Shown here: positions 1 through 64,000 of the stretch, one piece after another | Layout of the letters: each line of letters begins with the position of its first letter | Numbering within the stretch: position 1 is the first letter of the stretch | Source of the DNA: Candidatus Xenobia bacterium | GTDB taxonomy: Bacteria > Vulcanimicrobiota > Xenobia > Xenobiales > QWHO01 | Direction of reading: 5' to 3' | Assembly: GCA_045863235.1 (NCBI GenBank) | Contig: BTUM01000008.1 | Span: forward strand, 59,574 to 123,573 | DNA: 64,000 bases | Notes under the pieces: model-generated | Told to the model about the DNA's origin: nothing | The model's database searches: none | Seen by the model: the letters and a program-made list of their open reading frames with translations, nothing else | Made by a program: the position numbers and the translations under genes

Positions 1-426
1 GCCCGCGCCCAGGACTTCGCCGATCGACTGCGCAACCTGGCCAACATTCAGGTCTACTTGCCGGGAGTCGACCCGGGCCAGGATTTCGAGGCCGCTGCCC
101 ACCGGCTCAAGACCGAGGTGCTCGATCCGCTGCTGCAAGAGCTGATCCAGCGCTATCGCAATGAGTGCCACACCCCTCACATCCCCAAGAACCTGGAGTT
201 CTTACAGTTCACGCTGGCCTGTCCCACCGAATTCGAGCTCCGGGTGATCAAGGACCCCGACAGCGGGGAGATCGCCTTCCTCGAAAAGCAAGGCATCCTG
301 AGCCCTCAACGCCTGGGTGGAGTCAATCCGCTATCGGATCAGGCCGAGAGCCAGGTGCGCAGTCTCATCGCGACCTTCGTGGACAACTACGAGAACTTCA
401 AGAACTCCAACTGGATCGTGGGCTGA
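1..426 (+). CDS. hypothetical protein, 5'-truncated by window edge
   Basis: Frame 1 is open from base 1 (ARAQDFADRLRNLANIQVYLP...) to TGA at 424-426; GC3-biased codons; no recognisable motif. Confidence 0.75.
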   Translation, partial: ARAQDFADRLRNLANIQVYLPGVDPGQDFEAAAHRLKTEVLDPLLQELIQRYRNECHTPHIPKNLEFLQFTLACPTEFELRVIKDPDSGEIAFLEKQGILSPQRLGGVNPLSDQAESQVRSLIATFVDNYENFKNSNWIVG

Positions 427-471
427 TCCCTCCGGGGGGCAGGAAAAAATTCAATTCTTACGAACTAACTT

Positions 472-1131
472 TTGCTTCCCGCTTTCAGGGGGTTACGATT
501 CTTGCTGGACAAACTGACCGGGCTCTATCAAAAGAAGTACTTCCTCGAGCAACTCGACCTCGAGGTGAAGCGCTGCGCCCGCTACCGGCGTCCCCTGTCG
601 GTACTGGCTCTCGAGCTCGACTACGCTTACTTCCACCCCGATGTGGACGTGCGCTGGTCCATGGGTTACACCCTGTTCAAGCAGCTCGGTCCCATCGTGA
701 TCTCCACCCTGCGCAACGTCGACCTGGCCTCCCGCTTTGATGGAGAAGTGTTTCTCGCCTTCCTGCCCGAGACCGGACGCGAAGGGGCCCTGATTGCCGG
801 CGAGAGACTACGCAGCCGCGTCGAGCGCCACTGGTTCCTGGGCCAGGTGCCCGGGGCGCCCGCCGCCGAGGGACTCAAAAGCGACCGCTTCCGAGTGGCG
901 CTCAACGTGGGAGTGGCCATCTTTCCCGAGAACGGCCTCGAGCCGCCGACCCTGGTGGAAGCCGCCCGAGGAGCTTTGATGTGGGCCAAGAGCGAGGGCA
1001 GCAATCGGGTGAAGATCGCCTCCAGCGGGGGGGTGGAGACCAGCCTCCCCGAGGCCAGCGCCAGCGAACGACCCAGAACTGACGCTCCCACCTCGTGGGA
1101 CGCGCTCGCAACCGACCACAATGAGGAGTAG
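472..1131 (+). CDS. degenerate GGDEF-domain protein (probable start TTG 502)
   Basis: DKLTGLY N-terminal GGDEF motif; signature is RF-DGEVF instead of GG(D/E)EF; RNVD I-site; NVGVA and AKSEGSNRV at the domain end; AGGGGG SD before TTG 502. Confidence 0.85.
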   Translation: MLPAFRGLRFLLDKLTGLYQKKYFLEQLDLEVKRCARYRRPLSVLALELDYAYFHPDVDVRWSMGYTLFKQLGPIVISTLRNVDLASRFDGEVFLAFLPETGREGALIAGERLRSRVERHWFLGQVPGAPAAEGLKSDRFRVALNVGVAIFPENGLEPPTLVEAARGALMWAKSEGSNRVKIASSGGVETSLPEASASERPRTDAPTSWDALATDHNEE

Positions 1132-1157
1132 ACGCCCATGGTCAGGTATGCTAGATT
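1129..1157 (+). promoter_or_regulatory. putative sigma70 promoter for wecA-wecB-atp operon
   Basis: TAGACG (1129-1134), 17-bp spacer, TGn extended -10 TAGATT (1152-1157); GGAGG SD downstream. Confidence 0.5.
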
Positions 1158-1175
1158 AGGGCCGGAGGTCGGAGT

Positions 1176-2144
1176 ATGACGGCTCCCTATGTTTGGGCTT
1201 TCGGGCTTGGTTTCGTGCTCACGCTGGCCCTGACCCCGGCAGTCCAGGCCCTGGCCCGCCGGGCCGGCGCCATGGACAAGCCCGACCCGCGCAAAGTGCA
1301 TAAAGTACCCATCCCGCTCTGGGGTGGGCTGGGCGTTTTTCTGGCCTGCGTAAGCGCCATGGCGCTGGTGCTGTGGCCCCTGCGCGAGAGCCTGACCGAG
1401 CGCATGGTCAACCACCTCCTGGGCATGCTCATCGGGGGGTCTGTGATCGTGGCGGTGGGCATGGTCGACGACCGCTTCGGCATGAAGGCCACCGTCAAAC
1501 TGGCCTTGCAGATTCTGGTGGCCTGCATCATGATCTCCTTCGGGATCCGCATCGACTACCTGTCCATCCCGTTCCACGGATTGGTCTTCCTCGAGCCCTG
1601 GCAGGCCATCGGATTGACCATGTTCTGGATCGTGGGCATCACCAACGCCATCAACCTGCTCGACGGATTGGACGGCCTTCTTTCAGGCGTTTCTCTCATC
1701 TCGGCGGTCATCTTCGCCGTCGTCGCCAGCGCCAGCGGACAGGGCCAGTGGGTCACCGTGCTGATGATGGCCACCATTGCCGGCTGCGCCCTTGGCTTTC
1801 TTCGTTACAACTTCAATCCCGCCCAAATCTTTCTTGGCGACACGGGCAGCCTCTTCTTCGGGCTGATGTTCGCTGGTTTCTCCGTCATCGGAACCCTCAA
1901 GGTCACGGCCGCCTTTGCGCTGGCCATCCCGGTGTGCATTCTCGGGGTGCCCATCCTGGACACCTCGTTTGCGATCGTCCGTCGCAGCCTGGCGCGGCGC
2001 CCCATCTTTCAACCCGACAAGGGGCACCTGCACCATCGACTGCTCGGATTGGGCTTGTCCCAGCGCCAGGCCGTGATGTGGATTTACTTCATCAACATCC
2101 TCTTCGGTCTGGCCGGACTCGCCATTGCCTACGCCGCCAAATAA
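1176..2144 (+). CDS. wecA: undecaprenyl-phosphate GlcNAc-1-P transferase (WecA/TagO, glycosyltransferase family 4)
   Basis: DKPDPRKVH..PIP..GG, GMVDD, NAINLLDGLDGL, FNFNPAQIFLGDTGS-like and HLHHRL motifs; many TM helices. Confidence 0.9.
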   Translation: MTAPYVWAFGLGFVLTLALTPAVQALARRAGAMDKPDPRKVHKVPIPLWGGLGVFLACVSAMALVLWPLRESLTERMVNHLLGMLIGGSVIVAVGMVDDRFGMKATVKLALQILVACIMISFGIRIDYLSIPFHGLVFLEPWQAIGLTMFWIVGITNAINLLDGLDGLLSGVSLISAVIFAVVASASGQGQWVTVLMMATIAGCALGFLRYNFNPAQIFLGDTGSLFFGLMFAGFSVIGTLKVTAAFALAIPVCILGVPILDTSFAIVRRSLARRPIFQPDKGHLHHRLLGLGLSQRQAVMWIYFINILFGLAGLAIAYAAK

Positions 2145-3321
2145 AGTGCACGTGATGACAGTCTTCGGGACGCGCCCGGAGGCGATCAAGATGGCTCCTG
2201 TGGTGCTGGCCCTGGCGGCTGATCCGCGCGTACGCGTGACCAACGTCGTCACCGGCCAGCACCGCGAGATGCTCGATCAGGTGATGCAACTGTTTGGCAT
2301 CTCGCCTGACGTCGACCTGAACATCATGCAACCCGGCCAGACCCTTTCGGCCATCACCACGCGCACCCTGGAGGGACTCGAACCGGTGCTAAGGCAGCAC
2401 CAACCCGACGTGGTGCTGGTTCAGGGAGACACCACCACCGCCTTCGCCGCCGGGCTGGCGGCTTTCTATCATAAGATTCCGGTCGGCCACGTAGAAGCCG
2501 GCCTGCGCACCGACGATCGCTACGACCCCTTTCCCGAGGAGATCAATCGGCGACTCCTGACCACCCTGTGCGAGATGCACTTCCCCCCCACTCACACCTC
2601 CTACTCGATCCTGCGCAACCTCGACGTGTGTCAATCGCGCATCCATTTGACCGGCAACACGGTCATCGACGCCCTGCATCGAATCCTGGCCGAGACCCCC
2701 CCCGGCCTGCCGGGCGATCTCCAGGGCATCTCGGCGGAAAGCCGCATCCTGCTTGTAGAAACGCATCGTCGCGAAAATCTCGGCAAGCCCATGCAGGATA
2801 TCTGTGAGGCCCTGCGAACGCTCGTGAAAAAGTTCACAAACACCGTCCTGGTGTTCAGTGTCCATAAGAATCCGCAGGTACGGGAAGTCGTCTTCCCGGC
2901 TCTAGAAGGGCTGGAGCGGACCTACCTGCTGGAACCGGTTGATTACCCGGTTCTGCTCCGGTTGATGAGAGAGTCAACCCTTATCCTGACCGACTCGGGG
3001 GGAATTCAGGAAGAGGCTCCCGCTCTCGGTAAGCCGGTGCTGGTTCTCAGGCGGACCACTGAACGCCCGGAAGGCATCGAGGCTGGAGTCTCCCGTCTGG
3101 TGGGAACCGACCCCGCGCTCATCGTCGAAGAGGCTTCCCGGCTTCTGACCGACCCGGAGGAATACCGGAAGATGAGCCAGGTCGCCAACCCGTATGGAGA
3201 CGGCCGGGCCTCCGAGCGGATCGTCCAGGCCGTGTTACACCGGTTTGGCCATCTACCAGAACGGCCGCCAGACTTTGTCTATGCGCCTTCTGGCTCGGAG
3301 CTCGGAGCTACCCTCAAATGA
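2125..3321 (+). CDS. wecB: UDP-N-acetylglucosamine 2-epimerase (non-hydrolysing)
   Basis: FGTRPEAIKMAP, TGQHREML, QGDTTT, HVEAGLRT, PFPEEINR, HRREN, DSGGIQEEAP, NPYGDG. Confidence 0.95.
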   Translation: MPTPPNKVHVMTVFGTRPEAIKMAPVVLALAADPRVRVTNVVTGQHREMLDQVMQLFGISPDVDLNIMQPGQTLSAITTRTLEGLEPVLRQHQPDVVLVQGDTTTAFAAGLAAFYHKIPVGHVEAGLRTDDRYDPFPEEINRRLLTTLCEMHFPPTHTSYSILRNLDVCQSRIHLTGNTVIDALHRILAETPPGLPGDLQGISAESRILLVETHRRENLGKPMQDICEALRTLVKKFTNTVLVFSVHKNPQVREVVFPALEGLERTYLLEPVDYPVLLRLMRESTLILTDSGGIQEEAPALGKPVLVLRRTTERPEGIEAGVSRLVGTDPALIVEEASRLLTDPEEYRKMSQVANPYGDGRASERIVQAVLHRFGHLPERPPDFVYAPSGSELGATLK

Positions 3322-3614
3322 GCGATGAAGAGGAGTCCGGCGGACGCCCCTCCCGCTCGCTCGAGGAAGTAGAACAGAAGATTCGTGAGTTAAAGGAACC
3401 CCGTAAGGGTGACCTGACTCTGGGGCGAGGAATGGCACTGGTCTTCTCGCTGGGCTTCGCGGTGGTGGGCGCTCTCTATGGCGGCTACCTCTGCGGACAC
3501 TGGCTCGATCAGCGCTACCACTCGCAGTTCTTCACTCCGGTGATGGTGCTGGTGGGTCTTGGCCTGGGGGTGTTTGTGGGCTACCGGCTGATCAAGCCAT
3601 TGCTGGAGGACTGA
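3318..3614 (+). CDS. AtpZ/AtpI-family ATP synthase gene-1 protein
   Basis: Two TM helices with G.WLD motif; first gene of the atp cluster; ATGA overlap with wecB. Confidence 0.8.
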   Translation: MSDEEESGGRPSRSLEEVEQKIRELKEPRKGDLTLGRGMALVFSLGFAVVGALYGGYLCGHWLDQRYHSQFFTPVMVLVGLGLGVFVGYRLIKPLLED

Positions 3615-3620
3615 AGGGAA

Positions 3621-3902
3621 ATGCCTACGGGCATCTTGGCGGGACTATTGTTGGGAGCGGCCCATCTGGCCCTGTTTCACCGCGGGGTGAGCCTGGCCTG
3701 CTCCATTCGCCGCCCCACGGCCGCGCGCTGGGTAGCTTTCATGCTCAGCGCCATGCGCTTTCTGATGACCGCCTCGGCTGGCTACGCAATGGTGCATTCG
3801 GGCGTTTCGGCGCTGGGACTGGGAATTGGACTGCTGGTCGCCCTGTACGCCTATCGCATCAGCCTGATGATGATTCCAATGCCCAGGGAAAGCAGGGTCT
3901 GA
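3621..3902 (+). CDS. atpI: ATP synthase protein I-like membrane protein
   Basis: Small hydrophobic protein with a conserved-type Arg (MRFL), immediately before atpB. Confidence 0.7.
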   Translation: MPTGILAGLLLGAAHLALFHRGVSLACSIRRPTAARWVAFMLSAMRFLMTASAGYAMVHSGVSALGLGIGLLVALYAYRISLMMIPMPRESRV

Positions 3903-3903
3903 G

Positions 3904-4872
3904 ATGATGCTGTGGTTGGCTCAGGAGGTCGAAGCACATGGCGCCCACGGCGCTCACGCCGCTGGCGATTACAGTATGTACTACATCCCCATCGGTTCGA
4001 CGCTGTTCGTTTACCTGATCATCTTCGTCACGGCCTCCATGGCCCGCAGCGGCATCGGCATCATCCCTCGGGGTTGGGGCGCCGTCTACGAGCACATCTT
4101 CGACTGGCTCGACGGCCTGGCCCAGGATCTGATGGGCCCTGAAGGTCGCAAGTACGTGCCCTTCGCCATGTCGATCTTTCTCTTCGTTTTGGTGTCGAAC
4201 TGGTCGGGACTGTTGCCCTGGCCGACTTTCGGGGAGGGGCATGATGCCATCAGCTACATTCCCCCCTCGACCTCGTTCAACACCACCCTGGCACTGGCCC
4301 TGATCTCCTTTGGCTCCTTCAACCTGTTCGGCTTGCAGAAGCGGATCTTTCCGCCCAAGGAAGAGGAGCAATCGCACGTGGGCCACGCCGAGCACGAGCC
4401 CGAGGTGCCCGGCCACCCGGTCCCGCACCACCACAATCCCGGCGGACTGGCCGGTCTGGGCGTCTGGATTGCCCACTTCTGGCAGCCAACTCCTCAGTTG
4501 TGGGCTTCGATGGAAGGTGCCATGCGTTACACGCTGGTGCCGGTGCTCTGCGTCCTCTTCATCTTGCTCAACATCGTGGAAGAGTTCGCCCGCATCATGT
4601 CGCTGTCGATTCGACTCTACGGCAACATTTTTGGCGAGTCCAGCGTGCACCACAACCTGATGGCCACCATGTGGAACTTCTTCAACGTCGCGCTGACCTC
4701 GCTGGCTCAGGGCAACCTGGGCGGGCTCGGAATGGGCGTGATGGTGGTGGTGCTGTGGGGTGCGTCCATCTTCGCAACCTGTCTTGGCGGCCTGGCGGGA
4801 TTCATCCAGGCCATGATTTTTTCGGTTTTGACTCTCAGCTACATCGGCCACGCCGTGGCCGACGAACACTGA
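3904..4872 (+). CDS. atpB: F0 ATP synthase subunit a
   Basis: SNWSGLLP, PSTSFNTTLALA, SLSIRLYGNIF (essential Arg), IQAMIFSVLTLSY. Confidence 0.95.
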   Translation: MMLWLAQEVEAHGAHGAHAAGDYSMYYIPIGSTLFVYLIIFVTASMARSGIGIIPRGWGAVYEHIFDWLDGLAQDLMGPEGRKYVPFAMSIFLFVLVSNWSGLLPWPTFGEGHDAISYIPPSTSFNTTLALALISFGSFNLFGLQKRIFPPKEEEQSHVGHAEHEPEVPGHPVPHHHNPGGLAGLGVWIAHFWQPTPQLWASMEGAMRYTLVPVLCVLFILLNIVEEFARIMSLSIRLYGNIFGESSVHHNLMATMWNFFNVALTSLAQGNLGGLGMGVMVVVLWGASIFATCLGGLAGFIQAMIFSVLTLSYIGHAVADEH

Positions 4873-4908
4873 GGATCAGCAACTTGGGTAACCAGGCATA
4901 GGAGGTAC

Positions 4909-5238
4909 ATGGAAATGTTTTTCAAGATGCGTAAAGCGCTGCCGATGCTGGTAGGCATTCTCCTCAGCATGACGGCCTGCGCCTTCGCTCAAGATGGTGG
5001 AGCAGCCCCTTCCCCGCGGTATGCAGCGTTGCTGGCCGCGGGTCTGGCCATCGGGCTGGGAACCATCGGCCCGGGCATCGGCCTTGGCAGCGGTGTGGGG
5101 AAAGCGATGGAAGCCATCGGGCGGAACCCCGAAGCGGCCGGCACCATCCGGAACGTCATGCTGATCGGTCTGGCATTCATCGAGGCCCTCTCGATCTACG
5201 CGCTGGTCATCGCCTTCATTCTCCAGGGCGCCCAGTAA
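4909..5238 (+). CDS. atpE: F0 ATP synthase subunit c with N-terminal signal-peptide-like extension
   Basis: GxGxGxG helix, RNPEA loop, FIEAL carboxylate; AGGAGG SD. Confidence 0.95.
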   Translation: MEMFFKMRKALPMLVGILLSMTACAFAQDGGAAPSPRYAALLAAGLAIGLGTIGPGIGLGSGVGKAMEAIGRNPEAAGTIRNVMLIGLAFIEALSIYALVIAFILQGAQ

Positions 5239-5245
5239 GAAACCT

Positions 5246-5290
5246 CGCCTGTTCCCACCGGGAGCCTCGTCAGGGGCTCCCGGCCAGGCG
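5246..5290 (+). other. intercistronic stem-loop between atpE and first b-type gene
   Basis: CCGGGAGCC (5258-5266) pairs with GGCTCCCGG (5275-5283); outer CGCCTG/CAGGCG; no U-tract. Confidence 0.6.
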
Positions 5291-5306
5291 CGCTATTTGA
5301 GGAACT

Positions 5307-5810
5307 ATGGAAACGATCGCTTCGGTTCTGAAGAGTCTGAGTTTTGATCCAGTCTTATTCTGGTTTCAATTCGTCATGTTCTTCGTGTTCCACTACACGC
5401 TCAAGGGACTGCTCTACGGACCTTTGATGCGGGTGCGTCTGGAACGAGACGGAAAAGTTTCAGGTCGACTGAAGGAGGCCGAGCAAGTGGCGGCAGCCGC
5501 CCGGCAACTGAAGAACGACTACGATGAGGCGATTCGGTCGGCCAGACTGGAGGCCCAGGCCGTCCTGGCCCAGGCCGACCACGAAGGCAAGACCCACAAG
5601 GAGGCCCGGGTGGCCGAGGCCCGCGAGGAAGCTCGCAAAGTGGTCGAGGAGACCCAGCTGAAAGTTGATGCCGAACGACAGGCTGCCCTGGCGAGCCTGC
5701 AGGCGGACATCAAGGAATTGTCGACTTCCATCATCGATCGACTGGTGTCGCCTGCTTTGAAGGGTGCCGACAAGGACAAGCTTTTGAGCAAGATTCGGAG
5801 CGCTTCCTGA
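5307..5810 (+). CDS. F0 ATP synthase subunit b' (b-type)
   Basis: N-terminal TM, PL..V..ER motif, Ala/Glu coiled coil; first of two b-type genes. Confidence 0.85.
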   Translation: METIASVLKSLSFDPVLFWFQFVMFFVFHYTLKGLLYGPLMRVRLERDGKVSGRLKEAEQVAAAARQLKNDYDEAIRSARLEAQAVLAQADHEGKTHKEARVAEAREEARKVVEETQLKVDAERQAALASLQADIKELSTSIIDRLVSPALKGADKDKLLSKIRSAS

Positions 5811-5811
5811 T

Positions 5812-6309
5812 ATGCACGGCGAGAACATCTTCAGCTGGATCATCACCCTGATCAACTTCGCCATCCTTTACGTCCTGTTTGACATGATTTTGATCAAACC
5901 GATGATTCAGGCCGCTAAGGACCGCGAGACCCGCGCCAAGAACAATCTGGATGAGGCCGAAAGTCTCTACCAGGATGCTGTGAAGCACAAGGCCGAGTAT
6001 GAGAAGCTCCTGACCGGGCTATCAGCTGAAAAAGAGCAGATCGCCAGGCACGCTCAGGAAGAAGCCCAGCGAATCAGGGAATACTTCGAAGAAGAGGCCG
6101 TGCGCGAGGCCGACTGGGTGCGGCAGCGCGCCTCCTCGGAAGCGGAGATCCTTCGTCGTCAGGCGACTCTCGAGCTGCAGGACCTGGCTTCCGAGCAATC
6201 GGTGACGCGGGCCAGGCAGTTGCTGGAAGCCAATCTGGCCGCCGGCGACAAGAAAGCGATCCTGGCCAACTTCGTAGAACGGGTAGGCACCACCAAGCAT
6301 GCTTCTTGA
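5812..6309 (+). CDS. atpF: F0 ATP synthase subunit b
   Basis: LINFAIL TM, KP...R motif, coiled coil. Confidence 0.88.
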   Translation: MHGENIFSWIITLINFAILYVLFDMILIKPMIQAAKDRETRAKNNLDEAESLYQDAVKHKAEYEKLLTGLSAEKEQIARHAQEEAQRIREYFEEEAVREADWVRQRASSEAEILRRQATLELQDLASEQSVTRARQLLEANLAAGDKKAILANFVERVGTTKHAS

Positions 6310-6859
6310 AACGGTCGCAAATCGTTACGCAGAAGCTCTCTACGGGATGGCCAAGGCCGAGGGCAAGGCCAAGCAACAGCTCAAAGAGCTCGAGCAGGTC
6401 AGCGCCGTGATCGCCAACTCGCGGGCCCTGGGACGCGCCGTCCAGTCGCCAACCATTCCCCCCGCGGTCAAGAGGAACATCCTGCGCGACGTGCTCAAGA
6501 AGGAGAAGCTCAGCCCTCGAACGTTGCACTTCTTCTACTTGCTCGTGGACAAGAGCCGCGAGCTCTACGTTCGGGCCGTGGTGGACTCGTTCCGCGAGTT
6601 CTTGCGGCGTGACGAGGGCGTGGTGAAGTGTCGCGCCGAGGTGGCCTCGCCTCTGGACGAGGAAATGAAAGCCCGCCTGATCGAGCAGATCGCCAAAGCC
6701 ACCAAAATGAAGGTGGAGCTGGAGGTTGTGGAGCGGCCAGAGCTGTTGGCCGGGGCCATTCTCACTGTGGGGGACCGCCTCATCGACGGAAGTTTCAGCA
6801 GCCAGTTGACCAATATTCGAAAACGCTTCGCTCGACTCGAGCGAGCGGTTGTCTACTAA
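6299..6859 (+). CDS. atpH: F1 ATP synthase subunit delta
   Basis: [28 protein letters not shown]. Confidence 0.93.
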
Positions 6860-6869
6860 GGAGGATCTC

Positions 6870-8390
<1,521 letters not shown>

Positions 8391-8399
8391 GGAGCTGTC

Positions 8400-9260
8400 A
8401 TGGCCAGCGAACGCGATATCAAGCGGCGCATCAAGTCGTGCCGCAATGTCCAGCAGATCACCAAAGCCATGAAGATGGTGGCAGCGGCCCGCATCAAGAA
8501 GGCCGAAAACCGGCTCAAGGCTTCCAAGCCTTATGCGCTCAAGCTGCAAGAGGTCGTCACCGAGCTCTGCTCGCAGCTCGAGGGGGCACTCCATCCCTTG
8601 ATGGAAGCTCGACCGGTGGAGAAGGTCGGGGTGGTCATCGTGACCTCGGACAAAGGCCTCTGCGGCGCCTACAATAACAATCTGCTCAAGCTGGCCTTCA
8701 ACTACCTCGAGACTACCCTGCGCAGCAAGACCGTCAAGCTGATGGCGGTGGGCTCCAAGGGCGTCAAGTTCCTGACCCGCCGCCGGCGTGCCATCGCCGT
8801 CGAGCGAGTCAAGTGGAACCCCGAATACCCCCTGGCCCAGGAGCTGGCCCAGGAGCTGAGCCACTGGTACACCTCCGGCGAGGTCGACCAGGTGCTGTGC
8901 TTCTACACCCAGTCCATCAGCGCCATGAATCAGAAGCCGGTCTTGGAGACCTTGCTGCCGCTCAAGGCCGAGAAGAAGGAGGGGGAGCAGAGCCCCCTCC
9001 CCTACGATTTCGAGCCCAGCGCCGAGCAGTCGCTCGGAATTTTGCTGCCGCGCTACCTCCAGACCCTGATGTTCCGGGTGTTGATGGAGAGCCGGGTGGC
9101 CGAGCTGGGCTCGCGGCTCAAATCGATGACCAACGCCACCGACAATGCCGATAAGCTGGCTGGTGAGCTGACTTTGTTGTTCTACCGGATCCGGCAAGAC
9201 AACATCACCAAGGAAATTTTGGAAATCTCCGGCGGCGCCGAGGCGCTCAAGGCCCGTTAA
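8400..9260 (+). CDS. atpG: F1 ATP synthase subunit gamma
   Basis: ITKAMKMVAAAR, SDKGLCGAYN, ATDNA, RQDNITKEILEI. Confidence 0.97.
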   Translation: MASERDIKRRIKSCRNVQQITKAMKMVAAARIKKAENRLKASKPYALKLQEVVTELCSQLEGALHPLMEARPVEKVGVVIVTSDKGLCGAYNNNLLKLAFNYLETTLRSKTVKLMAVGSKGVKFLTRRRRAIAVERVKWNPEYPLAQELAQELSHWYTSGEVDQVLCFYTQSISAMNQKPVLETLLPLKAEKKEGEQSPLPYDFEPSAEQSLGILLPRYLQTLMFRVLMESRVAELGSRLKSMTNATDNADKLAGELTLLFYRIRQDNITKEILEISGGAEALKAR

Positions 9261-9276
9261 GTGCTCAGCGGATTAG

Positions 9277-10749
<1,473 letters not shown>

Positions 10750-10752
10750 GTC

Positions 10753-11160
10753 ATGAATACGTTTCACATGGAAATCGTGACCCCCACCGAGGTCAAGTTC
10801 GCCGGTCAGCTGCGTCAGGTTGTCGTCAGCGGGGTGATGGGCCAGATGGGCATTCTGGCCCAGCACGCTCCGCTGCTGGCGATGCTGCAGCCCGGTCCGA
10901 TGGCCTACACCGATGCCAACGGCAAGGTCAGTCGGCTGGCTGCCGGGGCGGGCTTCGTGCAGGTCGCCGAGAACAAGGCGGTCTGCCTGGTCGACTTTGC
11001 CGAGCGACCGGAGGAGGTCGACCTCGACCGTGCTAAAAAGAACCTCGATGAGGTGCAGAAGAAGCTGCAGGACCTGGGAGCGACCTCGGCCGAGCGCGAA
11101 GCACTGCGCGACGAGCTGAAGGCAGCTCGGGCCCGGTTGGAAGTCGCGGGCCACAAGTAA
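10753..11160 (+). CDS. atpC: F1 ATP synthase subunit epsilon
   Basis: EIVTP, GILAQHAPLL, C-terminal helical hairpin. Confidence 0.95.
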   Translation: MNTFHMEIVTPTEVKFAGQLRQVVVSGVMGQMGILAQHAPLLAMLQPGPMAYTDANGKVSRLAAGAGFVQVAENKAVCLVDFAERPEEVDLDRAKKNLDEVQKKLQDLGATSAEREALRDELKAARARLEVAGHK

Positions 11161-11174
11161 AGGAGGCGGATCGT

Positions 11175-12452
11175 TTGGCCAGGCTGGTGGTGCAGGGTGG
11201 AAAACCTCTCCAGGGAAGCATCCCGGCCTGCGGGGCCAAGAATGCCGCCCTGCCGATCATCGCCGCCGCCATTCTGGCGAAGGGCGAAGTGGTGCTCGAG
11301 CGCGTACCCGACATCTCCGATGTCTGGGTGATGTCCGACATCCTTCGGGCCATCGGGGTCAAGGTCGAGTTCGAGGGCAAGGGACGCATGCTGCTCGACT
11401 CACGCAACGTCTTCACCACCACCGCACCCGACGACCTGGTGCGCAAGATGAATGCCTCTTTCGATGTGGCCGGGCCTCTTCTGGCCTGCTATGGAGAAGC
11501 TCGCGTCTCGCTGCCCGGAGGCTGTCGGCTCGGCCCGCGGCCCGTGGACCTCCATCTGGAAGGCTTCAAGAAGCTGGGGGCCGAGATCCTCAGCGAGGGC
11601 GGCTTTGCCCATGTGCGGGTGGCTGGCCGGCTGCAAGGGGCCCACATCCGCTTTCCCAAGGTCAGCGTGGGTGCCACCAAGAACTGCTTGATGGCGGCCA
11701 CCATGGCCGAGGGCGTGACGCTGCTCGAGAACTGCGCCCGCGAGCCCGAGATCGGCGATCTGGCCGACTTCCTGGTCAAGATGGGGGCCCGCATCGAAGG
11801 CATCGGAACCTCTCGCCTGCGGGTCCACGGGGTCGAGCGCCTGCACGGAGCGAGCCACACGATCGTGGCCGACCGCATCGAGACAGGCACCTACCTGATC
11901 GGCGGAGCTGTGACCGGAGGCGATGTCACTTTGACCGAGTGCGAGCCCGAGCACGTGGCCGCCCTGCTCGACCACCTGCGCGAGGCAGGCCAGGAGGTCA
12001 GCGTGGGCGATCGCTGGGTGCGAGTCCAGGGAAGACGTCCCATCCGGGCCCTGGATGTCTCGACCGCCCCCTACCCCGGCTTCCCGACCGACCTCCACCC
12101 CCAGCTGGTCTCCCTGCTCTGCCTGGCGGAAGGCACCAGCACGCTGCAGGAAAACATCTTCTCAGGTCGGTTCATGTATGTGATGGAGCTGGTGCGTCTG
12201 GGTGCCAAGGTCAAGGCCGAGGATCGCCACGTCGTCATCAAGGGGGTCAACAAGCTCAGCGGCGCCCCCGTGGACGCCCCCGACATCCGCGCCGGAGGCG
12301 GCCTGGTGCTGGCGGCCCTGGTGGCCGAGGGTGAGACCGTGATTTCGGGCGTGGAGTTTGTCGACCGCGGCTACCAGGACCTCGAGCAGCGCCTGTCGGC
12401 ACTGGGGGCCGATATCGTACGCGTGCAGGGCCCCCTGCCTCAGGTCGCCTGA
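11175..12452 (+). CDS. murA: UDP-N-acetylglucosamine 1-carboxyvinyltransferase
   Basis: GAKNAALP, LPGGC.LGPRPVDLH (active-site Cys), PYPGFPTD, DRGY. Confidence 0.95.
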   Translation: MARLVVQGGKPLQGSIPACGAKNAALPIIAAAILAKGEVVLERVPDISDVWVMSDILRAIGVKVEFEGKGRMLLDSRNVFTTTAPDDLVRKMNASFDVAGPLLACYGEARVSLPGGCRLGPRPVDLHLEGFKKLGAEILSEGGFAHVRVAGRLQGAHIRFPKVSVGATKNCLMAATMAEGVTLLENCAREPEIGDLADFLVKMGARIEGIGTSRLRVHGVERLHGASHTIVADRIETGTYLIGGAVTGGDVTLTECEPEHVAALLDHLREAGQEVSVGDRWVRVQGRRPIRALDVSTAPYPGFPTDLHPQLVSLLCLAEGTSTLQENIFSGRFMYVMELVRLGAKVKAEDRHVVIKGVNKLSGAPVDAPDIRAGGGLVLAALVAEGETVISGVEFVDRGYQDLEQRLSALGADIVRVQGPLPQVA

Positions 12453-12458
12453 CCCCTC

Positions 12459-13427
12459 GTGCACCTCGGCGTCGACCTGGGCACGACCTGGGTCAAGGTA
12501 GCCACCACCTCCCGCGGGGTCATTCTGCGCGAGCCCACCCTGGTCGCCGTCGAGCGGAACTCGGGGAAGATCGTCGAGACCGGGGAGAAGGCGGCTCGCT
12601 TGCTGCAATCGCAGAGCCCCACGGCGGGCAGCCTGGTGGCGCTGCGCCCGGTACGCGAGGGAGTGGTCGCCAGCCTGGAAGCTGCCGACGCGCTGCTCCA
12701 CCACATCTTCAAGCGCGCCAATCGCTATCGCGTCTGGCGCCCGACCGTGTCCATCGGCGTTCCGGCCGAAGTCACCAAGGTCGAGCGGAGAGCCGTTGTA
12801 GAGGCCGCCCTCAAGGCCGGAGCGCGCCGCGCTGAGCCTGTTCCCTGTCCCCTGGCGGCCGCCCTGGGAGCCCGCCTCGATCTGAGCGAGCCGGAAGGCC
12901 ACATGATCGTGGATCTGGGGGGAGGCTGCACGGATGTGGGCATCCTCTCGATGCAGTCGCTGGTGGTGGCCGGCACCGTGCGCCTGGGCGGCCAGCAACT
13001 GGATGAAGCCATCCAGCGCATGCTGCGCCGGGTCCACAGCGTGATGATCGGCGAAGCCACCGCCGAGCAACTCAAGCTCCAACTGGGCACCGCATTTCCC
13101 CAGCCCAGCCAGCGCACCATGGACGTGAACGGGCAAGACCTGGTGGACGGCCTGCCCCGCACGGTCACGGTGAGTGAATCCGAGGTCCGCGAGGCGCTCG
13201 AGCAGCCCCTGGGCGAGATCGTGGCGGGTCTGCGTCAGGTGCTCGAACGCACCCCTCCCGAGCTCTCGGGAGACGTCTACGAGAGGGGGATCGTGCTCAC
13301 CGGTGGAGCGGCCCGGTTGGTAGGGCTGGACACGATGCTGGAGCGGCTCCTGGGCGTCAAGGTGCGGGTGGCCGACCAGCCCGAGGACTGCGTGGCCCTG
13401 GGAGCCTGTCGACTGGCCTCGGGATAG
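12459..13427 (+). CDS. mreB: MreB/Mbl-family actin-like rod-shape protein
   Basis: GVDLGT, RPVREGV, VDLGGG, TAEQLK, LERTPPEL..D, LTGGAA. Confidence 0.88.
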   Translation: MHLGVDLGTTWVKVATTSRGVILREPTLVAVERNSGKIVETGEKAARLLQSQSPTAGSLVALRPVREGVVASLEAADALLHHIFKRANRYRVWRPTVSIGVPAEVTKVERRAVVEAALKAGARRAEPVPCPLAAALGARLDLSEPEGHMIVDLGGGCTDVGILSMQSLVVAGTVRLGGQQLDEAIQRMLRRVHSVMIGEATAEQLKLQLGTAFPQPSQRTMDVNGQDLVDGLPRTVTVSESEVREALEQPLGEIVAGLRQVLERTPPELSGDVYERGIVLTGGAARLVGLDTMLERLLGVKVRVADQPEDCVALGACRLASG

Positions 13428-14207
13428 TCAGCCGCCGAGTTGGTCCAGGCGCTGCTGCAGCTGACGGACCTGCTCCTCCAGGGCCTCGGCTCGGAGGCGC
13501 TCGGCGTCGGTCCGTTCTCGCTCGGCCACAGCCCGCTCTCGCTCGGCATCGGCCCGCTCTCGCTCGGCATCGGCCCGCTCTCGCTCGGCTTCGGCCCGCT
13601 CTCGCTCGGCTTCGGCCCGCTCTCGCTCGGCCATGACAATCGACCTCGCCTCCTCGATCGACAGGTAGGGAGCCCCCGTGGTGAGGTTCACCAGACGCAA
13701 GAACTCTCGCTCCACGACGATATCGAGCCCGAGAAGCTCGCTTCGATAGCTCCCCTGAGTCACCACGGGGACCAATTCCTGGCCTTCCCGGCGGTAGACC
13801 CGAAACTGGCCCGGCAAATACTCGCCCAGCGGGTCGAACAAAAAGTATTCCTGCACGCCCATCTCGGAGTAACGAATCCGCTTGGCGTGTTGATCAGTCT
13901 TGCGCGAGGTACGCGAGGTGACCTCGAAGACCGCCACCGGAGGCCCACCGTCGAGCCAGGTTCGGAAGACGCGTCGTTTCTCGTGGCTGCACCCGAAGGC
14001 GACGAAAACGTCCGGTGATACCTTGCGGTCGCGATTGCCGGGCTGATCATACACGAACATGTTGGAGAAAGCCCAGGCATCGGGCCGCTCGGCGAAGTGG
14101 GCCCGCAAAGCTCCCAAAAGGTAGTGAATGGCCACCACATGCCAGTCGGACTCGGTCACCGTGTCCTCGTAGTAAGGGTAGAACTCCTCCTGGTCAGGTG
14201 CGAGCAT
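13428..14207 (-). CDS. Uma2 (DUF820) family PD-(D/E)xK putative endonuclease with coiled-coil tail
   Basis: ESDWH, SPDVF, FEVTS, D..K...Y..GV.EYFLFDP; AERERAE repeats. Confidence 0.9.
   Translation of the reverse strand: MLAPDQEEFYPYYEDTVTESDWHVVAIHYLLGALRAHFAERPDAWAFSNMFVYDQPGNRDRKVSPDVFVAFGCSHEKRRVFRTWLDGGPPVAVFEVTSRTSRKTDQHAKRIRYSEMGVQEYFLFDPLGEYLPGQFRVYRREGQELVPVVTQGSYRSELLGLDIVVEREFLRLVNLTTGAPYLSIEEARSIVMAERERAEAERERAEAERERADAERERADAERERAVAERERTDAERLRAEALEEQVRQLQQRLDQLGG
13489..13631. repeat. 21-bp coding tandem repeat (about 5 near-perfect plus 2 degenerate units)
   Basis: GCCCGCTCTCGCTCGGC(A/T)TCG units at 13531, 13552, 13573, 13594 and partial at 13615; encodes AERERA(E/D) heptads on the minus strand. 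Confidence 0.9.
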
Positions 14208-14344
14208 GGTTCACCTCTTGATTGGATTCGACCAGAGAGGGGGAATATCCCCGAGTGGGTCTGTGAAGCCAAAGGAAGATCCTTTGAGGGAGGGGGCTCG
14301 ACGCCTCTGGTCAGCCCGAGTGGACAGCGGTTCTTGAATTACCC

Positions 14345-15991
14345 TCAGATTCCTGCTCCCCCCGGCTGGCGGCTGCTGGCCACCAGAACGAACAGAAAGA
14401 GCGCGCAGGCAACCAGCAGGTTCAGCCAGCGATTCTTGACCAGGATCTCGTCGGCAGCGGCCAGGGCGGTGTCAGCCGGCACCTCGTAGACAAGCAAAAA
14501 GCCGTCCACCGGCAGGTTGGCTCCCACCACATCCTGACCTGCCTCGTTGACATAGCGGCTGACGGCGGGCAACTCCTCCCGGCCGGGCAGAGTTAGCCGG
14601 AAACCCTCTGCCAGCCGATCTTCCAGCCTGGAGCGAGGAAGGACCCCGGCCAAAAAGCGATTCGGGTCGGGCCTGGCAGCGACCAGCAGGAAATGATCTC
14701 CGGGGGGCATCAGCACCTTCCCGCTGGGAGCGCCCAGCGGAGCGCTCCAGGGTGTGAGCGACTGGAGCACGTTCCCCGAGCTGTCGAGCAGCAACAGGTT
14801 CTCGAAACCCTCGACCGCCTCGAGAGGAGCCTGGCTCTGCGCCAGGCGATTGAGCGCTTCGCGGTAGGGTGAGAGCTCGCGAAGCAGCTCGCTGCGGGCC
14901 ATCTGGCACACCTGCTGGACGCGGTGCTTGACCTCCACGGCCAGTAGGGTACGCGTCTTCAGGGTCAGATAAGTGTTCACGAAGAGCGGAAAAAAAGCCA
15001 GCAGCAAGAGGCTCAAGGCTACCAGGGGTCGGGCCAGGAAGCGCTCCAGGCGGTAGCGTCGGGTCCAGGGCCGCCGGCAGAGCAGCGGCTCGCGAGCCTG
15101 CCAGCGTTGCAGGTCGTCCACCACCTCGTGCATCGAGGGGGTGCGCGAGATGGGATCGACCCGAAGGCAGCATTCGAGGATGCAGGCCAGCTCCGGGTCG
15201 ACCTCCGGGCGAAGCTCGCGCACCGGCGTAAGAGACCTGGAGGTGAGCAGCTTCTTGTAGAGGTCCAGTTGCTCCAGAGTGTTGGCGCTGGAGCGCAGCG
15301 AGGCCTGGTCTTCCTCTGACAACCGCGGGTAGCGCTCGGTCAAGAGCGCGTAACAAGTCGCCCCGAAGCTGTAGACGTCCCAGGAAACGTCAGGCACCGC
15401 CTCGGCTCGCACCTGCTCAGGAGGCATGAAGCCGAGGGTTCCAAAGGCCGCGCTCCTCTCGCTCTGGCTGCGCGACTGGCCAAAATCGGACAGGCGAACC
15501 CTTTGCTCTTCGTCGAGCAAAACATTGGACGGCTTCAAGTCACAGTGCAACACGCCCTTGTCGTGCAGGTAGCGAAGGGCGGTGGCCAGCTGCTGGATCC
15601 AGCTGACGGCCGTCTTGAGCGGGGGGCGCAGCTCGTTATCGAGAGAGCGCGCGAGCAGTGGCATGACGTAGAAGGGAGGATCATGCTCCAGGTCGGCATC
15701 CAACAAGCTGACCACGAAGGGATGACTGGCCACCTCGCGCAAACGGGCGACCTCCAGCCTGAGGTAATCAAAATCCAGGCCGGAGCGTCGAAAGAACTTG
15801 ATCGCCACGTGTTGACCGGTGCGCAGCTGCACCGCTGCCCACACCTCACCGAACGAGCCTACGCCCAGCCGACACTCCAGCCGATAGCCCGGCGGCGTAG
15901 CCGGCGTTTCCCCCGATTCGGTACGGGCCTGCTCGAGCTGATCGGGAGCCTGAACGACAGTGGCCTCCGGAGGCGGGTCGTCGGGGAGCAT
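14345..15991 (-). CDS. Hanks-type Ser/Thr protein kinase with TM-sensor-TM C-terminus
   Basis: LGVGSFGEV, VAIK, HCDLKPSN, DFG, GTLGFMPPE, DVYSFG; two hydrophobic helices flanking a ~170-aa loop. Confidence 0.92.
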   Translation of the reverse strand: MLPDDPPPEATVVQAPDQLEQARTESGETPATPPGYRLECRLGVGSFGEVWAAVQLRTGQHVAIKFFRRSGLDFDYLRLEVARLREVASHPFVVSLLDADLEHDPPFYVMPLLARSLDNELRPPLKTAVSWIQQLATALRYLHDKGVLHCDLKPSNVLLDEEQRVRLSDFGQSRSQSERSAAFGTLGFMPPEQVRAEAVPDVSWDVYSFGATCYALLTERYPRLSEEDQASLRSSANTLEQLDLYKKLLTSRSLTPVRELRPEVDPELACILECCLRVDPISRTPSMHEVVDDLQRWQAREPLLCRRPWTRRYRLERFLARPLVALSLLLLAFFPLFVNTYLTLKTRTLLAVEVKHRVQQVCQMARSELLRELSPYREALNRLAQSQAPLEAVEGFENLLLLDSSGNVLQSLTPWSAPLGAPSGKVLMPPGDHFLLVAARPDPNRFLAGVLPRSRLEDRLAEGFRLTLPGREELPAVSRYVNEAGQDVVGANLPVDGFLLVYEVPADTALAAADEILVKNRWLNLLVACALFLFVLVASSRQPGGAGI

Positions 15992-16049
15992 GCCAGCCGA
16001 TTCCCCTCCGGCAGGGGGTCGTCCTTTTCAGACCAGCTTCAGGCTGCTT

Positions 16050-16058
16050 TGCTAACAT
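16050..16058 (+). promoter_or_regulatory. putative extended -10 promoter for a leaderless transcript
   Basis: TGcTAACAT ends 6 nt before ATG 16065; no SD present. Confidence 0.4.
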
Positions 16059-16064
16059 CTGGTC

Positions 16065-16721
16065 ATGCAGATGGCCAGTATCGGGGTGGCGTCTCATTTG
16101 CCGATGACCCGCCCGGGGGCGAGCTACTCGCCACCGGAAGGGAAACTCATCCAGGAGACCTTTTCCTCCCTGGAATCCCCCGAAGATCTCCCCCGCGCTC
16201 TGGCGGCCCTGAAGTCGCTGGGCCAGACCTCAGATGAGCAGTTGAGCAAGCTCGTGCACGTGACCCTTTCGGCCGTGGTGGCGGCGGGCGGCGCCGGTCC
16301 GCTGGCTCTGGCTCTCTGCAAGGCAGCCTTCTCGGCCCTGCAAGAGCCCGGCCTCAAACCCGCCACCCTGGCCGCCCGCCTGGCCGCACCCCTGACCAGG
16401 AGCGAGCAGAACCCCGTGATGGAGGCCATCGCCCGGGCCGTCACCCCCTTCTACGGCATGGCTCCTGGCACCCAGAAGCTGGTGGATGACGTGCACCTGT
16501 TCCTCAGCCCCATCCACGACGGCGCCGATGGCAACGACCCGGCGGGGCGGATCAAGTGCGTCCGGGGCAGCCTGGAGAAGCTGAGCGAGCTCGACGACGA
16601 CCGGTCCTATGCCGGCTACCTCTGCCGCGAGAGCCGCGACGGTGCCGGTGGTGGCCAGGTCGGCGAGCTGGCCGGCCGGGCCTTCGTAGGCGGGGTACTG
16701 GTCCGCCGCCGAGCCAGCTGA
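16065..16721 (+). CDS. hypothetical helical protein with basic C-terminal GG motif
   Basis: Fills the gap between kinase and TamB; GC3-biased codons; ends VGELAGRAFVGGVLVRRRAS. Confidence 0.7.
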   Translation: MQMASIGVASHLPMTRPGASYSPPEGKLIQETFSSLESPEDLPRALAALKSLGQTSDEQLSKLVHVTLSAVVAAGGAGPLALALCKAAFSALQEPGLKPATLAARLAAPLTRSEQNPVMEAIARAVTPFYGMAPGTQKLVDDVHLFLSPIHDGADGNDPAGRIKCVRGSLEKLSELDDDRSYAGYLCRESRDGAGGGQVGELAGRAFVGGVLVRRRAS

Positions 16722-16885
16722 CCTGCAGGAAGAGTTCACCGACGACTCTACCGGAGAACCTGATATGAGCGTACGGCGGATCCTGAGCCGCATTCAATTT
16801 TTTTGCCAGAAACCCTGACAAATGCAGGACTCGCGCCCACTGTAAGGGAAGGGCAACCAGAATTCCTCTGCGGATTCGCCCGATC

Positions 16886-19800
16886 ATGCGTCCTCATGCC
16901 GCGCGGCTACGAAGGTTCGTTCTCCGGGCCCTGACCCTCGGACTGGCTCTGGGAGTCGTGGCCCTGCTGCTGCTTTTCCTCTTCTTCACGCCTTTGGTGC
17001 GCATGGCTCTGGGCCCACTGACGCGAGAACTGGACGGCCGTCTCGTCTTCGACCGGGCCCGGCCTGGTCTGGGCGAGATCGTGCTGGACAACCTGCGAGT
17101 CGAGTCCAGGCAAGACGGCCTGGTGCTGGAGGCCTCCAGCTTGCAGGTCGGCCTGCACCCCCTGGCCTACCTCTCCAGCGGTGACGGGGCCGCCCTGGTA
17201 GGCGACATCCGCGTCCACAAGCCGGTGCTGACCCTGCGCGTCGACTCTGATGGGGTACTCAACCTCAGCCGGCTGTTCCGCCCCCGTCCCCCCGGTCGTC
17301 CCTGGCTGGCGCGCTACCGGGGTCGCATCCAGGTCACGGACGGCACCAGCTTTTACCGTGATGAGCGGCGTAACCTGTTCGTCTACCAGGCGGGCTTCCA
17401 AGGTTTGCTGCAGACGGCCGGGTCGAATCCAATGGCAACCCTCGAGCTGACCGTGCAACCGGTCCAGCAGCTGCCGGGAGAGCTCAAGCTGACCGGTTCC
17501 CTGGGCCGGGAGGCTCCCGTCCTCGCTCTGCGCCTCCTCGTGGAGAACCTCGAGCTGAAGCCCTTCTCCGGATACCCGGGCCTGCAGGGCCTGGCCAGCC
17601 TTTCCGGGGGCCAGCTCGACGGCGACCTCCAGGTAGCCGGCCGCGCGAGCAGTTTCGCCGGCCTTCCCAGGGCTCTCTCCTGGTCGGGCAGCCTCCGACT
17701 GGCGAGCGGCGCGCTCAGCGCCAATGCCCTTCCCTGGCCGCTCGAGCAACTGAACGGTCAGGCAACCCTGATGGGCAACGCGTTGCACCTGGAATCCTTC
17801 CGGGGGCAAGCCGACGGCACGCCATTCCAGGTGCGCGGCGACGTTTTCCTACCTCCCCGACTGTGGCTCGATCTGCAAGCCGACTTCCCCAGAATCCAGG
17901 CCCACCGTCTGCGTGAGCTGATCCCCCGGGCTCCGGAGCTGAAAGGCGAAGCCCGACTCGAGCTTTCCCTCGAGGGCTCGAGTCGCAATCCCGAGCTACG
18001 AGGCACGGTTCGCTCGGCCCACCTTGGCAACGGAGAGCAAGAGCTGCACGATCTCGATCTCAGCTTCCGCCTCTCCGAGCGCCTGCTGGAGGTGGAGCAG
18101 GCCAGCGCCAGGGCGGCTGGAGGGCAGCTCTGGGGCAGCGGGTTCGTATTCCTCGATCAGAAGGCCTTGCTGCTCGAGCTGGGCGGCGATCACGCCTCTC
18201 TCCAGGAGCTATCCCCTGACCTGAAAGGCCAGGCCAGCTTCCAGGCCTCGGTGCTGGGAACCCTGGCCGAGCCAATGGTCCAGGGCTCAGCTGAGGTGCT
18301 GGCCTTCCAGGGGCTGGGCCAGGTGCTCGACTCGGCCCACACCAACTTCTTCTTCGGCGCGGATACGCTGCTTTTGCGCTCGGCCACGGTGGCCCGAGGC
18401 GGCACCGAGATCCGCCTTCCGGGCGCTTACCTCGACTTCAAGGACGGCTACCTCGCCGCCGGGGTGGAAGCCGAGCAGGTGGCCTTCCCGCCCCTGACCA
18501 TTCGGGGGCGCAAGCTGACCGGCAGCCTGAGCGGCAAGGGAATGCTCTGGGGGCTCTGGAACAAGCCTTCCGAGCTGACTGCTCGAGGGACGCTGCGCGG
18601 CTCGAGCCTGGCCATGAGCGGCCACGAGCTGAGCGACCTGGCCGGCGCCTTCCTCCTGTCCGGCGGGCGGCTCTATTTCCCTCACCTGAACGGACGCATC
18701 GAGCAGGGCCAGGTGGAAGTGGCTGGCAGCTATGGCCTCAAGGGCCAGGACAGTCGCCTGGCCATGCACGGCACCGACCTGCCGGGACGAATCTTGCACG
18801 ACCTGCTGGCCCTGCCGCTCACCTTCACCTCCCCGATCCAGGCCCGGCTCCTCTACGTCGACACCGGGCCGGACTGGTTCGAAGCCGTGGCCGGCAACCA
18901 TGAGGGCCGGCTGGCCACTGAAGGCGTGCGGCGTCAGGATGAATCGCTTGAGGCGATGGTCTGGGCCGATCAGGTCGACCTGCGCGTGCTGGGTATGCCG
19001 GCCTTCCACCGGGTGGCCGAGGAGTTCACCGGACTGGTCGGATTGGAAGGCCCGGCCCGAGCCTTCTCCTTCATCGCCAGCGGCGAGTTGGCGGGCCCCC
19101 AACTGGGCCTGACCAGCCCGGTCGAGCTGAACACCTGGGGAAAGCGCCAGGGCACCGTGCTGAAGCTCGAGCAGGGTTATCTCGCCTGGGATTATCCCCC
19201 CACCCGCTCGGTGGCCACCACCGGCGTGCACGGCCAGGCCTACCCCTTCCCCGGCCCGATCTTCGCCCCCCCGCTGCACAAGGTCAGCCTGGGGGAATTC
19301 TCCACCCCCACCTGGGGCCTGCTGAGCTTGCGCGGCACCATCGACCTGGCTGCCCGCCAGGTGGATCTGCGCTACAAGGCTCAAGACATCGAGCTGGGCT
19401 GGCTGGCCTCTCGCCCCTGGCTGGACAGGCGGCGCACCCTGAACCAGGCTCTGGACCATCACGTGGCTGCCGGCGTGGGCGACGCCACCGGCACGGTACG
19501 CGGCTCCTTCGCCATCCCCACGGTCACGGGTCAGGTTGATCTACCCTGGATGGCCCTGGAGGGCGGGCAGGTCTACTCGGCCCGCGGGCGACTGAGCGGC
19601 AACCGCCGCCAGATGGCCTTCGAGCCCCTCTGGGTGAGCGCCCACCCCTTCGATTCCCGCCTGGGCCGTGGGCCCGGGGAAGACCTGATGGAGGTGCGCG
19701 GGCGGGTGGCCTTCGACTCGAAAGCGCCCTCCGAGCTCACGTTCAGCACCCGTGGCTTTGATGCGCCCCGGGCGGTGGCTCTCCTGCCCGAGCGATTCTC

Positions 19801-22645
19801 AACGCCCTTTGGTCGCCTCTACGGACAGGTCTCCTTCGATCGGCTGCGCCTGACCGGCCCCCTGTCGCGACCGGCCATGGCCGGTCAGTTGCAGATGCGC
19901 CGCGGAGGTCTGCCGCTGCAGGATCGAATCTTCCCGCTCGACAGCCTGCTCGTCGACTTCAAGAGCCAGGCAGGCGAGTTCGCCATCTCGCGCCTGGAGC
20001 TCGAGTCCGGCCAGTTGCGCATGCTGGGCAGCGGGAACCGTACCGCCTCGGGCGACTACGTGGCCCAGCTCTACTCGCACGACGTGCCGATGAGCTACTT
20101 CCACGGCCTGGGCGCACCCTTCACGGCCCTGAGCGGCAGCGCCGACCTGACCTTGCGGCTGCAGACCCGGGGCCGGCAGCCGGTCGCCTACCTGGGCCTG
20201 GAGTCCGACCAGCTCGCCTGGAGCCCGTCAGCCCTGACAGGACTGCCGGGCAACTCCATGCTGCTCGACCAGGTGCGTCTGGGCGGCCTGCAGCGCAACG
20301 CCGATGGCACCCTCTCCACGGGCTCGGGCCACGGGATCGAGCTGGCCTGGAGCGGCACCCGCGCCACCCTGGACATTCCACCCGACTCGCTCGGTTTCCA
20401 GACGGACGGAGCCAGCTTCACGGCCCAGGGCTCGGTCAGCTTCCAGCCGCTAAAGCCCGACGACCGGCTCTCCGACTGGTTCAAGTCGCCCGCCGGGCCC
20501 GATTTCGGGCCACTGGGCACGGGGCCATTCCAGGCCCGCATGGAGAATTTTACCATGAGCCAGCTGGCTGGCCTGCTCGGCCTGACCACCGACCTGGAGG
20601 GCCAGCTGAGCGGCACGGTCAGCCTGGAAGGCCAGTGGTACCGCGACCTGGAGACCCTGGGTGTCAGTCGGCTGCCCCAGTACGGCTTCGAGGTGCGCTC
20701 GCTGGAGCTGGCTCGCCAGCTCCAGGAGAGGCGGCTGGCTCTGAGTCTGGACGGTCCGGCCACCCTGAGCTTCGGGCGCGAGGGACCCAATGCCGTGCTG
20801 AGCCTGAGCCCGACCCGCCTCAAGGCCAACGGCGGGTTCCTGGAGGCGATGGGCCAGCTGGTGCTGGCAGGCAACAAGGACAGCAGCCTGACCGCGACGG
20901 TGCGGGACATGCCCCTGGAAGCCCTGGCCTGGTTGTATCCCACCGCGGCCACGGTGCGGGGCCACGTGGAGCAGCTCGACCTGAAGCTGCAGGGCCTCCT
21001 GCCCACGCCCGATCTGGATGTTTCTTTCCGAGCGGTGCGCGAGAGCGAACTGGTCAAGGGCGTCGAGCTCTCTCTGGCCGGCCAGGTGAGCGGCCGCCCC
21101 CAGAGCAACGGCAGCTACCTGGTCGACTTCGGCTCGCCTGGGGCCATTCTCACCATCGGCTCCGCCGTGCGAGCGGCCGAGCACCTGACACTGGGAGGCC
21201 AGGTCCCCCTGCGCTGGGTGCGCGAAGCGGCCAACCTGCCGGACCGGCTCAACTGGGCCTGGGACGGGCTGCGCCTGCGTAGCGACGGGGAAATGAGCCT
21301 CTCGGCCCACATCGAGGACCAGAACATGCAGCTTCTGGACACAATCCTGCCCCAGGTATCCCAGGCCTCGGGCAAGGTGCAGGGGCGACTCGACCTGACC
21401 GGCACCCTGGAGCTTCCCAAGGTGCAGGGAGGGCTGAGCATCGAGAACGCCAGTCTCTCAACCAGCCTGTTCCCCCAGCCGATTACCAACCTGAACGTGC
21501 AGACACGATTCGAGCAGATCCGTCCTGAAGAGGCCGAGGTGGTGGCTGGCGGCGAGAGCTATCAGGGGATGTTCCGCAGCCGCTACTCCATTGACCGCTT
21601 CGACGGCCTGATCGGCGGCCATCCGTTCCAGGTGACCGGCAAGGCCGAGTTGGCCGGCTTCGAGCCCACCTTCCTCAACCTGGGCCTGACCGGCCAGGGT
21701 ATCCCCCTGCAGCAGGAGCGCTTCCAGGGCACCGCCGACGTGGCCCTCACCCTGGAGGCCCGCCCCGGCCGGACCCGGGAGAATCCCAACCTGAGTCTCA
21801 TCCCGGTGGTCACGGGGCAAGTCAACCTGCCATCCGGCGATCTCACCTTGCAGCTCAGCGATGCCCAGCAGGAGCTGAGCACCTACCGACTGCCCCTGCG
21901 CTACGACGTGGACCTGGTTCTGGGGGACAACTTCTGGGTGCACGTGGGCGACTCGCGCGTGCGCGCCCAGGGCAACCTGAAGCTGCAGCCCGACTCGGTC
22001 ACCCGGGCACCCGTGCTCTCGGGACAGGCCTTTTTGTCTCGGGGCCTGTTGCAGATCCCCTTCTACAACGTGAGCTTCAACATTCGCCAGGGTTGGGCTT
22101 ACTGGGATCGCAGCCTGATCCCGACGCTCGAGAACGTGGAAGCGGATACCACCATCGGCGGCTACCAGATCATGGCCCGCATCGACGGCCAGTATCCCAA
22201 CCTGAAGCTGGACCTGTTCTCCAACCCGCCCCTGGCCCAGAACCAGCTGCTGCGGATGGTGGCTGTCAGCGGCCTGCCCGGCGGAGGCAGCGAGGTGGGC
22301 TCGACCAGCATCCCGATGGACAACTTCCTGCAGGCCCAGGGGTTGGCGGTGCTCTCGGGATTGATCGCCAGCCCGATCACCCAGCAGATCAGCAAGGTGC
22401 TCTTCTTGTCGGAGGTCAGCTTCGACTACCAGCTGCCGGCCACGTACGTGGTCAAACTGGCCAAGGCGCTCGACTCCTACGACCGCGTTCTGCTGACGCT
22501 GACCCGCATCCTGTACGGCAATGGTCTTGCCGAGAGTCTCTACGGGCTGGAGTGGCGCTTTCAGCCCAACCTGCTGACCCGGGTGGCCATGGACGACCTG
22601 GGGGGGATGCGCTTCTGGTTCCAGGGAATCTTCAGCTGGTGGTAG
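16886..22645 (+). CDS. TamB/AsmA-like translocation and assembly module protein (1919 aa)
   Basis: N-terminal TM anchor; Gly-rich repeated beta-strand segments (GTL..P, G.L..P); C-terminal DUF490-like region with LFSNPPL motif. Confidence 0.8.
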   Translation: MRPHAARLRRFVLRALTLGLALGVVALLLLFLFFTPLVRMALGPLTRELDGRLVFDRARPGLGEIVLDNLRVESRQDGLVLEASSLQVGLHPLAYLSSGDGAALVGDIRVHKPVLTLRVDSDGVLNLSRLFRPRPPGRPWLARYRGRIQVTDGTSFYRDERRNLFVYQAGFQGLLQTAGSNPMATLELTVQPVQQLPGELKLTGSLGREAPVLALRLLVENLELKPFSGYPGLQGLASLSGGQLDGDLQVAGRASSFAGLPRALSWSGSLRLASGALSANALPWPLEQLNGQATLMGNALHLESFRGQADGTPFQVRGDVFLPPRLWLDLQADFPRIQAHRLRELIPRAPELKGEARLELSLEGSSRNPELRGTVRSAHLGNGEQELHDLDLSFRLSERLLEVEQASARAAGGQLWGSGFVFLDQKALLLELGGDHASLQELSPDLKGQASFQASVLGTLAEPMVQGSAEVLAFQGLGQVLDSAHTNFFFGADTLLLRSATVARGGTEIRLPGAYLDFKDGYLAAGVEAEQVAFPPLTIRGRKLTGSLSGKGMLWGLWNKPSELTARGTLRGSSLAMSGHELSDLAGAFLLSGGRLYFPHLNGRIEQGQVEVAGSYGLKGQDSRLAMHGTDLPGRILHDLLALPLTFTSPIQARLLYVDTGPDWFEAVAGNHEGRLATEGVRRQDESLEAMVWADQVDLRVLGMPAFHRVAEEFTGLVGLEGPARAFSFIASGELAGPQLGLTSPVELNTWGKRQGTVLKLEQGYLAWDYPPTRSVATTGVHGQAYPFPGPIFAPPLHKVSLGEFSTPTWGLLSLRGTIDLAARQVDLRYKAQDIELGWLASRPWLDRRRTLNQALDHHVAAGVGDATGTVRGSFAIPTVTGQVDLPWMALEGGQVYSARGRLSGNRRQMAFEPLWVSAHPFDSRLGRGPGEDLMEVRGRVAFDSKAPSELTFSTRGFDAPRAVALLPERFSTPFGRLYGQVSFDRLRLTGPLSRPAMAGQLQMRRGGLPLQDRIFPLDSLLVDFKSQAGEFAISRLELESGQLRMLGSGNRTASGDYVAQLYSHDVPMSYFHGLGAPFTALSGSADLTLRLQTRGRQPVAYLGLESDQLAWSPSALTGLPGNSMLLDQVRLGGLQRNADGTLSTGSGHGIELAWSGTRATLDIPPDSLGFQTDGASFTAQGSVSFQPLKPDDRLSDWFKSPAGPDFGPLGTGPFQARMENFTMSQLAGLLGLTTDLEGQLSGTVSLEGQWYRDLETLGVSRLPQYGFEVRSLELARQLQERRLALSLDGPATLSFGREGPNAVLSLSPTRLKANGGFLEAMGQLVLAGNKDSSLTATVRDMPLEALAWLYPTAATVRGHVEQLDLKLQGLLPTPDLDVSFRAVRESELVKGVELSLAGQVSGRPQSNGSYLVDFGSPGAILTIGSAVRAAEHLTLGGQVPLRWVREAANLPDRLNWAWDGLRLRSDGEMSLSAHIEDQNMQLLDTILPQVSQASGKVQGRLDLTGTLELPKVQGGLSIENASLSTSLFPQPITNLNVQTRFEQIRPEEAEVVAGGESYQGMFRSRYSIDRFDGLIGGHPFQVTGKAELAGFEPTFLNLGLTGQGIPLQQERFQGTADVALTLEARPGRTRENPNLSLIPVVTGQVNLPSGDLTLQLSDAQQELSTYRLPLRYDVDLVLGDNFWVHVGDSRVRAQGNLKLQPDSVTRAPVLSGQAFLSRGLLQIPFYNVSFNIRQGWAYWDRSLIPTLENVEADTTIGGYQIMARIDGQYPNLKLDLFSNPPLAQNQLLRMVAVSGLPGGGSEVGSTSIPMDNFLQAQGLAVLSGLIASPITQQISKVLFLSEVSFDYQLPATYVVKLAKALDSYDRVLLTLTRILYGNGLAESLYGLEWRFQPNLLTRVAMDDLGGMRFWFQGIFSWW

Positions 22646-22693
22646 GGTTCCAGCCGCGTGCAACCGAACCTTGGCCGTGAGCGGAGGGTGCCC

Positions 22694-23452
22694 ATGATCG
22701 AAGGGGGTGCGGCAGAGGTCGAGCGCGACCTCGCCGCCGAACGAAGGCAGCTGGCACGGCGCAAGATCAAGGTCAAGAAGATCTTCGCCGCTGAGTTCAC
22801 GCGCCCCGACGGGGTCAGCAAGAACTGCTTCGTGCACATCTACGACCTGCACGAAAGCGGCATGCGCATCCACTCCGACTTCTCGCTTCAAGATGGCGAG
22901 GTCTTCCCGGTTCGCATGGCTCTGGACGAGCCCCTCGAGGTGCAGGTCGAGGTGGTCTGGCAGAAAGAGCTGATCGGCGGCATGCATGTTCTGGGGTTGA
23001 AGTTCACCGACCTGACCCGGGAACAGTCCACCCAGATCCAGCACTTCCTGGACAAGTACTCACCCGAGAACCGGCGCCGCAGCTACCGGCTCGACCGCAT
23101 CCTCGTGGTGGAGATGGTCCTGGGCTCGACGCGCCAGAAGTTCGGGGTCTTCACACTGGACCTGTCGGCCTCCGGCATGCGCATCACCCACGAGTTTCCG
23201 CTGCCGGAAGACGTGGAGATCCATTTCCGCATCCTGCTCGAGTATGATCAGGATCCCATCGAGGTAACCGCCCGGGTGCAATGGCAGAAGGAGAATGCCT
23301 TCGGGCAGTTCTTGATCGGGGTCGAGTTCATCGAGATCGGCAGCGAGGCACGCCTGCGGGTCGAGCGCTTCATCGATCGGGCCATGGCCGGCGAGCTCGG
23401 CCAGGCCACCATCAACACCCTGGAGAACTTCAGCGGGGACGGGCCGGCTTGA
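22694..23452 (+). CDS. tandem PilZ-domain protein
   Basis: Two RxxxR / DxS(H)xxG motif sets (RRQLARR...DLHESG; RRRSYR...DLSASG), V.W and G..F; GGAGG SD before ATG 22694. Confidence 0.85.
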   Translation: MIEGGAAEVERDLAAERRQLARRKIKVKKIFAAEFTRPDGVSKNCFVHIYDLHESGMRIHSDFSLQDGEVFPVRMALDEPLEVQVEVVWQKELIGGMHVLGLKFTDLTREQSTQIQHFLDKYSPENRRRSYRLDRILVVEMVLGSTRQKFGVFTLDLSASGMRITHEFPLPEDVEIHFRILLEYDQDPIEVTARVQWQKENAFGQFLIGVEFIEIGSEARLRVERFIDRAMAGELGQATINTLENFSGDGPA

Positions 23453-25367
23453 TCGCTTCCACCTGAGCGAGCAAACGCGAGAGCTCGTCCTCGGCCGCCA
23501 GCGCGCCGTAGCGGGCCCGGCAATAAGCCTCCAGGAACTGGCGAGCCGGCTGGCTCAGCTCCGGGTGCTCCAGCTGAGCTGCCCATTCGAGTAAGGTCCA
23601 ATGCTCGGGCCGCTCGAGCTGGTGCTGGCGCAGCCGGCGCTCGAAGCGCTCGAGAAGCTCACCCAGCCTGCCCTCGGCGCGCTCGCGACCCCGACGCCTC
23701 TTGCCCCCCCTCTGCCATCTCAGCCGCAGGCCGTAGTAGAGGGTCACCAACAGCACCAGGGCAGCCAGCGTGATGGGATGGCTGATGAAGGCCAGCAGGG
23801 AGCGGAGCATCTCGGCCGGACTGAGCCGGAAGAAGTTGCGCGCCTGCATGAACAAGAACATCGCCAGGTCGCCCACCTGCGAGAACCAGCGCCGCCACCA
23901 GGAGCGCTGAGGAATGCGTGCCTCGGGTGGGGTGGGGTCGTAGGTCACCCAGCCCGAGCCCTCCAGGAACACCTCTACCCAGGCGTGAGCGTGCTGGGCC
24001 CGGACCGCGTAAAAGCCGCCCAGGTCATTGAAGTCGGTCGGGTCCACGATGAAGCCCACCACGTAGCGTGCGGGGACCTTCTGGGTTCGCAGCATCATGA
24101 CCATGGCCGTGGCAAAGAACTCGCAGTGGGCCGGGGGGCGCTTTTCCAGGAACTGCTCCAGGGCCGAGCTGCCCTTCTGGAACGGGTAGCCGAAGCCATA
24201 CTGGAAGTTGTCCTGCAGATAGGCCTCGATGGCGGCTGCTTTGGCCAGCGGGGTAGGCGCCGAGGCGGTCAGCTCGGCCCCCAGGCGGGCCACTACCGGG
24301 GGGAGATCGGGGGGAACCTCGAGGTAGTAGGGCGGGACCTTGCTGTCCACCGGAGGAGTTCCTCCGCGACCCAGCCAGAACCGGCCGGGAAAGCCCGGCG
24401 CGCCCTTGAAGTGGAGACCCGTGGAGGCAGTGCGCTCGATGCTCTCGAGCTCGGCAGCCAGCAACCAGGCATCGCGCGTCGAGAGCAGTTGCCCGCCGGC
24501 CGCGGTCAAGAACTCGACGCGGTCGACCAGATCCAGACTGCGAGGGGGGGCCAGCAAGAAAGTATTCTGGCCTTCCAGCCGCTGGCTGGCCCGGGGCAGG
24601 GCCCTGGACTCGCCGGGCGGACTGTCCCACACTTCCCCCCTGGTGAACAGGCCGTAGGAGCGGGCCACCAGGTAGTTGGAGGGCGCCTGCGAGAACAGGC
24701 GCAGCACCAGTTGATCCTGCCCGGAGCTCCGCTGCATGCCGTCCAGCGGGCTACGGGTGGCGAATTGCATGGATACCGGAGTGGTGCTGAAGAGGTTGAG
24801 CAGCGTTCCCAGCCGCGTCTCGGAGAAACGGGCCGCAAGGGCGATCACCACTGCAACCCCGATGACCGGCACGAAGGCCAGGACGGTTCCCAGCCAGTTC
24901 TTGCGGGGCACGGGGGGGCCGAGCTGACGTAAGTAGAGGGCCAAGAAGACGGCCTCCAGCAGGCACAGGACCCCATAGGCGATCTCTCCGTCGGCCCGCA
25001 TGCCGCAGGCGATCAGGAGCGTGATCGAGCCGCCCGCCAGGATCAGCTTGCCGTTGAAATCATGCCTGCGCACAATCAAGAGCAGGAGGTAGGCAGCCAC
25101 GATGGTGGCCACCCGGAAGCTGCCGGGTCCCACGAACGAGCTGTTCATCGGGGTGACGTTGGGCGGGTAAAGCAACACCACCATCGCCGGAAAGGCCAGC
25201 GGCAGCAAGGCCCGCTGGGGGATGGCCAGCTGGCCGTGAAACCAGCAGGCGATCAGGGCCAAGGCGCACAGCAACACGATCAGGGGGTCGGCTCCGCCGA
25301 CCGAGTAGAGGGCCGCGTAGGACACCAGCACGGCCAGCAAACCCGTATGAGGCAGGCGCTCTCTCAC
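23430..25367 (-). CDS. membrane transglutaminase-like protein (TgpA-type)
   Basis: N-terminal TMs; catalytic triad AHCEFFA / HAWVE / YDPTP; C-terminal DUF4129-like (Y..ARYG). Confidence 0.9.
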   Translation of the reverse strand: MRERLPHTGLLAVLVSYAALYSVGGADPLIVLLCALALIACWFHGQLAIPQRALLPLAFPAMVVLLYPPNVTPMNSSFVGPGSFRVATIVAAYLLLLIVRRHDFNGKLILAGGSITLLIACGMRADGEIAYGVLCLLEAVFLALYLRQLGPPVPRKNWLGTVLAFVPVIGVAVVIALAARFSETRLGTLLNLFSTTPVSMQFATRSPLDGMQRSSGQDQLVLRLFSQAPSNYLVARSYGLFTRGEVWDSPPGESRALPRASQRLEGQNTFLLAPPRSLDLVDRVEFLTAAGGQLLSTRDAWLLAAELESIERTASTGLHFKGAPGFPGRFWLGRGGTPPVDSKVPPYYLEVPPDLPPVVARLGAELTASAPTPLAKAAAIEAYLQDNFQYGFGYPFQKGSSALEQFLEKRPPAHCEFFATAMVMMLRTQKVPARYVVGFIVDPTDFNDLGGFYAVRAQHAHAWVEVFLEGSGWVTYDPTPPEARIPQRSWWRRWFSQVGDLAMFLFMQARNFFRLSPAEMLRSLLAFISHPITLAALVLLVTLYYGLRLRWQRGGKRRRGRERAEGRLGELLERFERRLRQHQLERPEHWTLLEWAAQLEHPELSQPARQFLEAYCRARYGALAAEDELSRLLAQVEAIKPARPR

Positions 25368-26629
25368 AGCGACTCCACACCCCGCTCCACATCCTCGGGG
25401 GTGAGCACCGTGATGTCACCGGCCAGGTCCAAGCCCGCGCTGGGATCGGTCGAAGCGGGGGCCGAGCGTACCAGCAGCACTTTGACCTCCGAGCCGCGGT
25501 CGCGGATGACCCGCACCATGCGCTCGCGCCGCTCGTCCCAATCGAGCAGGACCACCACGGTGGTGGTGATGTTCTCCAGATACTCGAGCATGACTGGCTC
25601 GATCTTCTCGAAGGGCGGCTCATGGCAGGGCTCGATGCAGGAGAGGATGTCCATCACATTCTCGAGATAGGCCAGGCTGCGGCCGGCCTGAAAGTGGTAG
25701 ATCTCCGGTCCGGCCGCGAACAGGTCGATGACATACTCTTCGCGGGCGAGCCGGTCGGCCACCGCCGCCGAAAGGGAGACGGCCGCCTCGAAGGCGCGCC
25801 GGTCCACCTTCCCCTTCCTGCGAGGAGGCGGCAGGAAGGTATCCAGCAGAAGTGCGATGCGGCAGAAGTACTCCTCCTGGAACTCCTTCACCACGGGCTT
25901 TCCGGTGCGAGCCCAGGAACGCCAGTGGATGGAGCGCAGTGGATCCCCCTCGCGAAACTCTCGGGTGGACAAGAACTCGGTGGAATCGCCCAGGAAGGAG
26001 GTGAGCGCGATCCCACCGGGTTGGTACTTGCGCCCCACCGGGATGTCCAGCGACAAGATAGGCTGGAAGTTCGGATACACCAGCAGGGTGTGGGGCTCGA
26101 GGTGGTAGACCAGATCGCGCCACAGACCCCACGGGAAGGTGGTCTCCTGGCGCAAGCCCTTGAGCACGTAAGCTCCCCGCTGGTCGAAGGAGAGGTCGAG
26201 GTGGGTTCTGAGTTGCTCGCCTGGCTCCAGGCGCGGGATTTGCAGCCCCCATTCGGGCTGGTGGTCCAGCGGAACCGGGGGATAGGCCACCCGCAGGGCC
26301 AGGTCGAGCCCGGGACGGCGGGAGAGATTCTCGACCAGCAGGCCCACCCGCAGGGGATGACCGCAAGTGGCCCGGTCGGGCCAGGAGGGGCGCACCTTCA
26401 GCCTGACGCGGGCCAGTCGGGCCAGCACTACCGAGACGAAGAGCAATCCGAAGAGAATGCAGATGACGAAGTAGATCTTGATGACGAAGGAATACCCCCC
26501 GGTGCCGTTGGCCAGCAGCATCATCCAGAAGACCACGCGGCCAGTGGGGGTCAGGCGGTCGCGCAACAGATGGCGCATCCACCGGATGATGAAGCTCTCT
26601 CCCAGGTGGATCTTGGGAGGCTCGGCCAC
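25364..26629 (-). CDS. DUF58 domain protein
   Basis: EF.STREFREGDPLRSIHWRSWAR...VKEFQEE; GTG start overlapping the moxR stop; the longer ORF call overlaps moxR. Confidence 0.9.
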   Translation of the reverse strand: MAEPPKIHLGESFIIRWMRHLLRDRLTPTGRVVFWMMLLANGTGGYSFVIKIYFVICILFGLLFVSVVLARLARVRLKVRPSWPDRATCGHPLRVGLLVENLSRRPGLDLALRVAYPPVPLDHQPEWGLQIPRLEPGEQLRTHLDLSFDQRGAYVLKGLRQETTFPWGLWRDLVYHLEPHTLLVYPNFQPILSLDIPVGRKYQPGGIALTSFLGDSTEFLSTREFREGDPLRSIHWRSWARTGKPVVKEFQEEYFCRIALLLDTFLPPPRRKGKVDRRAFEAAVSLSAAVADRLAREEYVIDLFAAGPEIYHFQAGRSLAYLENVMDILSCIEPCHEPPFEKIEPVMLEYLENITTTVVVLLDWDERRERMVRVIRDRGSEVKVLLVRSAPASTDPSAGLDLAGDITVLTPEDVERGVESL

Positions 26630-27573
26630 TAGGTCGGCACTTTGACCTGCTCGAGCAGGTCGGTCACGATGCTTTCCTTGGAGGTTCCGCCGTACTTGGA
26701 CTTGGTGTCCAGGCAGAGCCGGTGGGCCAGCACCGGGGCGGCCAGTCGCTTGACGTCGTCGGGCAGCACGTAGTCGCGCCCGACGCACAGGGCCAGGGCC
26801 TGGGAGACCCGGTAGAGAGCGATGGCTCCGCGCGGGCTGGAGCCGAGCTTGAGGCGCGGCTCGAGGCGGCTGGCCTGCACCAGGGCCAGGATGTACTGGG
26901 CCACGGGTCGCTCCACGCGCACTTTGCGCACCTCTTCTTGAGCTGCGACCACCTCGGAAAGCTCGGCTACCGGCTCGAGGCTCTCGAGGGGATGGCGGGT
27001 GCGCTGGCCTTCGAGCATCTCCAACTCGTGATCAGGAGCGGGGTAGCCGAGCTCGAGCTTGACCGAGAAGCGATCCAGCTGGGCCTCGGGCAGGGGATAG
27101 GTGCCGTGGAACTCGACCGGATTCTGAGTGGCCAGCACCAGGAACGGGTCGGGGAGGCGATAACAGTTGCCCTCGATGGTCACCTGGCGCTCGGACATGG
27201 CCTCCAGCAGGCTAGACTGCGTACGCGGCGAGGCGCGGTTGATCTCGTCGGCCAGCAGGATGTTGGTGAAGACCGGCCCCCGGCGAAAGTCGAACGAGCC
27301 CTCGCGAGGGTTATAGATGGACGAGCCCACGATGTCGGTGGGCAGGAGATCGGGCGTGAACTGCACCCGCTTGAAGTCACCCTGGACGGTCTGAGCCAGG
27401 GCCTTGGCCAGGGTGGTCTTGCCCACCCCGGGCACGTCCTCCATCAGGATGTTGCCCCCGGCCAGGAGAGCGACCACAAGCAGGTGCAGCGATTCTGACT
27501 TGCCCCGAATCACCTTCTCGAGGTTGGCATGGATGCGGTCGTGAAGCGCTTGAGCCTGGCCCATGGAGGGCAA
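26629..27573 (-). CDS. moxR: MoxR-family AAA+ ATPase (alternative start ATG 27564)
   Basis: EDVPGVGKT, RVQFTPDLLP.D, DEINRASPRTQS.LLE, ATQNP, PLPEAQLDRF. Confidence 0.95.
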   Translation of the reverse strand: MPSMGQAQALHDRIHANLEKVIRGKSESLHLLVVALLAGGNILMEDVPGVGKTTLAKALAQTVQGDFKRVQFTPDLLPTDIVGSSIYNPREGSFDFRRGPVFTNILLADEINRASPRTQSSLLEAMSERQVTIEGNCYRLPDPFLVLATQNPVEFHGTYPLPEAQLDRFSVKLELGYPAPDHELEMLEGQRTRHPLESLEPVAELSEVVAAQEEVRKVRVERPVAQYILALVQASRLEPRLKLGSSPRGAIALYRVSQALALCVGRDYVLPDDVKRLAAPVLAHRLCLDTKSKYGGTSKESIVTDLLEQVKVPT

Positions 27574-27588
27574 GGCATTCGAACCTGG

Positions 27589-28698
27589 TCAGCGTCCGCC
27601 CTGCAGCGCTCCGGTCAGGTCAGCCACCAGGTTGGGGTAGTTGGCCTTCACAAAGCCCTGCAGGTCGTCCTTCAAGCCAGGCAGCTCCGTCTCGAGGGCC
27701 GAAAGGGCGTCCTGGCGTAGCTCGGGGTAGTGGCTCTCCAGGCTTTCCAGAGCCCGGCTGAGCAGGCGAGGGTGCTTCTCTTCCAGGGTGCGGGCCACCA
27801 CCGAGGGCAGCTCGGGGAACTCGGCCAGCACCGCCTGACGGAAGCTCTGGCGAGCCTGGCGCCGGGCCGTGCGCACCGTGGCGGGCAACTCGGGGTAGTC
27901 CTGCTCGATCAGGCCCAGCACCGCCTCGGCGCTGGTGCCCGGGGGACGGCTCTCGAGTGCTTTGAGCACGTCCAGGGCGGCCGAGCGCAGCTCGGTCTTA
28001 TGGCGCGCGTGCAGCTCGCGGGCCGCCCGGGCAAGAAAGCCCGGGTGGTTCTCAGCCAGCCACAGCAGGGGGCGCTCGCCGCGCCGACGAGCCCGCATCA
28101 GCTCCCCCACCAGTCCGGGCTGCTCGCGATCAGCCAGCTCGGACAGGTCGCCCAGCAAGCGCAGGGCCAGCCCCGGGTGCTTCTCGCGCAGGGTCTGCCA
28201 GGCCAGGCCCCTGGGACTGTCGGCCCGGTTGCGACCAAGCAGTTGCAAGAAGGCGGTGCGGAAACCAGGATGGCGCGTCTCCACAGCCTCGGCTACGGCC
28301 AGCCTGGGTCGGTGCTGCTGACGCAGCCGGGCCATACGGGCGGGAAAGTCGGGATAGCGGGCCAACACGGCTTCCTGCACGTCCAGGAAGGCCTGGGCCG
28401 GCTCGTCGCCCAGGTCCTCGAGCAGGTGGCGGGCAATTGCGAAAGGGAGCCCCGGATATTTCTGGCGCAAGCTCAGCAGAGCCCGGGCTCCCCGCACCTC
28501 GTAGTTGGGATAGCGCTCATCGAGGTGAGCTGCGATGGCTTCGGGCACGTTCGCGTAACGCTCGTGCAGCAGCTCGCGGGCGGCCAGGCGACGGGTGGGG
28601 GTGGAGTTCTTGAGAGCCTCCCTGAGCTCTTCAGTCTGAGCGGCCGCGCCGCCCGCCATGAGGGCGACCAGGGAGAGTGCCAGAATCGGCTTTCGCAT
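27589..28698 (-). CDS. secreted helical-repeat protein
   Basis: GGAGG SD, ATG 28698, signal peptide MRKPILALSLVALMAGGAAA|Q; recurrent Lxxx(H/Y)PxL motif. Confidence 0.8.
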   Translation of the reverse strand: MRKPILALSLVALMAGGAAAQTEELREALKNSTPTRRLAARELLHERYANVPEAIAAHLDERYPNYEVRGARALLSLRQKYPGLPFAIARHLLEDLGDEPAQAFLDVQEAVLARYPDFPARMARLRQQHRPRLAVAEAVETRHPGFRTAFLQLLGRNRADSPRGLAWQTLREKHPGLALRLLGDLSELADREQPGLVGELMRARRRGERPLLWLAENHPGFLARAARELHARHKTELRSAALDVLKALESRPPGTSAEAVLGLIEQDYPELPATVRTARRQARQSFRQAVLAEFPELPSVVARTLEEKHPRLLSRALESLESHYPELRQDALSALETELPGLKDDLQGFVKANYPNLVADLTGALQGGR

Positions 28699-28744
28699 CG
28701 TGTTCCTCCGAGGATGAAGATGACTCGAGTCTAGCCGGTAGAGG

Positions 28745-30130
28745 TCAGCAAACCTGAGAGGTTTCCAAAGAAACTGTAAAGACAGCCCGAGTGCCCTGAC
28801 CGGGCGAGGCGCCCAGCTCCAGCTCGCCTCCGTGAGCCCGGGCCAGGCGCCTGGCGATGGGCAGGCCCAGTCCCCGGGTGGCGCTCGGGTCGAAGCCGCA
28901 ACCGTCGTCAGAAACCGACACCTCCAGGCGCTGGCCGATCGGTTGCAGGCGCAGGCAGACGCTGGTGCCGGCTCCGGCGTGATAGACGGCATTCTCAAGC
29001 AAGATCTGCAGGAGCTCGCGCAGGCGAACCGGATCGCCCACCACCCGGACGCTCTGGTCGGTCCCCTCCAACCGCAGGCTGACCTGGCGGGACTCGGCCG
29101 CCGGCGCCAGGGTGTCCACCACCAGCCCCAGCGGCTCGCGCAGGTCGAAGGCGACTTTCTGCAGATGAGGCTCGCTGGACTCCCAGCGCGAGAGGTCCAC
29201 CAACCGCTGCAAGGTCTGAGAGACGTAGAGCACCTCGCGGGAGATCTTCTCCAACTCGTCCCCCTGGGCCATGCCCTCTTGCAGGGCTTCGGTCCAGCCC
29301 AATACGGCCGCAAGCGGGGTGCGCAGGTTGTGGGAGACGTCGGCCAGGAACTGACGCTGGTTCTGCTCGAGCCGCTCGACCCGACGTTTTTCCTCGGACA
29401 GGTGACGCACAGTTTCCTGAAGCCGTGAAGCCATCTCGTTGAAGCTCTTGCCCAGCTCTGCCAGCTCGCCCGAGCCTGTCACCTCCACCCGGCGCGATAG
29501 CTCGAGATCGCCCAGGTCCCGGGTGGCCGCGGCCAGCTTCTGCACCGGTCCGGAGATGGAGGAGCTGAGCCAGAGACCGGCCGCGAAGGCCACCAGCGCC
29601 CCGGCCAGACCCGAGAGAACCACCCCGCGCAAGAGCTGAGAGCGGGCGTCGGCCGGCAGCCGCTCGTGGGGAGGCAGAGGACGCATCCGCACCTTGAGGG
29701 CGCCTCCCTCCCCCACTGTCAGCTCCTGATCGGCCGGAAAGCGCATGACCAGACCGAACACCGGCCTGGGACCGCCGGCTCCGGGAGGAGGGGCCACGGC
29801 CACCCGCTGGTCGAGCGGGGGACCGGGCTGCAGGCGAGCGGGAGGCTGGGGACGGAGCGCTCGGGGGCCCTGGCCGGGCACCTCCAGGATGAGGTCCACA
29901 CCCGGGGGGAGCGGCATCGACTCGGCCTCCTCCACGACCGCCTCCCAGCCTCCGGAGGAATAGGCCCGATCCAGCCGGGCCTGCCACTGGCCCTTCCAGT
30001 GGGAGATCGCCTCGTCGCGGAAGTGGTTAGCGGCGGGGATGGTCAACAGCGCGTGGGCCACCGCCAGGGTCACCAGGAACAGACCGATGACCATCAGGTA
30101 GGAGAGGGCCAGACGAAGCCTCAGGCGCAC
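28745..30130 (-). CDS. HAMP-domain sensor histidine kinase
   Basis: Two TMs, HAMP (ELAELGKSFNEMA), H-box SHNLRTPL, N-box LLENA, DDGCGF, GLGL. Confidence 0.93.
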   Translation of the reverse strand: MRLRLRLALSYLMVIGLFLVTLAVAHALLTIPAANHFRDEAISHWKGQWQARLDRAYSSGGWEAVVEEAESMPLPPGVDLILEVPGQGPRALRPQPPARLQPGPPLDQRVAVAPPPGAGGPRPVFGLVMRFPADQELTVGEGGALKVRMRPLPPHERLPADARSQLLRGVVLSGLAGALVAFAAGLWLSSSISGPVQKLAAATRDLGDLELSRRVEVTGSGELAELGKSFNEMASRLQETVRHLSEEKRRVERLEQNQRQFLADVSHNLRTPLAAVLGWTEALQEGMAQGDELEKISREVLYVSQTLQRLVDLSRWESSEPHLQKVAFDLREPLGLVVDTLAPAAESRQVSLRLEGTDQSVRVVGDPVRLRELLQILLENAVYHAGAGTSVCLRLQPIGQRLEVSVSDDGCGFDPSATRGLGLPIARRLARAHGGELELGASPGQGTRAVFTVSLETSQVC

Positions 30131-30814
30131 CTAAACCTCGTAGCGGTAGCCCACGCCCCAGATAGAGCGAATGGGCCCGGCCCAGCCCGGCTTGCGCAGC
30201 TTGTCGCGCAGGTTGCTGATATGAACGTCCACCCGGCGCGTGTCGCCGGTATACTCCGGGCCCCAGACCCGGTCGAGCAACTCGTCGCGCGTGAAATTCT
30301 TGCCCGGCGCCCCGGACAGGACCCGCAACAGGTCATATTCGCGGGGAGTGAGCTCGAGCGGCTCGTCGTCGAGGAAGGCGCGGCGGGACTCCTCGTCGAC
30401 GCGCACCGGACCCGAAGGGCGGGTGCCCACTGCCGCTGCGGCCGGCAAACGGGCCCGGCGCAGCAGAGCCTTCACCCGGGCCAGCAGCTCGCGCGAGGAG
30501 AAGGGCTTGGTCAGGTAGTCGTCGGCCCCCAGCTCCAGCCCGGCCACCCGGTCGGCCTCCTCGCCTCTGGCGGTCAGGATGAGAATGGGAACATGGCTGG
30601 TCTTGCGCACCTCGCGGGTGACCTCCAGCCCGTCCGGTCCCGGAATCATGAGGTCTTGAATGAGCAGGTCGACGGGGCTCTTCACCAGCTTGAGCGCCTC
30701 GTGGCCGTCGCGGGCCAGCACCACCTCGAAGCCGTCGCGCTCGAGAAAGCGCCGCAGGATGTCGCGGATCTCCTCTTCGTCGTCCACCACCAGAATGCGC
30801 CCACGGTTGCTCAT
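30131..30814 (-). CDS. OmpR/PhoB-family response regulator
   Basis: ILVVDD, phospho-Asp (QDLMIP), LTA, DDYLTKPF, winged helix LTPREYDLL...VDVHISNLRDKL...GVGY. Confidence 0.95.
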   Translation of the reverse strand: MSNRGRILVVDDEEEIRDILRRFLERDGFEVVLARDGHEALKLVKSPVDLLIQDLMIPGPDGLEVTREVRKTSHVPILILTARGEEADRVAGLELGADDYLTKPFSSRELLARVKALLRRARLPAAAAVGTRPSGPVRVDEESRRAFLDDEPLELTPREYDLLRVLSGAPGKNFTRDELLDRVWGPEYTGDTRRVDVHISNLRDKLRKPGWAGPIRSIWGVGYRYEV

Positions 30815-31113
30815 CGCTGGAAAGTTCTCGTCGACCAACCCCCGATCCCTGGCGGAATGGGCTTGTACTTTCTTTACAAACTTTGGATTCTTCTTGAGCC
30901 AGGCAGCAGGACGACCTGACCGTGGCAGCGCTGGTCTTTCACGGTCCGGTTTCCCTGGCCCGAAACTCGGAGAAAATTTCAAAATCGAACAACCTGTTCG
31001 AAAGGAGCCCCGCAGTACTTGAAGAATTTTTATCAAGACCTGCCTGATCCATGAGCTGCAAGCCTCGAGCTTGCGACTGTAGGAATCTCCTTCAAGAAAG
31101 GTGGAAGCCGCTG

Positions 31114-32394
31114 ATGCCGTCGCCTTCCAATAGTCTGTATCCCGCCCGGATCTTCGTCGTCGGAATGGGTGGAGCCGGGTGCAACCTGGTCAACCGTCTG
31201 GCCGAGAACCCTCCCGCCGGGGTCAACCTGGTGCTGGCCAACACCGACGCCCAGGCCCTGCACTCCTCACGTCGCGGCCCCACCATGCTGCATCTGGGAG
31301 AAGGCTCCACCAAAGGCCTGGGGGCCGGAGCCAACCACGAGCTGGGCCGGCTGGCTGCCGAGAACTCGGTGGGCAAGATGCGCGAGCTCTTCCAGGGAGG
31401 AGACCTGGTCTTCTTGACGGCCGGGATGGGCGGCGGAACCGGCACCGGCTCTGCTCCCGTGGCGGCCCGCGAAGCTCGCAAGGCGGGGGCGCTTGTAGTG
31501 GCCGTCGTCACCACCCCCTTCGAGTTCGAGGGCACTCGCCGCAATCGAATCGCCGAGGCGGGCATCGCCGCCCTGGAAGCCGAGGTGGATACCCTGCTGG
31601 TGCTGCCGAACCAGAAGCTGCTCTCCATCGGAGCCGGTGTTTGCCCCCTGCACGAGAGCTTCGGTATCGTGGATCAGGTGCTCTGCGACGCGGTGCGCGG
31701 GATGACCGAGCTGGTCACGACCCCCGGCGTCATCAACCTCGACTTTGCCGACGTGCGGGCCGTGCTCCAGAACGGCGGACGCGGATTGTTTGGAATGGCC
31801 ACGGCGCCCACCGCCACGGCGGCTGTCGAGCAAGCCCTCAAGAATCCGCTGGTGGGGGGCTCGCCGGACGGCTCGGCCGGAGCACTGCTGAACATCACCG
31901 CAGGTCCCGACCTGTCCATTCAAGACTATTCCAGAGCCTGCGCCATGCTGCAAGAAGCTGCTTCGCCTCGAGCCCTCATCCTGTGCGGCCTGGTGCAAGA
32001 CCCGTCCATGCAGGGCCGGGTCCGAGCCACGGTGGTGGCCACCCAGGTTCAGGCCAACGCCGAGGTGGTCGGGCAGCCCGGCTTCCTGGCTGGAGCCACC
32101 GAGTTCGAGTTCCAGTTGCAGCAGCCTGAGTTGCTGCCGGTTGGTGCAACGGCCGCGGCGGCTCCCTCGCCCGAGGTCGGGTTGACCGAGCGTCGCCTGC
32201 GCCCCGGGCTGGTGGAGAAGGGGTTTGCCTTCAACGAGCGTTCCATCGAACGACTGGAGCGCAAGCCCACCGCTGATCCCCGCCCCGTGGCCGAAGACAA
32301 GCGACGCAACGGTTGGATGGACCTGCCGGCCATCTGGCGACGGGCCCGCCGCACACCCAACTCGGCCAGCGACGAGAAGGCGGCCGAAGCCTGA
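31114..32394 (+). CDS. ftsZ: cell division protein FtsZ (divergent, stand-alone; start uncertain, 31051-31114)
   Basis: GMGGAGCN, NTDAQAL, GLGAGA, GMGGGTGTG, PFEFEG, INLDFADV, C-terminal DLPAIWR peptide. Confidence 0.9.
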   Translation: MPSPSNSLYPARIFVVGMGGAGCNLVNRLAENPPAGVNLVLANTDAQALHSSRRGPTMLHLGEGSTKGLGAGANHELGRLAAENSVGKMRELFQGGDLVFLTAGMGGGTGTGSAPVAAREARKAGALVVAVVTTPFEFEGTRRNRIAEAGIAALEAEVDTLLVLPNQKLLSIGAGVCPLHESFGIVDQVLCDAVRGMTELVTTPGVINLDFADVRAVLQNGGRGLFGMATAPTATAAVEQALKNPLVGGSPDGSAGALLNITAGPDLSIQDYSRACAMLQEAASPRALILCGLVQDPSMQGRVRATVVATQVQANAEVVGQPGFLAGATEFEFQLQQPELLPVGATAAAAPSPEVGLTERRLRPGLVEKGFAFNERSIERLERKPTADPRPVAEDKRRNGWMDLPAIWRRARRTPNSASDEKAAEA

Positions 32395-32507
32395 CGGTTT
32401 CAAGGGAGGGTTCCGCCCGGGGCCAGGCTCACATTTGAGCCTGGCCTTCTTGCTGAAAGAGTATCCAGGGCGCGGGCGGCGAAGATCTCAAGATGCCGCT
32501 CACCGTG

Positions 32508-32537
32508 TTGAGAGCCATCCCTGGTGAATGCTATAAT
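32508..32537 (+). promoter_or_regulatory. putative sigma70 promoter
   Basis: TTGAGA (32508-32513), 18 bp, TGcTATAAT (-10 at 32532-32537), 9 nt before TTG 32547. Confidence 0.6.
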
Positions 32538-32546
32538 GGTTAGGTC

Positions 32547-34826
32547 TTGAAAAGCGAGTTCTTCATAGCCCGTCTCGAGCGGGCCCTGGTGGAGCGCCCC
32601 AACGACCCCTCGCTTCACTACGAATTCGGGCATTACTTTTTCAAGCAGGGCGAGTGGGTCCGCGCCCAACGATCGCTGGAGAAGGCGGCCACGCTCGATC
32701 CGCGCATGACCCGGGCCAGCTTCGAGCTGGGCATCTGTTACACGCGCCTGCGCAATTACGAATCGGCCATCCGCGAGTGGGAGAAGATGACCGACCACGA
32801 CCAGGACTTGAACCTGGACGACATCGACTACTCGCGCGGTCAAGACATCGCCGGGGCCCTGCAAGAGTGGGATCGCTATCGGGCGTCGGCACCCGACGAC
32901 ATCTTCAAGTTTTACTATCTGGGAATCGCGGCCCTGGTGCTTGGCCGGCCCCAGCAGGCTATGAGCGACTTCGACAAGGTGGTGGCCTTCAACCAGAATT
33001 TCAATCGGGTCCGCTACTATCGCGGCCGGGCGCAGCACCGGTTGGGCAAGTTCATGGAGGCGGGCCAGGAGTTCATGGCCCAACTCGAGTCGCGCCCTCG
33101 AGACTTCAACTCGCTCTACTTCGCCGGGGCCTGTCTGGTGGAGCTCGGGCGCACCCCCCAGGCCCTGCAGGCCTTCAACCGGGCCCTGCAAGAGCGACCG
33201 GTCTACGTCAAGCTGCATGTCAAAATGGGCACCGCCTACGCCAACATGATGCAATTCGACCAGGCCACCGAGTGCTTTCGCAAGGCCCTGAACGTACAGC
33301 CCAACCTGTTCCAGGCCCACTTCGAGCTGGCCCGTTGCCTGGAGAAGCAGTATCTCATGGACGAGGCGGTGGAGGCCTACGAGAAAGCCCTCGAGATCCG
33401 CCCCACTTACAAGGAAGCCGCTCTGAGCCTGGGCTTCTTGCTCAAGAACCTGGGCAAGCACGTGCAGGCTCTGCAGTATCTCAAGCGGGTCATCGAGCTC
33501 GACCCGAATGAAGCCGAGGCCTACTACCTGGCCGGGGTGATCTTGAGCGCCCTGAACCGCTATGCCGAAGCCGTGCCCCAGTATCAGAAGGCGCTCCGCA
33601 TCCAGCCTCGCCACTCCTACGCCCACTATGCGCTGGGCAAGGCACTTCTCAAGTGCGATCAGGTGGACGAAGCCATCGAGGCCTTCCGCCAGGCGCTCGA
33701 GCAGAACGAACGCGACAGCCAGTCGCGCACTGCTCTCGGCATGGCCTACTTCCAGAAAGGGCAACATGCCCTGGCCCGGCGTCAGTTCGAGAAGGTGGTC
33801 GAGGCCAATCCGCGCGACGCCGAGGCCCAGTACTTCCTCGGGGTGGTGCACTTCAAGCAGCACGCTTACGACCTGGCCATCGAGGCCTACCAGAACGCGG
33901 CCAACCTGCATCCCAACAGCGCGCTGCGCTACTTTACCCAGGGCGCCTTCCACTCTTACAACCGGCAATACGATCACGCCATCGAGGAATACAAGAAGGC
34001 GACCGAGCTCCGGCCCGACACCGAGGCCGACCTGCAGCTCTTCGCCGTGCTCCAGCTGCAGGCCACCGTGGGCTTGAACCTGGCCCAGCAGGGCCGCGAG
34101 CTGCAGAAATTTGCCCTGGCTCAGGAAGAGGTGTTCATCCGCTTCGTGCAGGCCATCTCCTCCGCCCTGGACGCCAAAGACCCCTATACCCGCTTCCACT
34201 CCAAGCAGGTCGCCTACATTGGCACCCGCCTGGCACAGCAGCTCGGGCTCCCCGACGACAAGCTCAAGGAGATCATGATCGGGGGCTGGCTGCACGACAT
34301 CGGCAAAATCGGCATTCGTGACGAGGTCTTGAATAAGGCCGGCAAGCTCACCGACGAGGAGCGCAAGCTGATCCAACGGCATCCCGAGATCGGGGCCGAG
34401 ATCCTCCGCCAGGTGTTCCCGGAAGAGGTTGAGGGCAAGGAGGTCATCTACCGGATCCCCTGGGACGTCATCCCCATGGTGCTGCATCACCACGAAAAAT
34501 GGGATGGCACAGGCTATCCGCATGGCCTGGCCGGGGAAGACATCCCATACACCGCTCAGATCATCGGGGTGGCCGACTTCTACGACGCACTCACCACGAA
34601 CCGACCTTACCGCAAGGCGCTGGCTCCCGGCGTGGCCATGAACGAGATGCGCCAGCTGGTGGGGAAATTCTTCAGCCCCGTGCTCATCGACGCCTTCGAG
34701 ACCATTCTCGACGAACTGGTGCTGGCCATGCCCCCGCCCGTCGAGCTCGACGCCGCAGGTGTGCCCAAACTCGGCGACGATGCTTGGGATGGCCTCACCC
34801 AGTCGTGGAATTTCGTTCTTAAATAA
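32547..34826 (+). CDS. TPR-repeat HD-GYP cyclic-dinucleotide phosphodiesterase
   Basis: Many TPR repeats (aa 1-~500); KDPYTRFHS, LHDIGK, HPEIG, HHHEKWDGTGYP, ADFYDAL, RPYR. Confidence 0.92.
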   Translation: MKSEFFIARLERALVERPNDPSLHYEFGHYFFKQGEWVRAQRSLEKAATLDPRMTRASFELGICYTRLRNYESAIREWEKMTDHDQDLNLDDIDYSRGQDIAGALQEWDRYRASAPDDIFKFYYLGIAALVLGRPQQAMSDFDKVVAFNQNFNRVRYYRGRAQHRLGKFMEAGQEFMAQLESRPRDFNSLYFAGACLVELGRTPQALQAFNRALQERPVYVKLHVKMGTAYANMMQFDQATECFRKALNVQPNLFQAHFELARCLEKQYLMDEAVEAYEKALEIRPTYKEAALSLGFLLKNLGKHVQALQYLKRVIELDPNEAEAYYLAGVILSALNRYAEAVPQYQKALRIQPRHSYAHYALGKALLKCDQVDEAIEAFRQALEQNERDSQSRTALGMAYFQKGQHALARRQFEKVVEANPRDAEAQYFLGVVHFKQHAYDLAIEAYQNAANLHPNSALRYFTQGAFHSYNRQYDHAIEEYKKATELRPDTEADLQLFAVLQLQATVGLNLAQQGRELQKFALAQEEVFIRFVQAISSALDAKDPYTRFHSKQVAYIGTRLAQQLGLPDDKLKEIMIGGWLHDIGKIGIRDEVLNKAGKLTDEERKLIQRHPEIGAEILRQVFPEEVEGKEVIYRIPWDVIPMVLHHHEKWDGTGYPHGLAGEDIPYTAQIIGVADFYDALTTNRPYRKALAPGVAMNEMRQLVGKFFSPVLIDAFETILDELVLAMPPPVELDAAGVPKLGDDAWDGLTQSWNFVLK

Positions 34827-34942
34827 AAGTTTATCGCCCCTACGCGGTGAACAGGCCCGTCCCTGCGGGGCAGGAACCCGGAGTGTCTCCGGGGAACTTA
34901 GGATTTTCACCGCTTTTGGAATAAATTTCAAGTCAGAACGCT

Positions 34943-36706
34943 TTGTTTGGGGTGATTGTGGTGTCCAATCGATCCGCTAAAATCCTGGCCCTTTTGTTGT
35001 GGTGCCTGACTTCACAGGCCTTTGGCCAGACTATCTACGACCGGATGATTTTTCAAAATCAGGAGCTGACCCCGGCCATATCCCAGCAAGGTCCTCGGGC
35101 CCTGGTCAACCTGCAAGACCCCATGGTGCGCCGCCTGGTCGACCTCTCCTCGGCCCGGCTGCACTGGTCCACCACCGGTCAGACGCTATTCGTCTATGCA
35201 CCGGGGCGCGAGAGCTTCTGGACCTTTAACTCGCCCACTGTCACGGTCAACGGACAAGAGATCACGGCACCCGGGCGTATGTTCGGCGACCAGGTCACCA
35301 CCATGATCGAGCCCGCCGCCCTGATCTACGCGCTCTGCTTGCGCGCCGTGCCATCCACTGCGGGTGGCCCCACCCAGCTCCTGCCCATGCTGCAGTCAGT
35401 CTCGATCTCCAAGGAAGCCTACCCGACCGTGACCATCCGGGCTTCGGCGCCACTCACTTACACCGTCGAGAAGCCGGAAGCCGGACTGGTGGTGCTCAAG
35501 TTCAGCGACCTGATCTGGGCCGGCGAGGGCCGCAACTTTTCCCAGGGAAGCCTGAAGGCCGAAGTGATCGGGGGCAGTCTCCCCGGAGAGCCGCTGGAAG
35601 TGCGCTTGCAGCTTCCCCCCGCGTGGGACGGGCAACTCAAGCCGGGCACCTTCAAGAACGAGCTGGCCATCACCACGGTCCCCAGCTCCCAGTTGGTGGG
35701 AGCCGGTCCTCCGGTAGGCCTGCAGCGCATCGACTACCGACGGGTGGACGGGGACGATCTGGTCATTTTCTACGCTGAGGATCCGGTTCGCTTCAGCTGG
35801 GAGTTCGACCCCACCAGCCGCGTGCTGATCATGGAGTTCCCCGGTGTCACGATGGACGCTCCCCCGAATCCCCTGGAGGCTCCCGGCGCACCCCTGTCGG
35901 CCGGACGCTTCGAGCAACTCGACGCGGACGGCATCCCGGTGCTGCGCTTCACCGGCCAGGTAGCCCCCGGCTATGCCTATGAGTTCTTCGAGATCGAGAA
36001 CGCGCGCGGGTCGCTGGTGCTGCGACTGGCACCCGAAACCAGCCTGACACGGCTGGAAAACAAAGGAACTGCCGCGACCCGGGGCTACGTGGCCGCGGGT
36101 GGCCGCGGGGTGGTGGTCATCGACGCCGGTCATGGCGGCGGCGACCCGGGCTGCTACAGCCGCCACCACGGGGTCTACGAGAAGGACATCACCCTGGACA
36201 TCGCCCGCCGGCTCAAGACCGTGCTCGAGCGTCAGGGCTGGAAAGTGCTGATGACCCGCGAGACCGACCGAGACGTGACCTACGCCGGCTCGCCCGACAA
36301 GATGGAGCTGCAGGCTCGCTGCGATGTGGCCAACGACGTGGGTGCGGACCTCTTCATCAGCATCCACTGCAATGCCAGCGCCAGTGGCCAGGGGAACGGC
36401 ACCTCCATCCACTGGTACAAAGAAGAAGACTACGAATTCGCTCGCAACCTCGAGCCCATGCTGGGCGAGGCCATCGGGGTGGGCAACCAGGGGCTGCGAC
36501 GCGACTCGTTCTACGTGCTGCGCCACACCAGCATGCCGGCCGTGCTGGTGGAGACCGCCTACTTGAGTCATCCACACGATTCCTCGCGGCTGGTCCAGCC
36601 GCAGGTGCGTCAGTTGATCGCCGAGCGTCTGGCCGGAGGACTGGTGCAGTTCATGAGCGGTCGCTACGCTCGGGCCGGCAATTACCGCCAGCAGCCGATG
36701 CGCTGA
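34943..36706 (+). CDS. N-acetylmuramoyl-L-alanine amidase (Amidase_3), secreted
   Basis: Signal peptide; IDAGHGG, EKDITL, TRETD, SIHCNA, PAVLVE Zn/catalytic motifs; start may be GTG 34961. Confidence 0.92.
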   Translation: MFGVIVVSNRSAKILALLLWCLTSQAFGQTIYDRMIFQNQELTPAISQQGPRALVNLQDPMVRRLVDLSSARLHWSTTGQTLFVYAPGRESFWTFNSPTVTVNGQEITAPGRMFGDQVTTMIEPAALIYALCLRAVPSTAGGPTQLLPMLQSVSISKEAYPTVTIRASAPLTYTVEKPEAGLVVLKFSDLIWAGEGRNFSQGSLKAEVIGGSLPGEPLEVRLQLPPAWDGQLKPGTFKNELAITTVPSSQLVGAGPPVGLQRIDYRRVDGDDLVIFYAEDPVRFSWEFDPTSRVLIMEFPGVTMDAPPNPLEAPGAPLSAGRFEQLDADGIPVLRFTGQVAPGYAYEFFEIENARGSLVLRLAPETSLTRLENKGTAATRGYVAAGGRGVVVIDAGHGGGDPGCYSRHHGVYEKDITLDIARRLKTVLERQGWKVLMTRETDRDVTYAGSPDKMELQARCDVANDVGADLFISIHCNASASGQGNGTSIHWYKEEDYEFARNLEPMLGEAIGVGNQGLRRDSFYVLRHTSMPAVLVETAYLSHPHDSSRLVQPQVRQLIAERLAGGLVQFMSGRYARAGNYRQQPMR

Positions 36707-36713
36707 AGGCTGG

Positions 36714-36777
36714 CGATGTTACCACGATGTAACCGGATGGACACGCCCTAGACGGGAAAAACCCGGTGCGGTATAGG
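36714..36777 (+). promoter_or_regulatory. putative promoter with upstream 11-bp-period direct repeat
   Basis: CGATGTTACC (36714-36723) and CGATGTAACC (36725-36734); TAGACG (36749-36754), 17 bp, TATAGG (36772-36777). Confidence 0.45.
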
Positions 36778-36822
36778 AAGGCAAGACAGAGAAGACAAGA
36801 CGTTGTTGAGGAGGATATCGAG

Positions 36823-37449
36823 ATGGGTGGTGTAGGACGCGCCATTGGACGAGTCGTCGGGGGAGTGGCCCGGGCCGTAGGCGGAGTGGTCAAAGGGGTC
36901 GTCAACATCGCGACCGCCCCCCTCAAACTGGTTGGCAACATTGCCAAAGGCATCCTGGGCAACCCAATGCTGGCTGGATTGCTTGGTACCGTCGGTGGCG
37001 GCCTGCTCGGCTTCGCCCTGGGCGGACCCATCGGGGCGATGCTGGGTGCAGGCCTGGGCGGACAGCTCGGCTCGGGCGCCAGCATGATGTTCATGCAGCA
37101 TCAGGCCGCTCAGCAGCAGCAGGCCTTCATGCAGCAGATGATGATGCAGAACAATCAGCAGTTCGGCATGACCAACGCGATGATGCCCCAGTTCGGGATG
37201 CCGATGACCCAGATGCCCATGCTGCCCGGCCAGTACGGCCCTCCGTACGGGATGCCTCAAATGGGGATGCCGATGGGGATGCCGGGCCAGATGGACCCGC
37301 AGATGATCTTCATGATGGGGTTCATGATGGGCCAGATGTCCGCCCAGCAGGGCCAGCAGCACTGTTGCGGGCAGCCCCCTCAGTGCCCGCCGCCTCGCCC
37401 GCCGATCCCGCCCTGTCACTGCCACGGGCCCCGTCAGTTCCTCTGCTGA
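36823..37449 (+). CDS. glycine-zipper / Met-Gln-Pro-rich low-complexity protein
   Basis: Strong GAGGAGG SD before ATG 36823; biased codon use; amphipathic N-terminus, GxxxG zipper, MQP region, Cys/His/Pro C-terminus. Confidence 0.8.
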   Translation: MGGVGRAIGRVVGGVARAVGGVVKGVVNIATAPLKLVGNIAKGILGNPMLAGLLGTVGGGLLGFALGGPIGAMLGAGLGGQLGSGASMMFMQHQAAQQQQAFMQQMMMQNNQQFGMTNAMMPQFGMPMTQMPMLPGQYGPPYGMPQMGMPMGMPGQMDPQMIFMMGFMMGQMSAQQGQQHCCGQPPQCPPPRPPIPPCHCHGPRQFLC

Positions 37450-37510
37450 GGGAAACCGGTCGTCAGGTCGCGAAATGGACGGGCAAGCCCCGTCCTTTTT
37501 GTCTGTACGG

Positions 37511-38335
37511 ATGGATTACAGCGACTACGCCGCCATTTACGACGCCGAGTATGCTGGCTACGACGATGACGTAGCCTTCTATCTCGAGTGGGCCCAAAAG
37601 GCCCATCCCCCGGCTCTCGAGCTGGGCTGTGGGACCGGGCGCATCTTGCTGCCCCTGGCCGACAATGGGGTCGAGATGTGGGGCCTGGACAGTTGCTCGG
37701 CCATGCTCGAGCGAGCCCGGGCCAAGCTGAGCTCCCGACCGCTCGAAACCCGCCAGCGGGTGACCCTGGTCGAGCAGGACATGACCTCCTTCCGGCTCAA
37801 CCGCAAGTTCGGGCTCATCTACCTGCCGTTCCGCGAGTTCATGCACCTGACCCGGGTGGACCAGCAGCTTGCATGTCTGCACGCCATCAGGCGGCACCTG
37901 CGCAGCGATGGACGCCTGCTGATCAACGTCTACGACGTGGACCTGGTCACCCTGGTGCACAGCCGCCAGGCGGCCGACCCGGTGCTCTACCGCCAGCCTG
38001 GAGGGGATTACTTGGATGAGCAAGGCCGCCAGGTGTTGCTCAGTTCGGCCTCGCGCTACGATCCCGAGCAGCAGTGCCTGTTCGAGGAGCGCTTCTACGA
38101 AACCATCGGCCCCGGAGGCCAGATCCTGGAACGGCGCTTCGTGCGCCTCAGCCAGCGATGGTTCTTCCGCTGGGAGATGGTTCACCTGCTCTCTCGCAGT
38201 GGCTTCAAGGTGGAGCAGTTGCTGGGGGGCTACTTCGGCGAGCGCTACAGCGGGCTGGGCCAGGAGATGATCTTCGTGGCCCGCCTGCGCCCCCGCCGGA
38301 ACTGGAGCAGCGTCGGCTCGACGGTGCGTTCTTAA
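37511..38335 (+). CDS. class I SAM-dependent methyltransferase
   Basis: YD..Y..DD..FY, LELGCGTGR, GLDSC..ML, QDMTSF, HL..DG.L. Confidence 0.9.
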   Translation: MDYSDYAAIYDAEYAGYDDDVAFYLEWAQKAHPPALELGCGTGRILLPLADNGVEMWGLDSCSAMLERARAKLSSRPLETRQRVTLVEQDMTSFRLNRKFGLIYLPFREFMHLTRVDQQLACLHAIRRHLRSDGRLLINVYDVDLVTLVHSRQAADPVLYRQPGGDYLDEQGRQVLLSSASRYDPEQQCLFEERFYETIGPGGQILERRFVRLSQRWFFRWEMVHLLSRSGFKVEQLLGGYFGERYSGLGQEMIFVARLRPRRNWSSVGSTVRS

Positions 38336-38361
38336 AGTCCGGGGCGAGCCGGTCTTGCACT

Positions 38362-38871
38362 TTAGCTTCGCGCCGCCAACTGAGCCAGATGAAACAGCAC
38401 CAGCAGGCTGTCCACGCTGCGCGCGGCATCCTCCGGGCCAAAGCTGCCCACCTCCCAGGTCTTGCTCACTTCCAGGCCCGAACGACCGCCGGTCAACTCG
38501 ATGAAGGGCTCCAGGCCAGCGATCGCCGGCAGGGAGTCGCTGGTGAAGAGGGGGAAGGTGGGCGGGTGCAGTTGCACCAGATAGTTTTCGTCGAACTGGG
38601 CAAAGCCCGTCTTGACCTCGCGCGATTGGCCCACCTCATCCAGAATGCGGGTGACGGTGCTTTCGGGCGAGAGGCTGAGCTGGAACGGCTGGGGCACGGG
38701 CACCCGCAAGATGGCCTTGCCGCCCACGTCCAGATCAAACTGCACAGGCACGCCGTCGAACGAGCACTCCATCGAGACGCCTGGAGCCTCGGTGGCCCGC
38801 GATTTGATGTTCTGGTAGCCTCTCTGCTGCAGGGCCTCCTGCAGTTGAATTGCGAACTCCTCGGTTTTCAT
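38362..38871 (-). CDS. hypothetical protein
   Basis: GGAGG SD, ATG 38871 overlapping the upstream hydrolase stop; contains E.KTG..QFD..Y. Confidence 0.7.
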   Translation of the reverse strand: MKTEEFAIQLQEALQQRGYQNIKSRATEAPGVSMECSFDGVPVQFDLDVGGKAILRVPVPQPFQLSLSPESTVTRILDEVGQSREVKTGFAQFDENYLVQLHPPTFPLFTSDSLPAIAGLEPFIELTGGRSGLEVSKTWEVGSFGPEDAARSVDSLLVLFHLAQLAARS

Positions 38872-39638
38872 GCGGCCTCCCAGCGGCTGATGACATCCAG
38901 GTCTTCCGGGGTCAGGTCTTCTCGACCCTGCAGACAATTCATCCAGAATCGACGGGTCAAGCGGGCGATGGAAGGCAGCCAGCGCTCGAGCCGCATCCCC
39001 AGCCCGGCGAACGTAAGGTGCTCGGCCTCCTCGAAAACGGCCAGATAGCGAGGTCTAGCCCGCAGTCTGGGAAAAATCTCCAAACGCTGCTCGTAGGTCC
39101 TGGTGGCGGTGAGCGAGTGGTCACGGGTACCGGTGAGCATGAGGGTGGGCGCCTGGAGAGCCACCAAGGCCTCATCGCTGAGGCTGCCCGGGAAGGGGGG
39201 AGACATGAGCAGCAGGCCCTCACAGCCCTCCTGAGCAGCCAGGGCGGCCACCGTGGCCGACCCATAGGAGTGCCCGGCCAATCCGACCGGCGCCCCGGCC
39301 AGCTCGGGGTGAAGCGCCAGCAGTTGACCCCGAGCAAAGCGTAGATCCTCCACCCGATGACGGAACTCCTGGTGGTCTTGCTCCACCAGATGTTCGATCC
39401 GGGCGGCAAAGTCGCGCCCCACCTCGGACTTGAGTCGGGCCAGAGCCTCGTGGTTGCTGCCGACGTGCTCCACCACGGCCACCGCCATCCCCTGCTCGGC
39501 CCAGTCCCGGGCCAGGTAGGCATAGCCGTTGCACGCGCCGCCATAGCCGGGAGAGAACAGCACCAGCGGGCCGCGTGCGGGATAGAGGCAGACGGGCACC
39601 TTGCGTCCCCGGGCCTGGTCGTGGAGATCGAGTGTCAA
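38868..39638 (-). CDS. alpha/beta hydrolase
   Basis: LFSPGYGG, nucleophile elbow GHSYG, TGTRD, AEH. Confidence 0.88.
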   Translation of the reverse strand: MTLDLHDQARGRKVPVCLYPARGPLVLFSPGYGGACNGYAYLARDWAEQGMAVAVVEHVGSNHEALARLKSEVGRDFAARIEHLVEQDHQEFRHRVEDLRFARGQLLALHPELAGAPVGLAGHSYGSATVAALAAQEGCEGLLLMSPPFPGSLSDEALVALQAPTLMLTGTRDHSLTATRTYEQRLEIFPRLRARPRYLAVFEEAEHLTFAGLGMRLERWLPSIARLTRRFWMNCLQGREDLTPEDLDVISRWEAA

Positions 39639-39732
39639 AGCCAGGTCGCGCTCTTTCGTGGCCCGGTCGCGAGGACCCTACCGGACGGGGCCGAAGGCCA
39701 AGCCTTCAGCAACCGAAACAGAGGAGGTCGCC

Positions 39733-40002
39733 ATGGCCAAGCGTGCCGAGCCCGAAGAACACGAATACGAGGAAGACAGCGAGGAAGCTTTCAAAAAGGC
39801 CGACCGGGCTCTTCAGAAGTACCTCAAGTCGCTCGAAAAGGGCGATGCCGACAAGCCGGTGAGCGTGCGCCAATTCGCCCAGGGGATGTCCCTGCTCTAC
39901 AAGGCCCAGAGCGCCACCATGCTGCTGGTTCTCGACGAGATGGCCAGCATGCTGCAAGATTTCCTGGAAAGTCTGCACGACGAGCCGGACGAAGAGGACT
40001 GA
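39733..40002 (+). CDS. small acidic hypothetical protein
   Basis: GAGGAGG SD before ATG 39733; 89 aa with acidic termini. Confidence 0.7.
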   Translation: MAKRAEPEEHEYEEDSEEAFKKADRALQKYLKSLEKGDADKPVSVRQFAQGMSLLYKAQSATMLLVLDEMASMLQDFLESLHDEPDEED

Positions 40003-40005
40003 CCC

Positions 40006-40743
40006 TCAGCGCTTGAGGTTGCTCTCGAAGAAGGACCAGATGGCCGCCCAGGCCGCCTGGGCCTGAGTCTTGTCGTAGCCGGCCTGGTTGTTGGGGTTCA
40101 TGAAGGCGTGACCCACTTTGGGGAAGACCACAATTTTGTGCTGCTTACCCGCCTCGCTGAGGGCCTTCTCGAAAGCCTTCACAGTATCCAGGGGAATGCC
40201 CCGGTCGGTCTCGCCAAAGATGCCCAGAACAGGCCCTTGCAGGCTCTTCACCCCATCGGCACGCGTCTTGACCTGACCGTAGGCCACCACCGTGGCCTGC
40301 AGGGGCTTGTGCAGAGCCAGCTCCAGGGCGTACCCGCCGCCCATGCACCAGCCGATGCAACCGATCCGGTCCTTCCTGACGTCCTTGCGACCCTTGAGAT
40401 AAGCCAGCACGGCCTCCAGGTCGGACAGGGCGCGATCGGCCGGCAAACCGCGCGAGAGCTCGTGGGCCAGGTCGCGATCACCGGTCACCTTGCCCCGATA
40501 CAGGTCGACGGCCAGGGCCACGTAACCCTTGCGAGCACACGCGTCGGCCTGCTCCCTGGTCCAGTCGTTGAGACCCCACCATTCGTGAATCAGGATCACG
40601 GCCGGAAAGGGCCCCTTGCCCGTGGGCAGAGCCAGGTAGCCGCTCACCGTTTCGTCGCCCGCTTTGAACTGCACCATCTCGCCGCCGGGGGCGGCCAGCG
40701 CCAGCCCGGTCAAGAACAAAAGGCAGATTGCCCATCTCGTCAT
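40006..40743 (-). CDS. dienelactone hydrolase family protein, signal peptide
   Basis: IHEWWGLN, GWCMGG (Cys nucleophile), GETD, GHAF; GGAGG SD. Confidence 0.92.
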   Translation of the reverse strand: MTRWAICLLFLTGLALAAPGGEMVQFKAGDETVSGYLALPTGKGPFPAVILIHEWWGLNDWTREQADACARKGYVALAVDLYRGKVTGDRDLAHELSRGLPADRALSDLEAVLAYLKGRKDVRKDRIGCIGWCMGGGYALELALHKPLQATVVAYGQVKTRADGVKSLQGPVLGIFGETDRGIPLDTVKAFEKALSEAGKQHKIVVFPKVGHAFMNPNNQAGYDKTQAQAAWAAIWSFFESNLKR

Positions 40744-40744
40744 G

Positions 40745-41647
40745 TCAAGTCCTCCGCATTCTCTGCTCCAGCTCCTCCAGGGTGCGGGGCCAATCCTGGC
40801 GTAACAGACGCGACAGAGATCGGTCGGCCAGCAGCTTGCCCTGAGTCTGGCAGGTTGGGCAGTAGTTGGTCTCGTTCTCGGCGTAGCGAATGCGCTGCAC
40901 CGGCGTGCCGCAATCGGGGCAGGGCAACCGGTAGCGACCGTGCACTGCCATGTCCTCACGAAACGCGGTCACCTTCTCGGGGAACCCCTCCTTCGCCTCG
41001 CGCCGCAGCTTCTCCACCCATTCGCTCAGGGTGGCCCGGGTGGCCTGATAGAGCCGCTCCACCTCCTCGGCGGTCAGCTTCTGAGTGAGCTTCACCGGCG
41101 ACAGCCGGGCCCGATGCAGAATCTCGTCGGAGTAAGCGTTGCCGATGCCCGAGAAGAGGTGGGGGTCGGTAAGGCTGCGCTTGAGAGTGTGGTTCTCACG
41201 CTGCAGCGTGGCCCGGAAGGCGGCAAGGTTCGCCTCCAGCACCTCCAGGCCGCCCGGATCGAACGCTGCCAGCTGCTCTCGGCCGCGCACCAGGTGCAGG
41301 GAAGCGCGCCTCCTGGTGCCAGCCTCGGTCAGGTAGAGGAGCCCGGTGGAGAAGGTGAAGATGGCCATCGGCCTGAGGGCCGGACCCTTCTGGCTGGCCT
41401 GTCGCCAGCGCAGGCGGCCTGCGATCATGAGGTGCAACACGCTGAACAGCTCGCCCTCGAACTCAAAGACCAGGCGCTTTCCCAGACGGGCGAAACCCAC
41501 CACTCTGCGCCCGATCAACTCGGACACGGGCGGCTCCACGCTGCGCAGCAGAAAGGGGCTGCCCAGTTCGAGATTCTCCAGCACCGCGCCACCGATTCGC
41601 TCTTCGAGTGCCTCCAGGTAGACGACCACGTCGGGTAGCTCCGGCAT
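40745..41647 (-). CDS. Fpg/Nei-family DNA glycosylase
   Basis: N-terminal PELPDV, RLGK, HLMIAG, GIGNAYSDEIL (H2TH), CPDC..CPTCQ zinc finger. Confidence 0.93.
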   Translation of the reverse strand: MPELPDVVVYLEALEERIGGAVLENLELGSPFLLRSVEPPVSELIGRRVVGFARLGKRLVFEFEGELFSVLHLMIAGRLRWRQASQKGPALRPMAIFTFSTGLLYLTEAGTRRRASLHLVRGREQLAAFDPGGLEVLEANLAAFRATLQRENHTLKRSLTDPHLFSGIGNAYSDEILHRARLSPVKLTQKLTAEEVERLYQATRATLSEWVEKLRREAKEGFPEKVTAFREDMAVHGRYRLPCPDCGTPVQRIRYAENETNYCPTCQTQGKLLADRSLSRLLRQDWPRTLEELEQRMRRT

Positions 41648-41723
41648 TTCACTGGCTTGCGATTCGGCTCGCCCGGTTCCTCCTCGGAGTAACTCGAGGC
41701 CTGGACGCCGAATCTACCCTCCA

Positions 41724-43739
41724 GTGCAGATCCCGCCCACCGGATTGACCTTTTCCCCGGCGCTGCGGCCCCAGGTCGCTGCCGACGCTCAGGCTCCTGT
41801 GCAGGCAGCGGCCGAACAGCGGCCGGCCCGTCTGCCAACGGTGGCCGAGCTGAGGCAATGGGCCATGTGCGAGCCGGAGCGTGCCCAGAGCGAGCTGCTC
41901 GGCCTCCTGAAAGGGCGAGCCGAAGGTCTGGCGCGCCTGCGAGCCGTGCTGACGGCGGCCAAAGGCGATGAGCCTTTGAAACGTTTGCTCGAGCCGCACC
42001 GGCAGCAGATCTGGAGCACGGGCAACATGGCCTTCAATCTCAAGCTGCTGGAGGAGAAGCACCTGCCCGACACCGGTTTCGCGCAGCGCGAGTTGTGGCC
42101 CCGGGTGGGCGAGAGCTCGGAAGCGACCCGAGCCCTGCAGACCTTGTGGGAAGTGGCAGGCCCTTACGACCGTAATCAAAGGTTGGCTCCTCTGCTGACC
42201 CTGGAGCGACCGATCGGCCAGGAAATGGGCACCCTGCTGGAACAGCAGTTCACCCGTTGGAGTCGGCCGGGAGCCGAGTTGCGTGCTCACCTGCAGGCCC
42301 GGGTGGAGCAGTCGCTGACCCGGCTGGCCGAGCACCCCCTGGGCCAGGCGCTGCCCGACCCCGAGCTGGAGGCCCATCGCCAGCAACTGCAAGCGCTGAC
42401 GCCATTCGTGGAGGACAAGCAGCTGGCCCGGCGCTTGCTGGAGCGGGTGATGGCCGATCCCAGCTTGGCGCTCTTTAGCGAAGCCGGCAAGGCTTCGGGA
42501 CTTGCCAGCCTTGTCTACCAGCGGATCTTTCCCGACCCGGAAATCAGCCAGGCTCTGCTCTCTGAGCTTGGCAGCGAGCTGAAGTCGGCCGGAAGCCTGG
42601 CCGGGCTCTCCGAGCGGGGTCTACGGGTGTTCGGTGTGCTGGTGGCCCAGGCCGACGACCGGTCCGTGATGGGCCCGCTGGGGGCCGTTCTGGAAGACGA
42701 ATTCCGCCGGCCTCACAGCGACCCGAATCAGGCCGAGCTGCTGACCCGCCTGCTGGTTCTGAATGCCAGTGCCTGCTCCAGCGCCTTGCAGGGCAACTGG
42801 CGCATGGAAGAGAGCTTTCCACGCTTGCGCCAGATGGTGGAGCTGCTGGTGGAGTCCAAGTGGGCCCACGCCGACCGCCAGTGGCACCACCTCGAGAACG
42901 GCTGGGCGGGGGGGCTGACCGAGCAGTTGGAGAAGCACCTCTGGCACGGAATCTATGGCCAGGATCCGGTGCCCACCGTGGCCCCCGTTCAGGACGGGTC
43001 CCTCAGCCTGAGCGTCAAGGCGGGCCGCCAGCACGTGGCCGAAATGCTGGACCAGTTTGCCGCCGGACCCGAGAATCCCAAGGCCGGGGCGGCCATCCAG
43101 ATCCTCGAGCATCTGGCCCAGCGCGATCAGATCCTGGCCGATCACCTCCTGGCCGACAGCAAGACCCTGCTGCGAGACTGGAACTCCGTGCCCGTCGAAG
43201 GGGTGCGCTACGCTGTCGCGCGCCTGCGTAACCGCCTGCTCGAGCGCAACCTGAAGCTGCCGGCCGCCGAGCGCGAGGCAAAGCGCGAGGAGACGCTGCA
43301 GATCGCCGCCAGCATGGGACGCGACGGCGTGCCCCTGGTGACCGCACTGCAGACCTACTACCCGGCCGTGACCCCGGTGGCCACCCGGCTGCTCGATCCG
43401 CAGGCGGTGCTGGCCCTGTATCAGGAGGTGCAGTCACACGGGCCCAACCTCAATCAGCGCTTCGAGTGGGTGGATCGCCTGCTGACCCTGGTACAGGCTC
43501 AGGGCTCGGAGCACGTCTTGGAGGATACCCTGAAGGGCTATCGGCGGCTGGAAGAGCTGCTGGCCAGCGGCCAGAGCCTGACTCAGGCCATGCAGGTGGT
43601 CGCTCTGGAGATCCTCGACCTCAATGGCCTGCTCGGCGGGCAGCCGAACGCCGGCCGAGCGCCCACCATGATTCGGGAGGATTCCACCTCCACGACTTTC
43701 GGAGGCAGCCGGCTCAAGAAACGACGGGTCAGCGACTGA
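41724..43739 (+). CDS. hypothetical helical protein with basic C-terminal GG motif (671 aa)
   Basis: Long ORF filling the gap; Leu/Glu-rich; ends IREDSTSTTFGGSRLKKRRVSD. Confidence 0.75.
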   Translation: MQIPPTGLTFSPALRPQVAADAQAPVQAAAEQRPARLPTVAELRQWAMCEPERAQSELLGLLKGRAEGLARLRAVLTAAKGDEPLKRLLEPHRQQIWSTGNMAFNLKLLEEKHLPDTGFAQRELWPRVGESSEATRALQTLWEVAGPYDRNQRLAPLLTLERPIGQEMGTLLEQQFTRWSRPGAELRAHLQARVEQSLTRLAEHPLGQALPDPELEAHRQQLQALTPFVEDKQLARRLLERVMADPSLALFSEAGKASGLASLVYQRIFPDPEISQALLSELGSELKSAGSLAGLSERGLRVFGVLVAQADDRSVMGPLGAVLEDEFRRPHSDPNQAELLTRLLVLNASACSSALQGNWRMEESFPRLRQMVELLVESKWAHADRQWHHLENGWAGGLTEQLEKHLWHGIYGQDPVPTVAPVQDGSLSLSVKAGRQHVAEMLDQFAAGPENPKAGAAIQILEHLAQRDQILADHLLADSKTLLRDWNSVPVEGVRYAVARLRNRLLERNLKLPAAEREAKREETLQIAASMGRDGVPLVTALQTYYPAVTPVATRLLDPQAVLALYQEVQSHGPNLNQRFEWVDRLLTLVQAQGSEHVLEDTLKGYRRLEELLASGQSLTQAMQVVALEILDLNGLLGGQPNAGRAPTMIREDSTSTTFGGSRLKKRRVSD

Positions 43740-45867
43740 ACTGCCGTTCGAGCTCCTCGGCCCGGGGGACGGCGGGATCGCCTGGCTCCCAGCCAAACCA
43801 GAGATAGACCACAGCTGGCAGAGTGACTCTGCAGTAGTAGCGCAACCGCTGGGTGGCCACCGGCCGGCCGTTCTCTGACCAGACCCAGCCGGCGAAGGGC
43901 TGGGTACGACCCTTATGCATCTCGTAGCGAAAGCGAGTCGGAAAAACCGGATGGATGCGGGCCTGCAGGCGGCGCCCCCGGAGCAGGCAACCCATGTCGC
44001 CTCGCATCATCACGTCGATGTGAGGGGCGAGCAGCAAGACCTCCTCGAGTTGCACTTCCCCCTCGCCCTCCAGGCTGTCGCGCACGGCCAGGCGCTTCTT
44101 CTCGGGCTGGAACAAGAGCTCACGACGCAGACGGAAGGGTCGCTCGGAGCCCATCCAGACGTCGCGGCCGCCGGCCATGGAGAGGCCTTCGCGGCGCTGC
44201 TCCACGGCCAGGCGATGTCCCTCCCCGCTGAGCTGCAGGGGCTCGAGCTCTCCGGCCACGCGCGGGGCTGAGTGGCAGGAAAGGGAGGCGAAGGCCTGAG
44301 CCACCGAGCCTGGAGCTGCCGGCCCTCCCGGCTCGACCAGGACGGGCTCGCCCTCCAGGGTCAGGACCAGGCTGAGCAGATCGTCGTGGGCAAGGGGGGG
44401 CGGGAACCTGGACTCGGGGGGTGCCTCCAGCGGCAAGCCCCGCAGCAGGCACCAGCTCGAGCGCGACTCCCAGCCGTCGCGCACGGTCACCAGCCCGGCC
44501 TCGGGATAATATCCTCCCACCGGGGGCAGAGCGGTATCGCTCAACGAGTCATAGCGCGACTGGGCCGAGGGGCCGAACCACCAGAGCATCTCCATCGGCA
44601 TCTCCCCCGCCAGTCGCGCCAGCGCCCCGTGCCCCAGGGCCAGAGCCCCGAAAGCGAGCAAGCGCTGGGTGTGCTCGGAGGGGCCACAACAGCGGCCCAA
44701 CAGGCCCGGACCCTGGCCACGTCCGATCTCGGGCACGAGCGCGTTGGGCGGGCGCAGATGGCAGAGGGCCTCCAGAGCCTCCTGGGCCCGAGCTGCCAGG
44801 ACATCACCGGTGTGCATCTGGTTCAGGCGGTGCAGAGCTGCTGGCAGCAACAGCCACTCGCAAGCCTGGCGCTGGGCTGCCGCGGAACCGCTCTTGTGCA
44901 GTCCGTCCTGGCCCAACTCGTTCTGGACACAGATCGGGAAAGCCGCCGATGACTGGCGCAGCCACTTCTTGCTGAGCACCAGCTCGGGCAGGGTCAGGGC
45001 CAGCACCTGCAGCGCCGAGGCCGTGCAGAGGCGGGGGTGCTCGTGCAAGCTGCGCGACAGAGCCAGACCGTGTAACAGCAGCGTGCGCAGTACACGGCCC
45101 AGCACATCGGCCGTCAACTGGGCCGACTTGAGGAAGTAGTGCATGGCCAGCAGCCAGTTCAGGGTGCGGTGGGCCACCATCTCGGGGTCCATCCAGTTGA
45201 CCCCGAAGAGAGGCGGATTGCGCTCGCTCCAGTCCACCATCTGCACGATGAACTCGCTGGCGAAGCGCTCATGGCCGGTCAGCCAGTAAGCCCGCCCCAT
45301 GTCCACGAAGTGACCGTGACGGTTGAATTCCCAGGTCACCTGGATGGCCGCCTCGGGACTCGTCCCCGCCAGCTGCTCCTCGAGGTCCTCCAGCGAGCCG
45401 TACATCCACGAGCCGCCCTTGAAGTCGGAGAACCAGTCGATGGCTCCCTGAAAGCTCTGCTCCTCCACCCCCAGAGGGCCAAAGGTGTGGTGCAGCGCCC
45501 GCTCGACCTCGCTCAGAAGCCGGTTGGCCTCTTCGCGCCGCTCGGCCAGAGCCGGCCGCAGCATATCGCACTCGGTGAAGTGCAAGAAGAATAGCGGACG
45601 GATCCGGTCGTGGAAGTGCTCGAGCAGGTGCTCGGAAGCCTCATGCAGGCGCTGGGCCCGGGCAGCGGCCCGAGCTTCCTCCAGCGCCGCGGTGAGCGGA
45701 CTGAGCTGAAAGTAGAGGTCAGGCTCCTCGAGCGTGAGCGGAAGGCGCTCGTGCACATGCTCTGAGAGCCGCGCCTCCAGGTCTTCCTGGTGGCCCAGCA
45801 GAGTCTTGACGCGCTTCTTCAGACCCTTGAACAAACCGCCTTCAGACGGCGCCCACGGGCGCGCCAA
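43729..45867 (-). CDS. heparinase II/III-like protein
   Basis: WEFNRH, W...NPP..GVNW, R..NW, DGLH, HDDLLS...GEPVLVEPG, HS; located in a sugar-modification cluster. Confidence 0.8.
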   Translation of the reverse strand: MARPWAPSEGGLFKGLKKRVKTLLGHQEDLEARLSEHVHERLPLTLEEPDLYFQLSPLTAALEEARAAARAQRLHEASEHLLEHFHDRIRPLFFLHFTECDMLRPALAERREEANRLLSEVERALHHTFGPLGVEEQSFQGAIDWFSDFKGGSWMYGSLEDLEEQLAGTSPEAAIQVTWEFNRHGHFVDMGRAYWLTGHERFASEFIVQMVDWSERNPPLFGVNWMDPEMVAHRTLNWLLAMHYFLKSAQLTADVLGRVLRTLLLHGLALSRSLHEHPRLCTASALQVLALTLPELVLSKKWLRQSSAAFPICVQNELGQDGLHKSGSAAAQRQACEWLLLPAALHRLNQMHTGDVLAARAQEALEALCHLRPPNALVPEIGRGQGPGLLGRCCGPSEHTQRLLAFGALALGHGALARLAGEMPMEMLWWFGPSAQSRYDSLSDTALPPVGGYYPEAGLVTVRDGWESRSSWCLLRGLPLEAPPESRFPPPLAHDDLLSLVLTLEGEPVLVEPGGPAAPGSVAQAFASLSCHSAPRVAGELEPLQLSGEGHRLAVEQRREGLSMAGGRDVWMGSERPFRLRRELLFQPEKKRLAVRDSLEGEGEVQLEEVLLLAPHIDVMMRGDMGCLLRGRRLQARIHPVFPTRFRYEMHKGRTQPFAGWVWSENGRPVATQRLRYYCRVTLPAVVYLWFGWEPGDPAVPRAEELERQFSR

Positions 45868-46954
45868 AGAACTGATGGACCACTTTGGAGACGGTGGCCG
45901 TCTGGTCCTCGGTCAACTCGGGGAACATGGGGAGAGAAAGCACTTCGTGCTGGGCCTTCTCGCTTTCGGGCAGGCTTCCCGCCGGAATCTGCAGATCGGC
46001 GAAAAGGGGCTGCTGGTGCAGGCAGACGGGATAGTAAACCACGCTGCCTACGCCGTGGTCATTGAGGTAGGCCTGCAGCTCCTTGCGCCGGGCGGTGCGA
46101 ACCGTGTACTGATGATAGACGTGGTACGCGCCCGGGGTCGCCTGAGGCACCGTCACCACGTCGCTCAAGAGCTTGTGGTAGCGCTCGGCCACCTGGCGAC
46201 GGCAGGTGTTCCACTGATCGAGATACTTCAGCTTGACACGCAGGGCGGCGGCCTGGATCTCGTCCAGGCGGCTGTTGGTGCCCAGAATTTCGTGGTGATA
46301 CTTCTTGGCGCTGCCGTGGCCGCGCAGCTTGCGCACCTTCTCGGCCAGCTCGGGGCGGTTGCTCAGCACCATTCCGCCGTCCCCGATCCCGCCCAGGTTC
46401 TTGGACGGGAAGAACGAGAAGCAACCGAAGTCGCCGATGGTCCCCACTTTGCGGCCGTTGTAAGTGCAGCCGGCGGCCTGGGCGCAATCTTCGATGACGG
46501 CGAGCTTGTGGCGCGAGGCCAGGGCCATCAGCTCGTCCATCGGAGCGGCATTGCCGTAGAGGTGGACCACCACGAGGGCCCGCGTGCGGGGGGTGATGGC
46601 CCGCTCCACGCTGGCCGGGTCGAGGCAGTAAGTCACCGGGTCGATGTCGGCAAAGACCGGCCTGGCTCCCGCCAGTGCCACCGCTCCGGCCGTGGCCATG
46701 AAGGTGAACGAGGGACAGATCACCTCGTCGCCAGGGGCGATGTCGAGGGCCCGCACCGCCAGGTGCAGGGCGTCGGTGCCGTTGGCCACGCCGATGCCGT
46801 GAGCGGCCTGGTTGTATGCTGCAAACTCGTTCTCGAAGGCCTGGACCTCGGGGCCCAGAATGTAGTGGGTGCCACGCAGTGCGCGCAGGACGGCCTCTTC
46901 CAGCTCCTGGCCGATATTCTTGTACTGGCTGGCCAGCTCTAAGATCGGGATCAT
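45842..46954 (-). CDS. DegT/DnrJ/EryC1/StrS PLP-dependent sugar aminotransferase
   Basis: NGTDAL, VHLYG, EDCAQA, SFFPSKNLG..GDGG, NSRLDEIQAA, LSLPM. Confidence 0.95.
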   Translation of the reverse strand: MIPILELASQYKNIGQELEEAVLRALRGTHYILGPEVQAFENEFAAYNQAAHGIGVANGTDALHLAVRALDIAPGDEVICPSFTFMATAGAVALAGARPVFADIDPVTYCLDPASVERAITPRTRALVVVHLYGNAAPMDELMALASRHKLAVIEDCAQAAGCTYNGRKVGTIGDFGCFSFFPSKNLGGIGDGGMVLSNRPELAEKVRKLRGHGSAKKYHHEILGTNSRLDEIQAAALRVKLKYLDQWNTCRRQVAERYHKLLSDVVTVPQATPGAYHVYHQYTVRTARRKELQAYLNDHGVGSVVYYPVCLHQQPLFADLQIPAGSLPESEKAQHEVLSLPMFPELTEDQTATVSKVVHQFFGAPVGAV

Positions 46955-48018
46955 ACGGTCTCCTTTGCTCTTTTGCTCGGGACGGCTTCGTGGGCGAGGA
47001 CGTCCAGAATTCGTTCGGCCGTGAGGCCGTCTCCATAAAGCTCGGGGTGGGCGGCCGGGGGACGGGTTGTTAGCCCCGCCAGGATGCGGGCCCGGTCGTG
47101 CCCCACCAGCGTGTTCCAGCCGGCGGCCACCGTCTCCACCCACTCGGTCTCTTCGCGCAAGGTCAGGCAGGGGGTCTTGAGCAGATAGGCTTCCTTCTGC
47201 AGCCCTCCCGAGTCGGTCAGCACCAGGCTGGCCCGCTCGAGCCAGGCCAGAATCTGGCGGTGGCCGGCAGGCGGCAACAGACGCACGGGCCCGTCCTCGA
47301 GCAGCCGGTCCAAGCCGGTCTGGCGCAGGATCTGCAGGGTGCGAGGGTGACAGGGGAAGAGCACCGGCTGGCCGTGCTCGCGCAACACCGTCAAAATGAC
47401 TTCCAGGCCCTCAGGAGTCATCTCGGCCCGGTGCATGGTCAGCAGCAGGTAGGGGCCTTCGGGGGCCGGCTCGGCGGGCGGGCCGGCCAGAGTGCGGCGC
47501 AGGGAGTCCACCATGATGTCGCCCACCAGGTGCACGCCGCCGGTGATGTTCTCCCGGGCCAGGTTGTCCACCGCAGTCTGGCAGGAGGCGAAATTCCAGC
47601 GGGCCAGATGGTCGGTCAGCACCCGATTCACCTCTTCCGGAACGCGCATGTCGAAGCAGCGCATCCCCGCCTCGACGTGGGCCACCGGTATGTGCAGCTT
47701 GGCGGCCGCGAGAGCCCCCGCCAGGGTGCTGTTGGTGTCGCCGAAAACCAGCAGCACGTCGGGCGACTCGGCGAGCAGGATCTCCTCCACGCGCTCCAAC
47801 ATGCGCCCGGTCTGGGCTCCGTGGGGAGCCGAGCCCACCCCCAGGTGGTGCTGAGGGCGAGGCAGCCGCAGCTCGTGGAAGAACTGGTCGGACATCCCCT
47901 CATCGTAGTGCTGGCCGGTATGCACCAGCACGCTTTCAAATCGGCCTGCCATGGGCTCGATCAGAGGGGCCAGCTTGATAAACTGGGGGCGGGCCCCCAC
48001 CACGGTAACGATCTTCAC
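46951..48018 (-). CDS. UDP-HexNAc 2-epimerase, second paralog (WbpI-like subfamily)
   Basis: VGARPQFIK, HTGQHYD..MS, GDTNSTLAG, HVEAG.R, PEEVNR, TDSGGLQKEAY, TEWVET. Confidence 0.92.
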   Translation of the reverse strand: MKIVTVVGARPQFIKLAPLIEPMAGRFESVLVHTGQHYDEGMSDQFFHELRLPRPQHHLGVGSAPHGAQTGRMLERVEEILLAESPDVLLVFGDTNSTLAGALAAAKLHIPVAHVEAGMRCFDMRVPEEVNRVLTDHLARWNFASCQTAVDNLARENITGGVHLVGDIMVDSLRRTLAGPPAEPAPEGPYLLLTMHRAEMTPEGLEVILTVLREHGQPVLFPCHPRTLQILRQTGLDRLLEDGPVRLLPPAGHRQILAWLERASLVLTDSGGLQKEAYLLKTPCLTLREETEWVETVAAGWNTLVGHDRARILAGLTTRPPAAHPELYGDGLTAERILDVLAHEAVPSKRAKETV

Positions 48019-49781
48019 GCTCCCCGCCTTTCTGGCAACAGCACGGGCGGCCTCAATTGCGATTCGTAGATGCGCGAGTAGAAACCACCCCGCTCGAGCA
48101 GGGTGGCGTGCTCACCCTCTTCCACCACCTGACCGCCCTCGAGCACCAGAATGCGGTGGGCATGGCGGATGGTGTTGAGACGATGGGCGATGACCAGGCA
48201 GGTGCGCCCGCGCATGGCGCGCTCGATGGCCTCGGTGATCTGGGCCTCCGACTCGGAGTCGATGGAGGAGGTGAACTCGTCTAAAATAAGCACTTTCGGG
48301 TCGCGCAGCATGGCTCGGGCGATGGCGATCCGCTGGCGCTGGCCGCCACTCAAGCGGGCGCCGCGCTCGCCCACCTGGGTGGCATAGCCGTCCGGCAAGC
48401 GGGTGATGAAATCGTGGGCGTTGGCCAGCCGCGCCGCTTGCTCGAGCTGCTCGGGGGTAGCCACGAACCCGCAGGCGATGTTCTCGGCGATGGTCCCGGT
48501 AAACAGGGAAGACTCCTGGATCACCACCCCGACCTGCCGGCGGAGGCTGGAGGCCGTCACCTGGCGGATGTCGTGCCCGTCCACCCGCACCACTCCGGCG
48601 GTGGGGTCGTAGAAACGGGGGATCAAGTTGACCAGGCTGGTCTTGCCCGCCCCGTTCGGGCCCACGATGGCCACCACTTCACCGGGCGCGATGGTGAGCG
48701 TCAGATCGCTCAAGATCGGCTTACCCGGCTGGTACTCGAAGCCCACGCCCTCCAGGCGAATCTCGCCCCGGATCGGAGGCAGCTCGCGGGCGTCGGGCGC
48801 GTCGGCGATATCAGGTGCCTCGTCGAGCACCTCGAAGAGCCGCTTACCGGCAGCGGTGGCGACCTGGAACCGGGCATAGCTGTCGGCCAGCTTGTTGATG
48901 GGATTGGAGGTCATGATCATCAGCATCCAGTACTGGATAACGGCCGTGAACGTGACCGTGCCCTGCAGAATGCGCAGAGCGCCGAACCAGATGATGGCCA
49001 CGATGGCCAGTGCGCACAGGATGTCGGTGAGGGGCAACTGGAACGAGGAGATCTGGATCAACTTGAGCTGAGCTGCGAAGTTCTCTTCGTTCTTGCGCTC
49101 GAAACGCTCAATCTCAAGATTCTCCCGGGTGTAAGCCTTGACGACCTTGATGTTGCCCAGGCTTTCGTGCAGGATGGCGATGAGGTCGGCCAGCCTGACC
49201 TGGATGCGTTCGGTCACAGTGTTGATTCTCTGCCCGATACGCGAGATGGTGATCCCCAGCAGAGGGCTCAGAGTCAAAACCATCAGCGTCATCTGCCAGT
49301 CGAAGTAAACCATCAGGCTGAATGCCCCGGCCACCATCAACAGGTTCTTACCGAAGTCAGCCAGCAACGGATACACGCTGGTGCTGGTCTGAATGTCATT
49401 GGAGAGGCGGGAGATGAGGTCACCCTGGTTGTTGCGGTCGAAATAGGGGACGCTCATGCGCTGGAGATGGCGGAAAATCGCGTTGCGAAAGTCGCGCACG
49501 GCCAGTTGACCGGCCATGTCCACCAGGTAGCGCATCAAGTAGCCCACCACGCCGCCAGCCAGCATCACAAGCATGAATCCGCCGCAAATGAGGTTCAGCT
49601 CGATCAGCGGGTCGCGGCCCTGGTAATTGAAGTTCTCCTCGGTCATCAGCCCGAACAACCTTCCGACGAAAAGGGGCTGGACCAGTTGCGTGACAGTACC
49701 CAGGCAGGTCATGATCAAACCGCCCAGGACATACTTCCAGTAGGGTCGCAGATAGCCCAGAATGCGGCCTAGAATCCGCAT
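48015..49781 (-). CDS. MsbA-like ABC exporter (TMD+NBD)
   Basis: Six-TM domain; GPNGAGKT, LIPRFYDP, LSGGQRQR, ILDE, IAHRL. Confidence 0.92.
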   Translation of the reverse strand: MRILGRILGYLRPYWKYVLGGLIMTCLGTVTQLVQPLFVGRLFGLMTEENFNYQGRDPLIELNLICGGFMLVMLAGGVVGYLMRYLVDMAGQLAVRDFRNAIFRHLQRMSVPYFDRNNQGDLISRLSNDIQTSTSVYPLLADFGKNLLMVAGAFSLMVYFDWQMTLMVLTLSPLLGITISRIGQRINTVTERIQVRLADLIAILHESLGNIKVVKAYTRENLEIERFERKNEENFAAQLKLIQISSFQLPLTDILCALAIVAIIWFGALRILQGTVTFTAVIQYWMLMIMTSNPINKLADSYARFQVATAAGKRLFEVLDEAPDIADAPDARELPPIRGEIRLEGVGFEYQPGKPILSDLTLTIAPGEVVAIVGPNGAGKTSLVNLIPRFYDPTAGVVRVDGHDIRQVTASSLRRQVGVVIQESSLFTGTIAENIACGFVATPEQLEQAARLANAHDFITRLPDGYATQVGERGARLSGGQRQRIAIARAMLRDPKVLILDEFTSSIDSESEAQITEAIERAMRGRTCLVIAHRLNTIRHAHRILVLEGGQVVEEGEHATLLERGGFYSRIYESQLRPPVLLPERRGA

Positions 49782-49803
49782 GGATTGAACCGCGCCCACC
49801 TGC

Positions 49804-50277
49804 TTACCCCAGCGGCTCGAGCAAGAAGATCTTTTGCCCGGACTCGACCACGGCGGCGTTCTCGACGAGGATGCCGGCAACGCGACCGGGCATCTCAGCG
49901 GTGATCTCGTTCATCAGCTTCATGGCTTCAATGATGCAGAGAGTCTGGCCCACGCTCACATGGTCGCCCACCTGCACGAAGGGCGGAGCCCCCGGGTTGG
50001 GGGAGCGATAGAAAACACCCGCCAGAGGCGAGACCACTGGTCTCAAGTTCTCGTTGGCAGGCTCGGGAGCGGCCGTAGCAGGCCGGACCGGAGAGCGTCT
50101 GGCCGCCACCGCCAGCGGCGTCTGGACGGGGACCGCTACCGGTTGAGCCTCCCCCGTATCCACGATCAGGTGGATACGCGCGTTCTCGTTGCGATAATCG
50201 ATCTCGGCCAGACCTTCTTCCCGGGCCACCCGAGCCAGAGCCCGGGCTAATTCGAGATGTTCCTTCAATCCGCTCAC
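49804..50277 (-). CDS. accB: acetyl-CoA carboxylase biotin carboxyl carrier protein
   Basis: SPLAGVFYRSP, IEAMKLMNEI biotinylation site. Confidence 0.95.
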   Translation of the reverse strand: MSGLKEHLELARALARVAREEGLAEIDYRNENARIHLIVDTGEAQPVAVPVQTPLAVAARRSPVRPATAAPEPANENLRPVVSPLAGVFYRSPNPGAPPFVQVGDHVSVGQTLCIIEAMKLMNEITAEMPGRVAGILVENAAVVESGQKIFLLEPLG

Positions 50278-50351
50278 CTCTCGCTGAGGAGCGAGTATCC
50301 CACCTGCTCCCAGGCATGACGATCTGCGACCCCCGCCACAACAGTCGCCTC

Positions 50352-50380
50352 AACATGCCAAAATCCAGCGAGAATGTCAA
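50352..50380 (-). promoter_or_regulatory. putative sigma70 promoter for accB operon
   Basis: Minus strand TTGACA (50380-50375), 17 bp, TGn-CATGTT (50357-50352). Confidence 0.5.
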
Positions 50381-50470
50381 GAAAATCCGGGGTCCGCGGA
50401 GGAGCCCTACGCCCCGCCAGGGACCGCCCGCCTGCACCTGTCTGGAGTAGAGGGCCTCTCGAAGACGCTG

Positions 50471-52696
50471 TTACGAACGTCGGGAAGACGAGGAAGAGCG
50501 CCGGCGACGTCCTCCTCCGCTGCTCGAGGAGGCGGAACGTTGCCCGCCGCCACCCGAGCCACCCGAGCCACCTGAGCCGCTCGAGCGGCGGCGCCGACGA
50601 GAGCTGTCCGAATCGCCATCCGAAGCCCGGTAGCGCGAAGCAGCGGCCCGACTCGACTCGAGCAAAGCCAGCTTGGAATCGACCGGGGCTGGCTCATCGT
50701 CGTCGTCTCGAGTCCGACGGCCACGCGGCTCGTCATAGTAGTCCTCGTCGTGATAACGAGGGGCTGGCTCGCTGCGGCGGTAATCGTCCTCGTAAGAGGG
50801 TGGCGCGCTCCTGCTACCGCTCCGGCTCCCGCTCCCACCCCCGCTTGTGCTGGCGCTACTGCGACCGCGCCGCCCGCGGCCCGAGCTTTCGTAGGCTCCG
50901 GTTTCCACGCTCGATTCGCGCGCAGAGCGGTACCGGTCGTCGCGTCCTCGACCCGAGCGAGGGGCCTCCTCGCGACTGTACTCCTCCCGCTCGCGATAAG
51001 CGGGCGGCTCGTCACGATAATCCTCTCGCTCATAGCGGGGCGAATAGTCTTCTCGCTCGTAGTCGTCATAGTAGCGGCGAGTCGAGCTCTCCTCGTATCG
51101 ATCGTCGGGCGGGTAAGCAGCCGCTCGCTCGGAAGTCGAGGTGCGGCTCTCTGCTTCGGAATCACGCCGACTGCGACGGCGCCGACGCGAGCGACTGGAA
51201 GTGCGCTCCTCTTCGGGCTCGTGAGTCGAGACGTGGCGGGTCTCGACCGGAGGAGCATCGTCCTCCTGACCTCGCCGACGGCGACGGCGGCGCTTGGAGC
51301 GCCCGTCCCCCCGCTCGGAAGCGGTCGCAGGCTCTTGCTGCTGGTCGTAGTGCACCTCGAGGTCTGACTCCACGTTGAAGTGGCGCCCGCGCAGAGCTCC
51401 GTTTCGCCGGGTGCCGCCACGCCCAGAGCGGCTCTCCTTCTCTCGTGGAGCGCGCTCGGCCGGAGCCACCGCGCCTCCCATGCCGAGTCGACTGGCCAGC
51501 CGGTGGGCCAGTTCGCTCAGGTTGTAGCGATCCTTGTGGTCGCTGTGACGGTCGTGAACCTGGGCCACGCCCCGGATAGCGTCCTTCTCGCTCAACAGAA
51601 CGAGGAAACGAGGAGCCTCGGGAGCTTCCTCTCCGCCCAGCGCCATTTCAGCGTAAATCCCAGCCTCGCGCAGCACATTCAGAACCGGCATCAGAAGACG
51701 GGTGGCTTCCTCGCCTTCCGGCTGCAGGTAAACCGATGGAGAGGGCCGCGTGAACTCGCCGGGCACAGCTTCCAGAATCGCTTCCAGTTGGAGGGCAAAG
51801 CCGACGGCCGGGGTATCCGGTCCACCCAGGGTCTCCACCAGGCCATCATAACGACCACCGGTGCCCAGCACCGATTCGCCGTGTCGAACCTGGAAGATTG
51901 TGCGGTTGTAATACTCCAGGTCGCGCACCACGCGCGGATTCAGGTCGTGAGGAATCTTCATCTCGGCCAGATAGGCCTTGAGCTGACTGAAATGCTGCTT
52001 ACAGGCCGGGCAGAGCAGGCCGAACATGGTGGGGGCCACCTGCCCGAGCTCAGCGCAACTCTTCTCGTTGCAACCCAGCGTCCAGAGCGGATGAGTCTTG
52101 TGCTTGCGCTTGCAAGTTCCACAAAGCTCGTTGGAATGGGACGAGAAGTACTCCTTGAGAACCTCATGGTAAGCCGGGCGACACTTGTCGCATCCCAACG
52201 AGTTGAGCTCGAAGACCACGTCGCTCAAGCCGATGCGCTTGAGGAACGCCCAGGCCAGGGCGATCACCTCGGCATCCTGGGCCGGGTGGGGCGAACCCAG
52301 AGCTTCGACCCCGAACTGGTGGCTCTGTCGGCTGCCTTCCTCGGTCTCCCGGCCGATCAGGAAGACGGGGGCCAGGTAGTAGAACTTGCTGACGCCCTGG
52401 TTCTTCTCGTTGAGGTTGTTCTCATAGTAAGCGCGTACCACCGAAGCGGTGACATCGGCTCGCAAGGCCAGCTTCTGGCCAAACTTGTCGTGGAAGGTCC
52501 AGAGCTCGCGCTCGACGAGCCCGGCCAGGACTCCCATCCCCCTCACGAAAAGCTCCGCCTTTTCGAACAGAGGGGTTCGAATCTCGAGATAACCGTATTG
52601 CTGACTGAGTAACCGGGCCTGACTCTCGATCAGTTGCCAGCGGGATGTCTCTTCCGGTAGTAGATCACGGGTGCCACGCACCGCTCGGACAGACAT
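50471..52696 (-). CDS. histidyl-tRNA-synthetase-like protein, ATP site degenerate, with long disordered C-terminal tail
   Basis: RGTRDLLP, EIRTPLFE, HQFGVE, VRDLEYY, GGRYDGL, PAVGFA identify the HisRS fold; motif 2 and motif 3 arginines are missing; GGAGG SD. Confidence 0.88.
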   Translation of the reverse strand: MSVRAVRGTRDLLPEETSRWQLIESQARLLSQQYGYLEIRTPLFEKAELFVRGMGVLAGLVERELWTFHDKFGQKLALRADVTASVVRAYYENNLNEKNQGVSKFYYLAPVFLIGRETEEGSRQSHQFGVEALGSPHPAQDAEVIALAWAFLKRIGLSDVVFELNSLGCDKCRPAYHEVLKEYFSSHSNELCGTCKRKHKTHPLWTLGCNEKSCAELGQVAPTMFGLLCPACKQHFSQLKAYLAEMKIPHDLNPRVVRDLEYYNRTIFQVRHGESVLGTGGRYDGLVETLGGPDTPAVGFALQLEAILEAVPGEFTRPSPSVYLQPEGEEATRLLMPVLNVLREAGIYAEMALGGEEAPEAPRFLVLLSEKDAIRGVAQVHDRHSDHKDRYNLSELAHRLASRLGMGGAVAPAERAPREKESRSGRGGTRRNGALRGRHFNVESDLEVHYDQQQEPATASERGDGRSKRRRRRRRGQEDDAPPVETRHVSTHEPEEERTSSRSRRRRRSRRDSEAESRTSTSERAAAYPPDDRYEESSTRRYYDDYEREDYSPRYEREDYRDEPPAYREREEYSREEAPRSGRGRDDRYRSARESSVETGAYESSGRGRRGRSSASTSGGGSGSRSGSRSAPPSYEDDYRRSEPAPRYHDEDYYDEPRGRRTRDDDDEPAPVDSKLALLESSRAAASRYRASDGDSDSSRRRRRSSGSGGSGGSGGGGQRSASSSSGGGRRRRSSSSSRRS

Positions 52697-53119
52697 GATT
52701 CACAAACCTCCGCGGATGAGGGACCGGGCGCATGGCTTGCGCGCCGACGAAGTCCCTTCGATAATGGTGGGCGCCGGCCGTGCCACTCGGGGAGGATGCT
52801 CGCGATCGTCTCAGTGTCTGCGACCTTTCGTCTCGCAGAAAGGATGGCGCGACAAAGGCCGGTGAACGTGGTTCCACGATACCTGACGTTTCACTATTCA
52901 GTTTGCGCCGAATCGGCTCTCTCTTTGTCGCCATCGGTTGCTCGCGTCGGAGCATTCCCCTTCGGTATCAGGGCATCGGACCCTGGGGATGTCGGGGTAG
53001 GTTAACCCGGCGGCCTGGAGGGGAAAGTGGCCTGCTTTCCACGCTGTCATCGCAACGGCTACCCGACATTGAGTTGTTTCGGGGAAGAAGCCAAGTTTCC
53101 TCTCCGGCCAGGAATGGCC
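52697..53119 (-). ncRNA. candidate structured RNA / long leader upstream of the HisRS-like gene
   Basis: Several long complementary pairs (see findings); no convincing ORF; family not recognised; strand inferred from flanking genes. Confidence 0.45.
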
Positions 53120-54427
53120 TCAGGAAACGACCTCTTCGATCAATGGCCGCGGGCTGGTTGGGGTGGCTGCAATCGAGATAGCTTCGCCGATCAGAGCCCG
53201 AGAGGTCTGGAGTTGGGAACGGTCGTTGACGTGGAACGTCAGCAAAGGCTCTCCGGCTTCGACCCGATCGCCCAGGCGTTTGTGGAGGACAAGTCCGACG
53301 GCGTGATCGATGGGGTCGTCCTTGCGCAGTCGACCTGCCCCCAGCACCATCGCCGCGCGGCCCAGGGTCTCTGCCTGCAGACTTGCCACAAAGCCCGACT
53401 CAGGGGCCGGATAGTCCTCCAGGTGAGACGCGGTGGGCAAGAGTCCCGGGTCGTCCACCACCCGAGCGTCCCCTCCCTGGGCACTGATGAGTTCACGCAA
53501 CTTCTCGGCGGCCGCGCCGGACTGTATCAATCGGCCAGCCTCGGCGCGCGCAGCCGAAAGGTCCGACTGCAAACCGGCCATTTCCAGCAGATGAGCGGCC
53601 AACTCGCGGGCCACCTGAGCCAGCGCCGAATCTGCCCGCTGACCCTGGAGAATCTCAATGGCCTCACGAAACTCGAGCGCGTTGCCGATGTGCGTTCCCA
53701 AGGGTTGCTCCATATCCGACAGGGCGGCGCGAACCTTGCGACCCAGGCGCTTGCCAATGGCCACCATCGAGCGAGCCAGGCGACGGGCGTCTTCCAGATT
53801 CTTCATGAACGCCCCGTGACCAAACTTGACGTCCAGCAGGATCGCATCGGCGCCACAGGCGAGCTTCTTGCTCATGATCGAGCTGGCGATCAGGGGGATG
53901 GAATCCACCGTGGCGGTCACATCGCGCAGGGCGTACATCTTGCCATCGGCCGGCACCAGGCTCCCGGTCTGGCTGATGACGGCCACACCGATGCGGCGCA
54001 CCTGCTCGAGAAACTCCTCGGCTGACAGGTTGACGCGCAGCCCGGGCACAGACTCCATTTTGTCCAGCGTGCCTCCGGTGTGGCCCAGACCCCGCCCCGA
54101 CATCTTGGCCACCCGGGCCCCTGCGGCGGCAGCCAGTGGTGCTAGAACCAGCGTGGTCGTATCCCCCACCCCTCCGGTGGAGTGCTTGTCGACCTTGACG
54201 CCGGGGATACTGGAAAGGTCGACCGTGTCCCCCGATGCCACCATCGCCTCGGTGAGCCAGCCAGTCTCCTCGTCGGTCATGCCCCGAAGAAAGACTGCCA
54301 TCATCCAGGCCGACATCTGGTAGCTCTCCATGCGGCCAGCCACGAACTCGCTGATCAAGAAGCGGATTTCCTCGGCGCTGTGGGCCTCTCCGTCGCGCTT
54401 GCGTCGGATCAGGTCGTAGACCCTCAT
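53120..54427 (-). CDS. pdp: pyrimidine-nucleoside (thymidine) phosphorylase
   Basis: KRDG, DKHSTGGVGD, KMSGRGLGHTGGTLDK, ALRDVTATV, SIMSKK. Confidence 0.96.
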   Translation of the reverse strand: MRVYDLIRRKRDGEAHSAEEIRFLISEFVAGRMESYQMSAWMMAVFLRGMTDEETGWLTEAMVASGDTVDLSSIPGVKVDKHSTGGVGDTTTLVLAPLAAAAGARVAKMSGRGLGHTGGTLDKMESVPGLRVNLSAEEFLEQVRRIGVAVISQTGSLVPADGKMYALRDVTATVDSIPLIASSIMSKKLACGADAILLDVKFGHGAFMKNLEDARRLARSMVAIGKRLGRKVRAALSDMEQPLGTHIGNALEFREAIEILQGQRADSALAQVARELAAHLLEMAGLQSDLSAARAEAGRLIQSGAAAEKLRELISAQGGDARVVDDPGLLPTASHLEDYPAPESGFVASLQAETLGRAAMVLGAGRLRKDDPIDHAVGLVLHKRLGDRVEAGEPLLTFHVNDRSQLQTSRALIGEAISIAATPTSPRPLIEEVVS

Positions 54428-55263
54428 CGGGCCGGCACGCCCGGCATGGCCTTGACGACTCCCCGAACCAGGTTGATGAACCGGGGCCCGGCCTCGGCAG
54501 CGGTAGCCAGCACGTCCTCATGAGTATCTTCCGAGGGACCTCGATGCAAAACATTGGTCACACAGGAGATTCCCAGGACCCGCATCCCCTGGTGCCGTGC
54601 CACGATCACCTCGGGCACGGTAGACATTCCGATGGTGTCGGCTCCGATCATCCCAAAAAAGTGAATTTCGGCCGGGGTCTCGAAACTCGGGCCGGCCAAT
54701 CCCAGATACACTCCGTCTTTGATGCGGAACCCCTGACTGGAAGCCACCTTGTGAGCCAACTCTCGCAACTCCAGATCGTAAGCGCGCGACATGGGAGGAA
54801 AGCGCGGTCCCAGCCGCTCGTCATTCGGCCCTCGCAAAGGGTTGGCCCCCATCAAGTTGATGTGATCGGTGAGCAGCATCAGGTCACCGGGCACCAGATC
54901 GGAACGCACGCCCCCGCTGGCATTGGTGACGATCAACGTATGGGCGCCCAGCGCGCCCAGCAAGCGCACCCCAAAGGTGACCTCCTGCAGGCCATAGCCT
55001 TCGTAATAGTGCACCCGCCCCCGCATGACGGCCACTGGAGTGTCTTCCAACTGGCCCAACACCAGTTCACCCTGATGCCCGACCACGGTGGAACGGGGCA
55101 GACAAGGAATCTCTTCGTAGGGGATCCGCTGCGCGCTGGCCACGTCATCAGCCAGCTTCCCCAGGCCAGAGCCAAGAATCAGGGCGACTTCGGGCTTGAA
55201 GTCCCCCACGCGTTTGCGAACCTGCTCCACAGCTGCCTGAATCTTATCGTAGTCGTCGACCAA
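54424..55263 (-). CDS. punA: purine-nucleoside phosphorylase (trimeric type); start uncertain (TTG 55263)
   Basis: ILGSGLG, GRVHYYEG, TNASGG, DHIN, GPSFETPAE, GMSTVPE, VTN. Confidence 0.93.
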   Translation of the reverse strand: MVDDYDKIQAAVEQVRKRVGDFKPEVALILGSGLGKLADDVASAQRIPYEEIPCLPRSTVVGHQGELVLGQLEDTPVAVMRGRVHYYEGYGLQEVTFGVRLLGALGAHTLIVTNASGGVRSDLVPGDLMLLTDHINLMGANPLRGPNDERLGPRFPPMSRAYDLELRELAHKVASSQGFRIKDGVYLGLAGPSFETPAEIHFFGMIGADTIGMSTVPEVIVARHQGMRVLGISCVTNVLHRGPSEDTHEDVLATAAEAGPRFINLVRGVVKAMPGVPAR

Positions 55264-55468
55264 GAAATCGTGTCGTCCTTTCCATTCTCGTTCCCAGGCT
55301 CTGCGCTGCCAACCGTGCAAAGGCCGGCGCCTGATGAGCCCCGTTTTCCGCCTCGGCCCTCTTTACCTGTTGGAGCAAATCGTCTATCATGATCTTGCTC
55401 ACGGCGGGGGACGTGTTTCCAACACTCCTAGAGGTTTTTCCCTTCTTCCCCGCCGCGGGCGCTTTTCT

Positions 55469-55945
55469 TTACTCGGCCTGCTCGAGGGTAGGGCGGAATT
55501 TTTCGAGCACCTTGAGCTCTTCCGCGAAGCGACTGACATCCTTGAATTCCTTGTAAACCGAAGCGAAGCGCACATAGGCAACCTCATCCAGGTCGCGCAG
55601 GGTGTTCATGACCATCTCCCCGATCTCCTGACCCGAGATCTCGGATTCACCCCGATAACGCAGGGTCTGCTCGATCTGATTGACGGCCTGCTCCATCTGC
55701 TCGAAGCTGACGGGGCGCTTTTGACAGGCTCGCAGGACTCCGTTCAAAACCTTGCTGCGGTCGAACTTCTCCCGGCGGCGATCCTTCTTGACCACCATCA
55801 GCAGAGTTTCCTCGAAGCGCTCGTAAGTCGTAAATCGCCGCCCGCAAGCCTCGCACTCGCGACGGCGACGAATGGACTGATCGTCCTCGGTCACCCGCGA
55901 ATCGACAACTTTGGTTTGCAGGTGCTCACAATACGGACAACGCAG
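55469..55945 (-). CDS. nrdR: transcriptional repressor NrdR (CTG start)
   Basis: (M)RCPYC..TKVVDSR, IRRRRECEAC.RRFTTYE, VVKKD ATP cone, LDEVAYVRFASVY. Confidence 0.93.
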   Translation of the reverse strand: MRCPYCEHLQTKVVDSRVTEDDQSIRRRRECEACGRRFTTYERFEETLLMVVKKDRRREKFDRSKVLNGVLRACQKRPVSFEQMEQAVNQIEQTLRYRGESEISGQEIGEMVMNTLRDLDEVAYVRFASVYKEFKDVSRFAEELKVLEKFRPTLEQAE

Positions 55946-55946
55946 G

Positions 55947-57200
55947 TCAGAACACCTCGCTCAGCCAGCGACCGACCCGGGTCAACATGACCTTGACCTT
56001 GGACGGGCCACCCTCATCCTCGAGAGAATCCGCGCTGCGCACGGCTCGCCGGACAGCGGCGTGCAAAATCAGGCCCACGGCTGAGGAATAAATGGGCGAA
56101 GCCAGCGAGTCCATCAAGCCCGGGGGATAGCAGGGCGTCGCGATGCGGGCCGGAAGGCTCAACTCGCGGTGAGCCAGATGAGCGATCCCCGGCAACTGGG
56201 CCGTGCCCCCGGTAATGACCAGGTTGGTGACGACCAAACCCATTCGCTCAGCCAGCTGGATCTGCTTGCCCACCCAGTCGAAGACATCCAGCAGACGAGC
56301 CTCGAGCACTTCGGCCAGTTGGATGCGGGAGACGGGAACCTTCTGATCTCCGGCCAGGCTCAAGGCCTCCAGCATCTCGTCGTCACCCTCGTGATAGTCG
56401 GGCGAAGCGACCCCACGCTCGAGCTTGAGCCGCTCAGCCTCGGCCGGGGGAATCCGGAAGAAACGGGCAAGATCGTGGGTCAGGAAGTCGCCCGCCACCG
56501 GAAGCACCCCCGAATGGCCGATCTCTCCGTCACAGTAAACGGCCAGGTCGACCGTACCGGCCCCGATATCGATCATTGCCGTGCCCAGCTTGCGCTCTTC
56601 CTCGGTCATCACGGCCAGGGCCGAAGCGATGGAAGAGGCCACCATACCGTCATTCTCGACCTCCAGGCCAGCTTTCTGGACGCACTTGCGCATATTCTGC
56701 AAGAAGGCCGAGGCGGCAGCCACCACATGGGTGTTCACCTCCAACCGAATACCAGATAGGCCAACCGGATTGCGGATGCCGCTCTGGCCATCGACCGTAA
56801 AGCCACGAGGCACGATGTGAAGAATCTCGCGGTCCGAAGGAATGCCCACCATGCGTGCGGCATCGATCACGCGCCGCACGTCGGAACTGGTCACCTCGCC
56901 CTCGGGGCTGGAAATCGCCCACACGCCCTGAGCGGGCAAAGAGCGCAGATACTCACTGGAGAGACTCAGGTAGACCGGACCGACAGGATAACCGGCCTGC
57001 TTCTCAGCATCGCCCACGGCCTCTTCAATCGAGCGAACCGTTTCTTCGGGGTCGACCAGGGCGCCTTTGCGCAGACCAAGGCAGGGGCTGACTCCGTGCG
57101 AAACGACCTCCAGCTCGCCACCGGCATCGAGCTCTGCGATCACGCAAGCCACTTTGCTCGTGCCGATGTCGACGGCGGTAAGAACTTCCATCCTGGGCAT
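55947..57200 (-). CDS. ftsA: cell division protein FtsA
   Basis: DIGTSKV, GLRKG, F.VDG...I.NPVG..G.RLE, IDIGAGT, AERLK, ITGG, C-terminal amphipathic W..EVF. Confidence 0.95.
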   Translation of the reverse strand: MPRMEVLTAVDIGTSKVACVIAELDAGGELEVVSHGVSPCLGLRKGALVDPEETVRSIEEAVGDAEKQAGYPVGPVYLSLSSEYLRSLPAQGVWAISSPEGEVTSSDVRRVIDAARMVGIPSDREILHIVPRGFTVDGQSGIRNPVGLSGIRLEVNTHVVAAASAFLQNMRKCVQKAGLEVENDGMVASSIASALAVMTEEERKLGTAMIDIGAGTVDLAVYCDGEIGHSGVLPVAGDFLTHDLARFFRIPPAEAERLKLERGVASPDYHEGDDEMLEALSLAGDQKVPVSRIQLAEVLEARLLDVFDWVGKQIQLAERMGLVVTNLVITGGTAQLPGIAHLAHRELSLPARIATPCYPPGLMDSLASPIYSSAVGLILHAAVRRAVRSADSLEDEGGPSKVKVMLTRVGRWLSEVF

Positions 57201-57371
57201 ACTTGCACCCCTCAAAGGGTAGTCTCTGGTGTAGCTGGCAAGCTCGCTGCACGCTTACTTGCGGTGTTGGCCTAATTGGTTCGGGCCGGCTCTTGAATTT
57301 CCTTCCAGGCCAGAAGAAAAAGCCCGACGATCCGCGCTCTGGGTTTCTTGGAGCGGGCCCGCGACTCCTCG

Positions 57372-57400
57372 TTGACAGCGACCGGGGCTTGTGCTAGCAT
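57372..57400 (+). promoter_or_regulatory. sigma70 promoter of rplU
   Basis: TTGACA (57372-57377), 17 bp, TGcTAGCAT (-10 at 57395-57400). Confidence 0.7.
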
Positions 57401-57440
57401 ACCCCGGCTGTATTTTATCGTGCGGCGCAGAAGCCAATTC

Positions 57441-57524
57441 AGCGACGACAGGAGCGGTCGACGGAGTTAGCGGCGACAGGAGCGGTCGACGGAATTAGCG
57501 ACGACGGGAGCGGCCGACAGAATT
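57441..57524 (+). repeat. 3 x 28-bp non-coding tandem repeat in rplU 5' leader
   Basis: AGCGACGACAGGAGCGGTCGACGGAGTT / AGCGGCGACAGGAGCGGTCGACGGAATT / AGCGACGACGGGAGCGGCCGACAGAATT. Confidence 0.9.
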
Positions 57525-57562
57525 TGGCAAGCTTCCATAGTTCAGGCGGAGGAATCAAGACA

Positions 57563-57874
57563 ATGTATGCCGTGGTGGAGACCGGAGGAAAGCAGTATCG
57601 AGTGACGGCCGGTCAGACCGTGCGAGTCGAGAAGTTGCTCGGAGAGCCGGGCTCCTCGATTTCGCTGGAGAAGGTTCTGTCGGGTGGCGTCGGAAGCGAT
57701 ACCAGGGTGGGTGATCCCTACCTGGCCGGCGCTCGCGTCGAGGCCGAGATTCTCGCTCACGACAAGGGCCGTAAGGTGATCGTCTTCAAATACAAGAAGC
57801 GCAAGCGCTATCGCGTCAAGAACGGCCATCGCCAGCCCTACACAGCGCTGCGCATCAAGTCCATCAACCTGTAA
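57563..57874 (+). CDS. rplU: 50S ribosomal protein L21
   Basis: MYAVVETGGKQYRV, KVIVFKYK, GHRQPYT. Confidence 0.98.
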   Translation: MYAVVETGGKQYRVTAGQTVRVEKLLGEPGSSISLEKVLSGGVGSDTRVGDPYLAGARVEAEILAHDKGRKVIVFKYKKRKRYRVKNGHRQPYTALRIKSINL

Positions 57875-58240
57875 TTGATTCGCGTCAGCCTGCGGCGCGA
57901 CGCCTCGGGCCGGGTGCAGGAGCTGGCCTGTCGTGGCCACGCTCGTTTCTCACAGCCGGGCCAGGATCTGGTCTGCGCAGGTGTTTCGGCCGTTCTGGGC
58001 GCCCTGGGATTGGGGCTGACCGAGGTGGCCCGATTGCCGGTTTCCCTGCAAGCCGGTGACGGGCTGTTTGTCGTCCGGCGTCCGGCCCGCTGGCACGACT
58101 CGGCCTGGGACCTTCTGCTGGAAACCACGGTCCGGGCCCTGCAAGACCTCGAGCGGCACTACCCGGGCTTCGTGCGCCTGCGACGACTCAAGCCTCGCGG
58201 GATTCGCGCCACTGACGTGGAAGACCAGCCCACAGACTGA
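57875..58240 (+). CDS. prp: ribosomal-processing cysteine protease Prp (YsxB/DUF464)
   Basis: GHA..G.DLVCAGVS His/Cys motif; YP near the end; directly after rplU. Confidence 0.88.
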   Translation: MIRVSLRRDASGRVQELACRGHARFSQPGQDLVCAGVSAVLGALGLGLTEVARLPVSLQAGDGLFVVRRPARWHDSAWDLLLETTVRALQDLERHYPGFVRLRRLKPRGIRATDVEDQPTD

Positions 58241-58254
58241 ATCTGGAGGACGCC

Positions 58255-58482
58255 ATGGAAGCTCTTGATCGCAGCGAAGTTGAGGTTCTCGATCTCGACG
58301 ACGAAGGCGGGCCCGACCCATTCTCTCCCGAGCGCCTGATCGGCGTGGCCGTCTTGGGCGCAGTCAGCTCGCTGCTGCTGTACTATCTCTTCAACCAGCT
58401 CGACCCCGAGCGTCGCGACTCGATCAAAGAAGGCATCATGGCCAGTCTCAAGAGCCAGGTGCGCCGCTGGGGCGAGGCTTGA
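58255..58482 (+). CDS. small single-TM hypothetical protein
   Basis: GGAGG SD; acidic N-terminus, one hydrophobic helix. Confidence 0.7.
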   Translation: MEALDRSEVEVLDLDDEGGPDPFSPERLIGVAVLGAVSSLLLYYLFNQLDPERRDSIKEGIMASLKSQVRRWGEA

Positions 58483-58531
58483 GCTGATCGACACGGTCCC
58501 CGACCCCACTCCCTCCTTTCGCCGCAGTTTC

Positions 58532-59026
58532 GTGGTTCTACTTGCCCTGGGCTGGCTGCTGGCCGATCAAGGCAGCAAGTGGCTCGTCCAGAGCCACTTG
58601 AAGCTGCACGAAAGCCAGACGACCCCGGGCGACTGGCTGCTCTGGACCCACGTGCACAACCGGGGAGGGGCATTCGGCCTGTTTCCCGGGGCCAGCTTGC
58701 TCTTTCTCGGCACCGGGGTCGGCGTCATCGCGGTCTTGCTGTGGACCTTACCGCGCACCCGCAGCCTCGACTGGGCCAGCGCAGTCGCTTACGGGCTGAT
58801 CATGGGCGGCGCGCTGGGCAATCTGCTGGATCGGCTCCGCCTCGGCTACGTGGTCGACTTCATCGACCTCAATTTTCGACCTCTGGTCACATGGCCTGTC
58901 TTCAACGTGGCCGACATCGGCATCTCGACTGGAATCGGGCTGTTGATCCTCACTTCCATCTGGCCGTCGCGTAGCCCGCGTCCGGCTCCAGAGAGTAGCT
59001 CCACGCATACTGAAAGCTCAGAGTGA
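58532..59026 (+). CDS. lspA: lipoprotein signal peptidase II
   Basis: DQGSK, NRGGAFG, GGALGNLLDR, VVDFI, FNVAD. Confidence 0.95.
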   Translation: MVLLALGWLLADQGSKWLVQSHLKLHESQTTPGDWLLWTHVHNRGGAFGLFPGASLLFLGTGVGVIAVLLWTLPRTRSLDWASAVAYGLIMGGALGNLLDRLRLGYVVDFIDLNFRPLVTWPVFNVADIGISTGIGLLILTSIWPSRSPRPAPESSSTHTESSE

Positions 59027-59372
59027 TCTCACTTTCGCCCATCGAAAGGCGTTTCTCTTGTCCGGCCGTAACCAGGGTCAACCCTTCGGGGGTGATGCGC
59101 AAAACCCGAGTGCCTTCGAAGAAATCGCCCACATGCAGGATGCGGCTCTTCCCTCCGTAGCAGACGATGGCGGTGCAAGCACCATCTGACTCGAGCACCC
59201 CGGTCAGATTGAGATCGAGCCGACCCTGAGCGGGAGTTCGCGGCCGAACCGGCACGAACGGGTCCCGCAGGTTGTGGGTCTGAGCCAGCGAGGGACTGGC
59301 CAGGGTTGTGCACAGCAAGAGCCCAAGGCAAGCAAATCTCACGAAACCCCCATCTGACGGCAAGATGACCAT
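58950..59372 (-). CDS. PilP/GspC-like secreted type IV pilus accessory protein
   Basis: Signal peptide, RDPF motif, L.GVL...G...AIV...VGD pattern; adjacent to pil genes; start may be GTG 59342. Confidence 0.55.
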   Translation of the reverse strand: MVILPSDGGFVRFACLGLLLCTTLASPSLAQTHNLRDPFVPVRPRTPAQGRLDLNLTGVLESDGACTAIVCYGGKSRILHVGDFFEGTRVLRITPEGLTLVTAGQEKRLSMGESEITLSFQYAWSYSLEPDAGYATARWK

Positions 59373-59394
59373 ACGGTCGCAAACCGGGGCAACC

Positions 59395-60660
59395 TTATTT
59401 CTTCCGCCGCCGAATTCGAGTGCGGTGACCCAGCAGCCGAATCAAGTGCTCGCGGCCCCCCTCACCAAAGCCATCGAAGACCAACCCGCAGCCTTCTCCA
59501 ACCCGTGACCAGACCACGTGGCCCACCGCCCGCACGGGCGGGTCGAAGCCCATAGTGACCTCCAGGCTGTCCCCCACCCGCAGGTCTACGTCAGGAATGG
59601 CCATTCCCCCGGCGGAGACTTCGGCGATGCGGTGCAGGACCTGGCCTGTAGGCGAGCCCAGCGACACTCCGACGGTCAGCCCCAGGCGCGGGAAGTTGCG
59701 CCGTTCCTCTCCCAGGAACTCGGACTGAAGACTGACCCGGTTTCGCCCCGCCGATTTGGCACGATAGAGGGCTTCGTCAGCCCTTGCGAGCAGCCAGTTG
59801 ATCACCTCTTCGTCGCCCGGGGAGTGACCCCAATCATCGTTGCTCGGGCGAGACTGATACCAGGACACCCCGATGCTCACGGTGACTTTTTCCTGCCGGC
59901 ACTCTCGCTCCACCGCCCGACGCAGCTTTTCGGCAACCTGGGCGGCACCATTGGGGCTGGTGGAAGGCAAGATGACCACGAACTCCTCTCCCCCAAATCG
60001 AGCCACGACGTCGCCCTTTCGGGTCATCGAGTAGATCAGCGAGGCGACGTCGCGCAGGATTCGATCGCCTTCAAGATGGCCCAAACGGTCATTGACGGCC
60101 TTGAAGTGGTCCACGTCCAGCATCAGGCAAGCCAGAACCGGGGGACCTGGGCGAGAGAAACGCGACACGTGCTGACGCATCGACTCGAACAAATAGCGAC
60201 GCGAAAAGACTCCAGTCAGCTCGTCGCGCACCATGCGATCACGCAGGGCGATATGGCTGCGATAAATGGTCAACTGGGCCCCGATGCGTGCTGTGAGCAG
60301 CGCCGGCGAGCAAGGCTCGACCACGAAATCGTTGGCGCCGGCCTCCAATCCCTGAATCAAAGCCTCCTCGGACAGAGGTCGGGGACTGTAGAAGATGGTC
60401 GGAACGTGAACCAGGCTTTCATCCTGGCGCAACTTTCGACAGGCATCCGGTCCCAGTTGGCTGCTGAGCACGAAGAGCAGGGGGAACCAGGTCTGCGCCA
60501 GGCTCAAAGCTCGAGCGACGGTGGGCGCCCCCTCGACCTCAAAGCCCATGGCGACCAGCTGGCCTTTCAGGGGATCCAACCCCGGGCCAACCAGCAGCAG
60601 ACGAGCGGGATGCTCGACCAGCATTGATACCACACTGGGCTTGGCGGTAGCGTTCTTCAC
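59395..60660 (-). CDS. diguanylate cyclase: degenerate REC + GGDEF + PilZ
   Basis: DELTG, DVDHFKAVND..GH..GD, RKGD I-site, RFGGEEF, AD.ALY.AK..GRNR; RRNFPR...EVSAGG PilZ; start may be ATG 60624. Confidence 0.92.
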   Translation of the reverse strand: MKNATAKPSVVSMLVEHPARLLLVGPGLDPLKGQLVAMGFEVEGAPTVARALSLAQTWFPLLFVLSSQLGPDACRKLRQDESLVHVPTIFYSPRPLSEEALIQGLEAGANDFVVEPCSPALLTARIGAQLTIYRSHIALRDRMVRDELTGVFSRRYLFESMRQHVSRFSRPGPPVLACLMLDVDHFKAVNDRLGHLEGDRILRDVASLIYSMTRKGDVVARFGGEEFVVILPSTSPNGAAQVAEKLRRAVERECRQEKVTVSIGVSWYQSRPSNDDWGHSPGDEEVINWLLARADEALYRAKSAGRNRVSLQSEFLGEERRNFPRLGLTVGVSLGSPTGQVLHRIAEVSAGGMAIPDVDLRVGDSLEVTMGFDPPVRAVGHVVWSRVGEGCGLVFDGFGEGGREHLIRLLGHRTRIRRRKK

Positions 60661-60740
60661 ACTGCTTGATTCTGGCCCCGGTGAGGGGGAGTCCTCTTCA
60701 GCCCGGAGAGGGTCTCCGCCCGAGCCCGCGAAGCCGCTCG

Positions 60741-61760
60741 TTGGTGTTCTGGACCAAGAAACCTCGTATCGGCCTCGACCTGGGCAGCTATGCCCTCAAA
60801 TGCTGTGTTCTCGACAGCAAAAGACAGTCGTGCTCGATCTGGAGTGAGGTGCTGTTGCCGAACCGCGAGTCCAGGGAGGACCGGCTCGAGGGCGAGGAGT
60901 TGCAGAGCCGGGTGCAGGCCATCTTGAAGGTTTGCGAGCAGCGCAGCAGTCACTGGTCGCGCCATGTCAACCTGTCGCTCGAGGACCCGGGCTGCGTGGG
61001 AGGCTACCTCGCGCTTCCGCCCCTGGCCCCGCAGGAGCTTCAAACTGCCATTCCGTCCGCCATCGCCAAGCAGATCCCCTACCCGCTCTCCGAGGTGGAG
61101 CTCTTCAACATGCGAGTGCCGGTCTTGAAGGGCAAAGGCGGCACGGGGATCTTCTTCGTGGCGGTTCCGCGAGGGCCCATGCAGGCGAGAGTCGCACTGC
61201 TCACCTCCCTGGGTCTGGAGGTCAAGTCAGCCGAGCCGGCCCTGCTGGCCCTGATCCGGGCTCTGGTGCGCAACCACGGCGACCTGACCGAGCCTATGGC
61301 GGTTGTGGTAGCCGGCCACTCGCTCACCAGCGTATTCGTGCTGCTGCAGGGCGTGCCTTACTTCGCGCGCGATTTCCGGCTGGGCGGCGCCGACTTCACC
61401 TACGCCTTCCAGATGGCCGTGCAGGTCAGTTGGCAACGGGCTGAGGAGCTCAAACACAAAAGTGATCTGCGCCAGGAACGCAGCTATCATCTCGAGCCCT
61501 TCCTGGTGCGGTGGATGGACGAAGTCAAACGCTCGCTTGACCAGGCCCGGAAACAGGACGAGGCGCTCGCAGTCGGCCGCCTGCTGCTGACCGGTGGAAC
61601 GGCCGCATTTATGGGCCTCGAAAGCCGCCTGCAGGAGCACCTGGGGCTGCCCGTCAGCACGGACGCCTGGAATCGCGTGCGGCACAGCTCGATTGCGGCT
61701 GAGGTCGATGACTCGCTGGTTCATTACGATCTGGCGCTCGGACTGGCTCTGCACGAATGA
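60741..61760 (+). CDS. pilM: type IV pilus assembly protein PilM-like
   Basis: IGLDLGS..LK, IPYPL, F.R....GG..FT, EVKRSL, LLTGG, ALGLAL; start uncertain (60666-60741). Confidence 0.8.
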   Translation: MVFWTKKPRIGLDLGSYALKCCVLDSKRQSCSIWSEVLLPNRESREDRLEGEELQSRVQAILKVCEQRSSHWSRHVNLSLEDPGCVGGYLALPPLAPQELQTAIPSAIAKQIPYPLSEVELFNMRVPVLKGKGGTGIFFVAVPRGPMQARVALLTSLGLEVKSAEPALLALIRALVRNHGDLTEPMAVVVAGHSLTSVFVLLQGVPYFARDFRLGGADFTYAFQMAVQVSWQRAEELKHKSDLRQERSYHLEPFLVRWMDEVKRSLDQARKQDEALAVGRLLLTGGTAAFMGLESRLQEHLGLPVSTDAWNRVRHSSIAAEVDDSLVHYDLALGLALHE

Positions 61761-63400
61761 GCGACTGGCTGGAGTGCCTGGATTCGGTCCCTACCGAAGC
61801 TCTCGAGGAGGCGCGCCGCTCGGGCACCCCCTACCGCTGCCTGCTCGATGCAGGCCTGGCCACGGTCGGGCAGCTCCAGGTGGCCCGCTCGCGCTACTAC
61901 AAGGTTCCCTCCCTGGAGCTAAGCCGCTACGTGCCCCATCCCGATTCGGTGGGCCTGCTGAGCGAGGAGCAGGCTCGCAAGCTGAAGGTTCTCCCTCTCT
62001 TCCAGGTCAAGGACCACCTCTACCTGGCCATTTCCGATCCGGAAGACCTGCGCACCCAGGATTTCGTAGCCAAACTGACGGGCATGGTGGTAGAGCCGGT
62101 GCTGGTCCTGCCCGAGGAGCTCGAGCAGGCCCTCAATCGCTGGTTGCTGACCGCCGACCGCGCCGGTCAGTTCATTCAGGAGATCGCTTCTGCCGCCCAG
62201 CCCCGCGCGGTGGACGGCAGCACCGAGGCGGGCCTGCTCGAGGACCGCGAAGCGCCCATCATCAAGCTGGTCGACCACATGCTCAGCCAGGCCATCCGCC
62301 TGGGGGCCAGCGACGTGCACCTGGAGGCCTTCGAAACCCGCACCCTCTTGCGCTATCGCATCGACGGCGTGCTGCACGAGTACCCTTCGCCCCCCAAGAG
62401 CATCTACGCCGGGGTCGTCTCGCGCATCAAGATCACGTCCGGCCTGGACATCTCCGAGCGCCGTCTGCCCCAGGACGGGCGCAGTTCGCTGGTCGTGGAC
62501 GGGCGCAAGTACGACCTGCGCGTCTCGGTCATCCCCAACCTGCACGGCGAGGGGGTGGTGATCCGCATCCTCAACCCCTACGCCCTCAAGCTCGACCTGG
62601 AGGCGCTGGGTTTCTCCCGGCAGTTGCTGGAGCGCTACGAGCGCCTCATCTCCAAGCCCTACGGCATCGTGCTGGTAACCGGGCCCACCGGCTCGGGCAA
62701 GTCCACCACCCTCTACTCCACCCTCAAGCGCGTCACCACGCTGGAGAAGAAGGTCATCACCCTGGAAGACCCCGTCGAGTACCAGCTCGAGGGCGTGACC
62801 CAGATCCAGATCCAGCCGGAGATCGGTTACACCTTCGCTTCCGGGCTCAAGGCCATCTTGCGCCACGACCCCGACATCGTGCTGGTGGGCGAGATGCGCG
62901 ACCTGGAGTCGTCTGAGATCGCCATTCGAGCCGCCCTGACCGGCCACCAGCTGTACTCCACCCTGCATACCAACAATGCTCCCCAGGCCATCACGCGCCT
63001 GGTCGACATGGGGGTGGCTCCCTACCAGGTCATGGCCTCGCTCAACGGAGTGCTGGCCCAGCGCCTGGTTCGGCGGCTGTGCGACCGCTGTAAGGTGGTG
63101 GACGAGCGCCCCTGCACGCACGAGGGGCTGGAAGTCTCACCCGGAGCCACCCTGTATCGCCCCGGCGGCTGCACCGAATGCCATCAACTCGGCTACAAAG
63201 GTCGGGTGGCCGTGTACGAGCTGCTCGAGCTGACCCCCTCCATTCGGGCCATGGACGTGGCCCGGATCACGCCCGAGGCCATCGTGGCTCTGGCCCGTCA
63301 GGACAACAGCTTCCTCTCCATGGCTCGAAATGCCGGCGAGAAGCTGGAGCAGGGAATTACCAGTTTGGAAGAAGCTCTCACCATCGTGATGGAGGACTGA
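61757..63400 (+). CDS. pilB: GspE/PilB-family assembly ATPase
   Basis: ASDVHLE, RIDG, LPQDG, GPTGSGKST, TLEDPVEY, LRHDPD..LVGEMRD, TGH..STLHTN, CxxC...CxxC. Confidence 0.93.
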   Translation: MSDWLECLDSVPTEALEEARRSGTPYRCLLDAGLATVGQLQVARSRYYKVPSLELSRYVPHPDSVGLLSEEQARKLKVLPLFQVKDHLYLAISDPEDLRTQDFVAKLTGMVVEPVLVLPEELEQALNRWLLTADRAGQFIQEIASAAQPRAVDGSTEAGLLEDREAPIIKLVDHMLSQAIRLGASDVHLEAFETRTLLRYRIDGVLHEYPSPPKSIYAGVVSRIKITSGLDISERRLPQDGRSSLVVDGRKYDLRVSVIPNLHGEGVVIRILNPYALKLDLEALGFSRQLLERYERLISKPYGIVLVTGPTGSGKSTTLYSTLKRVTTLEKKVITLEDPVEYQLEGVTQIQIQPEIGYTFASGLKAILRHDPDIVLVGEMRDLESSEIAIRAALTGHQLYSTLHTNNAPQAITRLVDMGVAPYQVMASLNGVLAQRLVRRLCDRCKVVDERPCTHEGLEVSPGATLYRPGGCTECHQLGYKGRVAVYELLELTPSIRAMDVARITPEAIVALARQDNSFLSMARNAGEKLEQGITSLEEALTIVMED

Positions 63401-64000
63401 TGCCCCGCTTTCGCTATGCAGCTGTCGACAAGGAAGGCCAGGTGCACAAAGGCACTCTGGAGGCGTCCGATCAAGGCGCCGCCCTGAACACTCTGTCCTC
63501 TCACTATGAGATGGTCACCACCCTCAAGGAGGCCGGGGCGGGGGGGCTGGCGATGATGGTGCGCCGGTTTCTGGGTCAGCGGGTCAAGACCGAGGACCTG
63601 CTCGGCTTCACCCAGGAGCTGGCAGCCGTGGTGGGAGCGGGCGTGACCCTGAAGGCGGGACTCGATCTCCTCTCGGAGGACACTCACAACCCCAAGTTGC
63701 AGCAGATCGTGGAGAAGGTTTCCCGCCACGTAGAAGGGGGCGGCACCCTCTCCGAGGCCATGCGCGAGCATCCGGAAGCCTTTCCGCGCTACTACTCCAG
63801 CCTGGTGGCCGCGGGGGAAACCTCGGGCACGCTGGCCGTGGTGCTCGACCGCCTGGCCCACCAGATCGAGAACTCGGAGATTCTGGCCGCCAAGGTTCGG
63901 GGCGCATTCTATTACCCCGGGATCATCCTGGCCTTTTCGGCCCTGCTCAGCTTCGTCATCATGACGGTGGGCATGCCCATGCTGGAGGGAATCTACAGCT
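63400..64000 (+). CDS. pilC: GspF/PilC-family inner-membrane platform protein, 3'-truncated by window edge
   Basis: ATG overlapping pilB TGA; MPRFRYAAVDKEG...G.LEA, FTQEL, G..LSEA..HP.AF, AGETSG.L, A.YYP. Confidence 0.9.
   Translation, partial: MPRFRYAAVDKEGQVHKGTLEASDQGAALNTLSSHYEMVTTLKEAGAGGLAMMVRRFLGQRVKTEDLLGFTQELAAVVGAGVTLKAGLDLLSEDTHNPKLQQIVEKVSRHVEGGGTLSEAMREHPEAFPRYYSSLVAAGETSGTLAVVLDRLAHQIENSEILAAKVRGAFYYPGIILAFSALLSFVIMTVGMPMLEGIYS

Follow-up and report, generated by a model that had tools for sequence, protein, structure and literature searches.

A short C-terminal tail on many unrelated proteins of an uncultured Eremiobacterota genus: a candidate docking or sorting tag in a predicted regulon

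C-terminal address tags have more than once been the way to a new secretion or sorting machine, as with sortases, exosortases and the type IX secretion system (T9SS). Such elements take several forms. The C-terminal domain (CTD) of T9SS substrates is a β-sandwich of 70–100 amino acids carried by Sec-exported proteins. The signals of type I secretion systems (T1SSs) are C-terminal and uncleaved, and are found on proteins of any size that lack a Sec signal. Substrates of type IV secretion systems (T4SSs) have Arg-rich tails in the case of VirB/VirD4 systems and a Glu-rich “E-block” in the case of Dot/Icm effectors, with hundreds of unrelated, often orphan effectors per genome. At the level of transcription, the HrpX regulon, which includes type III effectors of Xanthomonas and Ralstonia, is marked by the PIP-box, i.e., TTCGB-N15-TTCGB upstream of a −10-like box. 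Here, we describe a short C-terminal tail and an associated promoter in an uncultured sludge bacterium (8.36 Mb genome, 97.6% complete), and we discuss what the tail may do.

The tail was noticed in two open reading frames (ORFs) of a 64,000-nucleotide stretch of DNA, which we refer to as “the window”. ORF1 (16065..16721, + strand) encodes 218 amino acids, beginning MQMASIG, with a Ser/Thr/Pro-rich N-terminus. Its tail (16650..16718, + strand) comprises the linker GGGQ, then VGELAGRAFVGGVLVRRR, then AS, with the stop codon at 16719-16721; the C-terminal end of the protein reads ..VGELAGRAFVGGVLVRRRAS. ORF2 (41724..43739, + strand) has a GTG start and encodes a mostly helical-repeat-like protein of 671 amino acids beginning MQIPPTG. 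The core of its tail (43671..43724, + strand) is IREDSTSTTFGGSRLKKR, then RVSD, with the stop codon at 43737-43739; the C-terminal end reads ..IREDSTSTTFGGSRLKKRRVSD. The two tails score 24.1 and 24.6 bits, respectively, with the first round of the profile introduced below. A preliminary description of the window had claimed a common tail with the same spacing in both proteins, set off from the body by a linker. Both parts of this claim hold: the tails share the form G-[VI]-x-E-x5-V-x-V-G-G-V-R-[VL]-[RK]-x-[RK], and profile columns 7–12, ahead of the motif, are rich in Gly, Pro, Ser and Ala.

Profile scans found no Pfam or NCBIfam family in either ORF. The ESM Atlas returned nothing for ORF1; for ORF2, the nearest feature clusters were SctW/SepL gatekeepers (0.85, 152 shared features), below the level that counts, and a Pfam scan of ORF2 gave no HrpJ match. 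ORF1 has an ortholog in a congener (G004) with 61% identity and a retained tail, and its more remote relatives (32–36% identity) retain the motif positions. Orthologs of ORF2 are 89% identical in G002, in G001 (partial) and in a public record (L061), and 61% identical in G003; the tail is present in all of them, and the GTG-CAG-ATC start in the three whose sequence extends to the 5′ end. In the 61%-identity orthologs, the tail (identity 0.55–0.73) is conserved about as well as the body (0.61–0.63), and the motif positions are kept. Assembled contigs from two RNA libraries also lie on ORF1; they cannot show where the transcript starts, and no weight attaches to the fact that none of them spans 15955-16052.

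Indeed, the tail is found throughout the genome. Genes and start codons were called with a heuristic codon-usage score rather than a gene finder. In a six-frame set of 73,495 ORFs (≥60 amino acids), the exact pattern of the preliminary description had 13 matches, 11 of them ≤6 amino acids before the stop codon, while the core pattern [VILMF]GG..[VILM][RK][RK]R had 46, of which 37 were ≤8 amino acids before it. In a gene set of 6,077 ORFs, the strict pattern had 13 matches (11 C-terminal), whereas reversing the sequences gave none and shuffling residues within each protein gave 0.0 on average over 20 shuffles; for the core pattern, the counts were 39 (35 C-terminal), 0, and 1.35, respectively. 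The last 13 positions of proteins make up just 3.1% of the residues in this set. A two-round profile (≥12 bits) recovered 164 tail ORFs, with the motif ≤5 amino acids from the stop codon in 113 and ≤12 in 148; this distance is 13–35 amino acids in 10 ORFs and >35 in six. With controls near zero, the enrichment at C-termini genome-wide that the earlier claim implied is borne out. In five real carriers, the motif lies 170–220 amino acids from the end and thus need not be terminal. Two of the 164 ORFs (116 and 169 amino acids, with poor codon scores) were judged false, leaving 162 carriers, i.e., roughly 2.5% of genes, spread over 82 contigs and ranging from 153 to 1,864 amino acids in length.

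The bodies of the 162 carriers form 79 unrelated clusters, 61 of them singletons, and 46 of 60 carriers scanned have no Pfam family, as expected from the claim that the tail sits on unrelated, mostly orphan proteins. The three largest clusters hold 63 of the 162, so paralogy accounts for part of the carrier count. This would be in keeping with a tail that has no function, whether as a chance likeness, as the property of a single family of paralogs, or as a repeated DNA element at the 3′ ends of genes. We find this scarcely credible, given that shuffled and reversed sequences yield almost no matches, that 61 bodies are singletons, and that families and classes elsewhere in the phylum keep the motif. 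A DNA repeat is ruled out by codon choice: at conserved tail positions, identity at the third codon position is 0.40 vs a random expectation of 0.34, with amino acids kept and synonymous codons free to vary. The tail is conserved at the level of the peptide, not of the DNA.

The tail consists of ~22 residues. A flexible Gly/Pro/Ser/Ala linker is followed by a strand, G-[VI]-x-E, by five variable residues, and by a second strand, V-x-V; then come a Gly-Gly turn that hardly varies, a third strand (V-R-[VL]), and a basic cluster, with 0–12 residues before the stop codon. Of 144 aligned tails, 135 retain the first Gly and 134 the second, and in the profile built from these sequences the Arg/Lys cluster follows Gly-Gly after only V-R-[VL] (3–4 residues). 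In this profile, positions −3 and −5 relative to Gly-Gly are hydrophobic and position −10 is Glu, which is the spacing of a β-strand. AlphaFold2 predicts a small β-meander for 60 tails, with strands at 25–27, 31–34, and 37–40, Gly-Gly at the turn, and pLDDT of ~80–83 across the last 12 residues. Profile searches of Pfam, NCBIfam, and the PDB gave chance-level rows only, placing the motif in no known domain; no NCBIfam model matched the tail at E up to 1 among 12 proteins scanned, 11 of them carriers. A search of 5.8 billion proteins returned 30 matches with E ≤0.01, none with a functional name and one labeled “hypothetical protein [bacterium CPR1]”. In the full-text literature, including the excerpted text of PMC9259500 and PMC11484240, we found no account of the tag, the promoter, or the regulon.

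The retention of Gly-Gly in nearly all tails raises the possibility of a processing site, at which a co-regulated C39-like or clostripain-like peptidase would cut at Gly-Gly or Arg/Lys, removing the basic end and thereby maturing or activating the protein. The genome encodes two C39-like peptidases of the stand-alone form, of which one has an N-terminus of the regulon type, and 3 of 60 regulon members have weak clostripain-like matches. Stand-alone C39 genes track the promoter described below within the order, being present in 8 of 9 genomes of promoter-enriched genera vs 0 of 12 others. A C39 peptidase as the reader of the tail was nevertheless rejected: of five tail-bearing genomes from other families, three have no C39 match, and the C39 forms of the other two are ABC-fused. 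Moreover, double-glycine leaders are N-terminal, with helix spacing (−4/−7/−12), whereas the tail is C-terminal with the strand spacing given above (−3/−5, Glu at −10), and the variant tail of one genome from another family (G013) has a single Gly. We consider processing improbable.

Four congeners have >100 tails apiece, while other Eremiobacterota lineages have a few each, again at the extreme C-terminus. In four other families, all 7 matches examined end 1–7 amino acids before the stop codon; the five readable N-termini among them are all of the same type, lacking a signal peptide, and two of these five have a promoter-like site. The variant tails of G013 lack the basic cluster, as do part of the tails in family f4. 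The tail is old, with low copy numbers across several Eremiobacterota families and a massive expansion in one genus. The term “lineage-specific”, used in the preliminary description, is therefore correct insofar as the tail is restricted to a lineage, although that lineage comprises several families rather than a single genus.

Many carriers share a promoter, TTCAG-N5-TTTCAG-N10-TANNNT, the transcripts of which are predicted to be mostly leaderless. A position weight matrix (PWM) found 232 sites of ≥18 bits vs 4 in reversed or complemented controls, and 81 of the 232 precede tail carriers. The start codon lies 6–7 nt past the −10 box at 125 of 230 promoters. This architecture occurs ahead of 96 of the 162 carriers vs 22 of 600 sampled other genes, with a PWM trained on 51 of those carriers; the same carrier-trained PWM finds no site of ≥18 bits for the remaining 66. 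Judged by their promoters, the carriers belong to a predicted co-regulated set of >230 genes, with the direct repeat TTCAG-N5-TTTCAG as a putative activator site 10 nt upstream of the −10 box. The promoter of ORF1 (16025..16058, + strand, 22.3 bits) is the sole site of ≥14 bits in the window. Its direct repeat, TTTTCAG-ACCAGC-TTCAG, is separated by 10 nt from the −10 box TAACAT (16053-16058), which ends 6 nt ahead of the ATG. Such a position implies a leaderless transcript and hence accounts for the absence of a Shine-Dalgarno sequence, which had been pointed out for both ORFs; for ORF2, the promoter scan found no canonical regulon promoter that could account for it in the same way.

Carriers lack Sec-type N-termini, as had been claimed for ORF1 and ORF2. 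A Sec-like hydrophobic N-terminus (a 12-residue window with mean hydropathy ≥2.0 within the first 40 residues) is found in none of the 58 carriers whose leaderless start is reliable, and in 3 of 120 regulon proteins. Residues 2–25 of carriers and regulon proteins are enriched in Pro, Ser, and Ala and depleted in Asp and Glu, and extensions rich in Ser/Thr/Pro/Ala and poor in acidic residues precede ordinary enzyme or binding domains. Such a composition fits the N-terminal signals of type III substrates, which are uncleaved, disordered, rich in Ser/Thr/Pro, and poor in acidic residues. A hidden Markov model of the N-terminal 48 residues is a weak profile, with 10 ORFs at ≥12 bits.

Proteins of widely varying length without Sec-type N-termini, in which a flexible linker separates the motif from the body, are also what would be expected if the tail were a T1SS (ABC/MFP/TolC) signal, with the likeness between N-termini a by-product of the leaderless promoter and start context. 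Like the tail, type I signals are C-terminal, Sec-independent, and indifferent to cargo size. They are, however, poorly conserved, serve one or a few neighboring substrates, and often accompany RTX repeats, none of which applies here: no RTX-type Pfam match was found among the 60 carriers scanned, and the ~160 would-be substrates are scattered over 82 contigs. We know of no T1SS that serves ~160 scattered substrates. ABC, MFP, and TolC families are not recurrent among the 719 genes located ≤3 genes from carriers or among 60 scanned regulon members. Indeed, no recurrent partner family was found among these 719 neighbors, the largest clusters of which are kinases/cyclases (19), subtilase-like proteins (8), and clostripain-like proteins of ~430 amino acids (6). 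A T1SS would also leave the N-terminal extension of 40–100 residues unexplained, and we regard this reading as unlikely.

The domain content of the regulon differs between tagged and untagged members. Among the 60 carriers scanned with Pfam, 9 have PQQ propellers and three an InhA-like MAM domain; a discoidin domain and a choice-of-anchor J domain were also found in carriers. Such domains are of an extracellular type. Pfam families were assigned to 30 of 60 tail-less regulon members. These include enzymes of lipids and nucleotides (lipid desaturases, GDPD, acyltransferase, MGDG synthase, nucleotidase, adenosine deaminase) and hydrolases (papain, C26 and C92 peptidases, alpha/beta hydrolases), with catalytic domains that begin at residue 55–180 in those checked. 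N-termini without Sec signals and a promoter common to genes for hydrolases and lipid enzymes fit a secreted arsenal, and the carriers are probably a large, undescribed set of exported proteins. The tail-less members also include DeoC, a thioredoxin-reductase-like protein, and LOG, which are equally plausible in the cytoplasm, so the regulon could instead be a developmental or stress regulon.

A tagged set rich in binding and adhesion domains, beside an untagged set rich in enzymes, is consistent with a tail that acts only after export, retaining or targeting proteins by binding the anionic envelope (LPS or surface polysaccharide) or the surface of a target cell. Tagged proteins would then remain attached to the producing cell or adhere to prey, and the untagged enzymes of the regulon would be released; that the regulon is tagged only in part, that a basic cluster follows the hairpin, and that 0–12 extra residues and occasional internal sites are tolerated, as expected of a small binding domain, all agree with this. 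By contrast, some tails (those of G013 and part of those in f4) have no basic cluster, and a binding domain need not be at the extreme C-terminus in 90% of cases. Retention or targeting as the sole role of the tail seems to us rather doubtful.

If carriers are exported, a machine is needed that works independently of Sec. The preliminary description had drawn an analogy with T4SS tails, for which the machinery is missing: none of the order's 21 genomes, this one included, yielded VirB4 (PF03135), although it was detected in a control genome. TssC (PF05943) was likewise found in 0 of the 21 genomes, and neither phage sheath (PF04984) nor encapsulin (PF04454) had a match in this genome; with their marker genes not found, the T4SS, T6SS, sheath, and encapsulin routes were dropped. 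Contig C27 encodes the core of a flagellar-type type III secretion system (T3SS), i.e., FlgB/C, FliE/F/G/H/I/J/K/M/N/O/Q, FlhB, and FlhA. Flagellin, FliS, FlgI, and the MotB plug were not found in the 97.6% complete genome. The flagellar-type core is found almost throughout the phylum, with full-length FlhA in 278 of 301 genomes, and all 21 genomes of the order possess it, with or without tails or promoter; it thus does not co-vary with the tag. A predicted complex of the tail (alignment A2) with the FlhA cytoplasmic domain (alignment A4) scored 0.01, which gives no answer either way.

A Lon gene lies ~11 kb from flhA, on the same contig but past the point where the flagellar-type cluster ends. 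C-terminal tags can be degrons, and in some bacteria Lon degrades type III effectors that are not chaperoned. The tail could in principle be a stability switch of this kind, exposing proteins to Lon or Clp in the cytoplasm unless they are exported or chaperoned. The position of the Lon gene is a single observation, the C-terminal degrons that are known are recognized through their free end whereas 0–12 variable residues follow the motif here, and a structured hairpin conserved across classes exceeds what a degron needs. We hold this reading to be very improbable.

We favor the view that the tail serves for docking or sorting and marks part of an arsenal of proteins exported independently of Sec, and we put the probability of this at about 0.5. 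The tag would have spread by recombination onto ~160 proteins from at least 79 unrelated families in this genus. The N-terminal extension would direct Sec-independent export, and the flagellin-less flagellar-type T3SS core is the sole one-step exporter found, as against the T4SS, T6SS, sheath, and encapsulin markers searched; the regulon is tied to this machine by elimination of the others and by nothing else. The predicted β-hairpin at the C-terminus would serve as a docking module that sends part of the arsenal to a common receptor, with contacts through its hydrophobic face (V-x-V / V-x-V) and through the Glu and Arg/Lys that flank it. The receptor could be located either at the export gate, where the tail would assign proteins to a substrate class or sort them, or on the envelope of the cell, where it would retain them at the surface once exported. 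Export, the role of the T3SS-like machine, and docking by the tail are what we infer from these observations. A broader proposal is tentative, and we would sooner bet against it: that Eremiobacterota use a filament-less, flagellum-derived T3SS as a general exporter, with a bipartite N-/C-terminal address and a PIP-box-like activator acting on leaderless genes. To our knowledge, all T3S signals are N-terminal, so a second, C-terminal signal would be unprecedented.

If this reading is correct, one sludge genus has an arsenal of >230 genes, with ~160 proteins tagged, suggesting a predatory or host-associated lifestyle. The tag would represent a secretion or sorting signal of a new class, and a marker from which the effector repertoire of the phylum could be computed. 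It marks ~2.5% of genes in a large-genome member of an almost wholly uncultured phylum, and no database model describes it. Together with the sharply defined promoter, it provides two independent handles on a probable catalogue of effectors from bacteria that are common in wastewater sludge, with enzymes that modify nucleotides, lipids, and peptides alongside propellers and adhesin-like proteins. Tag and regulon also draw attention to a flagellar-type export core that occurs order-wide without a filament and awaits explanation, and the receptor of the tag could reveal how a flagellar-type or other machine chooses its substrates.

Among known systems, the tail is reminiscent of GlyGly-CTERM/rhombosortase, PEP-CTERM/exosortase, MYXO-CTERM, and LPXTG/sortase, in each of which a short, lineage-restricted C-terminal tag is found on many unrelated carriers. 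As in such tripartite sorting signals, a signature motif (here Gly-Gly) is combined with a terminal basic cluster, and one carrier has a choice-of-anchor J domain, which is defined by its association with such tags. Unlike in GlyGly-CTERM and PEP-CTERM proteins, there is no transmembrane helix, with 3–4 residues from Gly-Gly to the basic cluster, and there are no Sec signal peptides (0 of 58 carriers); the 12 proteins scanned, 11 of them carriers, matched no NCBIfam sorting-signal model at E up to 1. T4SS substrates are similar in the C-terminal position of their signals, in Glu and Arg/Lys content, and in their many unrelated orphan carriers, but their signals are compositional biases, whereas the tail is a defined motif with a predicted structure, and VirB4 is found in 0 of 21 genomes. 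The cargo-loading peptides of encapsulins and the T9SS CTD are likewise C-terminal address elements on unrelated cargo; no shell gene was found in this genome, and the tag is ~22 amino acids long and on Sec-less proteins, unlike the T9SS CTD.

With respect to the machine, flagellar basal bodies of Buchnera are reported to export non-flagellar proteins. The genes present here would likewise encode an export core without a filament. The Cia proteins of Campylobacter, which are non-flagellar, are exported by the flagellar T3SS via an N-terminal signal (PMC2764114). The candidates here similarly have putative N-terminal signals that are non-Sec and do not look cleaved; in the Campylobacter and Buchnera systems, no C-terminal tag is known. 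With respect to the promoter, the repeat is pho-box-like in position, 10 nt from the −10 box, and it differs from the PIP-box in its sequence (TTCAG), in its period (11 bp, not 20 bp), and in the mostly leaderless transcripts predicted. Like the PIP-box, however, it is a direct repeat at a fixed distance from the −10 box that marks a large, scattered set of genes and can be used to find its members.

Two ORFs in the window encode proteins that end in the same motif of ~22 residues, which we refer to as the "tail" or "tag"; proteins bearing it are "carriers". ORF1 (16065–16721, plus strand) encodes 218 aa ending in ..VGELAGRAFVGGVLVRRRAS, and ORF2 (41724–43739, plus strand, GTG start) encodes 671 aa ending in ..IREDSTSTTFGGSRLKKRRVSD. 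A preliminary description, made from the sequence alone, had picked out this pair and the identical spacing of their motifs, and we found both as stated. Neither ORF matched a family in Pfam or NCBIfam. Each gene is, as described, opposite to its upstream neighbor: a Ser/Thr kinase gene (14345–15991, minus strand) is divergent from ORF1, and an Fpg glycosylase gene (40745–41647, minus strand) is divergent from ORF2. Downstream, ORF2 is convergent with a heparinase II/III-like gene (43729–45867, minus strand), and the 3′ ends share 11 nt (43729–43739). An ORF of 1,919 aa (16886–22645, plus strand) begins 165 nt 3′ of ORF1 on the same strand.

Both tails are retained in relatives. Orthologs of ORF2 keep the tail at 89% identity in two congeners and a public record (L061), and at 61% in a third congener; an ORF1 ortholog in one congener keeps it at 61% identity. 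In ORF1 relatives at 32–36% identity, the hydrophobic, Gly-Gly and Arg positions of the tail are retained. The ORF1 stretch is present at 59–86% of sampled words in sequencing runs from four further studies, three of which sampled an anaerobic digester, wastewater and bioreactor sludge. Two RNA libraries also have near-identical contigs lying on ORF1, although such contigs prove neither transcription nor a transcript start.

The C-terminal enrichment anticipated from these two ORFs is borne out across the whole assembly (G000; 8.36 Mb, 166 contigs, 65.8% G+C; the window is C8:59574–123573), where the tail is mostly terminal and far above reversed and shuffled controls. Among 73,495 six-frame ORFs of ≥60 aa, the exact pattern of the preliminary description has 13 matches, 11 of which end ≤6 aa before the stop codon, and the core motif has 46, with 37 ending ≤8 aa before it. 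In a set of 6,077 coding ORFs, chosen heuristically by codon-usage score, the strict pattern has 13 matches vs none when the sequences are reversed and an average of 0.0 over 20 shuffles; the core motif has 39 vs 0 reversed and 1.35 shuffled. A profile built from 51 seeds with one iteration recovers 164 ORFs at a cut-off of 12 bits. The motif ends ≤12 aa before the stop codon in 148 of these, 13–35 aa before it in 10, and further away in 6. Two of the 164 were left out as probable non-genes, leaving 162 carriers, which are spread over 82 contigs with loose clustering.

Carrier bodies are otherwise unrelated, as had been proposed for the first two: with the tail removed, they fall into 79 clusters (single linkage, blastp E ≤1e−5), including 61 singletons and largest clusters of 29, 22 and 12 members. 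ORF1 and ORF2 both lie outside the twelve largest clusters listed, each of at least two members. Pfam families (E ≤1e−3) are lacking in 46 of the 60 best-scoring carriers. The matches within these 60 comprise nine PQQ_2 beta-propellers, one WD40, one sub-threshold match, and three InhA-like MAM domains, one of them accompanied by a discoidin domain and one by a choice-of-anchor J domain.

The tail is conserved as a peptide. In 144 aligned tails, a linker rich in Pro, Gly, Ala, Ser and Thr is followed by G, V/I, x, E, five variable residues, V-x-V, GG, V-R-[V/L/I] and [R/K]-x-[R/K]. The first strand has V or I in 126/144 and E in 91/144; the two valines of V-x-V occur in 108 and 100, the two glycines in 135 and 134, and the next V in 111. 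Synonymous codons are all in use at conserved positions (Gly GGC/GGG/GGA/GGT; Val GTG/GTC/GTT; Arg CGN and AGG, plus Lys), and third-position identity between tails, at 0.40, compares with 0.34 expected from composition, which excludes a DNA repeat as the source; chance and paralogy are excluded as well. We regard the tag as established to be a real, selected, terminal peptide on unrelated proteins.

From 60 aligned tails (42 columns), AlphaFold2 predicts a fold with three short strands (residues 25–27, 31–34 and 37–40) and Gly-Gly at the turn joining the last two; as a model of an isolated peptide, it is of moderate confidence (pLDDT ~80–83 for the last 12 residues, 71 overall). The tail profile gave only chance-level rows against PDB sequences and Pfam. 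A tail acting purely after export, as a binding module, is possible, if unlikely. Five real proteins have the motif 170–220 aa before the C-terminal end, and in three of these some eight copies of a SYKSGVAGVYNP-like unit come after it, as in L008 (C135:61–2361) and L057 (C3:76119–78410), where the unit has 20–22 residues (SYKSGVAGVYNP..G.VEF.E-like). One protein has two copies, one internal and one terminal. We consider it very improbable that the tail is a processing site, and a degron would be most improbable of all.

Many carriers also share their beginnings, with M-[QILN]-[IV]-x-[PA] as the start, and a TANNNT box ends 6–7 nt 5′ of the start codon in 83/151 carriers vs 740/5,926 other ORFs. 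Alignment of upstream regions extends this box to TTCAG-N5-(T)TTCAG-N10-TANNNT. A 34-nt weight matrix from 51 carrier sites, with a cut-off of 18 bits, finds 232 sites in the genome vs 4 in reversed or complemented sequence; 81 precede carriers and ~149 lie before other ORFs, among them several with degenerate, sub-threshold tails. Sites at this cut-off precede 96/162 carriers vs 22/600 sampled other genes, a comparison that is partly circular, as the matrix was trained on carriers. In 125 of 230 promoter sites, the start codon lies 6–7 nt after the −10 box, which implies a leaderless transcript. ORF1 has the sole such site in the window (16025–16058, plus strand, 22.3 bits), and the region upstream of ORF2 has none. 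Judged from sequence, the promoter would define a regulon of >230 genes. Its geometry, in which a direct repeat has a period of 11 bp and its end lies 10 nt from the −10 box, presumably resembles that of pho-box-type activator sites.

Residues 2–25 of 120 regulon proteins with leaderless starts are enriched in Pro (0.109 vs 0.064 genome-wide), Ser (0.092 vs 0.061) and Ala, and are poor in Asp and Glu. A Sec-like hydrophobic stretch occurs in 3/120 of these proteins and in 0/58 carriers, in agreement with the earlier view that carriers lack a Sec signal. Pfam families could be assigned to half of the 60 best tail-less members. Among them are two lipid desaturases, GDPD, MGDG synthase and a PlsC-type acyltransferase; 5′-nucleotidase, adenosine deaminase and histidine phosphatase; peptidases (papain, C26 and C92) and alpha/beta hydrolases; DHH, LOG, DeoC, a glycerol-3-phosphate-oxidase-like and a thioredoxin-reductase-like enzyme; and three weak clostripain-like matches. 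In the tail-less enzymes checked, the domain starts at residue 55–180, behind an N-terminal extension. It is established that the tagged proteins sit within a large, co-regulated group whose members lack Sec signals and carry N-terminal extensions. G000 also encodes two stand-alone C39-like cysteine peptidases (C5:186428–187108 and C31:75412–76263); the N-terminus of one is of the regulon type (..GPVDRVTLG..), and that of the other has membrane helices. Stand-alone C39 is confined, within the order, to genera with an enriched promoter, and searches of three other genomes that bear the tail did not find it.

With up to 150 candidates scored per genome, the tail profile has at least 149 matches in G000 and at least 105–150 in each of four congeners, vs 0–2 weak matches (E 0.06 or worse) in each of 16 genomes from two sister families. 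Among the best candidates per genome (29 at most), 16/301 phylum genomes have a match at E ≤0.01; five congeners have at least 29 each in this search, and family f15 has matches in 2/207 genomes. Outside the genus, the matches listed number 7 and 12 in two f4 genomes, 1–2 in genera g8 and g9, 2–3 in family f11 and 3 in family f19. The 301-genome tallies for the tail and for FlhA (see below) probably derive from one sample, in which eight genomes are unpublished (G177, G212, G230, G232, G245, G247, G263 and G275); none is among the tail-bearing genomes named, and no conclusion rests on them. All seven other-lineage tails read end 1–7 aa before the stop codon, several on propeller-like bodies. 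Of their N-termini, five were readable; all lack a signal peptide and match the G000 style. A promoter-like site precedes two of these, while one from another class is preceded by an ordinary Shine-Dalgarno site. Close relatives bear public labels, "uncultured Burkholderiales bacterium" (L061) and "bacterium CPR1" (protein P0015), that conflict with the presumed Eremiobacterota/Xenobia placement.

The short pattern TTTCAG-N10-TANNNT is strongly enriched in five congeners (68–158 matches vs 4–17 in a backwards control), moderately in two genera of family f2, g4 and g5 (83–143 vs 16–40), hardly in family f3, and not in genus g2. In G013, a g5 genome, the N-termini behind 20 promoter sites are of the same kind as in the G000 regulon, and 5 of 17 complete ORFs behind the promoter (L079, L080, L082, L087 and L089) end in a variant tail that lacks the basic cluster and reads hydrophobic-x-[ED]-x4-V-x-[IV]-G-[DNE]-x2-V-x-[IV]-x-P (e.g., ..LTSDAEAVHIGEVDVPIQP). 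A profile of these five (E ≤1, position in the ORF disregarded) has 29 matches in G013 vs 0–2 in four other f2 genomes. From this spread and these variant forms, it follows that the tag and regulon are old and variable, with the window form hugely expanded in one genus.

The preliminary description had pointed to type IV secretion (T4SS) as an analogue, which does not fit: VirB4 (T4SS), like TssC (T6SS), is found in 0/21 genomes of the order. No phage-type sheath or encapsulin was found in G000. Outside the window, a flagellar-type T3SS core cluster (C27:64000–79400; L064, L065) encodes FlgB, FlgC, FliE-FliF-FliG-FliH-FliI-FliJ-FliK, a short hook-like protein, FliM, FliN, FliO, FliQ, FlhB and FlhA, with two more rod-type genes on contig C74. 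Searches of G000, which is 97.6% complete, found no flagellin, FliS, P-ring protein FlgI or MotB plug. Flagellin is confined to the 5/21 genomes of the order with a second full-length FlhA, so the filament-less core is the conserved state of the order. Full-length FlhA is present in 278/301 phylum genomes, and the core does not co-vary with the tag. By elimination, the core is a candidate exporter of the arsenal, because it is the sole one-step exporter found in searches covering VirB4, TssC, phage-type sheath and flagellar-type core; that the tail is instead a signal of the T1SS type seems quite improbable.

Three secretin genes are present in G000, as are five soluble paralogs with only the FlhA C-domain (C80:28012–29544, C3:26973–28325, C1:377631–379007, C106:14839–16857 and C107:13658–15910; L066–L070), of which two are fusions with a FliG_N domain, one in each order. 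All 21 genomes of the order have such paralogs, and a global protein library holds many stand-alone forms. Just downstream of the flhA region, C27:54348–57072 (minus strand; L064) contains two identical tandem genes for an 81-aa helical protein, one behind a regulon promoter, and an adjoining gene for a 545-aa protein. The larger protein has a region of Pro-Pro-Gly-Gly repeats, and its last ~90 residues resemble the 81-aa protein; none of these proteins has a Pfam family.

The most economical reading, to which we give a probability of about one half as a whole, has three parts. The arsenal would be exported independently of Sec, its export signal probably being the N-terminal extension; the likely route would be the flagellar-type core that lacks a filament; and the tail would be a docking tag that brings some of these proteins to a shared receptor, located either at the export gate or on the envelope. 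Of the original idea of a secreted-effector family with a novel signal, an undescribed C-terminal tag on Sec-less, co-regulated carriers has proved real, and export is a proposal.

The tag, promoter and regulon are without description in the curated models, solved structures and literature searched. The logic of the promoter is, we assume, similar to that of the PIP box in effector regulons of Xanthomonas. The tag differs from each known C-terminal signal family tested in lacking the defining features of those families; by kind, it falls among the C-terminal signals for sorting or secretion, and the shared promoter and N-terminus are new here.

Follow-up and report, generated by a model that had tools for sequence, protein, structure and literature searches.

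A pseudo-histidyl-tRNA synthetase with an arginine-rich tail in a Candidatus Xenobia bacterium: a probably non-enzymatic protein with a likely RNA-related role

What can a histidyl-tRNA synthetase (HisRS) be for once the residues with which it handles ATP have gone? The question is raised by a gene on the minus strand of the window, the whole 64,000-nt stretch of DNA that was analysed, which a preliminary description placed at 51480-52696 and read as a HisRS paralog that had specifically lost its ATP-binding residues. That span takes in codons 1-405, but the frame stays open without a stop down to 50471; the shorter span had left out the last part of the anticodon-binding-like domain and an entire low-complexity tail of 326 residues. 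The full ORF (50471..52696, minus strand) encodes 741 amino acids plus a stop, and a ribosome-binding site, GGAGG, can be read from the sequence 10 nt 5' of the ATG (52707..52711, minus strand). The product, a HisRS-derived pseudo-synthetase that we call pseudo-HisRS, consists of a bacterial-type HisRS core followed by a degenerate anticodon-binding domain and then the disordered tail, which is rich in Arg, Ser, Asp and Glu; the orthologous open frames of relatives span 559-1090 amino acids. PF13393 (151 bits, residues 8-307) is the sole Pfam family detected on the 741 residues at E values up to 0.1, a scan in which no output domain, kinase included, was found. The match to the NCBIfam hisS model TIGR00442 covers profile positions 2-361 of 406 and, at 298 bits, exceeds the cut-off of 286.75.

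The class II catalytic-like core with its HisRS insertion domain (residues 1-310; 51767..52696, minus strand) is delimited by PF13393, an AF2 model and Foldseek. The fold motifs and the CDKC, CGTC and CPAC elements noticed earlier are all in the translation, together with a fourth cysteine pair, C209 and C214, so that the insertion domain (52001..52192, minus strand) holds C169, C172, C192, C195, C209, C214, C229 and C232, along with W205, a clade-invariant residue that stands where canonical HisRS has an invariant Arg. Motif 1, EIRTPLFE (residues 38-45; 52562..52585, minus strand), is retained and lies at the predicted dimer interface, with E38, I39, R40, P42 and E45 each conserved in no fewer than 90% of the 63 orthologs. 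In an alignment with E. coli HisRS (1kmm), gap-free over motif 2, L113, G115, G121, S125, R258 and A306 correspond to R113, E115, R121, F125, R259 and R311 of the E. coli enzyme. The preliminary description had claimed that motif 2 lost its Arg, Glu and Phe at unchanged length and that motif 3 exchanged its Arg for Ala, and both claims hold. Motif 2, FLIGRETEEGSRQSHQ (residues 112-127; 52316..52363, minus strand), carries R113L, E115G, R121G and F125S, with R116, R123 and Q127 kept, and motif 3, GFALQLEAI (residues 299-307; 51776..51802, minus strand), has Gln for Gly303 and Ala306 for Arg. Arginine is found in 0/63 orthologs at position 113 and in 0/63 at 306, as against 57/57 canonical HisRS at both sites; Gly115 is present in 62/63 orthologs, and W66 and W205 are each fixed in 63/63. 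Given fixation in 63/63 orthologs, occurrence in 0/57 canonical HisRS and the family-profile scores, these motif changes are not a matter of chance. The HisA-like motif RVVRDLEYY (residues 255-263; 51908..51934, minus strand) keeps Arg258 and has, throughout the clade, Asp in place of Gly at 259 and Glu in place of Asp at 261, while residue comparison with orthologs and canonical HisRS shows the HisB motif GGRYD (residues 280-284; 51845..51859, minus strand) to be retained. The motif LRADVTAS occupies residues 78-85.

To say that the ATP site was lost ‘specifically’ is right about the ATP residues but too narrow, because residues that contact the CCA end of the tRNA have been replaced as well. 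Measured against the contacts of the T. thermophilus HisRS complex, as described in PMC4357726, E115 has become Gly, Q118 and K210 are lost, R205 has become Trp (63/63) and G259 has become Asp (62/63); the acceptor-stem clamp R116/R123 is preserved. With its CCA-end contacts remodelled in this way, the protein would dock tRNA in the canonical manner only partially at best. The anticodon-binding-like alpha/beta domain (residues 320-405; 51482..51739, minus strand) is degenerate in sequence, with AF2 secondary structure over residues 322-403, and about 424 columns align with full-length HisRS structures in Foldseek. PF03129 scores 14 bits on it against a cut-off of 21; two orthologs, P0048 and P0051, have PF03129 in their precomputed annotation. 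Because this score is below threshold and the anticodon-reading Glu at position 372 is Asn or Asp across the clade, specificity for tRNA-His is doubtful.

A structure model, proposed as a check in the preliminary description, bears out the HisRS fold: the AF2 core has a pLDDT of 91.9, and the top Foldseek matches are full-length bacterial HisRS, with a TM score of 0.87 to 4e51. The protein is also predicted to form a homodimer (ipSAE 0.85 against 0.00 for the best control, contacts agreeing by at least 96% between runs, partner pLDDT at least 86), with an interface that takes in residues 37-46, that is, motif 1. Of 30 proteins solved as same-chain pairs, 20 attained the mark used for dimers, as did one of 23 solved as single chains, and the pass may here reflect the predictor's memory of known HisRS dimers.

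The pseudo-HisRS is not the sole HisRS of its genome. A separate, intact hisS, the presence of which had been suggested as a first check, lies on contig C59 and encodes 434 amino acids with motif 2, HisA, HisB and motif 3 intact (344.8 bits to TIGR00442 and 34 bits to PF03129). HisRS of this second type occurs in 40 of 41 relatives and in 24/24 high-quality genomes, and it is this other type of enzyme that charges tRNA-His. As to the pseudo-HisRS, its direct evolutionary parent is the bacterial-type HisRS (E. coli, T. thermophilus, S. aureus; TIGR00442), with which it has in common the fold, motif 1, the Cys-cluster insertion domain, HisA and HisB, the predicted dimer, the genomic slot and the position at which the anticodon-binding domain sits. 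It differs in lacking the motif-2 and motif-3 arginines, Glu115, Phe125 and several CCA-end contacts, in its degenerate anticodon-binding domain and 326-residue disordered tail, and in coexisting with a functional HisRS. In a tree, the pseudo-HisRS clade is monophyletic (support 100) within the bacterial-type HisRS, and its sister group consists of less-degenerate paralogs. The sister family is an intermediate, in which both arginines are kept, the HisA arginine is already lost and the tail has been gained. The slot is marked by a downstream gene for a biotin-carboxyl-carrier-like protein (49804..50277, minus strand), which lies 3' of the pseudo-HisRS at 9/16 loci and directly 3' of canonical hisS at 7/8 loci in other classes. 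Since the pseudo-HisRS thus occupies the slot that canonical hisS has in the sister classes, the ancestral gene was converted in place.

The preliminary description had also held that the protein is not HisZ, the regulatory subunit of ATP phosphoribosyltransferase, and identity with HisZ is ruled out. The tree separates the two by a split with support of 100, an AU test rejects a joint clade of pseudo-HisRS and HisZ (p 3.6e-5), and the HisZ model TIGR00443 reaches 153 bits, in two pieces, against a cut-off of 271.65. Moreover, no HisG (PF01634) was found in the genome, which is 97.6% complete, and neither were HisD or IGPD; at this completeness, their absence means that histidine must be imported. 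PF01634 is present in 6 of 41 genomes (this one and 40 relatives), as frames of 302-326 amino acids, and in 0/19 genomes of the small-genome family f3. True HisZ is found elsewhere in the phylum, in 23/151 genomes.

Purifying selection is evident along the whole protein, with dN/dS of 0.02-0.13 (0.024-0.125) in the core, 0.07-0.17 in the anticodon-binding-like part and 0.11-0.26 in the tail; for the genuine HisRS, compared over the same genome pairs, the values are 0.037-0.195. The losses at the ATP site are therefore conserved under a dN/dS below 1, a check that the preliminary description had suggested, both arginines being absent from every one of the 63 orthologs. The ORF is intact in 41/44 genomes of the class, and what stays invariant across the clade is the dimer fold, together with Trp66, Trp205 and a basic tail in which short motifs are conserved. 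The gene is missing from one congeneric genome that is 90% complete, and this counts against the explanation that we favour below.

The tail (residues 416-741; 50471..51451, minus strand) is delimited by composition, conserved islands, dN/dS and length variants. It is composed of 22% R, 18% S, 11% E, 10% G, 9% D and 6% Y, with just 4% ILVFMW, and it contains poly-Arg runs. All 63 orthologs have a tail, which is net positive in 61 of them; the net charge here is modest, at +11 over 326 residues. Two conserved islands, HFNVESDLEVHYD and DSKLALLESS, are specific to the genus. Tail motif A occurs in 45/63 orthologs and motif B in 43/63, both being found in 0/57 canonical proteins; across families the tail sequence is unconserved, and the docking motifs of this genus are unlike those of other families. 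Variants in length, of 9 and 6 nt at period-9 and period-6 repeats, respectively, are in frame. A search of the ESM Atlas with the tail was uninformative (best score 0.83, to hypothetical clusters, with a structure TM of at most 0.20). In bacterial RNA-processing proteins, Arg-rich disordered segments serve to bind RNA, to attract partner proteins or to bring about condensates. Like such segments, for example the insertions of Rho and the C-terminal scaffold of RNase E, the tail is of mixed charge, poor in hydrophobic residues and provided with short conserved islands; unlike them, it is joined to a dead synthetase, and the likeness is one of composition and not of demonstrated homology. It is probably the main functional addition to the pseudo-HisRS.

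The strong selection on the pseudo-HisRS and its fused tail make it probable that the protein now has a non-enzymatic job, and likely that this job is related to RNA. The explanation that we favour, and to which we give about an even chance, is that it is a non-catalytic dimeric platform bearing RNA-binding tails, made from the original bacterial-type HisRS of the lineage; the mechanism is one that we infer. The second, intact HisRS displaced the ancestral hisS, after which the ancestral copy, still in its original slot, lost its ATP-handling residues. The HisRS-shaped dimer would then present two basic, mixed-charge tails with short docking motifs and might serve as an RNA-binding scaffold or regulator, most likely one that binds tRNA, much as the HisRS-like domain does in the eukaryotic kinase Gcn2; where the histidine pocket is intact, as in this genus, it could add control by a ligand. 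The Gcn2 domain may be the closest analogue for how the pseudo-HisRS works. According to PMC11363354, the HisRS-like module of Gcn2 is thought to bind deacylated tRNA, and, by its description, both proteins combine the shapes of the catalytic and anticodon domains with the absence of adenylation elements. The pseudo-HisRS differs from Gcn2 in having no kinase or output domain, in being bacterial and in its independent origin from a bacterial-type HisRS. By analogy, it might even be a kinase-free equivalent, in bacteria, of the sensor module of Gcn2, in which uncharged tRNA is captured by a dimer of the dead HisRS and the tails recruit, or co-condense with, Rho and PNPase, although we regard this extension as a long shot. 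On that reading the Arg/Ser-rich tails could be phosphorylatable and the docking motifs would engage RNA-processing proteins with similar segments; if true, amino-acid starvation in a histidine auxotroph would thereby be linked to the turnover of RNA or to the termination of transcription.

A platform of the kind that we favour would add a further way in which a HisRS has become a non-enzyme, the third beside the known cases of HisZ and the Gcn2 domain. HisZ is the sole HisRS paralog listed in the portion consulted of a 2022 review of synthetase duplications, and no description of the pseudo-HisRS family was found in the literature. The history is unusually clear, comprising displacement by a second type of HisRS, conversion in the original slot and visible intermediates.

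Among the alternatives, it is possible, but on balance unlikely, that the protein is a sensor of a small ligand, in which the dead site binds histidine or a related compound and reports the supply of histidine, the tail serving as an output or localization module. Within this genus the pocket is indeed kept, as was noticed at the outset, with D81 (conservative for E83), T83, Q127, E131, R258, Y262, Y263 and GGRYD all in place in a core with an omega of 0.02-0.13, and an organism without HisG, HisD and IGPD at 97.6% completeness depends on imported histidine. However, the small-genome relatives have an eroded pocket (T83 to L, Q127 to R, E131 to G, R258 to P, Y262 to C and GGRYD to GGRCD); an ORF of approximately 1000 amino acids is still intact in them, and HisG is absent too. 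No output domain is detectable. Binding of histidine is thus not a function of the whole clade; the sensing of histidine put forward in the preliminary description is weakened as a family-wide role.

An allosteric subunit similar to HisZ, but serving some other enzyme, such as the adjacent phosphorylase or another phosphoribosyl- or glycosyl-transferase, is improbable. The gene directly upstream, on the same strand at 15/16 fetched orthologous loci, encodes a pyrimidine-nucleoside phosphorylase (53120..54427, minus strand), which gives context and, at most, a putative functional link. Judged by sequence, the pseudo-HisRS resembles HisZ in being a non-aminoacylating bacterial relative of HisRS, and the two have similar substitutions, namely RDxEYY and an Asp or Met in the LRPEGT box; the RDxEYY and LRxDMT changes recall those in the HisZ proteins of the phylum. 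Against this, the two genes are always separated, by 129-1189 nt, and their adjacency is missing both in the sister family and around the canonical hisS of other classes. Furthermore, unlike HisZ, the pseudo-HisRS has an anticodon-binding-like domain and a tail, does not group with HisZ and has no HisG in its own genome.

It is very improbable that the protein has remained an enzyme, acting as a synthetase or amino-acid ligase with some non-canonical mode of ATP binding. TIGR00442 is just over its cut-off (298 against 286.75), and the HisA arginine survives together with the histidine pocket. Yet all or nearly all of the 63 orthologs have substitutions at both class II arginines, at Glu115, at the Phe that stacks on adenine and at the glycine of motif 3, and a complete HisRS is encoded elsewhere in the genome. 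No relative of the class II synthetases is known to be active without these residues. Finally, a functionless, decaying redundant gene, with a tail that is mere read-through of GC-rich DNA, might be suggested by the loss of catalytic residues and the different degeneration of different lineages, but is scarcely credible when the ORF is intact in 41/44 genomes of the class, omega is far below 1 in core and tail, the length variants of the tail are in frame and clade-specific residues such as W66 and W205 are fixed in 63/63.

The 423-nt leader upstream of the gene was considered as a regulatory RNA and dropped, its fold z-score being -0.11 and its conservation limited to the genus. No promoter-like sites were found, and the single terminator-like site lies within the ORF and is at chance level. 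Rfam gave 0 matches at gathering thresholds over the whole window and, in the 801 nt around the upstream gap, one chance-level match, to DnaX (16.8 bits, where the gathering score is 35). In RNA libraries from three studies, contigs span core and tail, which is not proof of transcription; their depth is unfit for ranking genes, and their ends near 52993-53095 were not accepted as a transcription start. The pipeline annotation of the pseudo-HisRS proteins as ‘histidine--tRNA ligase’ is probably wrong. Segments similar to the tail occur elsewhere in the genome in only 11 ORFs (of at least 300 amino acids), Rho and PNPase included; that these two have a tail of the same type is an association and not a test. 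The presence of Arg-rich disordered segments on RNA-handling proteins as well offers a testable handle on the organization of RNA in an uncultured phylum.

The dead HisRS, as we shall call this HisRS-derived protein that has lost its ATP-site residues, is encoded by an ORF of 741 aa (window 50471-52696, minus strand; translation of the window), and a ribosome-binding site, GGAGG, can be read from the sequence 10 nt ahead of its ATG. All the motifs quoted in the preliminary description, which placed a candidate HisRS pseudo-synthetase at 51480-52696, are found in this translation. The location was correct, the extent not: because those coordinates end at codon 405, they leave out a 326-aa tail as well as the last part of the anticodon-binding-like domain.

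Motif 2 aligns without gaps to that of E. coli HisRS; R113, E115, R121 and F125 of the latter are replaced by L113, G115, G121 and S125, and Q127 and E131 are the same in both. Elsewhere, E. coli E83 corresponds to D81, T85 to T83, R259 to R258 and R311 to A306; these E. coli residues have roles in ATP and histidine binding according to the structural literature. A search of 5.8 billion proteins provided 120 listed matches, all of which were aligned together for residue counts by position. Long proteins (558-1135 aa), 42-100% identical to the dead HisRS, make up the first 63; where a source name is given, they appear as 'histidine--tRNA ligase' of Eremiobacterota, Vulcanimicrobiota or (once) Armatimonadetes. 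Ordinary HisRS, with 415-452 aa and ~40% identity, account for the remaining 57. The ATP-site losses are conserved among the listed orthologs, arginine being present in 0/63 both at position 113 (Leu 53, Met 8, Ala 1, Ser 1) and at position 306, as against 57/57 canonical proteins at each. Position 115 is Gly in 62/63 (Glu or Asp in 56/57 canonical) and position 81 is Asp in 62/63 (Glu in 57/57). The majority of the remaining canonical invariants are retained in the listed clade members, including motif 1, T83 and GGR-Y-D, together with R123 (62/63), Q127 (61/63), E131 (62/63), R258 (59/63), and Y262 and Y263 (62/63 each). Other residues are new: W66 and W205 occur in 63/63 listed members, where 57/57 canonical proteins have Tyr and Arg, respectively, and L65, K71, K75, D259, E261 and P337 are likewise fixed in the clade. 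As read from the alignment, these residues mark a change of constraint regime rather than random decay of the dead HisRS.

The histidine pocket, initially described as largely retained, is so in this genus and in most listed orthologs, but not in the small-genome relatives (1.9-3.3 Mb), whose copies are still intact (about 730-1090 aa) and show MRANML, Q127R, E131G, R258P, Y262C and GGRCD. There is no clade-wide constraint on the pocket. Invariant everywhere, these relatives included, are motif 1, the eight cysteines of the insertion domain, W66, W205, D259, P337, R343 and the presence of the tail. Nei-Gojobori dN/dS values from comparing the window's genome with three congeneric ones are well below 1 for all parts: 0.024-0.125 for the core (aa 1-310), 0.07-0.17 for the anticodon-binding-like part and 0.11-0.26 for the tail, with 0.037-0.195 for the genuine HisRS in those genome pairs. 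Constraint on the dead copy is at least as tight as on the live HisRS; the protein, without its ATP-site residues, is conserved and selected.

HisZ is the only HisRS paralog named in the available part of a review (PMC9437257). The sole Pfam match of the dead HisRS is PF13393 (tRNA-synt_His; aa 8-307, 151 bits); the NCBIfam hisS model TIGR00442 gives 298 bits, slightly above its cut-off of 286.75 (profile 2-361 of 406), and the HisZ model TIGR00443 153 bits, below its cut-off of 271.65. Among PDB sequences, phmmer gives strong matches to the HisRS of S. aureus (1qe0, 1e-67) and E. coli (1kmm, 8.5e-63), those to HisZ entries being far weaker (3od1, 5e-16; 1z7m, 1e-13). In an IQ-TREE tree of 67 rows, from which 10 near-duplicates were left out, the clade is monophyletic (SH-aLRT 100), with the paralogs of a neighbouring family as sister (95), and is nested within bacterial-type HisRS, which a 100-supported branch parts from HisZ and a second type of HisRS. 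A forced joint clade with HisZ is 53.6 log-likelihood units worse (p-AU 3.6e-5). HisZ identity, already denied in the preliminary description, is ruled out by the tree, the AU test, the score below cut-off and the failure to find HisG; the dead HisRS derives from HisRS. Within the phylum, 151 genomes were sampled for true HisZ, above cut-off; 23 have it, none of them from this order (the sample includes G127, flagged unpublished and counted only). In another family of the phylum, a divergent HisZ-like protein (loci L071 of genome G048 and L083 of G059) is likewise without the arginines of motifs 2 and 3; its HisZ-model score of 229-257 bits is slightly below cut-off, and it groups with HisZ.

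The window's genome (8.36 Mb, 166 contigs, 97.6% complete) holds a second, intact hisS on contig C59 (344.8 bits, profile 2-404). Its 434-aa ORF has intact motif 2 (WRGERPAQGRFREFYQ), RGLDYY, GGRYE and motif 3 (GVSRL), carries PF03129 (34 bits), and lies opposite the dead copy at the deepest split of the tree. This second type is present in 40/41 genomes (the window's own and 40 relatives), including 24/24 high-quality ones, and is the only HisRS type in four genomes belonging to three further families within the phylum. The tRNA-His gene is single and ordinary, with encoded G-1, C73 and CCA. The window's genome, at 97.6% completeness, gave no match to HisG (PF01634), HisD (PF00815) or IGPD (PF00475), the control searches being positive for each in 14/14 genomes; one His_biosynth-family gene is present (C6:115616-116305). 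Of the 41 genomes, only 6 yielded HisG, as frames of 302-326 aa, and 35 lacked it. The organism and most of its relatives are probably histidine auxotrophs.

The dead hisS is found in 41 of the 44 genomes of the class in the collection. Among 16 loci fetched from the order and class, 15 have a pyrimidine-nucleoside phosphorylase gene immediately upstream, FtsA is a neighbour in 15 and NrdR in 13, and a biotin-carboxyl-carrier (BCCP)-like gene is downstream in nine. In other classes of the phylum, a canonical intact bacterial-type hisS is directly followed by the BCCP-like gene in 7/8 loci, which makes the pseudo-gene the descendant, by position, of the ancestral hisS: it occupies the ancestral slot, with a separate working HisRS elsewhere in the genome. 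The BCCP-like gene itself is small (window 49804-50277, minus strand; also loci L086-L093), follows hisS directly, whether that gene is live or dead, and keeps this linkage across several classes of the phylum. Intermediate states are seen at loci L045 (genome G040), L094 (G105), L096 (G109) and L095 (G098). In the sister family, the motif-2 and motif-3 arginines are kept, the HisA arginine is lost and the tail is already there, R-rich and with a FDEWAATY-like island that is conserved; in another family of the class, Arg113 has become Trp, a different route of loss, and there is no tail.

An AlphaFold2 model of aa 1-420 (65 sequences; pLDDT 91.9, pTM 0.86) includes an alpha/beta domain at 322-403. 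The best Foldseek matches are full-length bacterial HisRS (4e51, TM 0.87; tRNA complex 4rdx, TM 0.80), with no HisZ among the first 50. A homodimer is predicted with a score of 0.85 (best control 0.00), the runs sharing at least 96% of contacts and partner pLDDT being at least 86; the interface comprises motif 1, W66-F68 and 329-356 of the C-terminal domain. This mark was reached by 20/30 proteins solved as one-chain pairs and 1/23 solved as single chains, and the prediction may draw on HisRS dimers memorized by the model. According to the available part of a study of T. thermophilus HisRS (PMC4357726), an Arg115/Arg122 pair clamps the acceptor stem of tRNA-His, Glu114 touches A76 and is essential, Arg120 touches C74, Gln117 and Gly260 also touch the tRNA, Arg197, Arg204 and Lys209 of the insertion domain touch the CCA backbone, and Glu386-388, Lys397, Lys399 and Gln404 contact the anticodon. 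Mapped with a one-residue offset at motif 2, the positions beyond it being inferred, the clamp pair is kept in the clade (K/R116, R123); at the CCA end, E115 has become G, Q118 is lost, R121 is variable, R205 has become W, K210 is lost and G259 has become D. Position 372 has changed from Glu to Asn or Asp. On this mapping the CCA-end entrance is remodelled, and the way the anticodon is read has probably changed.

The tail is present in 63/63 listed orthologs (145-714 aa), with a pooled composition of R 18.6%, E 12.0%, S 11.3%, A 9.7% and G 9.3%; hydrophobic residues make up 4-15% of each, and net charge is positive in 61/63. That of the dead HisRS itself (326 aa) has R 22%, S 18%, E 11%, G 10%, D 9% and Y 6%. 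Among the 63 there are islands of the forms [AT][IFLV][IVM]P[ASVI][FL] (45), [LV][NS]WS[IL] (43) and LRPVE[VI]R[RK] (10), and runs of at least five Arg (31); two further islands (5/63 and 4/63) are limited to this genus and its closest listed relative. Neither tail islands nor the Arg run occur in the 57 listed canonical HisRS. The tail-coding DNA has period-9 and period-6 tandem repeats (window 50549-50586 and 50806-50845), at which environmental variants carry in-frame 9-nt and 6-nt indels. Across the whole genome, a comparable mixed-charge segment is found in only 11 ORFs of at least 300 aa. Among them are Rho (C2:171467-173731, minus strand, locus L107), with a ~300-aa Arg/Glu/Gly-rich insertion of GREHEGRDRG-type repeats between its Rho_N and Rho RNA-binding domains, and PNPase (C62:43626-46535, minus strand, locus L108), with a ~280-aa Arg/Asp/Glu/Pro-rich C-terminal tail after the KH and S1 domains, of the same type of composition as that of the dead HisRS.

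Judged by its residues, the dead HisRS would not aminoacylate. As a HisRS-shaped dimer it would display two basic disordered tails with docking motifs and, most likely, would bind tRNA or another RNA on the pattern of the HisRS-like domain of Gcn2 (PMC11363354); in this genus the intact histidine pocket may add regulation. Literature searches found no description of the family.

RNA-library contigs from three studies span the core and tail at 95-100% identity, although DNA carry-over is possible. The 423-nt gap separating the dead hisS from the phosphorylase gene (window 52697-53119) matches nothing in Rfam, and its folding energy is unremarkable; it too lies within RNA-library contigs of three studies, and its identity to the counterpart in a same-genus genome is 71%. 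Elsewhere in the window (59395-60660, minus strand), a response-regulator-like protein has both a GGDEF domain and, at its C-terminus, a PilZ domain in a single chain.
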